Assembly: GCA_045863335.1 (NCBI GenBank)
Contig: BTVY01000026.1
Span: forward strand, 1-64,000
From: Candidatus Hydrogenedentota bacterium
GTDB taxonomy: Bacteria; Hydrogenedentota; Hydrogenedentia; Hydrogenedentales; SLHB01
Reading direction: 5' to 3'
Length of the DNA: 64,000 bases
The notes beneath the pieces are model-generated. The model was not told where the DNA came from. It was given only the letters and a program-made list of their open reading frames with translations, and searched no databases. The first letter of the stretch is position 1, and every line of letters begins with the position of its first letter. Made by a program: the position numbers and the translations under genes. Positions 1 to 64,000 of the stretch are shown here, piece by piece.

Positions 1-138
1 AAGAGAGCATTGCCACTTGACGAAAGAGCACCTAATGGGTGTCCCCATTTTTCATCGCAAGCACCGTGTGTTGACACACGAGATTCGAACCCATACGATC
101 AACTCTTGAAGGTAACTCCGGTTGTACAGGTGATACAC

Positions 139-2505
139 ATGTCTTTTACTCTCCCCCGGCCAAACACGAATCCTGCGCAGCGCGGGAATTTGCCGTTTCG
201 CATTGCCGCCCTCTTGGCCTGCGTCATTCTTTGTGCCCTTCCGGCCTTCGCGCAGCTTTCCCTTCCCGGAGCTGGAGACGCTCCAGAAATTGCGACCGAG
301 GCGGCCCCGGCGGAGCCGACCGTCGACGAACGGCTGGCCGAACTGCGCACGCAGGTGGATGCGCTGGACACGCGTATCGATGCGGCCGCGGCCGCCGAAA
401 CGCCCGAGCAGGCGGAACAACTCGGTGTCCCGCTTACGACGCTTCAGGAACACACACTCAGTCTGCGTCAACTGCGGAGCGTCTACCAAGATCAGATCGC
501 CGCACTCGAACAGCTCCACGAAGTCCGCCGAATGCGGGAGGATTTGGAGCGGGAGCGGACCGAGTATCAAGGCCCCGCTCAACCGCCGCCTTACACGCCC
601 TGGTTTGTGGATACTTTTCGCGATGCCGTGTCGGCCAAAGAAGTTCAGTTGGAATTGGACAAGCAGAGTCTGGCAATTGCCAAGAACCGGCTGACACGAA
701 CGCTAAGTGAGCAGTCAAAGGCGGAGGCGGCATTGGCGCAAGCGCGAAGCCAGGCGGCCGCGTCATCTGACCCCGCCGAACTCCGGAGTCTGGAATCAAA
801 AGTGCAATCCGCGCAGGCTGCGGTCCGACTGCTTCAGGCGACCGTCCCGCTACATGAGGCGCAGATTCAGGTTGCTCAGGAACGGGCGGCACTGCGGGAG
901 CAACAGCTCGAGTTTGAGCGAGAGAGACTTGCAGACGCGGAAGAACGCGAGCGGTACCGGGAAGAGGATCTCGAAACAAAGAAGGAAGAGCTTGCGTCCG
1001 CGCGCGAAGAGTTACAGGCGCGGTTGAACGAGGCCATCGAGGAGAAGGACGAAGCGCAGCGGGCCTTGACCGATGCGCGCGAGGCGCAGACCCAGGCGGC
1101 GAATGGGGAAACCGTTGCTCCAGCCGATTCGCTGGACCTCCTTCGGATCCGCGCCAATGCCGCCAACGACCGTGCGAAGATGCTCCGCGACCGATTTGAC
1201 TTCTTGCTCTACGAGGAGGAGATGTGGACCACGCGCTACAAGCTCCATCTCGGAATTGGCGAACTGACGGTAGCGGACGAACTCCAGCGCGCTCAGGACT
1301 ACGCCGACGGGCTCAATTCCATGCTTCAGACGCGAACCGCGGATCTGGAGGTGGTCCGGGCGGCACTCCGCGAGTGGGAACGAAAAGCCCGCGAACCAGA
1401 ACAAGCTGGAGACGCGAATTTGGCGCAACAGATTGTCCCCGTGCTTAACGGCCACCTGGACCTGTTTCGCTCCGGCTTGACCGCGCTCACGACCCAGCAG
1501 CAGGTGAACAAGCATTTGCTGGGAGATTTGCGGGAAGCGCAGGACCGCCTCTCCATTGGCGAGCGTATCCGGCAAGTGTGGGATGCGACGGCTCGCATCT
1601 GGTATCAAGAGCTGCCCATTAAGCTCGGGGACGAACCGCTGACGTTCCGGCAACTTGTGGTCGCCACCATCATTCTAATCGTCGGTATCGCGATTGTCCG
1701 CGTGCTTCGCCGGTACTTCCGCGCGCTGATGCGGTCGCGTACGCGTTTCGACGCCAATGCCACGGCAAGTCTGGAACGGCTGCTCTTCTATGTGCTCGTT
1801 ATCGTCATCGTTCTGGTCGCCATGAACATCGTGGGCATACCCCTCACGGCGTTCACGATCTTCGGCGGCGCGCTCGCCATCGGTATCGGGTTTGGCGCGC
1901 AGAACCTCATCAACAACTTCATCTGTGGCCTCATCCTCATGATGGAACGTCCCATCCGCATCGGAGACGTCGTCGAGGTGGACAACTATATCGGAACGGT
2001 CGACGAGATTGGCGCGCGCTGTTCCCGCTTGCGGCAGTTCTCCGGCATGGACATCCTCGTGCCAAACAGCATCTTCCTCGAGAAAACGGTCATCAACTGG
2101 ACCCTCTCCAATGCCAGAGTGCGTTGGGAGATTCGGGTGGGCGTGGCGTACGGATCGGACACACAGCTCGCTCAGGAACTTGTCTTGACGGCAGTACAAG
2201 AGCACGGACGCGTGCTGCAAGATCCGGAGCCGCTGGTCGTCTTCGCCGATTTCGGTGACAGCGCCTTGATATTCGAAGCATACTTCTGGCTCATCATGGG
2301 GCCCGCCACCGATGCCCGTGTGGTACGCAGCGACATCCGCCATCGCATCGATAAGCTGTTCCGGGAAGCGGGTATCGTCATCGCTTTCCCGCAGCGCGAC
2401 GTCCATCTCGATGTGACGGGACCGTTGGACGTGCGGGTAACGAACGGGAATCGGTCAAGCGACCAAGAATCAGCGACGAGGAGAGAGCGGGGGGAGATCG
2501 AATGA
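139..2505 (+). CDS. MscS-family (MscK-like) mechanosensitive channel with long periplasmic coiled coil
   Basis: Signal peptide, ~450 aa coiled-coil region, TM helices, then MscS core (GALAIGIGFGAQNLINNFICG, ERPIRIGD, VAYGSD, IAFPQRDVH). ATG 139 chosen over TTG 10. Confidence 0.9.
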   Translation: MSFTLPRPNTNPAQRGNLPFRIAALLACVILCALPAFAQLSLPGAGDAPEIATEAAPAEPTVDERLAELRTQVDALDTRIDAAAAAETPEQAEQLGVPLTTLQEHTLSLRQLRSVYQDQIAALEQLHEVRRMREDLERERTEYQGPAQPPPYTPWFVDTFRDAVSAKEVQLELDKQSLAIAKNRLTRTLSEQSKAEAALAQARSQAAASSDPAELRSLESKVQSAQAAVRLLQATVPLHEAQIQVAQERAALREQQLEFERERLADAEERERYREEDLETKKEELASAREELQARLNEAIEEKDEAQRALTDAREAQTQAANGETVAPADSLDLLRIRANAANDRAKMLRDRFDFLLYEEEMWTTRYKLHLGIGELTVADELQRAQDYADGLNSMLQTRTADLEVVRAALREWERKAREPEQAGDANLAQQIVPVLNGHLDLFRSGLTALTTQQQVNKHLLGDLREAQDRLSIGERIRQVWDATARIWYQELPIKLGDEPLTFRQLVVATIILIVGIAIVRVLRRYFRALMRSRTRFDANATASLERLLFYVLVIVIVLVAMNIVGIPLTAFTIFGGALAIGIGFGAQNLINNFICGLILMMERPIRIGDVVEVDNYIGTVDEIGARCSRLRQFSGMDILVPNSIFLEKTVINWTLSNARVRWEIRVGVAYGSDTQLAQELVLTAVQEHGRVLQDPEPLVVFADFGDSALIFEAYFWLIMGPATDARVVRSDIRHRIDKLFREAGIVIAFPQRDVHLDVTGPLDVRVTNGNRSSDQESATRRERGEIE

Positions 2506-4424
2506 TTCGGAGCGCGCTTGGACGTGGGATGCTTGGCTTCGGAGCCGTGTTGCTGCTCGTTGTCGGCGCCTACGCGCAGGACGATGAACGGATCTTGCGC
2601 TACCACAGCGATATCACGATCCACGAGGACGCGAGCCTCACCGTCGTGGAGACCATCACGGTGCAATGCGCCCGCGATCAGATCCGGCGCGGGATCTACC
2701 GCGATTTCCCCACGCGCTACCGCGGCAAATGGTACATGCCGATCCGCGTGAAGTTTGAGATTGTCAGCCTGAAACGCAACGGGAATCCGGAGCCGTACCA
2801 CACGGAAGACTTGTCAAACGGCGTGCGCACGTACTTCGGTAGCGAGAACGAACTGCTTTCCATCGGCGAGCATACCTACGAATTCACGTATCAGACCGAT
2901 CGCCAGTTGGGATTCTTCGACGAACATGACGAACTCTACTGGAACGTGACCGGTACTGATTGGGATTTTCCCATCGACGACACGAGTGCGACAGTTCACT
3001 TTCCCGGGCCTGTTTCGTCGTCAAGAATCTCTACCGACGGATATACGGGGCCACAGGGTTCCAAGGAACAGGCGTACGAAGCGCAAATCGCAAAGGACGG
3101 CACAGTCGAATTCCGGGCCACACGGCCATTGGCTCCGCACGAAGGGCTTACCATCGTCACCACGTTTCCCAAGGGCATCGTTCAGGCGCCGGAGCCGAAC
3201 GCCATCGCCAAGGAGATTGGCCGCGGCCTCTTGAAGGACTCGTCTCGTCTGACGGGGTTGCTGCTGGTATTCGCGTACTTCGTGATCGTGTGGTTCATGT
3301 TCGGCCGCGATCCGGCGCCGGGACAAATCGTGCCGCAATCCGCACCGCCCAAAGGCATCAGCCCTGCGGCGGCCCGGTACATCGAGCGCATGGGTTTCGA
3401 CAATATGGCGTTTACCGCAGCCCTTGTCAGCCTGTCGGTTAAGGGCTACGTCCGGATCGTTGAAGACGATGAAGACTACGTCATTGAGCAGGTGCGGCCT
3501 CCAACACCGGATCTGCCCGCGGAGGAGCGCAAGATCATGGAGAATTTGCTTCCCTCGGGTGCAGAGATTCGACTCATCCGCCGGAACCATTCCCGCGTAT
3601 CGGGCGCATTGACCGCCTGCAGTAAAGCCTTGAAGAGTGGCTTCCAAAAAACCTATTTCATCACCAATACGCGGTATTATCTGCCCGGGTTTCTCCTGTC
3701 GTTGACGGTTTTAGTCGGTGCGGTCTTGTCCTTGCCCAAATCCAATGGCGCACCGGTTATTTTTCTCTCGATTTGGTTGAGCATCTGGACGCTGGGTGTC
3801 GTGGCGCTTGCGACGCAGGTCTATACGTTGTGGCGCGGCGTGCTCACCGGCAAAGGCGGCATCTTCCAAGCCATTTTTATGACAATCTTCGCGACGCCCT
3901 TCTTCATCGCGGAGATTGTCGTGGGTGGCATCTTCGTCTACCAGGCGTCCTGGGTCGTCGTTGCCTTGATGATACTGCTGGTCGTCATGAACGTGGTTTT
4001 CTTCCGGCTTCTGAAGGCGCCCACCGGCCTGGGCCGAAAGACGCTGGATGCGCTGGAAGGCTACAAGCAATATCTGTCCGGCGAACGCTGGTCCCGCTAC
4101 GGCGGGACGCCGGAGGAAGTCACACCGGCCATGTTTGAAGAGCATCTTGCCTATGCCATCGCGTTCGGCATCGAAGACGATTGGTCGAAGCGCTTCGACG
4201 GCGTCCTCGGCGCCAGCAGCAACGATCCCGATGCCGGACGGCCCCATTGGTATCGCGGCAGCGGCTGGAATCATCGCAACCCCGCGCTATTCGCCACGGC
4301 ATTGGGCGCTTCGCTCTCCACGGCCGTTGCGTCCTCGTCTACGGCGCCGGGCTCCTCCTCGGGTTCCGGCGGCGGCGGCTCCTCCGGCGGAGGCGGCGGC
4401 GGGGGAGGGGGCGGCGGCTGGTAA
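2502..4424 (+). CDS. DUF2207 domain membrane protein
   Basis: ERILRYHSDITI, GIYRDFP, DELYWNVTGTDW, several TM helices, Gly-rich GGGGGGW C-terminus; ATGA overlap with the upstream gene. Confidence 0.88.
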   Translation: MIRSALGRGMLGFGAVLLLVVGAYAQDDERILRYHSDITIHEDASLTVVETITVQCARDQIRRGIYRDFPTRYRGKWYMPIRVKFEIVSLKRNGNPEPYHTEDLSNGVRTYFGSENELLSIGEHTYEFTYQTDRQLGFFDEHDELYWNVTGTDWDFPIDDTSATVHFPGPVSSSRISTDGYTGPQGSKEQAYEAQIAKDGTVEFRATRPLAPHEGLTIVTTFPKGIVQAPEPNAIAKEIGRGLLKDSSRLTGLLLVFAYFVIVWFMFGRDPAPGQIVPQSAPPKGISPAAARYIERMGFDNMAFTAALVSLSVKGYVRIVEDDEDYVIEQVRPPTPDLPAEERKIMENLLPSGAEIRLIRRNHSRVSGALTACSKALKSGFQKTYFITNTRYYLPGFLLSLTVLVGAVLSLPKSNGAPVIFLSIWLSIWTLGVVALATQVYTLWRGVLTGKGGIFQAIFMTIFATPFFIAEIVVGGIFVYQASWVVVALMILLVVMNVVFFRLLKAPTGLGRKTLDALEGYKQYLSGERWSRYGGTPEEVTPAMFEEHLAYAIAFGIEDDWSKRFDGVLGASSNDPDAGRPHWYRGSGWNHRNPALFATALGASLSTAVASSSTAPGSSSGSGGGGSSGGGGGGGGGGGW

Positions 4425-4439
4425 CCGCGCTGGACTAAG

Positions 4440-7010
4440 ATGGCGATAACCACCACTAAAGATAGGCTCGGCGGGCACGCGCTGCCTGAAGAGTACGCGC
4501 CCTTGGGCGACAAGTACGACGAACTCCACTCCGCTGACGGAACGGTGCGCGCGCAATGGGAGGCATATCTCCGCGAATTCCGTAGGCTAAGTGCCGACGA
4601 CCTCGTCCGGGGCCGCGGCCAGGCGGCTCGGCTCATCGAAGAGAACGGCGTCACGTACAACGTCTACGGCGACCCGCAAGGCGTCAACCGGCCCTGGGCG
4701 TTGGACCTGGTTCCCCACATCCTTTCGCCTGCGGACCGGACCGCTATCGAAGCAGGGCTCAAGCAGCGCGCAATACTGCTGAATTTGATTCTGTCCGATT
4801 TGTACGGCGCGCAGACGCTGGTCAAGGAGCGGCGCATCCCGCCGGAGTTTATCTTCGCGAATCCGGCGTTTCTGCGACCCTGTCACGGGCTCAAATCGCC
4901 GGACGACTCCTACCTTCAGTTCTATGCCGCCGACATGACACGGGGCGCCGAAGGCGAATGGTCGGTCATTTCCGATCGCACGCAGGCCCCGTCCGGCGCG
5001 GGTTATGCCCTGGAAAACCGCATCGTTCTCTCGCGGGTCTTTCCGAATTTGATTCACGACTGCCACGTGCAACGGCTGGCCTCGTTCTTCGAGCGCTTCC
5101 GCGAACGGTTGCGTTCCCTCGCGCCTCACAACCGCGAGAATCCCAACATCGTGCTGCTGACGCCGGGGCCCTTCAACGAAACCTATTTCGAGCACTCGTA
5201 CCTGGCGCGTTACCTCGGCTTCACCCTGGTCGAAGGGGAGGACTTGACGGTCCGCGACAACAGTGTCTTCTTGAAGACCCTGGAAGGGCTCGAGCGGGTC
5301 GACGTCATCTTGCGCCGCCTGGACGACCACTTCTGCGATCCCCTCGAGTTTCACAGCGAATCCACCATCGGCATTGTGGGGCTGCTGCAGGCGACGCATA
5401 GCGGCAACGTGGCCGTCGCAAATACCTTGGGTAGCGGCATCATCGAAGCCCCGGCCCTGCGCGCGTTGCTGCCTGATCTGTGCCGCGTGCTGTTGGGCGA
5501 AGACTTGAAGTTGCCATCGGTCAACACGTGGTGGTGCGCGAATCCCGAGCATCTGGCGTATGTGAAGGAGCACATCGGCGAACTGCACATCGAGTCCGCC
5601 TTCCCCATGCGGCGTCCTGAATCGGTGTCCGTTCCGGAACTACAAGCCACGGTGCGGGACGAATTGCTCCGCCACATCGAGTCGCGCCCGTATGCGTACG
5701 TGGCGCACGAGCCTGTCGAAGCGTCGACCGCGCCCGTGTGGACGAACGAGGGGTGGCAGCCGCGCTACATGGTCCTGCGCTCGTACGCGGTAGCAGGGGA
5801 AGCAGGCGCTTACCATGTGATGCCGGGGGGATTGAGCCGCTTCTCTGATTCCACCCACGCCTTGGCCCTTTCCATGCAACGCGGCGGCGGAAGCAAGGAC
5901 ACCTGGGTCATCGCCGAAGGTCCCGTGGATACGACGACGCTACTGCCAGCGCCGGGTCAGGCTATCGAGATCAAACGCGCGGTTACGAATCTGCCGAGCC
6001 GGGCGGCGGACAACCTCTTCTGGCTGGGCCGTTACTTGGAGCGTGCGGAAGGCACGGCACGGCGCGTGCGTTCCGTGCTGATTCGGTTGACCGACGAAAC
6101 GCGCGGCGCAACGGACAACGAGTTCCCCGCCATGCTCCGCGCGTTGGCGGAAGGGTTGACCGTGCATCCCAATGGCGCTAGCGCGCAGTCTTCCGACGCC
6201 GATGACGCGCTGGAAGACGAGATCCTGTCGGCGGTCTTCAATCCCCAATGGACCGGAAGCCTGCAAACTACCTTCAGTTCGCTCCACCGCGTCGCGTGGG
6301 TCGTGCGCGACCGCTTATCCGTGGACGCGTGGCGCATTCTCAACCGCGTTATGGAAGAACTTCCCATCGAAGTCGCGGCCGGACAACCGTCGCGACTGGG
6401 CGACGTTCTTCTCCTGCTGAACCAGATCATCGCGGGGCTTGCCGGCTTCAGCGGACTGACCATGGAAAACATGACGCGTGGTCTCGGCTACCGCTTTCTC
6501 GACATGGGACGCCGCATCGAACGCTGCATCAACATTCAGAACTTGTTGCGCACCTGCCTGATTGGCGCCGGGGCCGGAGAAACGCCTGTGCTGCAAATCG
6601 TGCTTGAGGTGTCCGACTCGGCGCTCACGTACCGTTCGCGATATGGCGTCAATCTCCAGACCCCCGCCGTGCTCGATCTGCTGCTCACCGATGACTCGAA
6701 CCCGCGCTCGCTGATCTTCCAGTTGGACGCGTTGAACGATCACCTCGGGCGACTGCCTGGCGAGAAGACGTATCCCTTCGCCAGCGCCGAGCAGCGGTTG
6801 GTAGCGCGCGCGCAGAGCGACGTGCGGCAACTCGATATCTTTCAGATCGCCCGGCCCAACGATTCCGGTCATCGCGCAAATCTTGCCGCGTTGCTGGCCG
6901 AACTGAGTCAATTGCTGCCCGACGTATCGGAATCGATCGCGCGCCACTACTTCAGCCACACCGGCACGCCGCGGCAAGTCGCCGCCAAGTCCAGCGAGCA
7001 TCCGGCATGA
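4440..7010 (+). CDS. Circularly permuted type 2 ATP-grasp protein fused to alpha-E (DUF403) domain
   Basis: NGVTYNVY, DRTQAPSGAGYALENR, DPLEF, VMPGGLSR, GGGSKDTWV; alpha-E ER motifs LGRYLERAE and MGRRIERC. Confidence 0.92.
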   Translation: MAITTTKDRLGGHALPEEYAPLGDKYDELHSADGTVRAQWEAYLREFRRLSADDLVRGRGQAARLIEENGVTYNVYGDPQGVNRPWALDLVPHILSPADRTAIEAGLKQRAILLNLILSDLYGAQTLVKERRIPPEFIFANPAFLRPCHGLKSPDDSYLQFYAADMTRGAEGEWSVISDRTQAPSGAGYALENRIVLSRVFPNLIHDCHVQRLASFFERFRERLRSLAPHNRENPNIVLLTPGPFNETYFEHSYLARYLGFTLVEGEDLTVRDNSVFLKTLEGLERVDVILRRLDDHFCDPLEFHSESTIGIVGLLQATHSGNVAVANTLGSGIIEAPALRALLPDLCRVLLGEDLKLPSVNTWWCANPEHLAYVKEHIGELHIESAFPMRRPESVSVPELQATVRDELLRHIESRPYAYVAHEPVEASTAPVWTNEGWQPRYMVLRSYAVAGEAGAYHVMPGGLSRFSDSTHALALSMQRGGGSKDTWVIAEGPVDTTTLLPAPGQAIEIKRAVTNLPSRAADNLFWLGRYLERAEGTARRVRSVLIRLTDETRGATDNEFPAMLRALAEGLTVHPNGASAQSSDADDALEDEILSAVFNPQWTGSLQTTFSSLHRVAWVVRDRLSVDAWRILNRVMEELPIEVAAGQPSRLGDVLLLLNQIIAGLAGFSGLTMENMTRGLGYRFLDMGRRIERCINIQNLLRTCLIGAGAGETPVLQIVLEVSDSALTYRSRYGVNLQTPAVLDLLLTDDSNPRSLIFQLDALNDHLGRLPGEKTYPFASAEQRLVARAQSDVRQLDIFQIARPNDSGHRANLAALLAELSQLLPDVSESIARHYFSHTGTPRQVAAKSSEHPA

Positions 7011-7888
7011 AGTACCGCGTGCGCCATACCACCCGCTACGACTACAGCGAGGAAGTGCCGATTTGCTACAACCAGGCCCGCCTCACCCCGCGCAACACGC
7101 CGCGACAGCAGTTGGTCTCGACCGCGCTGGAGGTGTTGCCGGTCACGCCTGTGCCCGGGCGTCGCCGCGAAGATTACTTCGGCAATGAGGTCACGTACTT
7201 CACCGTGCAGGAACCCCACAAGACCCTGTCTATCGTCGTGACCAGCGACGTGTTGGTGGCCGCGCAGACCAAGCCCGACCCCAAGGAAACCATGTCCTGG
7301 GACGCCGTTCGCGAGCACGTTGCAACCGCGCAGAAAGAGAACGCCATGCTCGCGTACCAGTTCGCCTTCGATTCGCTTTTCGCGCGGACGACGCCGGAAC
7401 TGGAGCGCTACGCGCGCGAGTCTTTTCCCGTAGGGCGGCCCTTATTGGAAGGCGTGCTGGATCTCACCCGCCGCATCCATGGCGAGTTCACCTACGATCC
7501 AACAGCGACTACCATCGCCACGCCGCTGGAAGAGGTTGTCCGGGCGCGGCGGGGCGTGTGCCAGGACTTCGCCCATCTCGAGATTGCGTGTCTTCGGGCC
7601 TTGGGTTTGCCCGCGCGCTACGTCAGCGGCTACATCTACGGCGGCAACGGCGACAACACGCACCCCCTCACCGGGGCCTGGGCGTCTCACGCCTGGCTGT
7701 CGGTGTTCGTGCCCGAGGTCGGCTGGGTCGACGTGGACCCCACCAACAACATGCTGCCCGAACGCGAACACATCACCCTCGCCTGGGGCCGCGACTATGA
7801 AGACGTCAGCCCCATCCGTGGCGTCGTCCTCGGCGGCGGCGAACACACCCTCACCGTACATGTCGATATCACCCGCCTCGAAGAGTGA
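7007..7888 (+). CDS. Transglutaminase family protein with bacterial N-terminal domain
   Basis: YRVRHTTRYDY, EDYFGN, catalytic GVCQDFAH / ASHAW / DPTN, GRDYEDVSP. Confidence 0.92.
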   Translation: MKYRVRHTTRYDYSEEVPICYNQARLTPRNTPRQQLVSTALEVLPVTPVPGRRREDYFGNEVTYFTVQEPHKTLSIVVTSDVLVAAQTKPDPKETMSWDAVREHVATAQKENAMLAYQFAFDSLFARTTPELERYARESFPVGRPLLEGVLDLTRRIHGEFTYDPTATTIATPLEEVVRARRGVCQDFAHLEIACLRALGLPARYVSGYIYGGNGDNTHPLTGAWASHAWLSVFVPEVGWVDVDPTNNMLPEREHITLAWGRDYEDVSPIRGVVLGGGEHTLTVHVDITRLEE

Positions 7889-7900
7889 CCCTCTATCTAT

Positions 7901-9052
7901 TCATCTTCTGGCGCCGATAGATTCCAGCGGAATTACGCTGAGCACGCTGTGGCGTTTCTCGGAGGTGTAGATGACGTACACGGCGCCGTCGTGTTCGACG
8001 GCGTAGGGATACGACCATTCCGGCCGAGCCTGTAACGCCGTTGACTCTCCATGTCGAATTTTCCACATGGAAACGAGGGCCTTCTCGCCGGGCCGGCTCA
8101 CCGCGATCGTAAGCATGGTCCGGTACGAGCCGGGCGATTCGGGATAGTTCCACAGGAAGCAACGCTGTCCGGTGCTGAGCGTCAATGCGAAGGGCTTGCT
8201 GTCTTCCGCGGGAAGGTTGTGCCGGAACGGTCCGGTCCACGTCCGGCCGTAGTCCCCGCTCGTGAATACAAGCCGCCCGCGCACGACAGCGGTCACGTCC
8301 GGCCCGTCCACCCAAACCGTGCTTTCGGGGTAGTTGGTGTGGGGCCGCGCGATGCTTTTCATCATCGGAACCACGTCCCACGCCGCCGTGACGTCGAGTC
8401 CAGAAGAAATGGCCACGGCGGGAATCTCCGGCGTGGTGGCGGGTTGAGACGCCATACGGCCCGCCATGAGGTAATGCCCGTCGTTCAAGAGTAGCGGTGG
8501 GCAGTTCGGCAGGAAAGGTCCCGCCACATAACCGCGAGAGGTCCATTTGTCCGCCGTCGCGTCGAGTCCGAAAACTTCGCAACGCGTGACAAGATCATGT
8601 CCCACCATGTTGGACACGAACGCAAACAATTGGTCGTTCCGCGACAGGAACGTCACGGGCACGTAGAAGATGCCTTGGCCGGTCTCGTCGGCCGCGATGA
8701 CCTCCACATCGGACCAGGTCTTGCCGCCGTCCGTTGACCGCCGTGACCGGATGCTTGACGAGTCCTGGATTTCCGCCTCCGGGCAGTTGTACCACGCGGC
8801 AAACAACGTGTCGCCGTGCCAAACCAAGGCGTTGTCGTGGAGGAACCGGTACTCCTCGTCGGCCCGGTGCACCACGACATCCCATACGTTCTCCGGATAC
8901 GCGAGTTCTTCCGGACCAGGCAGGGGAACCGCAGGATCCCACAAGGTGTACTCGCCGAGGACATGCGCCCCCGGCGCGTTTTCCGCAGCGAAGGCAATGC
9001 CACAGGACATCGCAAGGCAACCCATCGCAATGGCAATACTTCGGAAGCGCAT
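7901..9052 (-). CDS. Secreted sialidase-like BNR/Asp-box protein
   Basis: Signal peptide; Asp boxes STDGGKTW and SGDYGRTW; WSYPYA motif. Confidence 0.75.
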   Translation of the reverse strand: MRFRSIAIAMGCLAMSCGIAFAAENAPGAHVLGEYTLWDPAVPLPGPEELAYPENVWDVVVHRADEEYRFLHDNALVWHGDTLFAAWYNCPEAEIQDSSSIRSRRSTDGGKTWSDVEVIAADETGQGIFYVPVTFLSRNDQLFAFVSNMVGHDLVTRCEVFGLDATADKWTSRGYVAGPFLPNCPPLLLNDGHYLMAGRMASQPATTPEIPAVAISSGLDVTAAWDVVPMMKSIARPHTNYPESTVWVDGPDVTAVVRGRLVFTSGDYGRTWTGPFRHNLPAEDSKPFALTLSTGQRCFLWNYPESPGSYRTMLTIAVSRPGEKALVSMWKIRHGESTALQARPEWSYPYAVEHDGAVYVIYTSEKRHSVLSVIPLESIGARR

Positions 9053-9198
9053 CTACGGATCCCATTTCCAGAGTCACAGCGCGAGCGGATCGCTTCGCCC
9101 GGCAGCTAGCACGAAGCCATTTCCAGTCCGTTCCCAGGTCCGTCTGCCAAGAAAAATGACTCGTACCTTTGTAGTGCTTCGGCCTCCCGCGCCTTACC

Positions 9199-9229
9199 AA
9201 TCCGCAATCCGCAATCCGCAGTCCGCAAT
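9199..9229. repeat. Heptamer tandem repeat (AATCCGC)x4
   Basis: aatccgc aatccgc aatccgc agtccgc aat directly beside the stop of the sialidase-like gene. Confidence 0.85.
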
Positions 9230-10410
9230 TACTCCAGAATCCATTCCGGCGCGAACGCGGCGTGCTTGATGGTCTTGTTGTCGTCGCCTTCGTTGAAGGT
9301 ATACGTGATGTGGACGCGCCCATCGGCGCCTTCGACGAGTCCGGGATACGCATAGCTGCCTTCACGCGGTTCCGCCCGTTCCAGGTCGCGCTTCCACTTC
9401 CACGTCTTGCCTTCGTCATCCGACAGCGCCATAGTGAGCACGTGACGGCCCAGGTCGGCGTCGTTGAAGGCCATGACCCAGCGGCCATCCTTCAACGCGA
9501 TCACCGCGAGGCTCGATCCCGGATTCGGGATGTCCGTGTCGATGGCGGGCGTCCACGTCATGCCGTCGTCCTTTGATTCGCTCCAGAGCGCGCGCTTCGG
9601 CAGCCCGCCGCTGTCGCGCATGTAGGAGTAGAGCGTGCCGTCCTGCTTCCGCACGACCGCCGGCTGGATCGGCCCCAGCCCGACGATGGGCAAACTCGGC
9701 GTCCAGGTCTCGCCGAGGTCGTCCGAGATTGCCATGAGCGACATGTTGTACCCATCCGAATACAGCGGCAGCAAAATGCGGCCCGAGGGCAGCACGACGG
9801 GATTCTGCCGCGTCATCCAACCCTCTTCGCGTTTGGCCTTGTCCTTCGACGCCTCGATTACCTGTTTTGAATACGGTATCGCGTACTCCGCCCAGAGGTA
9901 CTCTGGCGGGTTTAATTCTTCGAAGGCCTCTTCGGTGGCCGTGACGAACTCATCGCCCGGCTTCAGCAGAATGGCGTCCTGCCACGTCCACTCCGGCGCG
10001 CCGTCGCCCGTGTAGTTTTCCGCGCGCCGGTATTTTAATAAGGAGTGCTCCCAGCCGTTCGCGCGCACCGCAACCCAGAAGAGCCAGAGCCGCTCCTTCG
10101 CATCGATGAAGAGGACCGGGTTGCAGTCCGGCGTGAACGGCGTGTCCGCCATAAGGAACGGTTCGCTCCACTCCGACGATCCCTGACGCATCCGCGCACC
10201 CTGGACCAGCACGTCATTCGAGTTCCGCTCGCCGGACCCGTAGAACCACGCGGCCAGCAGATCGCCGTTCGGACATTCCACTATCGTGCTGCCGTGGACG
10301 TGCTTGCTCTGTCCCGGGAAGATGAACTCCGACGTAAACGCCGCCTCCGCCCAAACCGGCCCCACCGCCAACACCGCCGCCACGATTCCCAATCCACATA
10401 GCTTCTTCAC
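9229..10410 (-). CDS. Secreted sialidase-like BNR_2 family protein
   Basis: GTG 10410 after GAGGAG; HVHGSTIVECPNGDLLAAWFYGSGE, Asp boxes SDDLGETW, SKDDGMTW, SDDEGKTW; SYAYP. Confidence 0.85.
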   Translation of the reverse strand: MKKLCGLGIVAAVLAVGPVWAEAAFTSEFIFPGQSKHVHGSTIVECPNGDLLAAWFYGSGERNSNDVLVQGARMRQGSSEWSEPFLMADTPFTPDCNPVLFIDAKERLWLFWVAVRANGWEHSLLKYRRAENYTGDGAPEWTWQDAILLKPGDEFVTATEEAFEELNPPEYLWAEYAIPYSKQVIEASKDKAKREEGWMTRQNPVVLPSGRILLPLYSDGYNMSLMAISDDLGETWTPSLPIVGLGPIQPAVVRKQDGTLYSYMRDSGGLPKRALWSESKDDGMTWTPAIDTDIPNPGSSLAVIALKDGRWVMAFNDADLGRHVLTMALSDDEGKTWKWKRDLERAEPREGSYAYPGLVEGADGRVHITYTFNEGDDNKTIKHAAFAPEWILE

Positions 10411-10496
10411 GATACGCTCCTCACAAGTTGAAGAATTGCCCGCCCCCAACCATAGCGCAAAACGGCCCTCTGGATCGATTAACCCACCGTTAAATG

Positions 10497-10568
10497 GCCG
10501 CAAAAGAACTCAGAGAACGCAAAAAAAAGAGGTGCTTTTCTTTTGCGCTCTTTGCGTTCTTTCGCGGC
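10497..10568. repeat. Intergenic imperfect inverted repeat (REP-like)
   Basis: gccgcaaaagaactcagagaacgcaaaa ... ttttgcgctctttgcgttctttcgcggc. Confidence 0.7.
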
Positions 10569-10606
10569 AATCAAGACTCCGTCAATACGCATCGAGAAGC
10601 GCTCGG

Positions 10607-11998
10607 CTATTGCTGCACGGTGAAGACCCAGTCGCCGACGGACTCCAAATCACCCAGCGTGTCCAGCGGCGCCCCGCCGTCGTCCACGCGGTCGAAGGCG
10701 ACCGAGTAGATCGCGTAGTCCTGGTCCGAAACGATGTAGCGCAGGGCTTGTCCGTCGAAGGGGTCCAACGGTATCGCGTCGATAAACTCCGGTACGAGTT
10801 CGTCCAGCGTCTGCGGCAGCGCATCGTAGGTCTCGCGATAACGTTCCAGCGCAACCGTCACGAGAATTGTCCGCGCGATAACGGCTTCCAGCGCCATACG
10901 GTCCATTCCTCGAAGTGGTTGGCACAAGGGGTGCCCTTCAAACTCCACGGACCGGAGCCACCCGGTACCGTTGTCCCGAAGGTCCTGGATATACCTGAGC
11001 CGTTCGTGCCACGGTTCCTTGGCTCGTTGAAGCATATCGGCGAAGATCTCCATCGTCTCCTTTTCATACCTTAACCGACGTCACTGCCGCATTGTGGACT
11101 GGCCTGCCGGATCGAAATAGTCGAGCACACGCCCCATTGCCGAGACTCTTCCAATCGCTCCCGGAGTCTCGAACACTTCCACCCAGTAGCAGCGTTCGCC
11201 AACCAGCGCGCGCACCATGGGTTCCGGGTCTGACGTTTCCAAACTCAATCGCTGGAAATCCGCAAGGGTCTCGGGGTAGAGGTACGCCACGTTCAGTGCC
11301 GCCTTCAAACAAGTGATCTGTTCACCCCGGTAGGCAGCACGCAGCATCTGCGACGCCACGCTTGGCTCATCCCTTAGCGATTCCGCTAAGTGCTGCATGC
11401 GCTCCAGGCAGGGAGCCGCGTCCCACTGGCGTCCTTCGAGTATTGCGTGCAGCGCCCGGAGCTTCTCCAAACGCAGGCAGCGTTTGAGGTATCCGTAGTG
11501 TGCGGGCGCTTCCGTCGGCCCTACGGAAAACTCGATGGGATACCGCGCCTTCGGCAGGGTCGCCGCCCGCTCCAGGTGCACGAACACCCCGCCGCAACGT
11601 TCGAGGAACGCGCCTATCTCCTGCTGCAATTCCGGCAACGACGCGTCGTTCCGCGACGACAATTCGAGACTGCGCAACAGCGCGTCAACCGTCGCGCCAT
11701 TCGGGTCGATTGCATCCAACAGCACCGACGCCTCTTGATACACCAGCGCCGCATTCTCTTCGTCCGGCACGGCGGGGTAATAGGCGTTCAGCTCCTCGAA
11801 CGTCAAGGGTTGCCCCGCCTCGCGGATGCGTTCCTTGAGTTTCGCAACCTGTTCGCGCCGGGCGTTCGTCAGCGCATTCCCCAACGCCAGATACGCCACC
11901 ACCCCCAGCAGAAACAGCACGCCGCCCACCGCCGCGCAGCCCGCACCGCTGAACCATTCCCGCCGCTTCCGCCCCTCTTTCCTGCGCCGCCACCTCAC
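10607..11998 (-). pseudogene. Paralogue of 11995-13389 interrupted by an in-frame TGA at 11081-11083
   Basis: ORFs 11081..12031 and 10607..11053 share a frame (MRQ*RRLRYEKETMEIF). Together they align end to end with the neighbour (GQPLTFEELNAYYPAVPDEENAALVY ... LDPFDGQALRY). Probable GTG start 11998 overlapping the neighbour's stop. Confidence 0.75.
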
Positions 11999-13389
11999 CG
12001 CCGCACCTCGAAGACCCAATCGCCGAGCCATTCGCCGGATTCGTCCTTTTCGGCTTGCACCCCGTTGTCGTCTTTCAAATCGGAGTAGATGCTGTAGATG
12101 GCATACCCCTCCTCGTGACGCCGGTACCGGAGCGGTTCGCCGTCGAAGGGGTCCAGCGTGGGCGCGGGGAGGTACTTCGGAACGAGGGCATCGAGTTCGG
12201 AAGGCAGATCGCCTTCAGAGGACCGGTACAACTCGATCGTCAGCGCCGTGCGTGCCATTCGCAACACGGCCGCGTCGCGCGCGAATGCCCCGATCCCCCT
12301 CGCGAGTGCTGGAAGCATCGTTCTCGACATGACCTTCGAGTCGGGGAGGTCTTTCGTCGACTCGTAGGTGCGTTCCGACAACTCCATTCGTTCCGGCCAG
12401 GACAGGTCGGGGGCATTGGCGAGTGGCGTCAGATACTGCAGCATGGCGAGCCGTTCGCCAGTAGCGATACGTTCCCGCCCACCGTTGAGTGCGATCCGAA
12501 TGCGGCTCTTCAACGAAGGCCTGGTAATCTCAGGCCATCCTTCGCCTCGGTCGCCGATCCACGTGCGGTAGACTGCATCTGCGAAGATACAGCGCTCGCC
12601 CGCATACGTGCGCACCACCGCGTCAATGTTCTCCGTACTGCCATACAGGTCCGCGAGTTCTACGAGTGTTTCGTCGCGAAGTTCAGATCGCTTCAGCGCG
12701 TTTTCCAACGATTCCGCTGCGATGGCATGGGCTGCAATTCGCACGAGTTGCGCGATAATTTGAGGCTCGTATCGTAACGAGCGGGATAGGGCGAAGACAC
12801 TGCGTTGGCTGTCGGCAAACGCGTCGAACCGGCCATCCAACACAGCATAGGAACCTCGAAGGGCCTCCAGGCGCACACAAGTTCGCAACGGCTTCAAGTG
12901 CGGCAGTTCCGTCGCGACGCCGCGCCGGAAATCGACGGGATATCGGGACTCGGGATATCCCGCCGCACGGGCAAGCACTTCGAACACCGCCTCGCACGAT
13001 TCCAGGTGCGCCTCGACCTCTTCCACCAACCCGCTCGGGGCCACGCGCGACACGCCGTTCAGTTGCTCCAGCAGATCCGCGGTACGTTCGCCCTCCGGAT
13101 CGATCGACTCCAGCAGCCGAAAGGCCTCTTCATAGACCAGTGCCGCATTCTCCTCATCCGGCACCGCCGGGTAATATGCGTTCAATTCCTCCAACGTCAC
13201 CGGCTGACCCCGTTCGCGGATGGACGCCTCCAACTCGGCGACCTGCGCATACAGCCGATCCGCCCGGCCCAACGCCGCCCAGACCCCCGCACCGGCCAGC
13301 CCCAACACCACCAACACAATCCCCACGACGCACACCGCAATCAGCGTCCGTCGTCTCCGCGGTTCACGCATGGTGGCGGTCGTGCTCAT
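11995..13389 (-). CDS. Membrane-anchored hypothetical protein (PDEENAA motif; C-terminal DPFxGxPLxY GspG-like motif)
   Basis: N-terminal TM helix, helical body, PSELDALVPKYLPAPTLDPFDGEPLRY. Confidence 0.75.
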   Translation of the reverse strand: MSTTATMREPRRRRTLIAVCVVGIVLVVLGLAGAGVWAALGRADRLYAQVAELEASIRERGQPVTLEELNAYYPAVPDEENAALVYEEAFRLLESIDPEGERTADLLEQLNGVSRVAPSGLVEEVEAHLESCEAVFEVLARAAGYPESRYPVDFRRGVATELPHLKPLRTCVRLEALRGSYAVLDGRFDAFADSQRSVFALSRSLRYEPQIIAQLVRIAAHAIAAESLENALKRSELRDETLVELADLYGSTENIDAVVRTYAGERCIFADAVYRTWIGDRGEGWPEITRPSLKSRIRIALNGGRERIATGERLAMLQYLTPLANAPDLSWPERMELSERTYESTKDLPDSKVMSRTMLPALARGIGAFARDAAVLRMARTALTIELYRSSEGDLPSELDALVPKYLPAPTLDPFDGEPLRYRRHEEGYAIYSIYSDLKDDNGVQAEKDESGEWLGDWVFEVRR

Positions 13390-13647
13390 GAACTTCCCGT
13401 CGTAAAGATTCGGCCTCTTGCCAGCCGTGGTCTCACGTTCATCAATAGACTTGTACTTGCGCCGTGCTCACAGATTACCCTAACTACCGTAGTAATTGCG
13501 AAACCCGGTTTGCGGTACAATAACCTACGAACGGAGGTCGCCGAAAGACCGGAGAGAGGGGAACCGCCGGGTTCTCGCGCGGATTCATGGTTAGTAGGTT
13601 CTCCAGTGACGTCGAATCCGAGAGAATTCAATCGAGGTGAAACATTG

Positions 13648-15771
13648 ATGAATGGGATGCGTGCGACTTTGTCCCAGTTTCGAGTCGTCATTACCGTCCT
13701 TGTTGCCGTTGCCTGCGTCGGTATTGCCACGGTAGCTGCAGAACCTACCGATGACCAGTTGGCGGCATGGGGTCGCGCCCTGGAGAGTCCGGACGCGGAT
13801 CTGCGAGCCAATGCACTAGGTGCCTTATCAGCATCAGGAAAGCCCGCGCTTCCCTACCTGCTTCAGGCCGCCGACAACCCTTCTTTGGTCGTTCGCGTTC
13901 CTCCCATTCTGGCGCTTGCGCGGATTGATCCCCACAATCCAGACGTGCAAGAGCTGATGTTGAGAATACTTACCGTTTTCGGATTGTCCGACTACTACGC
14001 AACAGAACTTGGAAAGCTGATCCCACCTTCTTCCCTGCCAAGTTTTGTGAATGGATTGACGGCAGTCAGTGCACAGGACCGTCGAAGGTTCGAAATGGCC
14101 TTGGCCATGGCAGATCCAACAGGGCAGCAAACGGTCGTCCCGCTTCTTTCCCGGCCTGAGACCGCCGACCGGGCGTCTGGCGTGCGCATCCTGCGATACA
14201 TGAAACCGCCGCCAGCGTTTGCACTTCAGATGCTTCCGGACTTCCTCGCCGATCCTGAACGGCAGGTTCAGTCCGCCGCATTGGACCTCTACGCCGCCAC
14301 GCGTGACGCCGTCGATGAGCGAGTTTTGCGCGCCCTTGCCGAGCTGCTGGCCGACGCAGACTCCGGCGTGAGCGAGCGGGCGGCCCGGCTTATGGCGAAC
14401 GGCGTATCCAGACCGGAGATTGTTCGAGATGGCGTACTGAAAGCTCTGAACAGCGGACAGGAGCAGGCGATTCGCGCCAGCGCGATGGTGATATCTCAAT
14501 ATCCCGAAGGTTTGGACACCTTCGTGCCCGCGGTTCCGTTGCTGCTTCAGTATGCGCGCAAGAATCACCCCGCCCCCGACGGTGAGATTCAGCGGAATCA
14601 ATGGCCACTGGTCCTGCGCGCCATTCTGGCTCTCGCGCCCTACGCGCCGGAAGCGGCGCAATTCGCCGTGGAGATGATGTCGGAATCACGGGACAATCCG
14701 AACGTCGCGCCGCTCACGTTGGAGATTGTTCAAGCGCTTCAGAAGATCGGCCCTGCGGCAGCATCGGCGCGCGACCACGTGTTCGCGGTCCTTTCCGATT
14801 CCGGCGGGACTGATGACCTCCGGCTCGCGGCGGCGCAGGCACTTTTGGAGATGGAAGGCCCGACTACGGCGCTACTATCTGTATTGGAGAAAATGGCGGA
14901 CACCGCCGGGCGGGACCCCCGCGATCGCGCAAGAATCGAGGCGCTCGCGTGGAACGTCCGATTAGGGCTATTCAACTGCACCGTCATGTCCAAAGCCATT
15001 CCGAGCGACACTGAGGGAAGCCTCCATTTTCAAGCCTACCTTGTTTTCGACGGCGGCAAATCGAAGATCCCACTGGCACGTTTCTACAGCTACAGCGAAA
15101 GTGGTGAACGCCCTTACCTCGGGTTTGATCCGGCATCTTTAGACTTCCGAGTTGTCAAGGACGATGAGCTATGGCAGGTTTCATGGGATACGGTTTCCCA
15201 GGGGAGCGGACATTATCTCATGCATTCCTTCCTGCTCATCCAAAAGCGCGACGGGTATTGGAATGAAGTATTTCGGCACACGGGGAACGGTTACACGAAG
15301 TCCTATGGCAACACGTCGAGTCATGATGAGTGGCGATTCCTGTGGGTCGAACGAACTGAAGGCATTACTCTGGAGCACATTAAGCGCTACCGTACGGTCC
15401 AAAATGCGGTCGGCCCGCGTTTCAACCGGATTGAAGTACAAGGCGGAGGCCACTATTTCGAGAGGAATGACGTGACAATTAGATCGTGGCCCTGCCAGAT
15501 AGAAAACGGTCACGTGAAAGTACTGCCAGGTAGCCTATGGACCGACTTGGGCGAAACCACCATCACCCTGGAGGAGTTCGTGCGCCCGGACACCCAGCCT
15601 GATTCTTCGTTATCCATTTCCGACGCTGAAGTCGCTACTCGAATTGCGAAATTGACGACACTAAATCCCCAGCTCGGAAACGCCGATGTGGTTTCCGGAC
15701 GCGTACTTGTAGAAACCGGTATTCCACCCTTTGAGCCTTGGGAGGGCCACGCCTACCGGCAAGCAGACTAA
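13648..15771 (+). CDS. Secreted HEAT-repeat protein with unknown C-terminal domain
   Basis: RBS GAGGTG before ATG 13648; signal peptide; HEAT repeats (LRANALGAL, LADPERQVQSAA, LRLAAAQAL). Confidence 0.7.
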   Translation: MNGMRATLSQFRVVITVLVAVACVGIATVAAEPTDDQLAAWGRALESPDADLRANALGALSASGKPALPYLLQAADNPSLVVRVPPILALARIDPHNPDVQELMLRILTVFGLSDYYATELGKLIPPSSLPSFVNGLTAVSAQDRRRFEMALAMADPTGQQTVVPLLSRPETADRASGVRILRYMKPPPAFALQMLPDFLADPERQVQSAALDLYAATRDAVDERVLRALAELLADADSGVSERAARLMANGVSRPEIVRDGVLKALNSGQEQAIRASAMVISQYPEGLDTFVPAVPLLLQYARKNHPAPDGEIQRNQWPLVLRAILALAPYAPEAAQFAVEMMSESRDNPNVAPLTLEIVQALQKIGPAAASARDHVFAVLSDSGGTDDLRLAAAQALLEMEGPTTALLSVLEKMADTAGRDPRDRARIEALAWNVRLGLFNCTVMSKAIPSDTEGSLHFQAYLVFDGGKSKIPLARFYSYSESGERPYLGFDPASLDFRVVKDDELWQVSWDTVSQGSGHYLMHSFLLIQKRDGYWNEVFRHTGNGYTKSYGNTSSHDEWRFLWVERTEGITLEHIKRYRTVQNAVGPRFNRIEVQGGGHYFERNDVTIRSWPCQIENGHVKVLPGSLWTDLGETTITLEEFVRPDTQPDSSLSISDAEVATRIAKLTTLNPQLGNADVVSGRVLVETGIPPFEPWEGHAYRQAD

Positions 15772-15778
15772 GAAGAAA

Positions 15779-15862
15779 TGGCGGAGGGTGTGGGACTCGA
15801 ACCCACAAGCCCGAAGGCGCCGGTTTTCAAGACCGGTGGATTACCAGTTATCCTAACCCTCC
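15779..15862 (-). tRNA. tRNA-Ser (anticodon UGA)
   Basis: Minus strand GGAGGGT...CCGGT-CTTGAAA-ACCGG...GTGGG-TTCGAGT-CCCAC-ACCCTCC-G-CCA; variable arm, G73 discriminator, encoded CCA. Confidence 0.93.
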
Positions 15863-16306
15863 GCGAAGAATGGCGGATGAATGGACTTGCCAGTCTATTG
15901 TACGCGATGGCTCGCGTGTGATTCATCCTTTGTACTCGGATCGACGCGCGGGCATCTCTGATGTTTCAGCACAACCCGCAGCGCGGCAAAGCCTTGCGGT
16001 GTAAGGGAATTCCCCGGTGGCACATAGGGGTGCAAGCCCGATTGTATACCCGCGAAGGATCCATCACACTATCAATCAGACATTCTTCTTGGGTGTTGAC
16101 AACTGTGGGATGCTGTTGCGCTACCGTCCCCCTCGGCCTAGGTACTCCACCAACCGTTGTAGCGCGGCAGCATCCCCTTTTCTGTTCATCCGGCCCATTC
16201 CGTGCATCCACCCCTACGGCTCCACGTTCCCGGAACCCCTTTCATAAACCGGGCATGTGCGCTAAGATACGCGTGTTGTTCATCGAATCGAACCGAGGGC
16301 GTCGCC

Positions 16307-17185
16307 ATGTCGACCGATTCACACGAATCGAACCCGCTGCAATCGCTGGAAGAGTGGGAGGAGTTTGTCGAGGGCCGGTATCCCGAACCCGCACGGAGCT
16401 TTGCGCCGCATCAGGATACCACCGCCTTTCGGGACTACGAGAACACCGCCCGCAGTTCCGTGCGCGAGTTCTACCGCCTCAACCACCGCAACCAATGCGT
16501 GGACTTCGTGCGTGCCAAGCGCGGCGAGTTCCTCGGCCTGTCCCGCGAACGCATGAGCATATGGGAAGCCATGGAGTTCTTGAATACCCTCGTCGACGAT
16601 AGCGATCCCGACACCGACCTTACGCAAATCGAGCACCTGCTCCAGACGGCCGAGGCCATCCGGCAAGACGGCCACCCCGGCTGGTTTGTCCTGACCGGCC
16701 TCATCCACGACCTCGGCAAGATTCTCTGTTTGTGGGGCGAACCACAGTGGGCGGTCGTGGGCGACACGTTCCCCGTCGGCTGCGCATTCTCGGACAAGAT
16801 CGTCTTTCCCGAATTCTTTGCCCAGAACCCCGACAATGCCGTGGCTGCATACACGACGGCCGACGGCATCTACGAACCCGGCGCGGGACTGAATCAGGTC
16901 CTCATGTCCTGGGGCCACGACGAGTACATGTACCACGTGTGCAAGGACTACCTCCCCGAACCGGCTCTTTACATGATCCGCTACCACTCCTTCTACGCCG
17001 CGCACCGCGAAGGGGCATACCAACATCTCATGAACGGACACGACAAAGAGATGTTCGGGTGGGTCCGCGCGTTCAACCCGTACGATCTCTACTCCAAGAG
17101 TCCCGTCCGGCCCGACGTGGCGCAACTGAAGCCCTTCTACCAAACGTTGATTGACGAGTATTTCCCCGCGAAGCTGTCCTGGTAG
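16307..17185 (+). CDS. Inositol oxygenase (MIOX) family HD-domain di-iron enzyme
   Basis: [46 protein letters not shown]. Confidence 0.92.
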
Positions 17186-17242
17186 ACCCACGCATCGCGG
17201 ATAGAGCAGGGACGTTTTCTTGGGGACAAAGGAGGAGTCCGC

Positions 17243-19339
17243 ATGGCTGGCACGAACCGCCTAACGCTGCGCGCCCGATTGCTGGCGGCAGGCATCTTGC
17301 TCTCGATAGGCCCGCTTCTGATCGTGACGGCGCTGGTCTATCGGCAGAATACGGCCTTGGGTGCCACCGCCACGGAGTCGTTGGATCGCTTGGCGTCCAA
17401 CGATCTGGAGCACAGCGTGCACGGCGTGTACGCCCTTTGCGAGACGCAACAGGAGGTGCTACAGGATTTCGTGAATAAGTCGCTCAACGTCGCGCGGGCC
17501 AATATGGCAGCGGCCGGCGACGTTTACCTCAACTCGACGGAGGTAGTCTCCTGGAACGCCGTGAATCAATACACCCAGGAACAACAAACCCTCACCCTGC
17601 CCAAGATGCAGTTCGGCGCCACCTGGCTGGGCCAGATCGCGGATGCGGCCACGCCTGCGCCCGTCGTTGATGAAACGCAGGATCTCGTTGGCGGCACCTG
17701 CACCATCTTTCAACGCATGAACGACGCCGGTGATATGTTGCGCGTCTCCACAAACGTGCTGAAGGCGGACGGCACGCGTGCGGTGGGGACCTTCATTCCC
17801 GCCGTCAACCCTGACGGCTCGCCCAACCCCGTCATCGCCGCGGTCTCGAAGGGCGAGACATTCCGGGGGAAAGCCTTCGTCGTCGACCGCTGGTACATCA
17901 CCGCCTATGAACCGATCAAAGACAGCGCTGACACGATCGTGGGCGTCCTCTACGTCGGCATTCCGATGGAGAGTGCAACGGCGTTGCGCGAGGCGGTCCG
18001 CGAGATCACGATCGGCGATACGGGGTACGTGTTCGTATTGAATGCCGCCGGGGATACCCTGGGCCGCATCGTCATTGGCCAGACTCCCGACCAGGATGGC
18101 GCCGACATGCGCGATGCCACCGGCGCCAACGGCGACTACTACATCCGTAGTATCTGCGAACAGGCGGCAGCCCTTGGCCCGGACGAAGTCGCCCACCTTA
18201 CCTATGCGCCGGACGCGGCGGGCGATGCGCGGGTGGCGCGCATGATGTACTTCGCCCCCTGGGATTGGGCTATTGTGGCCACGGTTCCGGAGAGCGAATT
18301 CCGGGAAGCATCCATCGCCATGGGGGCGGAAAGCCGCCGGTCGCTGCTGTACATTCTCGCGGTAGTCGGCGGAACCCTGCTACTAACCGCGATCATCTGG
18401 GGCTTCATCGCGAGCGGTCTGACCCGCCGTATCGCCCGTGTAATCCACGACTTGCGGTCGGCAAGCGCCGAAGTGCGGTCTGCGTCCGCTCAGGTGTCGG
18501 CCTCCAGCGCCCAGCTCGCCGACGGGACCTCCAGCCAGGCGTCCGCACTCGAGCAAATTTCGGCGTCGCTCGAAGAGATGTCCGCCATGACCCGGCAGAA
18601 TGCGGACAACGCAGCCGAGGCCGACCGGGCTTCCGGTAGCGCCAGTGACGCCGTCCAGACGGGGCGGTCGTCCATGGATCGCATGGGGGAAACCATCCAG
18701 CGGATCAAGACCGCCACCAACGAGACTGCGAAGATCCTCAAACTCATCGACGAAATCGCCTTTCAAACCAATCTGCTGGCATTGAATGCCTCCGTCGAGG
18801 CCGCCCGGGCCGGCGAAGCCGGCAAAGGGTTCGCCGTGGTTGCGGAGGAAGTGCGCGCGCTGGCCGGCCGTTGTGCCGAAGCCGCCCGTGATACCGCGAG
18901 CCGTGTCTCGGACGCGCAGGAGGCCGCGGACGCGGGTGTCGAGGTCGCGCGCGAAGTGGATGAGTCTCTTCAGTCCATCATGACCCAGATTCAGCGCGTT
19001 ACAGCCATCATCGCAGAGGTTCGCGCGGCATCCAGCCAGCAAGCCGACGGCGTCAACCAGTTGAATTCCGCCGTTTCGCAGGTTGACGGCGTGACGCAGT
19101 CCAACGCCGCGAGCTCCGAAGAGTCCGCCGCGGCAAGCGAGGAACTGTCCGCGCAAGTGATGACCATTGACGGAATGGTGGCCGACCTGGCCACGATCGT
19201 CGGCGGCGCGGAACGAGCCGACACGCCGCGGGGCGAACCCGACTACGGGCGGATTGCACACGACAATCCGGGACAGGCATTGTTGACGCACCGGCCCACT
19301 CGCGGTGCCGCGCGCGCTTCCGATCAGCCTCGCGATTGA
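17243..19339 (+). CDS. Methyl-accepting chemotaxis protein with Cache sensor domain
   Basis: Two TM helices flanking a Cache_3-Cache_2-like domain (TCTIFQR, RAVGT, YITAYEP); [34 protein letters not shown]. Confidence 0.95.
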
Positions 19340-19410
19340 ATCCCGCGGTCCGGGTATGTGAACATCCCGGCATTGACCGTAAACCTCCCCCTTGACCCAG
19401 CAGGAATGCC

Positions 19411-20598
19411 ATGTGTGACACCATCGCCATCGTGCGTAAGAAAGCGATTTTCTTCGCCAAGAACTCCGACCGCGATCCCAATGAGGCCCAGTTGCTCGAA
19501 TGGCGCCCCGCGCAGGAGCACCCTGCCGGCTCCAAACTCAAGTGCACGTGGATCGAGATCCCGCAAGCGGAGCGGACGCACGCCGTCTTGATCAGCCGCC
19601 CCTTCTGGATGTGGGGTGCGGAGATGGGAACCAACGAGCACGGCGTCGTGATCGGCAACGAGGCCGTGTTCACCAAGCAGCCCTATGCGAAGACGGGGTT
19701 GACCGGGATGGATATGCTCCGGCTGGCGTTGGAGCGGGCGGACTCGGCCGAGCGCGCTTGCGAGGTTATCGTCGAACTGTTGGAAACGCACGGTCAGGGC
19801 GGCGGGTGTGGATTCGAGAATCGCGATTTCACCTATCACAACAGCTTCATGATTGCCGACCCGAATGGCGCTTACGTGCTGGAAACGGCGGGCAAGCTGC
19901 ACGCCAAAGAGCGCGTCGAAGGCACACGGCCCATTTCCAACAGCCTGACCATCGGCGGCTTCGCGGAAAAGCACGGCGAGTATTGGAAGACCCGCATCTC
20001 CGGTTGCCGCACCCGCATGGGGCGCATGCATCACCAGGCCAGCAAGACTCTCGGCGCCCAGCACCTCTTCGCCGCGCTCCGCGACCACGGCGCGCGCTAC
20101 TCCAATCCCTCATACCGCTGGACCAACGGCGGCATGAACGCGGCCTGCATGCACGGCGGCGGAATCCTGGCTTCGGCCCAGACGACCGGATCCTGGGTGA
20201 CGGAAATCCTCAATGGAGAAGTCCGCCATTGGGTGACCGCCACCGCAGCGCCTTGCACCAGCCTCTTCAAGCCGGTCCGCATCGACCAGCCCCTCGACCT
20301 CGGTTCGCCACAGGACAAGGCCGACGATTCCCTCTGGTGGCGGCACGAGCGTTTCCAGCGCTCCGTCATGCGGAATCCCGAGCCCCTTCGGGACTGCTAC
20401 GTCCCCGAGCGCAACGCCCTGGAGGCCGAGTGGACCGACAACCCGCCCGACCCCGCCGCCGCCTTCGCAAAGGGCGACGAACTCCTGGCCAAGTGGTCCG
20501 ACGCCGTGGCGAAGCATTCCATCGAAGACACCCGCCCGGGACACGTCAAGCGCTACTGGGACAAGCGCAACCGGCTCGCGGGGGTGTCACTGTTCTAA
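19411..20598 (+). CDS. Secernin-like C69 family Ntn peptidase
   Basis: MCDT N-terminal nucleophile, FAKNSDRDPNEAQ, WMWGAEMGTNEHGV, GMDMLRLALER, CMH. Confidence 0.88.
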   Translation: MCDTIAIVRKKAIFFAKNSDRDPNEAQLLEWRPAQEHPAGSKLKCTWIEIPQAERTHAVLISRPFWMWGAEMGTNEHGVVIGNEAVFTKQPYAKTGLTGMDMLRLALERADSAERACEVIVELLETHGQGGGCGFENRDFTYHNSFMIADPNGAYVLETAGKLHAKERVEGTRPISNSLTIGGFAEKHGEYWKTRISGCRTRMGRMHHQASKTLGAQHLFAALRDHGARYSNPSYRWTNGGMNAACMHGGGILASAQTTGSWVTEILNGEVRHWVTATAAPCTSLFKPVRIDQPLDLGSPQDKADDSLWWRHERFQRSVMRNPEPLRDCYVPERNALEAEWTDNPPDPAAAFAKGDELLAKWSDAVAKHSIEDTRPGHVKRYWDKRNRLAGVSLF

Positions 20599-20652
20599 TC
20601 GAAACCCAAGCGGTATCTGAATGTTTGTGCGGGCCGATTTGTTACCCCCGAC

Positions 20653-21441
20653 ATGAGCACCGTGCAACAAATCCCCTTCTGGATAAGCGTATTTTCTTGT
20701 ATCGCGGCCTTATCTGCCGGCGCTGAAGCGCACTCCGCCATCTGGTCCTATCCTGCTTGGGCGACTCCGTCGAAACCTTTTGAAGGCGAGGTGCAAACCG
20801 AGATCCCGGAGGGCGCGGGTGTTCAGTTGCGTTACACGGTTCCTGGCGGTGCGGTGGAGCAGGTACCCTGTACCCCGGCGGAAGGTAACGGAGGGACGTA
20901 CGCTTTTGCCATTCCCGCCGCGGAAGTCGCGGGCGCCGACGAAATCACGTTCTGGCTGGAATCTTCGGATGGTGACGGCAATCCATTCACAACGGAGAGA
21001 CGCACCGTTCCCCGGTCACAAATTCTGGAAGTCGAAGTCTCCGGCAAGACGGACGAAGATCTGACCTATCCACTCGATGTCTGGCAGGCGGAGATCCTGT
21101 TTCGGCCTTGCTGCCTTATCATCAGCGGCTGGATATACTTAGAACGAATTCCCGTCTTGCCCGTGGCCACATCCGAAGGGCTTCCTGATTTCCGGCTCAG
21201 CCCATTCCTCCGCGTCGAACCCGATGACCTCGTCAAAGCAACGGGCGGAGTGAACCTGCGGATTGCTTACGAAGTCCCTGACGATACAAAGGTTACGTCG
21301 AGGTCAATTCAGCCCTGGCAATGGCGGAATGGGGAGTGGTCTCCGGTCTTTGATGCGACCGTCGATACCGGAACTCATACCGTCACTTTCCCGTTTCCAA
21401 ACGGCGGCTTGGTTGTGATCGCCGGAAATTCGTCAGAATAG
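20653..21441 (+). CDS. Secreted hypothetical protein
   Basis: 262 aa ORF with signal-like N-terminus; no recognised family. Confidence 0.6.
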   Translation: MSTVQQIPFWISVFSCIAALSAGAEAHSAIWSYPAWATPSKPFEGEVQTEIPEGAGVQLRYTVPGGAVEQVPCTPAEGNGGTYAFAIPAAEVAGADEITFWLESSDGDGNPFTTERRTVPRSQILEVEVSGKTDEDLTYPLDVWQAEILFRPCCLIISGWIYLERIPVLPVATSEGLPDFRLSPFLRVEPDDLVKATGGVNLRIAYEVPDDTKVTSRSIQPWQWRNGEWSPVFDATVDTGTHTVTFPFPNGGLVVIAGNSSE

Positions 21442-21592
21442 CCCAAAAATTTCTTTCTGCGTAAGCGATTTTATTGAAATAGGTTATGGATATGCGGAAA
21501 ATTTTTCTTGATTTCCACTGGCAAATTTCCGTCAAAGCTGCTATGATTGGGTTGGAACCGTGTAAAGAATAGACCGGTGAAAGGGGGCGTTC

Positions 21593-22147
21593 ATGGCCGA
21601 GCTTAAGACTGTATTCCTCGACGACCTTCCCGACGCAATCCCCGTCGAGTCCCAGACCGCCCCCACACCGGCCCCTCGCTCCGTTGCGCGGCGTGCCGAG
21701 CGCAGCCGTAAATTGGGTGAATGGCTGATTCTCGAGGGGCTCATCACCGAGAATCAATTGGGCGACGCATTGGCGTACCAGGCGGAGCATGGCGGGAAAC
21801 TTGGGGAAATCCTCGTCAAACTGGGGATCGTGGATGCCGAAGAATACCTGGCCTTCCTGGCCCGTACTGCTGGCGTCGGCAGCGTCCGGCTCGCCAACTA
21901 TTCCATCCGCCAGGAAGACGTCCGCTTGCTTCCCAAGGACGTCGCGGCGCGCCATGAGCTGGTGCCCATCGACCGGTTTGGCGACCAAATCGTCGTCGCC
22001 ATGGTGTACCCGCTCAACTATGGCGCCGTTGAAGAAGTGGAGAATCTGACCGGGCTGCAGGCTCGCCCGGTCCTTTGCTCGAGCGATGCATTCCGGCTTG
22101 CGTACGAGCACTTTTATCCGCATAACGGTTCGACCCGGAATACGTAG
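21593..22147 (+). CDS. Stand-alone MshEN (T2SSE_N) c-di-GMP receptor domain protein
   Basis: KLGEWLILEGLITENQLGDALAYQ...KLGEILVKLGIV tandem motif, VAMVYP; no ATPase domain. Confidence 0.82.
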   Translation: MAELKTVFLDDLPDAIPVESQTAPTPAPRSVARRAERSRKLGEWLILEGLITENQLGDALAYQAEHGGKLGEILVKLGIVDAEEYLAFLARTAGVGSVRLANYSIRQEDVRLLPKDVAARHELVPIDRFGDQIVVAMVYPLNYGAVEEVENLTGLQARPVLCSSDAFRLAYEHFYPHNGSTRNT

Positions 22148-22350
22148 TGCTGCTATCAGTGCCGGTACCCTGTTGGTGATCGGTTGTTGACCTCCTCAGA
22201 GGCGTCAGTCGCTGTGAAGCCACTGGCGCCTCACGCATTCTCAGGGGGGGAAACTTGCAGAAACCGGCAGGATTATGCCATAGTCACGCCCGAGTTCTTT
22301 CGTTCGTAAACGCCCATTTTGTAAGTTTGCCCCCCGCTTCGCCCCCGTGG

Positions 22351-22542
22351 CGCACGCGTTGCGCCGGGAGGTCGTGTTTACGATTCGAGAGGGATACAGC
22401 GGTTCGGCTGTACCGGGGAGCCTGGCCGAAAGGCCGATTCACGAAATAATCCTCCAACGGGCGCACCGTGTGCGTTCGATGTATCGCGGCGACCGCTTGC
22501 CGCATCCAATCGGGTTGGGGGATGGCTACCCCAAGTAGCCAT
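22351..22542 (+). ncRNA. Candidate structured leader RNA upstream of serA (unassigned)
   Basis: Long stem 22351-65/22460-74, GGAGG/CCTCC, hairpins TACAGC/GCTGTA and GGCC-GAAA-GGCC, ATGGCTAC/GTAGCCAT abutting the RBS. Confidence 0.4.
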
Positions 22543-22556
22543 GGAGAGATTTACCC

Positions 22557-24134
22557 ATGCCAAGAATACTCGTGCTCGACAATCTGAGTCAGGAAGGCGT
22601 CGATATCTTTCGGGAGGCCGGATTCGACGTTGATGTAAAACCTCCGCAAAAACCGGACGAACTCGCCGCCATCATCGGCGATTACGACGGGCTGGTTGTA
22701 CGCAGCGCGACCAAGGTGACGGCGGAGGCCCTGGAAACCGCCGGAAACATGAAGGTCATCGGGCGGGCTGGCGCCGGCACCGACAACATCGACAAAGACG
22801 CGGCAACGAAACGCGGCATTGTCGTAATGAACGTACCTGGCGGAAACACCATCTCCACCTGCGAGCATACCTTCGCCCTTCTGTTCGCCCTGTGCCGGAA
22901 TGTGCCCCGCGCCCACGCCTCGATGATGGAAGGCCGCTGGGACCGGAAATTGTTCTCGGGCACCGAGGTCAATGGCAAGACCCTCGGCATCGTCGGTGCG
23001 GGCCGTATCGGGGGTGCTGTCGCGAAACGGGCCCAGGCCTTCGGCATGAACGTGCTCGTCTACGATCCCATTCTCACCAAACTGAAGGCCGAAGCGTTGG
23101 GCGTGGAACTGGTTTCGCTCGACGAAATCATCGAACGGTCCGATTTCATCACCATTCACGCGCCGAAGACGGATAAGACGGCGAACATGATCCGCGCCGA
23201 ACACCTGAAGCGCATGAAGCCCACCTGCCGCATCGTCAACTGTGCGCGCGGCGGGCTCGTCAACGAGGAAGACCTCGCGCAGGCCCTGAAAGACAAGACG
23301 ATCGCGGGCGCCGCGCTGGACGTGTATACCTCGGAACCTCTTGAGAAAAATCCCTTCCTCGGCCTCGACAATATCGTGACGACACCTCACCTTGCAGCGT
23401 CCACCGATGAAGCCCAATTGACCGTGGCCGTCGATGTGGCCCGTCAAATGGTCGAATACCTGACCACGGGCGCTATTGTGAACGCGGTCAACGTGCCGAG
23501 CCTTGACGCAGAAACGCGGAAGCAGCTCCAGCCCTTGCTGGTGTTGGCGGAGCGCCTGGGTCGGTTCATGTCCCAATACATGGACGATCGGCCGAAGGGG
23601 TTGGAAATCACGTACGATGGCGAATTACCCGTGACCGATACCTATCCCATCACGGCGGCGATCCTGACGGGATTCCTCGAACCCCTGGTCGAGACCGTGA
23701 ACGTGGTCAGCGCGCCCCATCTGCTGAATGAATACGGGATCGACTTCAGCGAGAAACGCAGCGCCCAACCCCACGACTACGCGTTCCAGATTCGCGTGAC
23801 GGCAGCGACCGACTCCGAAAGCCACGAAGTAGCCGGTACCCTGTTCAACAACCAGGAGCCGCGCATCTGCAGCATCGACGGCACGCGGGTCGACGTGGAA
23901 CTCGTGACGAAGCTGGTCGTGTGTATCAACGAAGACAAGCCCATGGTGCTGGGCCGGGTCGCGATGACCATCGGCGAGGCCGGCGTGAACATCGCAAACC
24001 TCGCCCTGGGCCGGGAAACAGCCGGTGGCCGCGCCACGGCGGTGATCAACATCGACGGCCCCATGGATGACGCGGTCATCGACCGCATTCGCCAGATACC
24101 GCACGTAATCGAAGCGCGGATGGTAGAAGTATAG
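22557..24134 (+). CDS. serA: D-3-phosphoglycerate dehydrogenase (type I, ASB + ACT)
   Basis: VRSATKVT, GRAGAGTDNID, GAGRIG, NCARGG, TPHLAAST, C-terminal ACT domain. Confidence 0.95.
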   Translation: MPRILVLDNLSQEGVDIFREAGFDVDVKPPQKPDELAAIIGDYDGLVVRSATKVTAEALETAGNMKVIGRAGAGTDNIDKDAATKRGIVVMNVPGGNTISTCEHTFALLFALCRNVPRAHASMMEGRWDRKLFSGTEVNGKTLGIVGAGRIGGAVAKRAQAFGMNVLVYDPILTKLKAEALGVELVSLDEIIERSDFITIHAPKTDKTANMIRAEHLKRMKPTCRIVNCARGGLVNEEDLAQALKDKTIAGAALDVYTSEPLEKNPFLGLDNIVTTPHLAASTDEAQLTVAVDVARQMVEYLTTGAIVNAVNVPSLDAETRKQLQPLLVLAERLGRFMSQYMDDRPKGLEITYDGELPVTDTYPITAAILTGFLEPLVETVNVVSAPHLLNEYGIDFSEKRSAQPHDYAFQIRVTAATDSESHEVAGTLFNNQEPRICSIDGTRVDVELVTKLVVCINEDKPMVLGRVAMTIGEAGVNIANLALGRETAGGRATAVINIDGPMDDAVIDRIRQIPHVIEARMVEV

Positions 24135-24183
24135 ATTCTGAAGTCAGACGAAACCTACGCGGAAGCAACTTGCAGAGGATACC

Positions 24184-25419
24184 ATGGCCAACTACAAATT
24201 CATCAAAGTACCTGACGGCGAACGAATCACGAAGAAGGACGGTGGAAAACTCGATACGCCGGATAAACCTATTGTGGCGTTTATCGAAGGCGACGGAACC
24301 GGGCCGGACATCTGGCGCGCGTCCAAACTGGTCTTTGATGCGGCCGTGAAACACTGCTACGGCGGGAAGCGCGAAATCGCGTGGATGGAGATCTTCGCGG
24401 GTGAAAAAGCCAACCAGCATTGCGGAAGCTATTTGCCCGACGAGACCCTTGAGGCCATCGAAGAGTTCCATGTGGCCATCAAGGGGCCGCTCACAACCCC
24501 CGTCGGCGGCGGGTTCCGCAGTCTGAACGTGACCCTGCGCCAGAAGCTGGATCTCTTCGCCTGCGTGCGGCCCGTCCGCTACTTCGAAGGCGTGCCGAGC
24601 CCTGTGCGGGATCCCCACAAGGTCGACATGGTGATCTTCCGCGAAAACACGGAAGACGTGTACGCCGGCTTCGAGTTGCAGGAAGGCAAGGACGAGACGG
24701 CCAAGCTCATCAAGTTTCTCAAGTCTGAATACGGCTGGGACATCCGGCCCGATTCCGGCATCGGCATCAAGCCAATCAGCATCGAAGGGTCCAAGCGTCT
24801 GATCCGGGCGGCCATCAATCACGCTATCGAGCACAAGCGCAAAAGCGTGACCCTCGTCCACAAGGGGAACATTATGAAGTTCACCGAGGGCGCCTTCCGC
24901 AAGTGGGGATACGATCTTGTAAAGGAAGAGTTCTCCGACGTGGCGGTCGGGTGGGACGACTGCAATGGAAACCCTGGCGATAAGATCCTGATCAAAGACG
25001 CCATTGCGGATATCTTCCTGCAGCAGATCCTCACGCGTCCCGACGAGTTCGACGTGGTCGCCACCATGAACCTGAACGGCGACTACATGAGCGACGCCCT
25101 GGCCGCGCAAGTGGGCGGAATCGGTATCGCGCCCGGCGCGAACATCAACTACGAAACCGGTACCTCCATTTTCGAGGCGACCCACGGTACTGCGCCTAAA
25201 TACGCCAATCAGGACAAGGTTAACCCGAGCAGCGTGATCTTGTCCGGGATCATGATGTTCGACCACATGGGGTGGAACGAAGTCGCCGACGCCGTAATCG
25301 GTTCCATGGTGAGGACGTTCCGAGAGAAGAAGGTGACCTACGATCTAGCGCGGCTCATGGATGGAGCGCAGTTGCTGAAGTGCAGCGAATTCGGAAAGGC
25401 TCTGGTCGAGAATCTCTGA
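24184..25419 (+). CDS. icd: NADP-dependent isocitrate dehydrogenase
   Basis: [56 protein letters not shown]. Confidence 0.97.
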
Positions 25420-25548
25420 TGACCCGAATCCCGGGACCACAACGCAGTGGATTTGGGATTGGTAACGAATTAGCGGGTTTTGCCGATTGATCAAAACTAG
25501 AAAATGTGGTACGCTTTTCGTAGCTGTTTAACGAGGGAGTGTGCCACA

Positions 25549-26292
25549 GTGGCCAGTGCGTCGGGTGTCGAAGTGGAAGTCGAACCGGAGTCCTCGCGGG
25601 ATCGTAACGCTCAGATCTACCGTTTCGCCCAAATCGGGCGGTGCGTGAGCAGCGTTACCCATGATGTGAACAACTACCTGGGCGCTATCATGGCCTATGC
25701 CGAGCTGGTTGGCATGGACAGCAACCTAAGCCCGGAATCCAACCGGATGTTGGGCGAAGTCATCGGGGCCGTGCGGAAATCCAGCGCGCTGGTGAATAAT
25801 CTCACCGACGTCGCCCGCAAGGAACGGCTGGACGTCCGCATTATCGATCCCTCGACCTTGATGGAGCGCGTGCTCGACCTGCGCCGCTACGACATGAAGG
25901 TTGGACACGTTACCCTTGCGACAGAATACGCGCCGGACCTTGTTAACGTCACCGTCGATCTACCCAAGATTCAACTCGCCTTCATGTACCTCATCTCCAA
26001 CGCCATCGAAGCGTTGGAAGAGACAAAGATTAAACGGCTGGACATACGCGTGGGGCTCGTGGATGGGGTTGTGGAATTCGCGTTCAAGGACTCTGCGCCC
26101 GCGATCGCGCCCGACGTCGTCCAGCGCATGTTTGAACCTTACTTCACGACCAAGGCGAAGGAACACCTCGGCCTGGGCCTGACCCTCGCACGTGCCACGA
26201 TTGAGGATCACGACGGGGAGTTGTCCTATACACCGGACCGCGGTTTCCTCGTGCGCATTCCGCTAAACAACCACTACTCGCAGCCGGCCTGA
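25549..26292 (+). CDS. Sensorless histidine kinase-like protein (degenerate HATPase)
   Basis: H-box THDVNNYLGAI, N-box SNAIEA, F-box FEPYFTTK; G1 DSAPA and G2 HLGLGL degenerate. GTG 25549 after GGGAG. Confidence 0.78.
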   Translation: MASASGVEVEVEPESSRDRNAQIYRFAQIGRCVSSVTHDVNNYLGAIMAYAELVGMDSNLSPESNRMLGEVIGAVRKSSALVNNLTDVARKERLDVRIIDPSTLMERVLDLRRYDMKVGHVTLATEYAPDLVNVTVDLPKIQLAFMYLISNAIEALEETKIKRLDIRVGLVDGVVEFAFKDSAPAIAPDVVQRMFEPYFTTKAKEHLGLGLTLARATIEDHDGELSYTPDRGFLVRIPLNNHYSQPA

Positions 26293-26307
26293 TCGTCGTC
26301 GGCTCCG

Positions 26308-27198
26308 CTACTCCGCTTTTCTAAACACGAAGATGTGGCTGATGGCCATCGGCCATCGCGTTCCCAACACGGGCCAACCCAGCCGATTAATCCAGGCCAG
26401 ACCGCGCTGGGCAAGTCCCGTCATCCCCCTTCCGCGTGCTTGAGGACCCAACCGGACGTCCACAAGTTCGAATCCACGTCGTTTCATGAGCGCGCTCATA
26501 CCGTCGATGGAGAACAGAACCGTGTGCCAGGGGGGGCAGAACACCTGATGAAGCTGGGGCAGCTCCGCATTGCGCCAGCCCAACCGGAGCGCGCTGCCCA
26601 TGAAAGTAGCGAATCGGGCCGTCGGCTGCATGGACACGAACAGGCCGCCTTCGCGCAGCAACGAACGCGCGTGCTCCAACCAGGCATCGTGTTCGACGAT
26701 GTGCTCGAAGACCGCGGACATGACCAGCGCGTCAAAAGGACCGCCGGTCACGTCGCGGACATCGCGAAACTCCACCGGGAATCCGCGGCGTTGGCAATGC
26801 GCCACCATTTCCTCGGATACATCGATGCCCGCGTAGTCGAATCCCTCCGCCAGGAGCACCTCGCAGAGTCCGCCCCAGCCCGAACCGATTTCCAACACCC
26901 GGGAACCTGCCTCGTGTGCTTTCAGGACGGACGCGATGGCTTCATAGTAGGGGCGTGCCGCGCCGGTCTGTTCGTCTACGTCGGAGCGGCAATGGCCGGC
27001 CGTCGCATAGTCTTTTCGATAGGCCTCATCGAGTTCCGCGCGCGTCGGCAGCGGGAATAGCTGAAGATTGCCGCATTCCGTGCAGCGGTAGTAGTGGTAT
27101 CCTTCCCGCGGCCCAAAGGGTTCAAGCGAACCATGGCAGGATACGCACGCCGCGACGCTTGCGTGGGTTTGGTCTTGTGAAGGTGATGTGTCCATCAT
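26308..27198 (-). CDS. Class I SAM-dependent methyltransferase with N-terminal Zn ribbon
   Basis: CVSC...CTEC, VLEIGSGWG, VFEHI, PPWH. Confidence 0.88.
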   Translation of the reverse strand: MMDTSPSQDQTHASVAACVSCHGSLEPFGPREGYHYYRCTECGNLQLFPLPTRAELDEAYRKDYATAGHCRSDVDEQTGAARPYYEAIASVLKAHEAGSRVLEIGSGWGGLCEVLLAEGFDYAGIDVSEEMVAHCQRRGFPVEFRDVRDVTGGPFDALVMSAVFEHIVEHDAWLEHARSLLREGGLFVSMQPTARFATFMGSALRLGWRNAELPQLHQVFCPPWHTVLFSIDGMSALMKRRGFELVDVRLGPQARGRGMTGLAQRGLAWINRLGWPVLGTRWPMAISHIFVFRKAE

Positions 27199-27339
27199 GA
27201 TTGTTGCTGCATTGCCGCCGCAACCTTAGATGCTGGAACGCCCGAAATCAACCATGCGCCCCCCGGCGCGTTGAATGCGTTCCGAGATGCATAGTATCGT
27301 ACGCCCACGCGGTGTAAGTTGGGGTTTCCCGGAGGCGGC

Positions 27340-28269
27340 ATGGAACACAGTACCCCGGAAATTTCGGTGGTCATTCCCATATTTAACGAAGAGCCCAATC
27401 TTCGGGAATTGCTGCGCCGTATCGCGGAGACGCTGGACGCCGTGGGGCGTACCTTTGAAGTCATCGCCGTCGACGACGGCAGTTCCGATGGGAGTCTCGG
27501 CGTCTTGAAGGAGATTCGCGAGGCGGACCCGCGCCTTCGCATCGTGTGTCTGGCGCGCAATTTCGGTCAAAGCCCCGCGCTCTACGCCGGATTCGCCCAC
27601 GTCCGCGGTCAGATCATCGCCATGATCGACGCCGACTTGCAGAACCCCCCGGAGGAACTTCCAAAGCTCATTGCCAAGATTGACGAGGGCTACGACTTCG
27701 TCAGCGGGTATCGTTTCGACCGCCAGGATTCGTTTTTGAGGACCGTTCCGTCGCGCGTCATCAACTATGTCGTGAAGAAGACTACGCGCGCCGAGTTTCG
27801 CGATGTGGGCTGTTCGATCAAGGCGTTCCGGCGCAACGTCATTGATGTGATGGGCCGCTTCACCCACCGCTCCCGATATCTGCCGGTAGACGTGGCGCTC
27901 CTCGGCGTGCGCACGGCCGAAGTCGGAGTGGCCCACGACAAACGGGTCGCGGGGACCAGCAAGTACGGGTTCTTCACGCTTATCCGCACCACTTTTGATC
28001 TCGTGACAAGTGTGACCGCCGCGCCCCTGCGATTTTTCGGCCTGCTTGGCTGGCTGTTTGCGCTTGTCGGATTCGGTGTTGGGTTGCGCGTGGCCTACGT
28101 GCGATTCACCGAAGGCGACGTCAATCAGCTCGGTTCCGTCATGGCTATCGTGTTCTTCCTTTTTGGCGTGCAGATGATCGGCACCGGCTTGATGTGCGAG
28201 TACATCAGCCGCATTTACATCGAGGTGCAGAACCGCCCCTATTACCTCGTGCGGGAAGTGATCGAATAA
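27340..28269 (+). CDS. GT2 polyprenyl-phosphate glycosyltransferase (ArnC/GtrB-like)
   Basis: SVVIPIFNEE, VDDGSSD, RNFGQ, DADLQNPPE, two C-terminal TMs, EYISRIY...RPYY. Confidence 0.92.
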   Translation: MEHSTPEISVVIPIFNEEPNLRELLRRIAETLDAVGRTFEVIAVDDGSSDGSLGVLKEIREADPRLRIVCLARNFGQSPALYAGFAHVRGQIIAMIDADLQNPPEELPKLIAKIDEGYDFVSGYRFDRQDSFLRTVPSRVINYVVKKTTRAEFRDVGCSIKAFRRNVIDVMGRFTHRSRYLPVDVALLGVRTAEVGVAHDKRVAGTSKYGFFTLIRTTFDLVTSVTAAPLRFFGLLGWLFALVGFGVGLRVAYVRFTEGDVNQLGSVMAIVFFLFGVQMIGTGLMCEYISRIYIEVQNRPYYLVREVIE

Positions 28270-28303
28270 TGCGCGATCCAGGCCGGAGAGGCGGGAACAC
28301 CGC

Positions 28304-29368
28304 ATGAGTGCCGACGCCATCAACGTGCTGGTCCTTGGCGCGGGCAGCAATGTCAGCCAGGGGATTCTGAAGGCGCTGGCCTTGTCGAAGCTGCCGTGCA
28401 ACGTCATTGCCGCTGGCGTTCACCCCATGGATTTCGGGCTCCACACCGGCCATCGCGCCTATCTCTGTCCCTGGGCAACCGATCCGGCTTTCATGGATTG
28501 GTTGCTCGACACCTGCCGCAAGGAACGCATTCACGCGATCCTTTCCGGCGCGGAAACCGTGGTCGATTTCTTGACCGAACACGCGTCCGCGATCCAGAGG
28601 GATTGCGGTGCCATGAGCCTCGTCAGTAGAACGGCCGTGCACGCCATCGGGAAAGACAAACTCGGCACTTGCCACTGGCTGGAGCAACACGGGTTCCGTG
28701 CGCCCGAATCCGCCATGCCGGAAGACGAGCCCGCACTGACGGCGCTCGTCACGCGGCACGCGTATCCCTTCGTGGCCAAGCCGCGGTTCGGCGGCGGCTC
28801 GCGCGGCTTGATCTGGATTCGCGACGACATCGATCTCGACTATATCCGGAAACGTCCCGGCTACGTCGTGCAGGAATGTGTAGGCACGGAAGACCAGGAG
28901 TATACGGTCGGGTGCTTCTGCGATCGGGATGGCAAGGTCCGCGGCACCATCGTCATGCGGCGCGAGTTGCAAGACGGCGCAACAGTCCGCGCCATTGCCT
29001 GCGATCATCCCCTGGTCGAGGACGCCTCCCGGCGAATCGTCGAGACCCTGAAACCCACGGGGCCCTGCAACGTCCAATGCCGCGTGGCGGACGGCGATGT
29101 GGTCTGTTTCGAGATGAACATCCGGTTCTCGGGCACCACGCCCCTGCGCGCCCGGCTGGGGTTCAACGAAGTTGAAGCGGCGTTGCGTCACTATGTCCTG
29201 GGCGAAGCGGCCTGCGATCTCCCGCGAATCACTCGCGGGATGGCAGTCCGATATTTGAACGAACTCTATCTCGATCCGGCCGCCTGCGAGGATTTGTCCA
29301 CGGAAGGTTTCCTCCGCGTACCGGAACATTACCCCTCCCGGCTCGAAACCTACGGAAACCGGCCATGA
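28304..29368 (+). CDS. ATP-grasp domain protein (CarB/PylC-like amide ligase)
   Basis: DKLGT, AKPRFGGGSRG, VVQE, EYTV, FEMNIRFSG. Confidence 0.85.
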   Translation: MSADAINVLVLGAGSNVSQGILKALALSKLPCNVIAAGVHPMDFGLHTGHRAYLCPWATDPAFMDWLLDTCRKERIHAILSGAETVVDFLTEHASAIQRDCGAMSLVSRTAVHAIGKDKLGTCHWLEQHGFRAPESAMPEDEPALTALVTRHAYPFVAKPRFGGGSRGLIWIRDDIDLDYIRKRPGYVVQECVGTEDQEYTVGCFCDRDGKVRGTIVMRRELQDGATVRAIACDHPLVEDASRRIVETLKPTGPCNVQCRVADGDVVCFEMNIRFSGTTPLRARLGFNEVEAALRHYVLGEAACDLPRITRGMAVRYLNELYLDPAACEDLSTEGFLRVPEHYPSRLETYGNRP

Positions 29369-30237
29369 AGGTGCTCGTCACCGGCAGCAGCGGCCACGTC
29401 GGCGGGGCCATTGCGCGATACCTGCACGAACACGGAAATACAGTCATGGGGATGAGCCGTCGCCGGGCGGCCTTGCCCGAGGCCATTCAACAAATCAGCA
29501 CGGACATTTCAGTACCGGAGTTTCTCGTACGGGCGTTTGTGGAACCGGAACCTTGCGACGCCATCGTGCATGCGGCGGCTGACCTGTCCAAGGTGCCCTT
29601 CAACCCCGTCACCAGCGCGGTAAATGGTGTGGGTACGCACCAGGTGCTGCGGCTCGCGCATGAGTTGCAGGTACGTTCCTTTGTTTTTATTTCGGGCGTC
29701 GCGGTGATCGGACAGCCCGTGGAATCCCCCATAACGGAAGCCCATCCGGTCGCGCCGAAGACCGCGTATCACGCGTCCAAACTCTACGGCGAACACCTGA
29801 CGGCGATAGCGCGAGAAGCCGGAATTCCGTCGGTCGTCTTGCGATTGACCTCACCCATAGGCCCCGGCACGCCGCCAGGCCGAATCCTGACCCACTTCGT
29901 GGAGCGCGCGTTGCGGGGTGAGCCGCTGGTACTGCACGGCAAGGGGACACGGCGACAAAACTATATCGACGTGCGGGACGCGGCAAAAGCCACGGCCACG
30001 TGTATCGAGCGCGGCGTCACGGGCCTGTACAACATCGGCGGAAACGAAACCGTCTCGAACCATGAACTCGCGCAACGGTGTATCGAGGTGCTTTCGTCAA
30101 GCTCGGACGTGGAATTCAGCGGCAATCCCGATCCCGATGACGCGGTATCCTGGGATGTCTCGTCACGCGCTGCGGCCGAGGCGTTCGGATACGAGCCGGA
30201 ACACTCCCTGGAAGCGTCCATTCAATCGATGGCATAG
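29365..30237 (+). CDS. NAD-dependent epimerase/dehydratase
   Basis: VLVTGSSGHVG, YHASK, LHGKGTRRQNYIDVRD. Confidence 0.9.
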   Translation: MKVLVTGSSGHVGGAIARYLHEHGNTVMGMSRRRAALPEAIQQISTDISVPEFLVRAFVEPEPCDAIVHAAADLSKVPFNPVTSAVNGVGTHQVLRLAHELQVRSFVFISGVAVIGQPVESPITEAHPVAPKTAYHASKLYGEHLTAIAREAGIPSVVLRLTSPIGPGTPPGRILTHFVERALRGEPLVLHGKGTRRQNYIDVRDAAKATATCIERGVTGLYNIGGNETVSNHELAQRCIEVLSSSSDVEFSGNPDPDDAVSWDVSSRAAAEAFGYEPEHSLEASIQSMA

Positions 30238-30239
30238 CC

Positions 30240-32414
30240 CTACTTCCGCGCGTGGACCAGCACCTTCTTCAGCGCATCGACCACGTCCTTCACGTCCTTG
30301 TCCGTCATCTGCGGGTGCAACGGAAGCGAAAGGATCGCGTCCGACGCGGCGGATGCATGCGGCAACGCGCCGATGGCAAGTCCCAAGGTTTCGCGATAGT
30401 AGCGGTGCTTGTGCAGGGCCACGAAATGCACGCCGGAACCCACATTCTCCGCGCGCAAATCCTGTGCGACGGCGTCCCGCGACTTGGTCAACTGGTCGAG
30501 CCGCAGTTGGATGATGAAGAGGTGCCACGCGTGGTCGGCATCCTGCGGGGCCGCTGGCAACGTGATTTCCTCCACCGGCGCAAGCACGGACTGATACATG
30601 CGGGCGAGACGCCGGCGCGCAGCGAGAAAACCGTCGAGCTTCTTCAATTGCTCAAGGCCCATGGCTGCACTGATATTCGTCATGTTGTACTTGAACCCGG
30701 GCGCGACCACTTCCGGCGCAGACGACGGCGCATCGCCGCTGTAGCGATTCCACGCGTGGGTGCTGAGGCCGTTGTGCGCGAGCACGCGCAGATGCATGGC
30801 CTGTTCCTCGTCCGGCAAGGCGATCATGCCGCCTTCGATGGTGGTGATGTTCTTCACGGGATAGAAGCTGAAACAGGAAGGGCCTTCCAGACTGCCGATG
30901 GGCCGGTCTTTGTACGCCGCGCCGAGTGCGTGGGCCGCATCTTCGATTACGGGAATGCCGTGCTTCTTGCCAATGGCGTAGATGGCGTCGAGATCGCAGG
31001 GGCGCCCAGCCAGGTGAACCGGCATGATCGCTTTGGTGCGCTCGGTAACGGCGGACTCAACGGCGACGGGGTCGATATTCAGCGTTTGCGGATCGACGTC
31101 GGCGAGCACGAGTTTCGCGCCCATGTTGACGATGGTGTTCGCCGTGGACACCCACGTCAGCGGTGACGTGATCACCTCGTCACCCGGTTTGACCCCGGCC
31201 TGAATCAGGCACAGGTGCAGCGCCGCCGTGCACGACGACACCGCCACCGCATGTTTCGCGTCGACCTTCTCCGCGAAGGCGTTTTCGAACTCCGTTACTT
31301 TCGCGCCGGTCGTCAGCCAGCCGCTGCGCATGACCTCGATGACAGCCTTCTCCTCCTCCTCGCCGATGCTGGGAGGCGAGAGGGGAATGAAGCGCGCCGC
31401 GACCGGCTCACCGCCGAGCGCCACCGGCAGGGCCAGCAGTTCCTTCATCCGCCGGACGTTGAAATGAATTGTCGAAAACGGATCGATCCGCTCGTCGCGA
31501 AGGTTTTCCCGGATCTCCTCCGCGCCACGGTCCGCGGACCATTCCGCGTCGAATCCAAGGACCCGCTTAATCTTGCCGAACTGGACGTGGTAGCTCCGAA
31601 GGTCCTCGTCGTCTTTGACGACGTCGAGCTTCACACCGTCAAACATCCCGATGATGCGCTTCGCCAAATCGATGATCTGGTAGTTAATCGCGTCGGCCCC
31701 GAGATTGAAAATCTCGCCGCTGACCTGCTCCGATGGCGCTTCGGCCATCGTGACAAAGGCCCGCGCCGCGTCCCGCACGTGAATGAAAGGCCGCCACTGC
31801 TTCCCGCCGCCGTAGACGTTGATGCAGCCGTTCCGCATGGCCGTTGCCACCATGAGGTTGATGGCGAGATCGAAACGCATCCGCGACGACCAGCCAAACA
31901 AGGTGGCCGGACGCGCGATGACCGGTTCGAAGGCGAGGGATTTCCTGTCCAGCAGAATCCGCTCCGATTCGAGCTTGCTCTGGGCATAGACCGAGACCGG
32001 ATTCGTGGGGCTTTCCTCGTCGAGTACCTCGAACACGCCGCGCCCGTACACACTGCACGACGAGGCCAGGACGAACCGGCGAACGCCGTGTGCCAGGGCG
32101 AGGTCCGCGACGCGCTGCGTGCTGCGCAAGTTGACGTCCAGCGCCATCTCCGGGTCGAGGTCGCAGGACGGATCGTTTGCTAATCCAGCCAGATGAATCA
32201 GCGCATCCGCGCCGCCGAAGAGCGACGGATACTCTCCGATCCTCCGAATGTCGCCGCGGACCAACTCGCATCCCGGCAGCGATTTCAAAGGCTCAACGGC
32301 CTCTTCCCCGAAACAGAGCCGATCGAAGATGCGGACCTCATGGCCCCGTTCCACGAGCAGCCGGACCACGTGGTTTCCCAGGTACCCGGCGCCGCCCGTC
32401 ACAATCACGCGCAT
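30240..32414 (-). CDS. Fused NAD-dependent epimerase/dehydratase and DegT/DnrJ/EryC1/StrS sugar aminotransferase
   Basis: N-terminal TGGAGYLG, YAQSK, WRPFIHVRD; C-terminal SSCTAALHL, EDAAHA, FSFYPVKNITTIEGG. Confidence 0.92.
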   Translation of the reverse strand: MRVIVTGGAGYLGNHVVRLLVERGHEVRIFDRLCFGEEAVEPLKSLPGCELVRGDIRRIGEYPSLFGGADALIHLAGLANDPSCDLDPEMALDVNLRSTQRVADLALAHGVRRFVLASSCSVYGRGVFEVLDEESPTNPVSVYAQSKLESERILLDRKSLAFEPVIARPATLFGWSSRMRFDLAINLMVATAMRNGCINVYGGGKQWRPFIHVRDAARAFVTMAEAPSEQVSGEIFNLGADAINYQIIDLAKRIIGMFDGVKLDVVKDDEDLRSYHVQFGKIKRVLGFDAEWSADRGAEEIRENLRDERIDPFSTIHFNVRRMKELLALPVALGGEPVAARFIPLSPPSIGEEEEKAVIEVMRSGWLTTGAKVTEFENAFAEKVDAKHAVAVSSCTAALHLCLIQAGVKPGDEVITSPLTWVSTANTIVNMGAKLVLADVDPQTLNIDPVAVESAVTERTKAIMPVHLAGRPCDLDAIYAIGKKHGIPVIEDAAHALGAAYKDRPIGSLEGPSCFSFYPVKNITTIEGGMIALPDEEQAMHLRVLAHNGLSTHAWNRYSGDAPSSAPEVVAPGFKYNMTNISAAMGLEQLKKLDGFLAARRRLARMYQSVLAPVEEITLPAAPQDADHAWHLFIIQLRLDQLTKSRDAVAQDLRAENVGSGVHFVALHKHRYYRETLGLAIGALPHASAASDAILSLPLHPQMTDKDVKDVVDALKKVLVHARK

Positions 32415-32510
32415 CGTAAAATCTCTCCCGGAAGTTGCGGAATATGCGAGTGCGGGACGCTGCCATCCTCAAAATGGCCGTCCCCCCACATGAGCTTGCG
32501 TATCAGCGGC

Positions 32511-32539
32511 TTGACTATAACCGGGAGGACTGTTAGCAT
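32511..32539 (+). promoter_or_regulatory. Putative sigma70 promoter
   Basis: TTGACT-17-TAGCAT with TG extension upstream of the HTH-REC gene. Confidence 0.45.
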
Positions 32540-32635
32540 CAAATCCTTGGGAACCCGCAAACCGTGCAATACCGGAAATCGTGGCATGGGTGCAGTCCCG
32601 CTGAAATGGCGGGCAAGCCACAATAGGTGAGATTT

Positions 32636-33250
32636 ATGTCGGAAGCGAAAAACCGTGTGTTCACCAGTGGGGAAGTTGCGGCCATCTGCGGCGTGTCGCC
32701 GGACACCGTGTCGCGTTGGTTCGACTTGGGGCAGATCGAAGGATACCGCCTGGGACCCGGCGGCGACCGGCGCATTCCCTACGACAGCCTGCGCCAGTTC
32801 ATGCTCAGTCACGGCATTCCCCTCGAACGGCTGGAAGAAGGGGAGAAGCGCGTCCTCGTCGTGGACGACGACCCCTATTACCTCGACGTGATCCCTGCCG
32901 CCTTGGCGAAATCTGGCGACTACAAAGTGTTTGTTGCATCAACCGGCTTCGACGCCGGTACGCAAGTCGCGGAGCACAACCCTCACGTCATCATTCTCGA
33001 CATTCACCTGTCGGACATGGACGGCCGGATGGTCTGCGAACGCGTCAAGAGCCGCGCCGAAACTAAGGCCACGCGCATCCTGGCCATCTCGGGCTACATC
33101 GATGACGACGAAGCAAAGATGCTGACCGACTACGGCTTCGACGATTATCTGAAGAAACCCTTCAGCCTCTCGGACCTCTGCTCCCGCGTCGAGCGCCTGA
33201 TGGAACTCCCGGCCGCGCGAATCGCCCGGCCCAAACAGACCCACTTCTAA
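32636..33250 (+). CDS. Excisionase-type HTH + receiver domain regulator
   Basis: FTSGEVAAICGVSPDTVSRW...PGGDRRI; VLVVDDD, ILDIHL, YLKKPF. Confidence 0.88.
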   Translation: MSEAKNRVFTSGEVAAICGVSPDTVSRWFDLGQIEGYRLGPGGDRRIPYDSLRQFMLSHGIPLERLEEGEKRVLVVDDDPYYLDVIPAALAKSGDYKVFVASTGFDAGTQVAEHNPHVIILDIHLSDMDGRMVCERVKSRAETKATRILAISGYIDDDEAKMLTDYGFDDYLKKPFSLSDLCSRVERLMELPAARIARPKQTHF

Positions 33251-33256
33251 GGATTC

Positions 33257-33841
33257 ATGGCGTACAGCACGCGCATCGATGACGCCTTTGCTTTCGCCCA
33301 TCGGGTTCACCGGGACCAGCGGCGCAAAGGGTCCGGCGCGCCCTTCATCACCCACGTCATGTCTGTGGCGGCCCTCGTCGGCGAACACGGGGGCGATGAA
33401 GATCAACTCATCGCCGCGCTACTCCACGACGCCGTCGAAGATGGAGAAGGCCGCAAGACCCTCGAAGAGATTCATGCCGCTTTTGGCGACCGCGTAGCGG
33501 GTTTGGTGGAAGGGTGTACCGACGCCTTTGTTCGCCCCAAGCCGCCTTGGCTCGAACGCAAGGAGAACTTCATCGAGGCCATCAAAGGCGCACCGCCCGA
33601 ATTGCGCCTCATCGTCGCGGCCGACAAGATTCACAACGTCCGCACCATCGCCCGGGACCTCCAAGAAGAAGGCGCTTGCGTCTGGGAGCGGTTCCAGGGC
33701 AAACGCGACGGCAGCCTCTGGTATTACACCCGGATCCTGGAAGTGCTAAGCGACGGCTGGGAGCATCCGATCCTGGATGAATTGCGGCGGGTCGTCGAGC
33801 GCTTGAGAACCGTTGACCGGAATGTTTGTGAGCCGGAGTGA
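33257..33841 (+). CDS. HD-domain protein, small alarmone hydrolase/Mesh1-like
   Basis: HRDQRRKG, PFITHVMSVA, AALLHDAVED, ADKIHN. Confidence 0.85.
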   Translation: MAYSTRIDDAFAFAHRVHRDQRRKGSGAPFITHVMSVAALVGEHGGDEDQLIAALLHDAVEDGEGRKTLEEIHAAFGDRVAGLVEGCTDAFVRPKPPWLERKENFIEAIKGAPPELRLIVAADKIHNVRTIARDLQEEGACVWERFQGKRDGSLWYYTRILEVLSDGWEHPILDELRRVVERLRTVDRNVCEPE

Positions 33842-34017
33842 CCGACTTGTCGGAACACGAAACCTAGATTCCGTTGTTCACCGTGGCCTTCGTTATTGAG
33901 CCCTTAAGTCAGCCTCCGACTTACCGGCATTTTGAATCCCCGCGCCGATAGCTACAGAATGGCCGCATTGGGGGTGCAACGTAGGCCACTCGCCAGTCAC
34001 TACGGGAGACGCATGTC

Positions 34018-35550
34018 ATGACGGAAATGGGACGGCGCGCGTTTATTGCATCGTGTACGCTTGCGGCGGTTGGTCTGTCGCTTTCGCGGAGCGCGGCGGC
34101 GGCTGGCGTGCCCAGCGTGGCCGCGGGCGCATCGGCATCGCGTTCGGCTTCGCCGGCAAAGGACGGCAAGCCGAACATCCTCCTCATCATGACGGATCAG
34201 CAGCGCGGCGACTGTCTCGGCATCGACGGTCATCCCGTGTTGCTGACGCCGACCATGGACCACATCGCGGCGCAGGGCGTTCGCTTTTCGCGCGCGTACA
34301 CGACCTGTCCCTCCTGCATCGCCGCACGACGCTCGCTCCTGTCGGGACAGTTCCCGGCCACCCACGGCATGGTGGGATATCGCGACGGCGTGGAGTGGGA
34401 CGCGCCGCCGACGCTGCCGCAGGTGTTGAAGGAGAACGGCTACCAGACCTACCTCGTCGGGCGGAACATGCACCAGCATCCGCCGCGAAAACGCTACGGG
34501 TACGACCACATGGTCATCAACGGGCGCGAAGACGGCGATTATGAAGAATGGCTGAGCCGCAACGAGCCGGAGGGCAGCGGCGGCTACTACGGCACGGGGG
34601 TCATGCACAACGATTGGACCGCGCGCCCCTGGCACATGCCCGAGGCCTTTCATCAAACCAATTGGACGGTCAACGAAGCGCTGGAATTCTTGGGCAAACG
34701 CGATCCGTCCTGTCCCTACTTCCTGACCGTTTCGTTTCTTGCGCCCCATCCGCCGCTGATTCCTCCAGAGCCGTACATGGACCGCTACCTGCGCACGGAG
34801 CTTCCGGAACCGGTGATTGGCGACTGGGCCGAGCCGCCAGAGAATGAGGGTCTCGGCATGGGACAAAGCGCCGGCCGCGTGCAACTGGAAGGCGACGCGC
34901 TACGATCCGCCCGCGCGGCGTATTACGGGCTCATCAATCACATCGACGACCAGATTCATCGGCTGCTGAGTCCGGTGAACGGTCTCGTCGACAACAACAC
35001 GATCATCGTGTTCACGAGCGATCACGGCGAAATGCTCGGCGACCACTACCTGTGGCGCAAGGTCGTTCCTTACGAGCCTTCGGCGCGCATTCCCTTCCTG
35101 ATTCGTCCTGCTGCGCAATCCGCCATCACGCCCGGCGCTGTGGTCGATCAGGCCGTTTGCCTGGAAGACATCATGCCCACACTGCTGTCCATGGCCGGAA
35201 TTGACCCGCCGAACACCATGGATGGAATGGACCTCTCGCCCCTCATGAGAGGCGAGGCCGCCGAGCCGCGTTCCTATCTCCACATCGAACACGCCCCGGT
35301 GCACCACACGCTGACCGACGGCAAGGAGAAGTACATCTGGTTTGTCGCCGATGGCCGGGAACAGTACTTCCGCCTGAGCGACGACCCGAAGGAACTTCGC
35401 GACCTGGTAGGAAAGAACAACCACGCAGACCGCGTGGCCCATTGGCGGCGGCTCCTCGTGAACGAACTGGCAGACCGGCCCGAAGGATTCTCGGATGGCA
35501 ACTCCCTGATTCCCGGCGTTGAATACGGTCCTGTCCTTCCCAAGGCTTGA
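34018..35550 (+). CDS. Tat-exported formylglycine-dependent sulfatase
   Basis: GRRAFI Tat motif; PNILLIMTDQQRGD; CIAAR (CxAxR); TSDHGEMLGDH. Confidence 0.92.
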   Translation: MTEMGRRAFIASCTLAAVGLSLSRSAAAAGVPSVAAGASASRSASPAKDGKPNILLIMTDQQRGDCLGIDGHPVLLTPTMDHIAAQGVRFSRAYTTCPSCIAARRSLLSGQFPATHGMVGYRDGVEWDAPPTLPQVLKENGYQTYLVGRNMHQHPPRKRYGYDHMVINGREDGDYEEWLSRNEPEGSGGYYGTGVMHNDWTARPWHMPEAFHQTNWTVNEALEFLGKRDPSCPYFLTVSFLAPHPPLIPPEPYMDRYLRTELPEPVIGDWAEPPENEGLGMGQSAGRVQLEGDALRSARAAYYGLINHIDDQIHRLLSPVNGLVDNNTIIVFTSDHGEMLGDHYLWRKVVPYEPSARIPFLIRPAAQSAITPGAVVDQAVCLEDIMPTLLSMAGIDPPNTMDGMDLSPLMRGEAAEPRSYLHIEHAPVHHTLTDGKEKYIWFVADGREQYFRLSDDPKELRDLVGKNNHADRVAHWRRLLVNELADRPEGFSDGNSLIPGVEYGPVLPKA

Positions 35551-35665
35551 TAGGCTTGTCGTGTCGCCCCCTCCAGCTACCCCGCGACAGGGGAGATCCT
35601 GAACTCGCTTTGGCGCAACCATCGAATTAAATAGTCTCTGGCCCCCGTCCGGCATGGAGATCTTG

Positions 35666-35703
35666 CTCCCTCCCCGTCTGCGGGGAGGGCTGGGGGAGGG
35701 GGT
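35666..35703. repeat. CCCTCCCC...GGGGAGGG palindromic intergenic repeat
   Basis: ctccctccccgtctgcggggagggctgggggagggggt. Confidence 0.6.
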
Positions 35704-35832
35704 CTTCAAAATAGATACGAACGCCGCAGAGGAATTCACCTTTTTTGAATCCCGCAGCCCGACTGTGAGAGCGTGTGACGCGTAGGGCAGAGGAATCGAA
35801 CCCAGCGCCGTACGCGAAAGGGGGAAAGAATC

Positions 35833-36663
35833 ATGGCCGACATCGAAATTGGACTGAACACGGAGGCATTTCGTCACGCGGACAAGACCTTGGAGTACTC
35901 CCTGGACGCAATCCGCAGGCAGGGTTACCGCTATTGCGAGCTCAACATGCTCAATGGACGCGACCTGCTCTGTGAAGCGGGATACTACGGCGCGGTCAGT
36001 ATGGAGCGCGACCCGCTCGAGATTCGGGATATCGTCAAGGGCTTCGGCCTGAAGGTCAGTGCGGTAAGCGCCCACGCGCCCATGGCACAGCCGGAGATCA
36101 GCGTGCCGTTCCTGACCCGCGCCATCGAGTTCGCCGATGCGGTCGGCGCGACTTGCGTGTGCACGGATGAAGGCATCGTTCCCGATTGGATGACCAAGCG
36201 CCAGGCCTTCAACATCATCTACTACACCCTCCGCCGGGTGCTTCCCGTCGCGGAACGGCACAAGATTCATATCGCCCTGGAGCCTCATCAGGTCTATACC
36301 GTGAAGTTGAAGACCTACCTGGAGATTCTTGGCCTGGTGGATTCGCCGTACTTCAGTTGCAATCCCGATACCGGAAACGTGTTCATGGCCGGCGAGGATC
36401 CTTACGCCTTTTTGGAGGCCATCGCCAAGAAAGTCGTCCACGTCCACGCCAAAGACATCGGGGGTGTGATGATGGACGACCGCGGCAAAGTTACCGGGGT
36501 GCCGTCCGGTTGCGCCTGCGGCGAAGGCGTCCTCGATTGGACCCGCATTGTGAAGATACTCCGCAAGGCCAAGTTCAAGGGCGTTCTCTCCGTGGAATGC
36601 AGCTCCGAAGAACAAGGGCGCGCAAGTTTCAAACACCTTCGTAACGTGCTGCGCGCGTCATAG
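35833..36663 (+). CDS. Sugar phosphate isomerase/epimerase (xylose isomerase-like TIM barrel)
   Basis: IALEPH, NPDTGN, HVHAKD, GEGVLDW, LSVE. Confidence 0.88.
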   Translation: MADIEIGLNTEAFRHADKTLEYSLDAIRRQGYRYCELNMLNGRDLLCEAGYYGAVSMERDPLEIRDIVKGFGLKVSAVSAHAPMAQPEISVPFLTRAIEFADAVGATCVCTDEGIVPDWMTKRQAFNIIYYTLRRVLPVAERHKIHIALEPHQVYTVKLKTYLEILGLVDSPYFSCNPDTGNVFMAGEDPYAFLEAIAKKVVHVHAKDIGGVMMDDRGKVTGVPSGCACGEGVLDWTRIVKILRKAKFKGVLSVECSSEEQGRASFKHLRNVLRAS

Positions 36664-36698
36664 CGTTCTCGTGATTTTTGTTCTCCATCTTTTGGTCA

Positions 36699-36740
36699 TT
36701 CGAACTTGTTTCGGATTTCGTGCTTCGGATTTCGAATTTC
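36699..36740. repeat. Short TTCGGAT/TTCGAA-type degenerate tandem repeat
   Basis: ttcgaacttgtttcggatttcgtgcttcggatttcgaatttc. Confidence 0.6.
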
Positions 36741-36868
36741 GCGCACGGTTGCGGCCAAATGCCGCGCTGGGCTATTATCGGCTCACGGGAACGCCGGGGG
36801 TGAAGCCGGTATTGAGATTCAGCTAAACGCATTGGCTGGTTCGTGTTCCGTTCAAGGAAGGACCTGAG

Positions 36869-37978
<1,110 letters not shown>

Positions 37979-38016
37979 TACCTTGCGCGCAAGTTTTCTT
38001 CTCAAAACGATGGGTA

Positions 38017-38107
38017 GAAAAATGGGGACAGTCACCATTTTCCATCTCCGCACCGGGCTTGTTTTCTCAGTGGTCCAGAAGGAAAATGGTGGGTGTCCCC
38101 ATTTTTC
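38017..38107. repeat. 27-bp inverted repeat pair (REP-like); partial copy at 36-53
   Basis: gaaaaatggggacagtcaccattttcc / ggaaaatggtgggtgtccccatttttc (2 mismatches); tgggtgtccccatttttc also at 36-53. Confidence 0.8.
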
Positions 38108-38125
38108 CCAGATGCGCGCCTCGTC

Positions 38126-39295
38126 ATGAGCATCGATCCCGATTCTGCGGTTCATCTCTTTACCTCCCATTTCGGCGGCAAACCCGAACTCCTCGCGCGC
38201 GCGCCCGGCCGCGTCAACCTCATTGGCGAACATACCGATTACAACGACGGCTACGTCTTGCCCATGGCCATCGACCGGAACACGGTCATTGCTGCGCGAC
38301 CCCGGCGCGACCGCGTCCTGCGCATTCACGCCGCCAATTTTGAAGCGACCGGGGAATTCCCGCTCGGCGCGTGGAATCGCTCCGCGCAATATCCATGGGC
38401 CGACTACGTGCTTGGCGTCGCGCAACAGGTCGAGATGCTGGGTAAGCCCCTGCACGGCGCCGACTGCGTTCTCATCGGGGACGTCCCCATTGGCGCGGGC
38501 CTGAGCAGTTCGGCCAGCGTGGAAATGGCGGCGCTGGCGCTCTTTGAAGCGATGGGGGGATTCACGCTAGAGCCGGGCGAAGCGGCCACCCTCGGGCGCC
38601 GGGTCGAGAACGACTTCATCGGCGTCGGCAGCGGTATCATGGACCAATTCATCGTCCGCGCGGGAAAACCCGGGCATGCCCTGTTTCTCGACTGCCGGTC
38701 GCTGCGTTTTGATCACATCCCCATCGCGATGGACGGAGTACTTTTCATTATTGCCGACACGAAGGTCGCACGGGGACTCGCGGGTTCCGCCTACAACGAG
38801 CGGGTCCGCGAGTGCGGCGAAGCGGTCGTATTCCTCAACCGGGCGACCGGAAAGGACACGACGCGCCTGCGTGACTTCTCGATTGAGGAACTCGAAGGGT
38901 GCCGCCAGACCATGCCAGAGACGATTTACCGGCGGGCGCGCCACGTCATCTCCGAGAATGCGCGAACGCAGGACGCTTGCGACGCGCTTCGCTCAGGCGA
39001 TGCAACACGGCTCGGCGACCTGTTCAACCGCTCCGACGAGAGCCTGCGGGCCGACTACGAAGTGACCTGCCCGGAACTCGACCTCATGACCTCCATCGGA
39101 CGTTCCCTGGCCGGGTGCTTCGGATGCCGCATGACCGGCGCGGGTTTCGGGGGATGCACCGTCCATCTCGTTTCTGCGGCATGCGCGGAGGAGTTCTGCG
39201 CCGCCCTGCACTGGGAGTACGCTGCTTCCACTGGCATCCAGTCCACGCCAGTGCCCGTAGCGGCGTCCGCGGGCGCCGACTCCACCGCTATCTGA
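38126..39295 (+). CDS. galK: Galactokinase
   Basis: APGRVNLIGEHTDYNDG, PIGAGLSSSA, GIMDQ, RMTGAGFGGC. Confidence 0.95.
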   Translation: MSIDPDSAVHLFTSHFGGKPELLARAPGRVNLIGEHTDYNDGYVLPMAIDRNTVIAARPRRDRVLRIHAANFEATGEFPLGAWNRSAQYPWADYVLGVAQQVEMLGKPLHGADCVLIGDVPIGAGLSSSASVEMAALALFEAMGGFTLEPGEAATLGRRVENDFIGVGSGIMDQFIVRAGKPGHALFLDCRSLRFDHIPIAMDGVLFIIADTKVARGLAGSAYNERVRECGEAVVFLNRATGKDTTRLRDFSIEELEGCRQTMPETIYRRARHVISENARTQDACDALRSGDATRLGDLFNRSDESLRADYEVTCPELDLMTSIGRSLAGCFGCRMTGAGFGGCTVHLVSAACAEEFCAALHWEYAASTGIQSTPVPVAASAGADSTAI

Positions 39296-39565
39296 CCTTC
39301 CATTTCACTAAATTACGTGACAATGGCGAGAATTATGTAGCCAAATTGAACTACTTTGAACTCTGAGTAAAAGTCATAAGTAATCATATAAAAGGAGTTT
39401 ACGTTTTCAAATTGAATTTTGATTTGCCTTTTTCGCTTCGTTGCGGCATAATCGGGAAAGACGAAGAAACAGCGCGGGGTTTGTGGGTATGCGATGATTT
39501 TGTCGATTATGTCATGAATTTCCTTTATCGCTAACCGTACGACCACCCCTCGGAGAGATTCGGTT

Positions 39566-39994
39566 ATGGCACCCACGACTTGGAGAGACGAATCCGGCGT
39601 CACCTTGCTGGAACTGACCGTCGCGTCAGGGATTCTGGCCGTGGCGTTGGTGCTTTTGATGGGGGGCCTGGTCTCCATTGCGGATACGAACGAAATCACC
39701 GAAAACCAGTCCATGGCCAGTTCCCATCTAGAGAGCGTGATCGAAGAAATCCAGGCCTTGCCATACGACCAGCTTCTCGAGTATCAGCCGCCGGCGCTGC
39801 CGGGATTGGGTGCAACATCCACGGTCCAGGTCGCGGGTATTGATTCTGGTGGAAACCAGGTTCTGTTTCCCGTCGATCCCGCGACGCTGGGTACACCGTT
39901 GCCAAACCCGACGGAAGTGCAGGTGACCATTACGTGGAACGACGTCCGCGGGCGGCCCTACACCGCGCGCGCGTCGACCCTGTGCAGGAGGTAG
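39566..39994 (+). CDS. Minor pilin, PilV-like (cassette 1)
   Basis: Class III signal G|VTLLE followed by a hydrophobic helix. Confidence 0.85.
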   Translation: MAPTTWRDESGVTLLELTVASGILAVALVLLMGGLVSIADTNEITENQSMASSHLESVIEEIQALPYDQLLEYQPPALPGLGATSTVQVAGIDSGGNQVLFPVDPATLGTPLPNPTEVQVTITWNDVRGRPYTARASTLCRR

Positions 39995-39996
39995 TC

Positions 39997-40620
39997 ATGC
40001 GAGGGCGCAACCACGGTATGACCCTTATCGAACTCATGATCGTTGTGGCCATTTTGACGATCGTGTTGGGAATCTTGTTCGTACTCGGCGATAACCTTCA
40101 GCAATCGGTGGCCGCGCAGGAGGCGCGCGTCACGACACAGGATGATGTGCGCATGGCGATGCAGCGAATCATGCTCGAACTTCGCCAGAGCGCACGGGCA
40201 TCCATCCCATGGAACACGCTACCCAACGCGGTCATCACCTACCGCAGGGCCGAAGATGTCGACGGAAATGGTACGGCCGTCGACGTCGGCGGCTTTCTTG
40301 AACTCGGCGCCCAACGAACGATTCAGCGTGACACAAACGACGCCAACGGCGACGGGCGCACGACGACCCAACTGGTGATGATCGAGGGGAATCAAGTCAC
40401 CGTTCTCGCGAATGGGCTGCTCGAGAACGAGGACGCGAATGCCGACGGCATTCTCAGCGCGGGCGAAGATAGTAACAACAACGGGGTCCTGGAGCGCGGG
40501 GTGTGGTTCGAGCCGGTCGGGGCCGGACTGCGTATTACGTTGCAGGCGCAACGATCGCCAGGACCAAGGAGCCAGGTGATAACGTCCCAACTGACGGAGA
40601 TCGTGGTTCCGAGGAACTGA
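39997..40620 (+). CDS. Minor pilin, PilW-like (cassette 1)
   Basis: G|MTLIELMIVVAIL; DxDxNG-type loops. Confidence 0.85.
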   Translation: MRGRNHGMTLIELMIVVAILTIVLGILFVLGDNLQQSVAAQEARVTTQDDVRMAMQRIMLELRQSARASIPWNTLPNAVITYRRAEDVDGNGTAVDVGGFLELGAQRTIQRDTNDANGDGRTTTQLVMIEGNQVTVLANGLLENEDANADGILSAGEDSNNNGVLERGVWFEPVGAGLRITLQAQRSPGPRSQVITSQLTEIVVPRN

Positions 40621-40622
40621 CT

Positions 40623-42299
40623 ATGATTAAAAACACCCCCAGACGAGAGGAAGGAATGGCGTTGCTCATTGCGACGATATTCGTCGCCATCGCTATCCTC
40701 ATGCTGAGCGCGCTTTCCGTGCGCGTGATTCAACAAAACAACCAGTCCCTTCAGTACAAGCTGTACAACGACGCGTTCACTGGCCTCGAATCGGCGCTGG
40801 CAGAAAGCTGGGTCGAGTTGGAGACGGGGCAGGACGGCATGGTCGGACTTGGTGTGTGGTCGCCGCCCGTCGGCTCGACGGGCCGGGTGCTGCCCACCTT
40901 CGACGACAGCGGCGTGCTGCCCGAAATGAGTTCCACCCAGCCGACCGTCCAGTACATGGCCTATGCCGACGACTGGTCCAGCAATGGCGAAGATGACGAC
41001 GGCGACGGCACTATCGATGACACCGGCGAGAACTTCACCTATACCGTCTACGCGTTCAGCCAGAATCGCGGCATTCAAAGAAACGTGGAAGTCGTGCTCA
41101 AGGGATTCGACGTCAACGTATGGCGCAACGCGATCTTTGCAGGCAACGGCCAGGCCGGAGGGCTTATCAACGGAAACGTCAGCATTCACGGCTCCGTCCA
41201 TTTGCTCGGAAGCAACGTGGTCAATGGGAATACGGTTTTGTCTGCCATCGACCTGAGCGGCACCAGCCTGATTCACAACAATTATGTGGGCATTCCGGCA
41301 GACTTGGCCGCCCGGATCCCGGCCCTCGATACGGTCCTCTTCGATGGCGAGATGGTCCAAACGCTGGAAGCCAAGTTGCGCGTCAAGAACGGCCTCGTAG
41401 GTATGTCCGGCAACTCGGAAATCGGCGAGCCGAACATCAGCGGAAACACCATCAAGGAAACCATGGATGGTACCTACGTCAGTGATGGATGGACAGGCAC
41501 GTCGGTCAACGACGACGGCGGACGGGGCGACCCCACGAACGTGTGGAGCGACAACGGGTGGGATGACTCGTACGATCTCGGCGACAAAGTGCCGATGCCG
41601 TTCCTGGCCGATGACTACCGCGAGTTGGGCACGGGAAACACGTACATCAATCCTTCCACGCTAACGAATTACACCCATGGAGAGTATTTCGAGCAGGTTC
41701 TGGCGGGAACGCCGTACACCGGGAACATGACGATTCAGGCCAACCAGAACTTCTACTACAACGCGACCCGGCCTTCAGAAGTGAATCCAGCGGGGCGGCT
41801 GGGTACGGATGACTACATTTATTTCGACGCGGCCACAAATCGCATGGAGATCAACGGCCAGATCCAGGTCAACGGCGACCTGGTGATTACCCGAGGCGGC
41901 GGTAACGACAAGAGCATCGACTACACGGGACGCGCCGCCCTTCTGGTCAAAGGCAATGTCACCCTTGACACGGACCTGCGTTCCATGAACGCCAACGGGA
42001 CCACGGCGAACAGCTTCCCTGCCGCCAATATTCTCGGAATCATGGCAGAGGGCAACATGACCGTCGGTTCGCTTTCACAACTGACCCTGATGGGCGCCTT
42101 CTACGCGCAGGGGACCGTTCAGTCCTCAAAGCAGACCACGACGATCGGAACCTTTGTCGGCAGTTATTTTGATATGGGAACCAACGTTCCCGAGATTTAT
42201 CAAGTCCCCAGCTTGGCCGATAATCTGCCGCTTGGCATGATCGGCGCTTATCCTATCCTCGTTTTCGACCAAGTCGCCTGGCGTGAGATTGGCACATGA
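40623..42299 (+). CDS. PilX-like minor pilin with large beta-rich C-terminal domain (cassette 1)
   Basis: G|MALLIATIFVAI lacking E5 (PilX/GspK trait); N/G/T-rich body. Confidence 0.8.
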   Translation: MIKNTPRREEGMALLIATIFVAIAILMLSALSVRVIQQNNQSLQYKLYNDAFTGLESALAESWVELETGQDGMVGLGVWSPPVGSTGRVLPTFDDSGVLPEMSSTQPTVQYMAYADDWSSNGEDDDGDGTIDDTGENFTYTVYAFSQNRGIQRNVEVVLKGFDVNVWRNAIFAGNGQAGGLINGNVSIHGSVHLLGSNVVNGNTVLSAIDLSGTSLIHNNYVGIPADLAARIPALDTVLFDGEMVQTLEAKLRVKNGLVGMSGNSEIGEPNISGNTIKETMDGTYVSDGWTGTSVNDDGGRGDPTNVWSDNGWDDSYDLGDKVPMPFLADDYRELGTGNTYINPSTLTNYTHGEYFEQVLAGTPYTGNMTIQANQNFYYNATRPSEVNPAGRLGTDDYIYFDAATNRMEINGQIQVNGDLVITRGGGNDKSIDYTGRAALLVKGNVTLDTDLRSMNANGTTANSFPAANILGIMAEGNMTVGSLSQLTLMGAFYAQGTVQSSKQTTTIGTFVGSYFDMGTNVPEIYQVPSLADNLPLGMIGAYPILVFDQVAWREIGT

Positions 42300-42835
42300 G
42301 TGACGTTCAAGACATGGGGTTTCTTCGAAAAAACTGGCATCTGCTTGCCGTATTCGTTGCCGTCGTGGCCGCCATTCCGGTGGTCGCCCTGAGAGAAAAA
42401 GCGCAGCAGCAGAACGCGGCACAGGCCGCTTCCCAGACGATTGATGCAACGGCTGCCCTCGGCGCCAAGTCTCGTATCGAGCCGGTCGCCCCACGGGATA
42501 CTCCACGAGACGCGGCCCTGAAGATCATCGAGTCCCACCGGCAGCGGTTTGAGGCGAACCCTCAAAGCGACGAAGCGCCGGCGCTGCTGAGTGCCATGGG
42601 TAATCTCTACCGGCAGCGATTGACCGACTACGGCCAGGCAGCAAGTTGTTTCGAGCGCCTGCTCACGGAGTACCCGGAAGCGGCGAACACGCGCGATGCG
42701 TACCTCCAACTCGTCATTTGCTACGACCGGCTCGGCGACGTCGAGAATCGCCGCCGAGTCCTTCGGCGAATGATGGACGTGTACCCGCCGGAATCCGAGG
42801 AGCACCTGTTCGCGGTCCGGGAACTGGGACTCTAG
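42296..42835 (+). CDS. Membrane-anchored TPR protein (cassette 1)
   Basis: N-terminal TM; ALLSAMGNLY...YGQAASCFERLLTEYP, AYLQLVICY. Confidence 0.8.
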   Translation: MSDVQDMGFLRKNWHLLAVFVAVVAAIPVVALREKAQQQNAAQAASQTIDATAALGAKSRIEPVAPRDTPRDAALKIIESHRQRFEANPQSDEAPALLSAMGNLYRQRLTDYGQAASCFERLLTEYPEAANTRDAYLQLVICYDRLGDVENRRRVLRRMMDVYPPESEEHLFAVRELGL

Positions 42836-42991
42836 GACGCCACGACCTCCGTTCGGCGTGCGGGGCATGGACCCGCCAGCGAATCGCCAATAGATCCACT
42901 CCCGCCCGCGCCATCGAGTCCAAACAACTTCATCTTAGCCCTCTCGCCTGTCACACGACGTATCACAAGACTCCGTCACAAAAGTAAACTA

Positions 42992-43060
42992 TTGACAAAA
43001 TATTCAAAATCACACATACTCTCAACCGTATGGTCAATTTCTGTGATTTGTGATTTTGAA
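42992..43060 (+). promoter_or_regulatory. Putative sigma70 promoter with 12-bp inverted repeat, upstream of pilin cassette 2
   Basis: TTGACA-17-CATACT; TTCAAAATCACA (43003-14) / TGTGATTTTGAA (43049-60). Confidence 0.55.
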
Positions 43061-43373
43061 CTAAGGTATAGTTGTAAGCTGTTTTATAGAAGGAATTTAT
43101 GGTTTACCTCGAAATGCCCGCTTTGCAAACCAGCAAAACCTGTGGCACAATTCCCCGTGAGCGCATGCTGGGACCGTGCGCATCCGTGACTGGGCGATTC
43201 GAACTGACAACAGGGATTCGTGCGGAACCTGCCCAAACGCTGGGGGCCATGGCAGGTTTCGCGAATCGTGGAAGTTACGGAGGCGTAGCGTTCGGGTATG
43301 GCGTGCCTGCCCGTGCTTAGGTCTTCCGACGCGAATGCTGCGGAGCGGGGTATGCCCCGGAGGACGTAGAGCA

Positions 43374-43787
43374 ATGCGATTCAAACGTTTGCAGGCAAAA
43401 CACGGCGTGACCCTCCTTGAATTGACCATCGCCATGGCAGTGTTCACGGTCGTTCTGGGGGCGACAGCCCAAGCGCTCATCTCGTATTACGTCGCCTTGG
43501 ACACCCAGAATCAACGCCACACCGCCGTGCGAAACTGCACCGGCATTGTCAGCAACATGCGCGACGTCCGCGACGCAAACCCCGAAAACTTCCCTGACGC
43601 GGTCGTGGCGCTCTGGCCGGACGGCGCCGAAGTGCCAAATGCGGGATCGCTTCCCCAAGAAGTCATCACGGTCGACTACGTCAATCCGGCGAGCAATCCC
43701 CTGGAAATCACGATACGCAGCCAATGGGTGGATCTACGCGGGCGCCCCGTGTTCCTCGATGTCTCCACCCTGTTGACGGATCGGTAA
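43374..43787 (+). CDS. Minor pilin, PilV-like (cassette 2)
   Basis: G|VTLLELTIAMAVF; C-terminal NPLEITIRSQWVDLRGRP matches cassette 1 NPTEVQVTITWNDVRGRP. Confidence 0.85.
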   Translation: MRFKRLQAKHGVTLLELTIAMAVFTVVLGATAQALISYYVALDTQNQRHTAVRNCTGIVSNMRDVRDANPENFPDAVVALWPDGAEVPNAGSLPQEVITVDYVNPASNPLEITIRSQWVDLRGRPVFLDVSTLLTDR

Positions 43788-43801
43788 TGGAGGTCTTGGG
43801 T

Positions 43802-44431
43802 ATGGGAGCAAAGGGATTCACGCTGGTTGAGCTCGTCATCTCCATGGCGATACTTACCATTATCAGCGTGCTAGGTGTTGTAGCCCTGCGCACGTCGACG
43901 ACCTCCGTGGCCACCGCGGAGAGCAAGGCCGACGTGCAGGACAACATTCGCGACGCGCTGGCAAGCATGGCCAGGGAACTCCAGATGGCCTCGAAAACCG
44001 CGGACGATTCCTTGACGCCGCCGCTCGTGGAGGTTGCGGTCAATGCCAATCCGGCCGTGGGCAGCCCGGCGGAACTCGTGTTCCAGACGCCGCTGAACGG
44101 CTCGGGCCGCAGCTGGTCGCAAGTCATCCGGTACCGCCATATCAATGAGGACGCGAACGAGAACGGACGCCTCGACGAAGGCGAAGATCTCGACGGGGAC
44201 GGCGTACTGAGCCGCCGCATCCTGCGCATTCAGGATCGTAACGGCGACGGCGACACGACGGACGACGGCGAGCAGATGCCCGTGGGGGGCGCCAACGATC
44301 TGAACAACGTACAGTTCGTCCGTGTTGGGGATATCGTGACGATTACGCTTACGGCGGAAAAGTTCCTGTCCGGCCGCCGCTCGGACCCGGTCCGCCTTAC
44401 GGTTTCATCCGATGTGTATTTGCAGAATTGA
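43802..44431 (+). CDS. Minor pilin, PilW-like (cassette 2)
   Basis: GGAGG RBS; G|FTLVELVISMAIL; NEDANENGRLDEGEDLDGDG. Confidence 0.85.
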   Translation: MGAKGFTLVELVISMAILTIISVLGVVALRTSTTSVATAESKADVQDNIRDALASMARELQMASKTADDSLTPPLVEVAVNANPAVGSPAELVFQTPLNGSGRSWSQVIRYRHINEDANENGRLDEGEDLDGDGVLSRRILRIQDRNGDGDTTDDGEQMPVGGANDLNNVQFVRVGDIVTITLTAEKFLSGRRSDPVRLTVSSDVYLQN

Positions 44432-44486
44432 GGCCGGTGCCGAGCGGACTCTGAACCGGGCATCTTGCCGCAAGGAGGAGATCTCC

Positions 44487-46715
44487 ATGGGATACAAGCG
44501 CAGGCATCAAGAGGGCATGGCCCTCGTGCTGGTCGTACTCGCGATGATCGTCGTACTGGGCGCCATTACGGTTGTGGTGGCGCGCGTGCATACGGCGAAA
44601 ATGCGCACCGACGCCGCCGTCGACCAGGCGCGACTGGACGAAGTGTGCAAGGCGGGTATCGACCTCGGTATCGAACGGATTTGGCACCAATACGTGATCG
44701 GCCAAGGCAACACCACCGGTAACCTGGCCTCGTACATGGTGTTCATTAATAACGTGATCCCGAACAACGAGGACTTGAACGGCAACGGCGAGGAAGACGG
44801 CGCCGAATTCGACATGGACGGCGACGGCGACTTCGAGATTGCCGATCCGATTCTGATTGTGGAGGAAGACGACAATCGTACCTTGCCGTCTGGCGGCCAG
44901 ATCGTGCAGGTATCGCTCGCCCGAACCGATGATGTTACCGGCACGACCGTGACCATCCGTGCGACCGGCCGCGTCGGCCAGCGTACAGCGGCCGCGACGC
45001 AGACCATTCGCGTCGCGGGCGAGCTGTTCGACGGTTTCGAATATGGAATCATGGCGAACAATATCAACTGTATTTTGTGCCACGCGGAAGTGCAGTCGCT
45101 CGACCTGTTCCGGAACAGCGACCCCTCGCAGTTCGGCACGTTTGACCGGATCAAGGTTGCGGCCCTTGAATCCCTGCTGATTCGCACCAGCGAAAATGTC
45201 AACACCCATTTCGCGGGGACCACCTACACGCGCGGCCAGGTGTACAACCAAGCGGGAACTCCGTTCACGGCCTCGACACTCGCCTCGTCTACGTTCAAGG
45301 CCTATCACTTCAATTCCAGCAACGGCAAGATTTCGCAGGACGGTTCTGGCAACATGCAGGTCACCAATCTCGCCAACGCGGGTACCGACGGCGACGGTAT
45401 GCTGGACCAGTTTGCGAACCTGTACCTCGACTACCCGACCGAAGATAACCTGATGACAGACGGCACGCTGCCGGAGGACTTCCCGACGCCTTATCCGGAC
45501 GACGACGGCGACCGGTATGTGGACGACGACGAGTTCTCGCGGGTGATCAACAGCACGAACGGGTCGATCACCTTTGAGCTGGATCCGTCCGAGGTGACCG
45601 GTTCCGTGACGGCGGGCGTGGCCTATGGCGTACCGACGGGTTCGGCCTATACCGGCGAATCCCTGCCCACCGCCTCGAATGGCGCCTTGACGACGCTCAC
45701 CGACGAGGGTTCCTACGACGGGAATCTCATCCTCATCGGCACGGAGGACGATCCTATCGTGATCGATAAGAAGGTCGCGGTCGACGGCGACTTGATCATC
45801 AAAGGCAAGGTCAAAGGATGGGGCCAGATCTTCGTGCGCGGCAATGTGTATGTCGCTGGTGACGTAACCTACGCGGATGCGCCGGGCGAATTCGGTGTTG
45901 CCGAAGACGGCACGACCAATGGGTTCGCGTTGACGGCCGGCGGCAGCATCATGATGGGCGACTACTTGACCATCCGCGCCAAGAAGCACACGGCCGACAC
46001 GGGCAAGTATCCCAGCGGCGGTTTCATCGACATGCGCGATGACCACGACACGCAGAACATCACCAAGAGCGGCACGACCCAGACGGTTCAGATGGGCTAT
46101 TTCGACGACGGCGTCGTGGATGCAGGCTGGTCGCAGGGCGCCCAGGACCAGATCAGTTTCACCACATCGGAAATCATGCTGTTCAACGAGATGGAGTACC
46201 AGAAGGCCCAGGCGGACCCGAACTACACGGCCCGCTACTACCGGCTGCGCCCCGATCAGCCTTTGTATCGGTACGTGTCCAGCGACGAACATACGGTCAA
46301 GTACAGCGAATCGGGCGTGCTGACCATCTCCGATCCCGGCACCGCGGCCATCCACGACCTGAACCCTAACAACTTCTGGGTCAGCGAAGATCAGTTGCGC
46401 AACTTCTGGTGGGCCGACGAAATGACGCGGCCCTCCAGCGGGCGGCCCTTCCAGTTCGACGGTCTCCTCTATTCCAACAACAGCATCTACGCCATCACGC
46501 GGAGCAGCGACCGGCACAAGTCGAACACGCGCGGCCAGATGACCATCCGCGGCAGCGTGATCTCCGCGGACCTGGGCGTGCTCGTGCCAGGCCCCGATTT
46601 CAGTGTGCCGCGGGACGCCTTGAAGCTGTATTACGACAAGCGCGTGGCAGACTTTCTCCGTGTCGAAGACACCACCCAGGTCGCCTTCCAGCGTCTGGCC
46701 TACCGGATAGACTAG
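44487..46715 (+). CDS. PilX-like minor pilin with large C-terminal domain, Ca-binding loops and a CxxCH motif (cassette 2)
   Basis: AAGGAGG RBS; G|MALVLVVLAM lacking E5; NEDLNGNG, DMDGDGD, DDDGDRYVDDDE; CILCH. Confidence 0.8.
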   Translation: MGYKRRHQEGMALVLVVLAMIVVLGAITVVVARVHTAKMRTDAAVDQARLDEVCKAGIDLGIERIWHQYVIGQGNTTGNLASYMVFINNVIPNNEDLNGNGEEDGAEFDMDGDGDFEIADPILIVEEDDNRTLPSGGQIVQVSLARTDDVTGTTVTIRATGRVGQRTAAATQTIRVAGELFDGFEYGIMANNINCILCHAEVQSLDLFRNSDPSQFGTFDRIKVAALESLLIRTSENVNTHFAGTTYTRGQVYNQAGTPFTASTLASSTFKAYHFNSSNGKISQDGSGNMQVTNLANAGTDGDGMLDQFANLYLDYPTEDNLMTDGTLPEDFPTPYPDDDGDRYVDDDEFSRVINSTNGSITFELDPSEVTGSVTAGVAYGVPTGSAYTGESLPTASNGALTTLTDEGSYDGNLILIGTEDDPIVIDKKVAVDGDLIIKGKVKGWGQIFVRGNVYVAGDVTYADAPGEFGVAEDGTTNGFALTAGGSIMMGDYLTIRAKKHTADTGKYPSGGFIDMRDDHDTQNITKSGTTQTVQMGYFDDGVVDAGWSQGAQDQISFTTSEIMLFNEMEYQKAQADPNYTARYYRLRPDQPLYRYVSSDEHTVKYSESGVLTISDPGTAAIHDLNPNNFWVSEDQLRNFWWADEMTRPSSGRPFQFDGLLYSNNSIYAITRSSDRHKSNTRGQMTIRGSVISADLGVLVPGPDFSVPRDALKLYYDKRVADFLRVEDTTQVAFQRLAYRID

Positions 46716-46728
46716 AGGAGCGGAACGT

Positions 46729-47646
46729 ATGACCAAGTTTTCACTTTCACTTGCCCTCGTCACCGGAATCGCATTTGCAGTCGCCGCATCCGCCGATACC
46801 GTGTACTTTCCGGACGGGACGACGGTAGACGGCGTCGTCACGGAGGTGAATGCGAATTGCATCGCCATCGAATCCGGCGGCGGGCGAATGCTCGTTCAGA
46901 CGAATCGAATCGCGCGCGTCGAAAAGAACGACAAAACCGGCACGCTCAATGTGAGCAAGACAAGCCCCTGGACGGTCAAGATCGAGAAAGAGATGCGCGA
47001 GAAGACCGGCATGACCCAGGAACAACGCGAAGAGATCGTGCGCATCATCGACCGCCTCGCCGCTGAGGATAACAACGAGCGGGCCCTATCGATCAAACGA
47101 CTCGTCGCCTTGCAGCAGGAAGTGGACGTGTTCAAGTTTCTCGTGAACACCATGAGCAGTTATGGCGCCCGCACCAAGCCGGGCGTGCTCGAAGTGCTGA
47201 TGGCCATCAACCGCGACGACGCGATTCCCGTCGTCCGGTCCTGCGCCACCGATCAGGTGCCGTCGAATCGGGCGGCCGCGCTGAAGATCATGGGCGAAGC
47301 GAAGGACGTGGCGTCCCTTGAAACGATCGCGCGCGGCATGGTCGATATCGACGAATCCGTGCGCGTCGCCGCCGCCGCCGCGCTCGCCGCAACCGGAAGC
47401 AAGCGGGCGACCCCGTTGCTCATCGATGGACTGGACAATCTCGACAAGCGCGTCGTCAACGCCTGCATGATGGCCTTGACAAGCTTGTGGAGCACGGAGG
47501 AAAGCCCGGTCAAGTTCGACGCGCCGGAGGGTTGGAAGTCGTTCTGGGCAGAGCGGGAAACGAGCGTGGCAGAACCCATCCGGATAGCGCAGCTCGAACC
47601 CCTCTTCGTGCCCGAGCCCGGACAGTACGTACTGGTTCATGAATAA
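46729..47646 (+). CDS. Secreted HEAT-repeat protein (cassette 2)
   Basis: Signal peptide then DTVYFPDGTTVDG small beta domain; HEAT repeats NRAAALKIMG and VRVAAAAALA. Confidence 0.78.
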   Translation: MTKFSLSLALVTGIAFAVAASADTVYFPDGTTVDGVVTEVNANCIAIESGGGRMLVQTNRIARVEKNDKTGTLNVSKTSPWTVKIEKEMREKTGMTQEQREEIVRIIDRLAAEDNNERALSIKRLVALQQEVDVFKFLVNTMSSYGARTKPGVLEVLMAINRDDAIPVVRSCATDQVPSNRAAALKIMGEAKDVASLETIARGMVDIDESVRVAAAAALAATGSKRATPLLIDGLDNLDKRVVNACMMALTSLWSTEESPVKFDAPEGWKSFWAERETSVAEPIRIAQLEPLFVPEPGQYVLVHE

Positions 47647-47668
47647 GCGCGCGGACCGTGCTTAGGTC

Positions 47669-47709
47669 AAAAAAAAGGGATGCCGGACTGTGTCCGGCAT
47701 CCCCTCTTG
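47669..47709. terminator. Rho-independent terminator between convergent genes
   Basis: A8-GGGATGCCGGAC-tgt-GTCCGGCATCCC; U-tract on the minus (leuD) strand. Confidence 0.85.
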
Positions 47710-47752
47710 AGTAGTCTCATTGACCACGCGGATCGCGTGACCGACCCTACAC

Positions 47753-48343
47753 TTACCCGCGCGTTTTCTCGAATGCGGTAATCTTGTCCTCGTGCCGTAA
47801 CGTCAAGCCGATTTGGTCCCACCCGTTCAACAGGCATTCCTTCTTGAAGGGGTCTACCTCAAACGCGATCGTGGACCCATCGGGCTTGGTTATCGTTTGG
47901 GCCGGCAAATCGACGGTCAGGGAGTACCCCTCCTGGCTGCGGACTTCCCGGAAGAGTTGTTCGATAACGTCCGCCGGCAGCACGATGGGCAGCATGCCGT
48001 TGTTGAAGCAATTGTTGAAGAAGATATCCGCGTACGAAGGCGCCAGGATGCAGCGGAATCCGTAGTTCTCCAACGCCCACGGCGCATGCTCGCGCGACGA
48101 ACCACACCCAAAGTTATCTTTGGTCAACAGGATGCTCGCTCCCTGGTACCGCGGCGCGTTCAACTCAAAGTCCGGATCGGGCGAACCGTCCGCCTTGAAT
48201 CGCCAATCGAAGAAGAGGAAATCCTCGTACCCCGTCCGTTCGATGCGTTTCAAAAACTGTTTCGGGATTATCTGGTCCGTATCCACGTTCAACGCTTCCA
48301 GTGGCGCGACGATCCCGGTCAATGTTGTAAAGGGCTTCATCAT
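47753..48343 (-). CDS. leuD: 3-isopropylmalate dehydratase small subunit
   Basis: [31 protein letters not shown]. Confidence 0.96.
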
Positions 48344-48413
48344 TTGTCTCCCACGTTACGCGGCCAGTGAGGCTGCTTCTCCGTGCTCCAATTCGGCCAT
48401 GTGCCGGCCGGGC

Positions 48414-49820
48414 CTAGTTGTATTTCCAGTCGCGAATGTCCACGAAGTGGCCTTTGATGGCGGCGGCCACGGCCATCGCCGGGCTGACGAGATGCGTGCG
48501 CCCGCCTTTACCCTGGCGTCCTTCAAAATTCCGGTTCGACGTCGACGCGCAACGGTCGCCCGGTTGCAGGATATCCGCGTTCATGGCAAGACACATGGAG
48601 CATCCCGCCTCACGCCATTCGAATCCGGCTTCCTTGAAGACTTTGTCGAGTCCTTCGGCCTCGGCCTGCAATTTCACTTGTTGTGAACCGGGGACTACGA
48701 GGGCCTGCTCCACCGACGGGCTGACCTTGTAGCCCTTGACGACTTTCGCCGCCGCGCGGATATCTTCGATCCGCCCGTTGGTGCAGGAGCCGAAAAACAT
48801 CTTGTTGATGGTGATCTTCTGGATCGGCACGCCTTCGGCCAGGTCCATGTACTTCAGCGCCTTCTCCGCCGCGTGACGCGTGTTGCCATCGCCGATCTCC
48901 GCGAGCACCGGTGTCGTACGGGTGACGCCCGTCACCATGCCGGGCGACGTGCCCCAGGTGACTTGCGGCTCAATTTCCGAGGCGTCCAACTCGACGACGC
49001 GGTCGTAGGCGCAACCCGCGTCGGAAGCCCAGGTGGCCCACTGCTTGGCCAGCGCGTCATGGCTCTTGCCGTTCAGGTATTCGCGACCCTTGAGATACTC
49101 GAAGGTCTTCTCGTCGGGCGAGATCAACCCCGCCCGCGCGCCCGCTTCGATGGACATGTTGCAGACCGTCATGCGGCCTTCCATGCTCAGCGACCGAATC
49201 GCATCGCCCGTATATTCGATTACATATCCCGTGCCGCCGGCGGTGCCGATCTTGCCGATGATCGCCAGGATGATGTCTTTCGCGGTGATCCCATGCGGCA
49301 GCGCGCCGTTCACACGGATCTCCATCGTCTTCGACTTCTTCTGCAACAGCGTCTGCGTCGCCAGCACGTGCTCCACCTCGCTCGTGCCGATGCCGAAGGC
49401 CAGCGCCCCGAAGGCGCCGTGCGTCGACGTGTGCGAATCGCCACAGACAATCGTCTGACCCGGTTGGGTCAGGCCCAGCTCCGGCCCAATCACGTGGACG
49501 ATGCCGTTGCGGCGGTCGCGCATGTCGAAACAGGCCACGCCCGCCTCCGCGCAGTTCGCCTTCAACGTCTCCACCTGCTGCGCCGACATGGGGTCTTCGA
49601 TGGGCTTGGAACGATCCGTTGTCGGGATGTTGTGATCCATCGTTGCAAACGTGAGGTCCGGACGGCGCACCTCGCGGCCTGCAAGCCGGAGGCCCTCGAA
49701 GGCCTGCGGTGACGTCACTTCGTGAACGTAGTGACGGTCGATATACAGAATGCTGTCCTGGCCTGGTTCCTCGTGAACGACGTGGGCCTCCCAGATCTTT
49801 TCGTAAATGTTCTTCGCCAT
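48414..49820 (-). CDS. leuC: 3-isopropylmalate dehydratase large subunit
   Basis: [48 protein letters not shown]. Confidence 0.97.
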
Positions 49821-49841
49821 GATGTGAACTACCGTCCTTTG

Positions 49842-51308
49842 CTAGTCGATCGCGTATACGCCCTCGACAGAACCATCGCTGTCGACGACGACGAGTTTGT
49901 GTCCTTGTCCCATCGGGACGCTCTGGCCATCGATTACGATGACGCCCGTCGCGATGGTGAATTGAATCGTTCCAAATGTGCAGGCCGTCACGCCCTTGGC
50001 ATAGTCGAACGTAAACGCTTCGTTGCCAATCCCCGCGGTTCCGCTGGCCTGCGCACGATCCTCGGACGAAATGATGACACGACCGCCGCGCGTGCCGCCG
50101 GGAAACGTCATGTCGCGGACCGCGATGCGCACATCGCCGAGGTCCGTGATGCCGTATCCATGTTTCGAATAGGTGACCCGGCTGGCAACGGCCTGTGGTT
50201 TTCCGCTCGCCGATGTGGAGTCGTAGCTTACTTCCGTTTCAAATGGAAGCTTGCCTAGTTTCTGCGATTCTCCACTCATGGCGGACGCCGGCTGCACGTC
50301 GCCCGCGCTATCGCCTCCAGCCATCGCCACCGGCGGTTCCGGCGTGCTCACCGGCATTACATCTTCCACCGTTTCAGACTTGGCTTGCTCTTTGTCTCCA
50401 TTTCCGACAAGGCCGAACGTCAACTTGCTCATCAGCGAACGCTTCGGCGCATCCGCAGACTCGGATTCCTCTGCCGCGTCCTCTTGCGCTCTAGCCGTCT
50501 GCTTCTCTTCTTTTCGAGCCTGTTTCTCAGCCTTTTCCTGTTCCTTCGCGGCTTGCTTGGCCTCTTTCTTTGCGGCCTTCTCTTCCGAATCGCCGCCAAC
50601 GAGACCAAAAGTTGCCTTGCTCATGAAGCCGCGCTTCGACTCATCTTCGGATTCGGCCGGCTCGGCCTTGGCCATCTGATCCTCGTCCTTGCGGGCCTGT
50701 TTCTCAGCTTGCTTCTGCTCTTTGGCGGCTTGCTTCTCGGACTTCTTTTCGGCTTCAGCCTGCCGTTTGGCTTCTTTCTTCGCGGCTTTCTCTTCCGACT
50801 CGCCGCCCACCAGGCCAAAGGTTGCCTTGTTCATGAACCCACGCTTTGGCTCTTCCGCGGACGGGGAAGACTCGGCCTGAGACTTCGCCATGCGCTTTTC
50901 GTCATCGCGAGCCTGCTTCTCGGCTTTCTTCTGTTCCTTGGCGGCACGCTTTTCGGCCTGCTTCTGCTCTTCGGCCTGGCGTTTGGCTTCCTTCTTCGCG
51001 GCTTTCTCTTCCGACTCGCCGCCGACCATGCCAAACGTCGCTTTGCTCATGAATCCCCGACCGGATTCCTCTTCTTTCTTGGCCTGTTTCTCCGCTTTTT
51101 TCTGCTCTTTGGCCGCCTGCTTTTCCGCCTTTTCCTGCTCTTTTTCCGCGTGCTTCTGCTCGGCGGAGGCTTCATCCTCCGAGCCGACCAGCCCGAACGT
51201 GGCCTTGTTCATGACGTTCTTGGTCGAGGCGCAGCCCGGCCCCGATACGGTCAACCCGACAAGGATCAGCACGAGAAGTATCCGGGTCCAGAAACCTGTG
51301 GATCGCAT
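49842..51308 (-). CDS. Putative lipoprotein with five KATFGLVG repeats and charged linkers
   Basis: Hydrophobic leader ending GPGC; repeats M(N/S)K(A/L)TFG(L/M)VG; beta-rich C-terminal domain. Confidence 0.75.
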   Translation of the reverse strand: MRSTGFWTRILLVLILVGLTVSGPGCASTKNVMNKATFGLVGSEDEASAEQKHAEKEQEKAEKQAAKEQKKAEKQAKKEEESGRGFMSKATFGMVGGESEEKAAKKEAKRQAEEQKQAEKRAAKEQKKAEKQARDDEKRMAKSQAESSPSAEEPKRGFMNKATFGLVGGESEEKAAKKEAKRQAEAEKKSEKQAAKEQKQAEKQARKDEDQMAKAEPAESEDESKRGFMSKATFGLVGGDSEEKAAKKEAKQAAKEQEKAEKQARKEEKQTARAQEDAAEESESADAPKRSLMSKLTFGLVGNGDKEQAKSETVEDVMPVSTPEPPVAMAGGDSAGDVQPASAMSGESQKLGKLPFETEVSYDSTSASGKPQAVASRVTYSKHGYGITDLGDVRIAVRDMTFPGGTRGGRVIISSEDRAQASGTAGIGNEAFTFDYAKGVTACTFGTIQFTIATGVIVIDGQSVPMGQGHKLVVVDSDGSVEGVYAID

Positions 51309-51353
51309 GAGGACGAACTCCTTACGGTAAAGTGCCTACAGAATGAATCGAAA

Positions 51354-52001
51354 CTATGAGTTGTATTTGCGCAGTACGTCGGTGAGAGCTTCCCGCAGCA
51401 AAACCGCTTCACCGATGCCTTCCCGCTTTGCGAGGCGCGCCAATCCCGCCAACTGCCCCTGCGTGTAGTGGCTCGTCTTGGTCTGCATCTTCTCTTCCCT
51501 GGCCAGGCAGACCTTGTTCCGTCCCGAGACTTTGGCTCGATACAGCGCCTCGTTCACTTTTCGCACCAGCTCCGGCGCTTTCGAATCATCGTCTGGAAAG
51601 GAAGCCACACCCGCGCTTAACGTAAGCCCCAATTCTACCTCGCGTCCGCCGCATCTGACAATGTGTTTACGGTCGAAGGCGCGCCGTGCATCCTCCGCCA
51701 GTAGAAACGCGTCTTCCTTTTCCACCCCGGGCATGACCGCCATGTGGGCGTCTCCGCCGTAACGCAGAACCTGCCCCCGGCCGTCAATACATTCCACCAA
51801 TGACGCCGCAAACGCATCGATCACCGCATCGCCCACAGGACGTCCATGGTCGTGATTGGTCCTGCCGAACCAATCAATATCGAAGAGAATCAGCGATAGC
51901 ACGGAATTCCGTTCTGCCGCCTGATCCAGGAGTGGTTGAAACTCCTGGGAAAAGCACTCGAAGAACGTTCGGTTTTCACTGGCGTTTGCTTGGGTTTTCA
52001 T
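51354..52001 (-). CDS. Degenerate GGDEF domain fused to a ribbon-helix-helix domain
   Basis: DIDWF...HGRPVGD, RYGGDAH, SAGVA, ALYRAKVSGRN; tail KTSHYTQGQLAGLARLAKREGIGEAVLLREALTDVLRKY. Confidence 0.82.
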   Translation of the reverse strand: MKTQANASENRTFFECFSQEFQPLLDQAAERNSVLSLILFDIDWFGRTNHDHGRPVGDAVIDAFAASLVECIDGRGQVLRYGGDAHMAVMPGVEKEDAFLLAEDARRAFDRKHIVRCGGREVELGLTLSAGVASFPDDDSKAPELVRKVNEALYRAKVSGRNKVCLAREEKMQTKTSHYTQGQLAGLARLAKREGIGEAVLLREALTDVLRKYNS

Positions 52002-52035
52002 GGGGCTTACTACTATCGGTTCGAGGGAACTTTCG

Positions 52036-52140
52036 TAAACTAATGCTGTTCTTATACCATTAGTTTATACATATGTCAACATACATATAATCACATGATG
52101 TCCATATAAATTGCGTGCGTTGACTTTCTAATGTAGTCAA
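52036..52140 (-). promoter_or_regulatory. sigma70 promoter with overlapping palindromic operator candidates
   Basis: Minus strand TTGACA(52079-74)-17-TATAAG(52056-51) with TG extension; TAAACTAATG-N12-CATTAGTTTA; TTGACT-N9-AGTCAA. Confidence 0.65.
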
Positions 52141-52182
52141 TAAATTCGAGTTCGGCAGGTCCTGCAACCGGCCCTTCGCTCA

Positions 52183-52980
52183 TCAGGATGGCTTGTCAAG
52201 CGAGCTGTTCGCGGGGGGAAGTAAAGATGGGTGAGGTCCGTGTTTTAAGAAGACTCCCGCGTGGACCAGTGCTGCCGACCAGACGATCGCAATGTGAACG
52301 ACCGTCACTCGTTCCAGCACAAACCGGGCGTCGGGAACACTGATGGCGATGATCCCGGAGATGCCCGCAACCGCGAGCCCTACCGGCAGGAGTAGCGGAG
52401 GGATACGCCAGAAGTAAGCCGTGTATCCAGCGCACAGCATGAGGCACGCGGCCGAAATCGATCCCCATTTGATGCGCGTCCAGTATTGAAGCTGCGTCAT
52501 CGTAGCTACCGAGATTTCGGCCGGAGTTTCCACGTGGGTGAGTTCGTGTAGCGTCATGTTCTCGACGATATCCCCGATTAACATGGCGACCGAGAGAATG
52601 AGGCCGAGAATCAAAAACGCCTTGAGCTTCACGAGCCCCGTGAATCGGTACGTGTTCAGGTGGGAGACGAAAACGATGAGGCAGGCATTAAACGCGCTGT
52701 AACACACCATAAACGCGAAATCGTATACGTTGATGGTATCGAGATTCTGACGCAACGCTTCGCCCTTCTCGGAATCGAAGGGCCCGAGAACCTTGAAGAC
52801 CTCATCCGGTGAGCCGGCAAGTTCAAGCCATAGCATGGCCGATTTGAAGCCTACCGAGTTGGGGTACTGATACGGGGAGATGTCGCCGCCGGTCATGACT
52901 TGCATCACGATGACCGATAGTATCGTAGCTGACCCGGAGATCACGACCAACTTCGCTGCTGCGCGTCCGATGCTCTTCAT
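52183..52980 (-). CDS. Integral membrane hypothetical protein
   Basis: About 6 TM segments; WLELA, DIVEN, IKW motifs. Confidence 0.65.
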   Translation of the reverse strand: MKSIGRAAAKLVVISGSATILSVIVMQVMTGGDISPYQYPNSVGFKSAMLWLELAGSPDEVFKVLGPFDSEKGEALRQNLDTINVYDFAFMVCYSAFNACLIVFVSHLNTYRFTGLVKLKAFLILGLILSVAMLIGDIVENMTLHELTHVETPAEISVATMTQLQYWTRIKWGSISAACLMLCAGYTAYFWRIPPLLLPVGLAVAGISGIIAISVPDARFVLERVTVVHIAIVWSAALVHAGVFLKHGPHPSLLPPANSSLDKPS

Positions 52981-53045
52981 GGGTCAACCCCTCAAGTGAA
53001 CCCGCGGGTACCAGCCGCACTGGGCGAACGGCTGGCCCCTTGTAC

Positions 53046-53070
53046 AAAAAAGCGCCCCCGAGAGGTGCGC
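53046..53070 (-). terminator. Putative terminator after aconitase
   Basis: Minus strand GCGCACC-tctcg-GGGGCGC-TTTTTT directly after the stop. Confidence 0.55.
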
Positions 53071-55341
53071 TCAGGCGTTTACACCGCTGCGAATCAGGTT
53101 TAACGCGCTTCCCGCTCTAAACCACTCGATCTGGTTCTCATTGTACGTATGGTTGACCTTGAACTCGTCGGTCGTGCCGTCGGCATGGCGCAACACAATG
53201 GTCAAGGGCTTTCCCGGCGCGAACTCCGTCAGCCCCACAATATCGATGGTGTCGTCTTCCTGGACCTTGTCATAGTCGGCCTTGTCGGCAAACGTCAGCG
53301 CGAGCATGCCCTGCTTCTTGAGGTTGGTCTCATGGATACGCGCGAAGCTGCGAACCAGGATAGCTCGCACGCCGAGATGCCGCGGCTCCATGGCCGCGTG
53401 TTCCCGGGAGGAACCCTCGCCGTAGTTCTCATCACCCACCACGACCGTCCCAATTCCCGCTTCCTTATACGCTCGCTGAGTCGTCGGCACGGGGCCATAC
53501 TCGCCGGTGAGTTGATTCTTCACCTTGTTGGCTTCGTCGTTGAACGCGTTGATGGCGCCGATGAAGCAGTTCTCAGAAATGTTGTCGAGATGCCCCCGGT
53601 ACCGCAGCCACGGCCCGGCCATGGATATGTGGTCCGTCGTGCACTTCCCCTTTGCCTTGAGCAGGAGGCGCAGGCCCGCTAAGTCCGTACCTTCCCACGC
53701 GGGGAAGGGATCAAGGAGTTGGAGGCGCTTGGAGTCGGGTTTGACAACGACTTCCACATGGCTACCGTCCTCTGCGGGCGCTTGATACCCCGGGTCCTCG
53801 CACGCAAACCCTTTGGCGGGCAATTCCTCGCCGGATGGCGGGTCGAGTTTGACCTGCTTCCCGCCTTCCGTAGTTAACGTGTCCGTCAGCGGATTGAACC
53901 GCAGGTCGCCCGCGAGTGCCAGCGCGGTGACCAGTTCCGGCGATGTGACAAAAGCATGCGTCTTCGGATTGCCGTCGTTGCGTTTGGCGAAGTTGCGGTT
54001 GAAGGAAGTGACGATCGTATTCGGTTCGTCGTTTCCGCCGTGCCGGTGCCGTTCCCACTGCCCGATGCAGGGTCCGCAGGCGTTTGCCAGCACGACGCCT
54101 CCGATGGCCTCAAAGTCTTTGAGAATACCGTCGCGTTCCACCGTGTAGCGGACCTGCTCCGAACCCGGCGTAATGGTGAATTCGGCCTTCGCTTTGATGC
54201 CCTTCTCGCTGGCCTGACGCGCCAGAGACGCGGAGCGTGACATGTCTTCGTACGAAGAATTCGTGCAGGACCCGATAAGCCCCACCTCGATGGTCGTCGG
54301 CCAGTCGTGTTCCTTGGCTGCTTCCGCGAGTTTGGAAATAGGCCACGCCAAGTCGGGCGTGAACGGGCCATTCACGTGAGGCTCCAGCGTGCTCAGGTCG
54401 ATCTCGATGAGTTGGTCGTAGTATTCCGACGGATTGGAATAGACCTCCGAGTCGGGCCGGAGATGCTCCCGATAAGCCTCCGCCGCTTCCGCCACGTCGG
54501 CCCGGTCCGTTGCGCGCAAGTACCGCGCCATAGAGTCGTCATACGCAAAGATCGAGGTTGTCGCACCGATTTCGGCACCCATATTGCAGACCGTGCCTTT
54601 GCCCGTGCACGACAGAGACTCCGAACCGGGGCCAAAGTACTCGACAATCGCGCCGGTTCCGCCCTTTACCGTGAGAATTCCGGCAACCTTCAGGATGACG
54701 TCCTTTGCGGACGCCCAGCCGCTGAGTTTGCCCGTCAAGTGGACGCCGATGACCTTCGGAAACTTGAGTTCCCAAGCCATCCCCGCCATCACATCGACCG
54801 CGTCGGCGCCGCCCACACCGATAGCGATCATGCCGAGACCGCCCGCATTCGGCGTGTGAGAGTCCGTGCCAATCATCATGCCCCCGGGGAACGCATAGTT
54901 TTCGAGCACGACCTGGTGAATGATCCCCGCGCCGGGCTTCCAGAAGCCGATGCCGTACTTATCCGAAACGGACGACAGAAAATCGTAGACTTCCTTGTTG
55001 ACGTCGATCGCGGTGAGCAAATCCTCGCGCGCGCCAACCTTGGCTTGAATGAGGTGGTCGCAATGGACGGTCGAAGGGACCGCCGTCTTGGCCCGGCCGG
55101 CTTGCATGAACTGCAGCAACGCCATCTGGGCCGTGGCATCCTGCATGGCGACACGGTCGGGCGCGAAATCGACGTAGGACTCGCCCCGCGCATAGGCCTC
55201 CTTCGCGACGCCGTCGAACAAGTGCGCGTAGAGGATCTTTTCCGTCAGGGTCAACGGCCGGCCAAGGACCCTTCGCGCCGCCGCGACGCGGTCCGCGATG
55301 CGGCCGTACACCGCTTGTATCATGTCAACGTCAAATGCCAT
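53071..55341 (-). CDS. Aconitate hydratase (mitochondrial-type)
   Basis: [58 protein letters not shown]. Confidence 0.95.
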
Positions 55342-55450
55342 ATCTTCACCTCGCCTGTCGCAGGGATTCCCTGATCATGTGCCGATCAACGCGAACCTGC
55401 ATTCTATAACGGTTTCTCGGATTGGGGCAAATCGGGACCCCGTGCAACCT

Positions 55451-57217
55451 CTACCTTGCGACCGATGTCGACGCGAACGGGGCATCATCGTCCGTCACTT
55501 TCATTTCATCGTCGAGCAATGGAAGGCCGGTATCGAAGAGCCGATTAAACGCTACACGAAAAACGTTCACGAGACTGAGCGAGGGGTACACCACGTCGTT
55601 GTCACCGTTGGCCGGCTGCGGAAAACGGGCGGCGATCAGATTCGCATAACGTCTATCGACGCCGGCATCGCTCGGCTGGAGTGACAGGGGCGCGCCCCGG
55701 CTCGAAAAGACGAGAACTGCGCAGGGCCGGCTCGACTGCCCCGCGACCACCTCGGCGATTTCGGTCACGATGCGATTCGTGAAAAAGAGTTGGTCGAGAT
55801 AAGCCTCCCGAAATTCAGCGTCTTCACCCCGCATGCCCCGCTGTACCGAGAGCGACCCCGGCCCGAACGGTTGTGCGCGCCCCCCGTCCCGGGTGAAAAG
55901 GTATGGCGGTTCCGGGACGAGCAGATTGGCGAATACGAAACGCGGCTGCTCAGATTTCTCGCCGCGAATCCGTTTCAACGCATCGACGGCGTGGAGGATG
56001 CGCGTCCGGCGAAAGGCGTAGTGCCAATAGGCGGGGTTTCGGTATTGGAGAAAATACACCGATTCCATAACGCGGGATGCCACAGTTCTTCCCGCGAGCA
56101 CCATTTCAAACTCGCCGGGCGAACGAGGCGGCTCCAGACGCGCATCGACGGCCGGCTCGTCCAACTCCAGCGACTGGACGCCGGGGGACAGGGCGATGAT
56201 GCGATACCCCTGGGAACGAAGAAACGAAAAGACCCGGTTCGAATGATACAGGTCGAGAACGTTGTCAACGGTGCCTTCGGCCCGGTCGGCAGCCACTACC
56301 AGGTCGTCGAGATAGTCGAGATTCAGGCAGCCGGTCAAGGAGAATGCCGGCACCGTATAATTCGAGATGCTGTCCTGCGCGATTTCGAAGCCGAGATTGC
56401 GCAGGGCGCTTTCAAATGCCATGTTGTTAAAGCCATACGTGGTGCGCAGGACGTCGGATCGGGCGTAGCCGTCCAGACAAATCACGTAGATATCCGGCAA
56501 TTCCGCATCCTTCTCCACGGCTGGGGTGATGTCCATGGGAACGATTTCCACTTCAGGCACCGGTGTGCGGTTAAACAACACCACGCCGCAATACAACGCG
56601 ATTAGAATTCCGGCAAACCAGTTCGCCGAAGGGGTCAACGCGCGATAGTCGCTCCTCGAACGCAGGACTCCGTACACGACGAAGCACGTAATGACGAGGT
56701 AGACCGTTATGATCCAGGCGGCGCGCCGTCCAAAGACGGGGGCCAGCAGGAAGGTGGCGACAACGAGACCCACCAATGCAACAGGCACCATTACCAGTGC
56801 AAAATTCCCCATCGCGCGCTTGCTTTTGCGATAGCGGTATAAATATCCGCCGATTCCCAAGAGCACCAGCCCGGCATAGGCCACATAAAACGTGGATGGG
56901 GACCACGAAGAAAGCAGGGGCACGACGGCTGCGATCGCGTCCTCCAAAACGCCCCACAACACGATGAAAGCCAGGACCAGCGCCGACGCGACGAACCCGG
57001 CGCGATACCGGTCGCGCAGAAGGACCCAACACAGGATCCAAAGCATGGCAGCGCAAACGGTGAGTACCATGGCTGGACGTACGAGCACGTGGAGGGGCGT
57101 CACGGAGGCATTCTGGGCGTAGAGCCCCAACAGCGGCGTCAGAGACAACATCATGGGATGTAGAACACGAACAGTGCGCAAATTTTCCAGGGCACGTTCG
57201 CCGACACCAGTGCTCAT
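55451..57217 (-). CDS. Membrane protein with sulfatase/LTA-synthase-like domain (degenerate active site)
   Basis: Several N-terminal TMs; PDIYVICLDGY, SNY, PxPPY, SLVNVFR. Confidence 0.7.
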   Translation of the reverse strand: MSTGVGERALENLRTVRVLHPMMLSLTPLLGLYAQNASVTPLHVLVRPAMVLTVCAAMLWILCWVLLRDRYRAGFVASALVLAFIVLWGVLEDAIAAVVPLLSSWSPSTFYVAYAGLVLLGIGGYLYRYRKSKRAMGNFALVMVPVALVGLVVATFLLAPVFGRRAAWIITVYLVITCFVVYGVLRSRSDYRALTPSANWFAGILIALYCGVVLFNRTPVPEVEIVPMDITPAVEKDAELPDIYVICLDGYARSDVLRTTYGFNNMAFESALRNLGFEIAQDSISNYTVPAFSLTGCLNLDYLDDLVVAADRAEGTVDNVLDLYHSNRVFSFLRSQGYRIIALSPGVQSLELDEPAVDARLEPPRSPGEFEMVLAGRTVASRVMESVYFLQYRNPAYWHYAFRRTRILHAVDALKRIRGEKSEQPRFVFANLLVPEPPYLFTRDGGRAQPFGPGSLSVQRGMRGEDAEFREAYLDQLFFTNRIVTEIAEVVAGQSSRPCAVLVFSSRGAPLSLQPSDAGVDRRYANLIAARFPQPANGDNDVVYPSLSLVNVFRVAFNRLFDTGLPLLDDEMKVTDDDAPFASTSVAR

Positions 57218-57364
57218 TGATTGTTTACAGCCTTTCCCAGTCCGCGATTGGGCCGTATCGTATCAGATTCCACAGAACGGAATCATCCAGCGGATTCGGC
57301 ATTGAGTATCGAGCAAATTCAAAGTGCGTTTATTGAGAAGTAAACTCGCGACGGGTGCTGTGAA

Positions 57365-57434
57365 AATCTATATAATGTATTGATTCAAAAAATCACCACA
57401 ACATATTGAATTTAATCCAGTCCAGTGATACACT
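57365..57434 (+). promoter_or_regulatory. Tandem NrdR boxes overlapping a sigma70 promoter
   Basis: aatCTATATAATGtat (57365) and ccaCAACATATTGaat (57396), 31 bp apart; TTGAAT-17-TACACT. Confidence 0.75.
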
Positions 57435-57647
57435 GTTCCCATAGCGGTAAAAGGCGTGAAGCCGACGGATTCTGGGGGATCACAGGGGTTCGAAGGCCTG
57501 TCCGGAGTGCGCAATATGCACGGTCAGGGTCACGCTAATCCTTTTATTTTTATTGGGTTAGGGTTAATTCAGACCACCGGTGCCGTCTTTAGGGAGTACG
57601 GTACTTGGTCACCAACGCCGGGCGGAAAGGCGAGGGTAACGACGTGG

Positions 57648-57676
57648 TGGACATCGCGGAAGTGCGCTTCTATAAT
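57648..57676 (+). promoter_or_regulatory. Second putative sigma70 promoter for thyX
   Basis: TGGACA-17-TATAAT. Confidence 0.55.
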
Positions 57677-57810
57677 ACATTGGCGCTGCCCCGACCCGGT
57701 GAGCGTCTGACCACCGGGGTTCCGCACCCAAACTCTGAACTCTCCAAGTTGTTTGATGATAGCTATTTAGCGTTTTCGCCCCGTTTGGGCGTCCTGCAAT
57801 TGGATGGACC

Positions 57811-58593
57811 ATGGAATTTGTAGAACCAAAAGTGTTCCTTATCGGAGAAACCCGCGTTGTCGAGGAGGGTCTCCAGGCCTATTTACAGCATGTCGGGACG
57901 CCCCAATGGTCTACGGACGCGCCTAGCGACTCTGAGAAGCTTTGCGAAGTCTACGGGCGCCTTTGCTATCGGAGTTTCGAGCCGGGACTGAACCCCAATG
58001 TCACTCGCGTTCGTAAAGGAAACGCCAATTACCTCGGCCACGTGCTCGAGGTCGGTCACGGTAGCGTGATTGAGCACGCGGTTCTGAACTTCATCCTCGC
58101 CGACGTGAGCCGGGTGTTCACCCATGAACTGGTGCGCCACCGCGCCGGCACGGCCATCTCGCAAGAGTCGCTGCGGTTTGTGCGCCTGGATCGGCTGTCG
58201 GCGTACGTGCCATCGCACATCAAGGAGGACGAAAAGGGACTCGAAGTGTTCGGCAGGACCCTCGAGCACCTGGAATCCGTACAGCGCGAACTGGCCGAGG
58301 TGTACGCCATCGAGGATGAGAAGAAGTTCGACCGCAAGAAGAAGCTTACATCGGCCTTCCGTCGCGTCGCGCCCGAGGGATTGGCGACGACGATTGGCTG
58401 GTCATGCAATTTCCGGGCGCTGCGGCACGTGATCGAGATGCGCACCGCGCCGGACGCCGAAGAAGAGCTAAGGTTTGTATTCGGCAAGGTGTACGAAGCC
58501 GTGAAGGATCGGTACACGAGTCTGATGGGCGACTATGAAGTGGAAGTCGTGGACGGACTGCCATGGATTCGCACGCCCCACAAGAAAGTTTGA
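57811..58593 (+). CDS. thyX: FAD-dependent thymidylate synthase
   Basis: GHGSVIEH, SRVFTHELVRHRAGTAISQESLRF (RHRX7SXR), NFRALRH. Confidence 0.95.
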   Translation: MEFVEPKVFLIGETRVVEEGLQAYLQHVGTPQWSTDAPSDSEKLCEVYGRLCYRSFEPGLNPNVTRVRKGNANYLGHVLEVGHGSVIEHAVLNFILADVSRVFTHELVRHRAGTAISQESLRFVRLDRLSAYVPSHIKEDEKGLEVFGRTLEHLESVQRELAEVYAIEDEKKFDRKKKLTSAFRRVAPEGLATTIGWSCNFRALRHVIEMRTAPDAEEELRFVFGKVYEAVKDRYTSLMGDYEVEVVDGLPWIRTPHKKV

Positions 58594-58672
58594 GTTTAAC
58601 GACGCTACGGAGGGACGCGGGGGTCCGTTCGTTAAGATACGAGATGATTCTGCGAAAGTGAGGTGACGCCAC

Positions 58673-60766
58673 ATGTTGTTCGAGGTCAAAGAGCGGTTTA
58701 AGCTGTCCGAGAAGTTCATCGACCAATTCCGTGGCACCCAGCCCAAGTGGGGGCCCCTGGGCTATGTGACGTTCAAACGCACCTATGCCCGAGCGGTACC
58801 GGACGAGGGCGGGAGGACTGAAGAGTACTGGGAAACGGTACGGCGCGTGGTGGAAGGCTGCTACACCATCCAGTTGAACCACTGCCGCAACCTCAAGTTG
58901 CCCTGGAACACGCAGAAGGCGCAACGCTCCGCCCAGGAAATGTACCAGCTCATGTGGGACTTCAAGTTCCTCCCTCCGGGTCGCGGACTGTGGATGATGG
59001 GCTCGGACTACATCTACGAGCGCGGCTCGGCGGCGTTGAACAACTGCGCGTTCGTGTCGACCGACGAGATCAATTTCAATTTCTCGGAACCGTTCTGCTT
59101 TCTCATGGACATGTCGCTCCTCGGCGTCGGGGTGGCATTCGATACCAAGGGCGCAGGCACCGTCACCATTCACGATCCGAAACCCGCCGGTTATACCCAC
59201 GTCGTCGAAGACTCCAAGGAAGGCTGGGTCGACCTGGTCCGTTGTGTCTTGGAAGCCTACGCGGGCAAGGGCAAACGGCCCGCCCATATCGATTACTCGC
59301 AGATTCGTCCGGCCGGTTCGCCCATTCGCACCTTCGGCGGCATCGCCCCCGGCCCCGCGCCGTTGATTGAATGCATCGCCAATATCGACAAGGTACTGGA
59401 ACCTCGCATCGGCGACCGCATCACCTCGGCCGACATCACCGACCTCATGAACGTCATCGGCAAGTGCGTCGTGTCCGGCGGCGTCCGGCGCACGGCAGAA
59501 CTTGCTCTCGGGAATCCCGCCGACCAGGAGTACCTGCAACTCAAGGATCCCGAGCTGTACAAGGACAAGCTGATGGCATGGCGCTGGGCCTCGAACAACA
59601 GCGTCTCCGCCGACATCGGCATGGACTACCAGCAGGTCGGCATGCAGACCGCCAAGAACGGCGAACCCGGTTACTTCTGGCTGGAAAACGCGCGTGCCTT
59701 TGGCCGCCTGAAAGACGGAATCAACAACGCCGACGAGAAGGTCCAGGGCACGAACCCCTGCGCCGAGCAGAGCCTGGAATCCTACGAGATCTGCAATCTG
59801 GTCGAGACCTTCCCATCGCTGCACGAAAGCTTTGACGAATACAAGCGCACGCTGAAGTTTGCCTATCTCTACGCGAAGACCGTCACCCTCGTGCCGACCC
59901 ACAACGAACGCACCAACGCGATCATGCTGCGGAACCGCCGTATCGGATTGTCCCAGTCGGGTATCGTTGAAGCGTTCGAGAAGCACGGGCGGCGCACGCA
60001 CTTCCAGTGGTGCGACGAAGGCTACACGTATATTTGCAAGCTCGATCGGATCTACGCGCAGTGGCTGTGCATTCCGGAGAGCATCAAGAAAACCAGCGTG
60101 AAACCAAGCGGCACGGTGTCGTTGCTGCCGGGCGTCACGCCGGGAATCCATTATCCTCACTCGCAATTCTACTACCGGACGATTCGCATCGACCGGACCA
60201 GCCCCCTTGTGGAGCCTATCCGCCGCGCGGGGTATCGCATGGAGGACTCGGTCTACGGCGACAACACGCTCGTCGTGTACTTCCCCGTGAAGCAGCGCAT
60301 GTTCGAGCGCTCCAAGAATGACGTGTCCATCTGGGAACAGGTCGAGAACGTGGCGCAGATGCAGTACTACTGGGCCGACAACCAGGTCAGCGCGACGATC
60401 ACGTTCCGTCCGGAAGAGGCGCGGGACATCCCGAAGATACTGGAGTTGTACGAGCCGCGGCTGAAGTCCATCAGCTTCCTGCCGCTCGTGGAGCACAACT
60501 ACGCCCAGGCGCCCTACCAGGAGATTACGCCGGAGATGTACCACAATGCGGCCTCGAAGCTGAGAGGCCTCGACTTCGAGAACCTGAACACCGACGAAAC
60601 CTCCGACCTCTACTGCGACGGCGACAAGTGCGAACTGGTCATGGCGGAGCCGAAAGTGATTCCGCAGGAAGAGTTCCCCTTCGCCGCACCGCGCAACGGA
60701 AACGGCAACGGCCACCAGAAACCCGCCGAAGTCGGCGAAGAAAAAGAGGTCGGCGCGCCCTCGTAG
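58673..60766 (+). CDS. nrdJ: Class II (adenosylcobalamin-dependent) ribonucleotide reductase, monomeric RTPR type
   Basis: PPGRGLW, LNNCAF, TNPCAEQ, ICNLVE, VKPSGTVS, C-terminal CDGDKC; no ATP-cone seen. Confidence 0.93.
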   Translation: MLFEVKERFKLSEKFIDQFRGTQPKWGPLGYVTFKRTYARAVPDEGGRTEEYWETVRRVVEGCYTIQLNHCRNLKLPWNTQKAQRSAQEMYQLMWDFKFLPPGRGLWMMGSDYIYERGSAALNNCAFVSTDEINFNFSEPFCFLMDMSLLGVGVAFDTKGAGTVTIHDPKPAGYTHVVEDSKEGWVDLVRCVLEAYAGKGKRPAHIDYSQIRPAGSPIRTFGGIAPGPAPLIECIANIDKVLEPRIGDRITSADITDLMNVIGKCVVSGGVRRTAELALGNPADQEYLQLKDPELYKDKLMAWRWASNNSVSADIGMDYQQVGMQTAKNGEPGYFWLENARAFGRLKDGINNADEKVQGTNPCAEQSLESYEICNLVETFPSLHESFDEYKRTLKFAYLYAKTVTLVPTHNERTNAIMLRNRRIGLSQSGIVEAFEKHGRRTHFQWCDEGYTYICKLDRIYAQWLCIPESIKKTSVKPSGTVSLLPGVTPGIHYPHSQFYYRTIRIDRTSPLVEPIRRAGYRMEDSVYGDNTLVVYFPVKQRMFERSKNDVSIWEQVENVAQMQYYWADNQVSATITFRPEEARDIPKILELYEPRLKSISFLPLVEHNYAQAPYQEITPEMYHNAASKLRGLDFENLNTDETSDLYCDGDKCELVMAEPKVIPQEEFPFAAPRNGNGNGHQKPAEVGEEKEVGAPS

Positions 60767-60783
60767 AATTGCCAGCGAACGCG

Positions 60784-60821
60784 AACGGGCGGAGGACCTT
60801 CGGTCTTTCGCCCGTTTTTTT
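60784..60821 (+). terminator. Rho-independent terminator of nrdJ
   Basis: CGGGCGGAGGACC-ttc-GGTCTTTCGCCCG-TTTTTTT. Confidence 0.85.
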
Positions 60822-60893
60822 ATGTTGAGCGACGGACCGCGCCTACGGCGGGGCGAAACGCGGTCGAACACTCGCGAGCGCCAGCGCCTATTG

Positions 60894-60969
60894 TCGCTAT
60901 CGGTATCGGGATCGAAATCGCTTTGCGCTTACCATTCGATCCCGATCCCGATAGCGATTCCGATCCCGA
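60894..60969. repeat. Hexamer (CGATCC/ATCGGG) repeat array in inverted arrangement
   Basis: tcgctatcggtatcgggatcgaa ... ttcgatcccgatcccgatagcgattccgatcccga. Confidence 0.7.
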
Positions 60970-61109
60970 GAAACCACGGCCATTGATGCAAAATGACTTG
61001 CGGACTATGTTATAGCAGGGGCTCGAAGGAGGGGAACTGTACCCGACGCGTGTCTTGGTCATCGCAAGGTTGATATACTCGTACCAAGAAACCGACGAAA
61101 GGGAATCCA

Positions 61110-61415
61110 ATGAGCAGGGCCCGCATATCCTTGCCACACGACGCGATTGCCGACTTCTGCCGCAGACATCATATTCATCGCCTGGCGGTTTTTGGTTCCG
61201 TGTTACGCGACGATTTTGGACCCGAAAGCGATGTGGATATTCTCGTGGAATTCGAACCCGGGTACTGCGTGGGACTGATAACGTTCGCGGCCATGGAAAA
61301 TGAACTTTCGGACCTGATCGGCCGCAAGGTAGACCTCAATACACCCGCCGGCTTAAGTCCGTATTTCAGGAATGACGCGCTTTCGGAGGCGGAGACCCAG
61401 TATGTCGCGGCATGA
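61110..61415 (+). CDS. mntA: Minimal nucleotidyltransferase antitoxin (MntA family)
   Basis: FGSVLRDDFGPESDVDILVEF (GSX10DXD), GRKVDL. Confidence 0.9.
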   Translation: MSRARISLPHDAIADFCRRHHIHRLAVFGSVLRDDFGPESDVDILVEFEPGYCVGLITFAAMENELSDLIGRKVDLNTPAGLSPYFRNDALSEAETQYVAA

Positions 61416-61752
61416 TGACGGGGTCTACATACGTCACATGCTCGACCATGCGCGCACAGCATTGGAAATGTCTTCCGGTAGAAACCGTGCATCTCTAGAC
61501 ACGGAACCGATGTTCCGGTATGCGCTGCTTCACCTAATCTCCATCTTGGGAGAGGCGGCCGCCCGCGTTTCGGTTGCCGCCCGAGCGCGATATCCAGAAA
61601 TTGCCTGACGCGATATCGTGGGTATGCGAAGCATGCTGATACACGGGTACGATGTCATAGACTTCGATATTCTATGGAAAACCGTCGAGGACGACATTCC
61701 TGCGCTGATTGCGAAACTTGAGTCGATTCTGGAGAAGAGTCGCGACTCGTGA
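61402..61752 (+). pseudogene. hepT: HepT/DUF86 HEPN toxin with in-frame TGA at 61606-61608
   Basis: LGEAA...YPEIA*RDIVGMRSMLIHGYDVIDFDILW; the stop sits at the family Trp, upstream of the RX4HXY motif. Confidence 0.85.
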
Positions 61753-61782
61753 TGCGCCAGTAGAATTCCATACGAGGTACCC

Positions 61783-62673
61783 ATGCCCAGTCAGCAGTTT
61801 CACTCCCTGATCGCCATGGTGCGGGCGCGTCCCGCGAGTCCGGATGCCACCTTGCAGGATCGCCGGGACCGGTTTGAGCTGGTTTCCGACCTATTCCCGT
61901 TGGCGGACGACGTGATGGTGCAGGCGACGCATGCCGATGGCGTTCCGGTGGAATGGATCGACACGCCCGAGTCACGCCCCGCGGAGGTGTTGCTGTTCCT
62001 CCATGGCGGGGGGTATGCCGTGGGCTCCCTGAATACGCACCGGCACCTCGTCGCCGACCTGGCAAGGGCGGGACATGTGCGCGGGCTTTCGACGGGATAC
62101 CGGCTCGCACCGGAGCATCCTTTCCCCGCCGCCATTGAAGACGCAGCCGCCGTGTACCGCTGGCTTGTGAACGAGGGCATCGATCCCGCACGGATCGTCA
62201 TCGCGGGCGATTCCGCGGGCGGCGGTCTCACGCTGGCGACCATGCTTACCTTGCGCGACGCTGGGGACCCGCTTCCCGCGGCCGCAGTATTGCTGTCGCC
62301 TTGGACAGATCTCGCGGCCACCAGCGAATCCATCACCGCGAAGGCCGCCGTCGATCCCATGCTGACCCCCGACGACCTCCACAAGTACGCCGCGTGGTAC
62401 CTCGGCGGTCGCGACCGCAAGGACACGCTCGCCTCGCCACTCTACGCGAACCTCGCCGGTTTGCCGCCCTTATTGATCCACGTGGGCACCGCTGAGATTC
62501 TGCTCGACGACTCCGTCCTCCTGGCGGAACGCGCGCGCGCAGCCGGGGTGGACGTTTCACTCGTGGTAGAAGACGACATGATTCACGTGTGGCACTACTT
62601 CGCGCAGGTGATCCCCGAAGGCGAGCAATCTGTCCGCGACGTGGGCGCCTTCATTCGCAGGCACGTTTCGTAG
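61783..62673 (+). CDS. Alpha/beta hydrolase, HSL-family esterase
   Basis: HGGGY, YRLAPEHPFPAA, GDSAGG, E..LLDD, HVW. Confidence 0.92.
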   Translation: MPSQQFHSLIAMVRARPASPDATLQDRRDRFELVSDLFPLADDVMVQATHADGVPVEWIDTPESRPAEVLLFLHGGGYAVGSLNTHRHLVADLARAGHVRGLSTGYRLAPEHPFPAAIEDAAAVYRWLVNEGIDPARIVIAGDSAGGGLTLATMLTLRDAGDPLPAAAVLLSPWTDLAATSESITAKAAVDPMLTPDDLHKYAAWYLGGRDRKDTLASPLYANLAGLPPLLIHVGTAEILLDDSVLLAERARAAGVDVSLVVEDDMIHVWHYFAQVIPEGEQSVRDVGAFIRRHVS

Positions 62674-62688
62674 CCCGGGGGCCCGGCC

Positions 62689-64000
62689 ATGCCGACCGAA
62701 GACGATAAGCTCGACCGACTACGCTCCGAAGGCGATCTGAACCTATCGCCGCGCCGCGCGGCCTGGGCGGAATCTCATCTCGACGCGGAGACCCAGTCCT
62801 TGCTCGACGAGGACGCGAAGTACTTCCTGCACCAATCACTCTCGACGCCCTGTCTGAACGCCCTTTGCGGTGCGGACGGTATCTATCTCGAAGATGTGCA
62901 AGGCCGGCGGATCATGGATTTCCACGGCAACAGCGTGCACCAGGTGGGCTACGGGCATCCCCGCGTGATGCAGGCGATTCGCGAGCAGATGGAGACCCTG
63001 CCCTTCTGTCCGCGGCGGTACACCAACGAACCCGCGGTGGCCCTGGCGAGGAAACTCTGCGAACTCGCGCCGGGCGATCTCAACAAAGTGCTCTTCGCGC
63101 CCGGCGGCACCTCCGCCATCGGCATGGCCCTGAAACTCGCGCGCGCCGCGACGGGGCGCTTCAAGACGATCTCCATGTGGGAGTCCTTCCACGGCGCGTC
63201 GCTGGACGCCATCTCCGTCGATGGCGAAGCCATCTTCCGCAACGGCATCGGCCCCTTGCTCCCGGGGACCGAACACGTGCCGCCGCCGGACCCGTCACAC
63301 TGCCCATTCGGTTGCGCGGGAACCTGCTCGCTCAAGTGCGCGGAGTACATCGAGTACGTGTTGGAAAAGGAAGGGGACGTGGGCGCCGTCATCGCGGAGA
63401 CGATCCGTTGCACGCCCTTCATCCCGCCGCCCGACTACTGGCGCATCGTGCGCGACGCCTGCGACCGCCACGGCGCGTTGCTCATCCTCGACGAGATCCC
63501 CACCTGCCTCGGGCGGACGGGCAAGATGTTCGTGTGCGAACACTACGGCATCGTACCCGACATGCTCGTCATCGGGAAAGGCCTCGGCGGCGGCATCTTC
63601 CCGCTCGCCGCGCTCATCGCACGGGAAGGACTCGACCTTATGCCCGAGCGCGCCCTGGGCCACTACACCCACGAGAAGAATCCCGTCGCCTGCGCGGCCG
63701 GGCTCGCCACCATCGCCGTCATCGAAGAAGAAGGCCTGCTCGCCCACGCGACGGAGCTGGGCGCCTACGCCATCGAACGCTTGCGCGCCATGCAACAACG
63801 CTTCCCCATCATCGGCGACGTGCGCGGTCTCGGCCTCCAGATCGGCGTCGAACTCCTCCGCGACGGCAAACGCGCCACTGGCGAAGCGGAGCAAGTCCTG
63901 TACGCCGCCCTTACCCGCGGCCTCAGCTTCAAACTCACCATGGGCAACATCCTCACCCTCACCCCGCCCCTGACCATCACCCGCGAACAAATGGACGCGG
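62689..64000 (+). CDS. Class III PLP enzyme, PbfA-like; runs off the window end
   Basis: Open frame absent from the ORF track: RSEGDLNLSPRR...FLHQSLSTPCL, MDFHGNSVHQVGYGH, SFHGASL, ILDEIP, IGKGLGGG, YTHEKNP. Confidence 0.85.
   Translation, partial: MPTEDDKLDRLRSEGDLNLSPRRAAWAESHLDAETQSLLDEDAKYFLHQSLSTPCLNALCGADGIYLEDVQGRRIMDFHGNSVHQVGYGHPRVMQAIREQMETLPFCPRRYTNEPAVALARKLCELAPGDLNKVLFAPGGTSAIGMALKLARAATGRFKTISMWESFHGASLDAISVDGEAIFRNGIGPLLPGTEHVPPPDPSHCPFGCAGTCSLKCAEYIEYVLEKEGDVGAVIAETIRCTPFIPPPDYWRIVRDACDRHGALLILDEIPTCLGRTGKMFVCEHYGIVPDMLVIGKGLGGGIFPLAALIAREGLDLMPERALGHYTHEKNPVACAAGLATIAVIEEEGLLAHATELGAYAIERLRAMQQRFPIIGDVRGLGLQIGVELLRDGKRATGEAEQVLYAALTRGLSFKLTMGNILTLTPPLTITREQMDA

Follow-up and report, generated by a model that had tools for sequence, protein, structure and literature searches.

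Several described systems come close to the locus considered here, according to the accessible portions of the papers cited. ComZ of Thermus thermophilus (PDB 6QVI) combines a pilin with a solenoid, an architecture argued to fit the pilus tip only (PMC6561018). In cyanobacteria, a β-solenoid PilX has been proposed to replace PilY1 as the cap, and each of two PilX sets primes its own kind of pilus (PMC13759059). TfcP of Myxococcus xanthus, a separate protein of the periplasm, has the fold of a cytochrome c, with His/Cys ligation, and helps PilY1 (PMC8833165). The sCache_heme domains (DUF3365/Tll0287) carry a CxxCH motif, about 99% conserved, on an extracytoplasmic fold that is not that of a cytochrome; they bind heme c with a variable sixth ligand, some of them are NO sensors, and they provide a precedent for heme c on such a fold (PMC12889525).

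The locus compared with these systems lies in a window of 64,000 nucleotides (the whole stretch of DNA that was analysed) from a Candidatus Hydrogenedentota bacterium, and encodes a prepilin, P0001, with a single CxxCH motif (Table 1). Like ComZ, P0001 has a prepilin N-terminus, a predicted solenoid inserted ahead of the final pilin strand, and core minor pilins as neighbours; it differs from ComZ in its length of 742 aa, its CxxCH, its strong acidity (54 K+R against 103 D+E) and its HEAT partner gene. ComZ, a competence tip required for transformation, binds DNA, and in the accessible text heme is unmentioned for it (PMC6561018); the net acidic head of P0001 would speak against ComZ-like DNA binding. 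The cyanobacterial PilX, compared by its description, shares the architecture of P0001, and its two sets parallel the two cassettes found here; the word "heme" occurs 0 times in the main text of that paper (PMC13759059). TfcP resembles P0001 in having a single CxxCH and in belonging to a minor-pilin cluster, and its role is other than electron transport (PMC8833165). In contrast to TfcP, P0001 carries the motif inside the pilin, on the solenoid, with neither a conserved third Cys nor a stand-alone cytochrome domain. The fold of P0001 is unrelated to that of sCache_heme; in addition, P0001 is a filament subunit to which no transducer is linked, whereas many sCache_heme domains are fused to signalling domains (PMC12889525).

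With c-type cytochromes P0001 shares a conserved CxxCH, an extracytoplasmic head, as its topology implies, and a maturation system in the host. Cytochrome nanowires of the OmcS/OmcZ type consist of multiheme subunits with a continuous heme chain; unlike them, P0001 has one motif per protein, and the other pilin candidates of the genome have none. Both the solenoid pilin architecture (ComZ, cyanobacterial PilX) and the occurrence of a minor-pilin cluster that encodes a heme protein (TfcP) have precedents. In the open literature searched, neither a heme-bearing pilin (the exact phrase returned 0 papers) nor a heme-bound ice-binding-type solenoid was found.

The motif, its host pilin and the fold

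The motif reads tgt att ttg tgc cac (C-I-L-C-H, within NINCILCHAEV) and lies in frame in an ORF at 44412-46715, the likely start of which, at 44487, yields the prepilin P0001. Its residues are C195-I-L-C198-H199, and the sole further cysteine is C54, which is kept in just 53% of the homologues; the sequence agrees with the initial annotation, which had reported the motif and one other Cys. Any CxxCH arose by chance in 24 of 200,000 shuffles of P0001. Among 71 prepilin-like candidates of the genome, which were chosen by a rough pattern and include false positives, P0001 alone carries a CxxCH. The N-terminus consists of a basic leader (KRRHQEG) and then a hydrophobic helix (MALVLVVLAM) without Glu5, and G10, A12 and L13 are conserved in the family. 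Absence of Glu5 is a trait of PilX/GspK pilins. The PilX-like label of the initial annotation rests on signal peptide, operon position and fold, but not on Pfam, where PilX_N gave no match at E<=0.1 and the only match, to MinC_C, was sub-threshold.

The AlphaFold2 model of P0001 (120-sequence alignment; pLDDT 89.2, pTM 0.81) comprises a helix at residues 9-72, pilin strands at 138-180, a β-rich insert at 186-716 and a final pilin strand at 727-741. The predicted architecture is that of ComZ, namely a pilin with an ice-binding-type β-solenoid ahead of the final strand. Foldseek returned three matches of the model at E<=0.001, all of them ComZ chains (best 1.5e-7, with a TM of only 0.22). Re-alignment (VIA) gave Z 12.5 for FfIBP (190 aligned, rmsd 3.1), 12.0 for a DUF3494 domain and 11.8 for ComZ (343 aligned, rmsd 11.3). 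No cytochrome fold occurred among 191 re-aligned Foldseek matches of the whole of P0001, and a sequence search of PDB chains with the family profile gave 0 matches at E<=10. An Atlas search found look-alike clusters in Verrucomicrobiota, Planctomycetota and Armatimonadota.

The model shows the motif as coil rather than helix, at a corner loop in the first solenoid rung, between strands 186-194 and 200-204. It had been placed just after the pilin domain; the model puts it instead in a solenoid inserted in the pilin, with the final pilin strand still to follow. The order of the rungs was inferred from covariation (307 sequences, 321 columns, Meff 205), the scores of which are noisy and uninformative on invariant residues. 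On the strength of the pairs I188-L696, G187-S690, N191-L227 and N194-E228, the rung of the motif (186-204) probably sits between the final rung (690-716) and the rung 222-244; the loop of His677 would then lie two rungs from the motif at the same solenoid corner. Further covarying pairs are N191-A694, V202-I222 and A669-V698, and all pairs named here are within the top 120 or join a residue to its top partner. In addition, the pilin αβ-loop of P0001 contains two DxDxDG-like motifs (residues 96 and 109; window 44772-44828), and both PilW-like genes contain DxxGDG motifs. These are possible calcium sites and are missing from many relatives.

Table 1. Positions in the window of the CxxCH pilin, its parts and the neighbouring pilin genes.
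Feature	Position	Strand	Basis
CxxCH C195-I-L-C198-H199, predicted to attach heme c and to supply its proximal ligand	45069..45083	+	sequence, conservation
ComZ-type PilX-like cap pilin P0001 (predicted), 742 aa	44487..46715	+	ORF, AlphaFold model, fold matches
Class III (prepilin) signal, leader ending in QEG, then hydrophobic helix	44487..44588	+	sequence; modelled helix 9-72
Discontinuous β-solenoid of ice-binding-protein/ComZ type (predicted), residues 181-717	45027..46637	+	model; rung order via covariation
Block 182-328 bearing the motif; wholly deleted in L089 (genome G043)	45030..45470	+	alignment of relatives
His677, candidate sixth heme ligand, host's clade only	46515..46517	+	alignments, tree
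Cassette gene 1, PilV-like minor pilin (probable start)	43374..43787	+	N_methyl match; 66/91 loci
Cassette gene 2, PilW-like minor pilin (probable start)	43802..44431	+	N_methyl match; 73/91 loci
Gene 4, conserved in Hydrogenedentota: exported protein with a β domain at the N-terminus, plus HEAT repeats	46729..47646	+	76/91 loci
Cassette 1: PilV-like 39566-39994, PilW-like about 39997-40620, CxxCH-free solenoid PilX homologue 40623-42299	39566..42299	+	

Conservation, losses and the sixth ligand

The conservation of both cysteines and the histidine, raised in the initial annotation as a point to check, was confirmed in four sets of relatives. All three residues are present in 121/121 proteins (the query plus, out of 273 matches, the best 120) and in 134/135 site-covering representatives, taken from the best 150 of 892 clusters that a profile search returned at E<=0.001. 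In the metagenome loci of a distant clade, 69/71 covering ORFs carry the motif and 11 ORFs end short of the site, and a further 116/116 relatives, Planctomycetota where named, have it. Across the distant relatives, the named taxa are Planctomycetota and one Methylomirabilales. The 135 covering representatives have a median identity of 31% to the query (range 25-69%), and in 55/134 representatives the motif cysteines are the only two. There is one CxxCH per family protein, with both middle residues hydrophobic. The family of the CxxCH pilin was found in 98 of 135 Hydrogenedentota genomes. Among 91 fetched loci, which include some genomes twice, many contig ends and the calls of a rough gene caller, the motif is present in 88 of 95 family ORFs; the other seven are six contig-edge fragments and the ORF of L089. 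Either the pilin gene or the cassette is duplicated in tandem in L045/L078, L058/L096, L131, L132 and L133, and both copies carry the motif, save for the truncated copy of L058/L096.

Three losses of the motif were found. In P0376 (678 aa) the positions of C, C and H are taken without gap by R, V and R. In L158/L169 they are V or F, R and Q. The ORF L089:5140-6759 (G043) lacks residues 182-328, the His677 loop and the adjoining HEAT gene; it still stands in the pilV-pilW-pilX order and may be seen as a natural heme-free control. On a 136-sequence FastTree phylogeny, computed with the motif columns left out and rooted at the midpoint, the three losses nest separately among motif-bearers (enclosing supports 1.0, 1.0 and 0.997). 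In each of them C, C and H vanish jointly. Since the histidine is always lost together with both cysteines, one ligand shared by the three residues is suggested. As far as so few as three events can tell, joint loss agrees with heme c, is compatible with a metal site and poorly matches a plain disulfide. In addition, Arg at either Cys position would speak against a buried Cys pair.

The distribution of the candidate sixth ligand is much narrower than that of the motif. His677 is present in 120/121 close homologues, the exception being a fragment, and in 33/98 aligned representatives of the wide family. It is confined to a 25-member clade around the query (support 0.999), of which 20 members have it. 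Even within Hydrogenedentota, L084 and L087 keep the CxxCH and have no His677. No family-wide conserved His, Met or Cys that could act as sixth ligand was found in the wide-family alignments, and in the Planctomycetota clade every other His or Cys stays below 50%, and the best Met is present in 98/116. His677 as a universal sixth ligand is ruled out by its clade-limited distribution. Therefore, the sixth site appears to be either clade-specific or open. A variable sixth site would speak against an electron carrier of fixed potential, and it resembles the ligation described for sCache_heme in the accessible text (PMC12889525).

Heme maturation and readings of the motif

The genome has three Cytochrom_C_asm matches with two adjoining ResB loci, which gives two ResB+CcsA pairs, and two CcsA genes have intact WWD motifs. 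CcmE was not found in the genome. Of the Ccm and Res maturation genes named in the initial annotation, System II (ResB+CcsA) is thus present but Ccm is not, and the native route would therefore be System II. For CcsBA, both thiols and the His are reported to be required and the adjacent helix to be dispensable (PMC8112865, accessible portion). The maturation family occurs in 130/135 genomes of the phylum and in 97/98 carrier genomes (the carrier with no match, G050, is 93% complete); being this widespread, its co-occurrence with the CxxCH pilin is compatible with heme attachment but does not discriminate. By a rough gene call, 80 of 4,770 genes have a CxxCH, with up to 19 motifs in one; multiheme proteins are among them, as are some non-heme proteins of the cytoplasm. 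One of them is presumably L31-like, cytoplasmic and free of heme, and there too an invariant His follows the CxxC. As to pilus machinery, nine PilT-family genes of the genome exceed the NCBIfam cut-off and seven secretin matches exceed theirs, ComEC lies on another contig, and there are many near-identical 'FTLIELLVVIAIIGILAAILLPAL' prepilin-type genes.

The conservation of the motif, the joint losses and the maturation genes make it likely that heme c is bound covalently at the motif of P0001. Our preferred reading, to which we give a probability of roughly one half, is that P0001 caps a retractile type IV pilus and bears a heme c that is a single redox or gas-ligand probe, not a wire. The prepilin signal and the place of P0001 as last pilin of a pilV-pilW-pilX cassette are seen in the sequence. 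The predicted pilin fold with its bulky solenoid would, by analogy with ComZ, leave room for P0001 at the tip only. The head would reach the periplasm unfolded, and CcsBA of System II would attach heme to the motif. The heme would then sit at a solenoid corner, as the rung order implies, with His677 from two rungs away as the sixth ligand in Hydrogenedentota; outside this phylum the sixth site would be variable or open. More speculatively, extension and retraction of the pilus might ferry the heme between the outside and the periplasm, and the oxidation or ligand state of the heme might tune adhesion or retraction, or might be read on return. No signalling gene linked to the cassette was found in the 91 Hydrogenedentota or 77 metagenome loci, which leaves the sensing step speculative.

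The most serious alternative, which we regard as unlikely, is that there is no heme, that C195 and C198 form a disulfide at the first-rung β-arc or, with H199 and an acidic residue, a metal site, and that the cap is an ordinary adhesin. The modelled position of the motif as coil between strands agrees with this, as do the two hydrophobic middle residues. By the register of the solenoid, which we assume from the motifs of ice-binding solenoids, C195 and C198 could point into the core and pair as a disulfide, and the protein that we take to be L31-like illustrates an invariant His after CxxC in a cytoplasmic non-heme protein. However, His199 is as invariant as the cysteines and was lost jointly with them three times, which a plain disulfide fails to explain, and no fourth Cys or His ligand is conserved. 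Adjacent Cys and His on one zinc would be unusual, yet they have the geometry of heme c. System II, which needs little beyond CxxCH, is also present (PMC8112865, accessible portion).

If heme c is bound, its role might be structural, in that it ties the first rung of the solenoid to the last ones or serves as a folding checkpoint, so that the tip is built only if heme can be had, in the manner of TfcP. We consider this quite improbable, even though covariation places the motif at the junction of the N- and C-terminal rungs of the discontinuous solenoid, His677 is contributed from the C-terminal side, and TfcP offers, in the accessible text, a precedent of heme for stability in a minor-pilin cluster (PMC8833165). 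The motif-free P0376 (678 aa) and L089 keep long open frames with a solenoid, the cassette-1 family makes a related fold without the motif, and His677 is limited to one clade. About as improbable is a tip that hands electrons one at a time to minerals, humics or partner cells, shuttled by retraction, or that works as a peroxidase-like site on whatever surface it contacts. The many multiheme proteins of the genome (80 CxxCH genes, up to 19 motifs) and its several PilT motors would fit such a tip, as would a heme that is exposed or five-coordinate; but there is one heme per tip and no heme motif in the other pilin candidates, a cytochrome neighbour occurs in only 7/91 loci with none recurring in the 77 metagenome loci, and the structural matches include no cytochrome fold. 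One heme site, no conserved cytochrome neighbour and no family-wide sixth ligand together make a wire unlikely. Thus, of the redox-sensing or electron-transfer tip first proposed, the heme c tip pilin is likely to stand, whereas the case for electron transfer is weak.

The preferred reading of a heme-bearing cap could be carried further. It might be supposed that the cap family in Hydrogenedentota, Planctomycetota and Methylomirabilota consists of hemoproteins, that the retractile pilus, moving one redox or gas-binding centre outward and back in, mechanically samples the redox state of surfaces that it contacts and that cells choose between a heme and a heme-free tip, an extension which we hold as tentative and on the whole doubtful. 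If true, P0001 would be the first pilin with covalent heme, and its heme c would be on a β-solenoid. A real heme would mean that the cytochrome c machinery places a cofactor on a pilus tip, and that redox or gas signals are tied to pilus adhesion or retraction in uncultured bacteria that abound in sludge, sediment and water.

The cassette and its heme-free counterpart

The unit pilV-pilW-pilX-HEAT recurs in Hydrogenedentota, with P0001 as the last pilin of its cassette. The order pilV-pilW-pilX also recurs in the 77 distant metagenome loci, of which six have the HEAT gene, and these six all match the Hydrogenedentota profile closely. The HEAT protein has no conserved Cys, His or internal Met and matches generic HEAT repeats only; these features and its presence in only 6/77 distant loci rule it out as a heme chaperone, or a partner akin to bilin lyases, for the family as a whole. 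The cytochrome neighbour mentioned above is a monoheme cytochrome c gene (PF00034, barely over the cut-off), which follows directly after the HEAT gene at L061:4924-6075 and in six other loci. No recurring cytochrome or sensor gene was found in the 77 metagenome loci. A thioredoxin-reductase-like gene (Pyr_redox_2) lies on the opposite strand directly after the CxxCH pilin in 25 distant-clade loci (L098-L138), which may be plain synteny in one lineage.

The PilX of cassette 1 is a distant homologue of P0001 (HHalign 95%, E 2.6e-8). The initial annotation had noted that this paralogue lacks the motif, and the same is true of its family, in which CxxCH occurs in 0/121 proteins. The cassette-1 family was found in 99 of the 135 genomes. 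Both pilin types are present in 74 genomes, the CxxCH type only in 24, the CxxCH-free type only in 25 and neither in 12. Therefore, the proposal that the tip is switchable with a heme-free tip holds in so far as a heme-free homologue exists and commonly co-occurs; however, the two are usually apart in the genome, the cassette-1 type being adjacent in only four fetched loci and megabases off in two closed genomes. That these are two alternative pilus tips is plausible from such a distribution. A TPR protein (window 42296-42835) directly follows cassette 1, in the position that the HEAT gene holds after cassette 2.

Contigs of three RNA libraries cover the gene of P0001. One of them is covered flat over all 13.5 kb, as DNA would be, and the runs were retrieved with the P0001 gene itself; therefore the RNA contigs are no proof of transcription. 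The runs with this DNA come, where labelled, from sludge, wastewater and bioreactor samples. At about 36695-36745 of the window, contigs of several runs share a stretch of high depth and then diverge, and this is likely a small repeated element upstream of an ABC ATPase gene.
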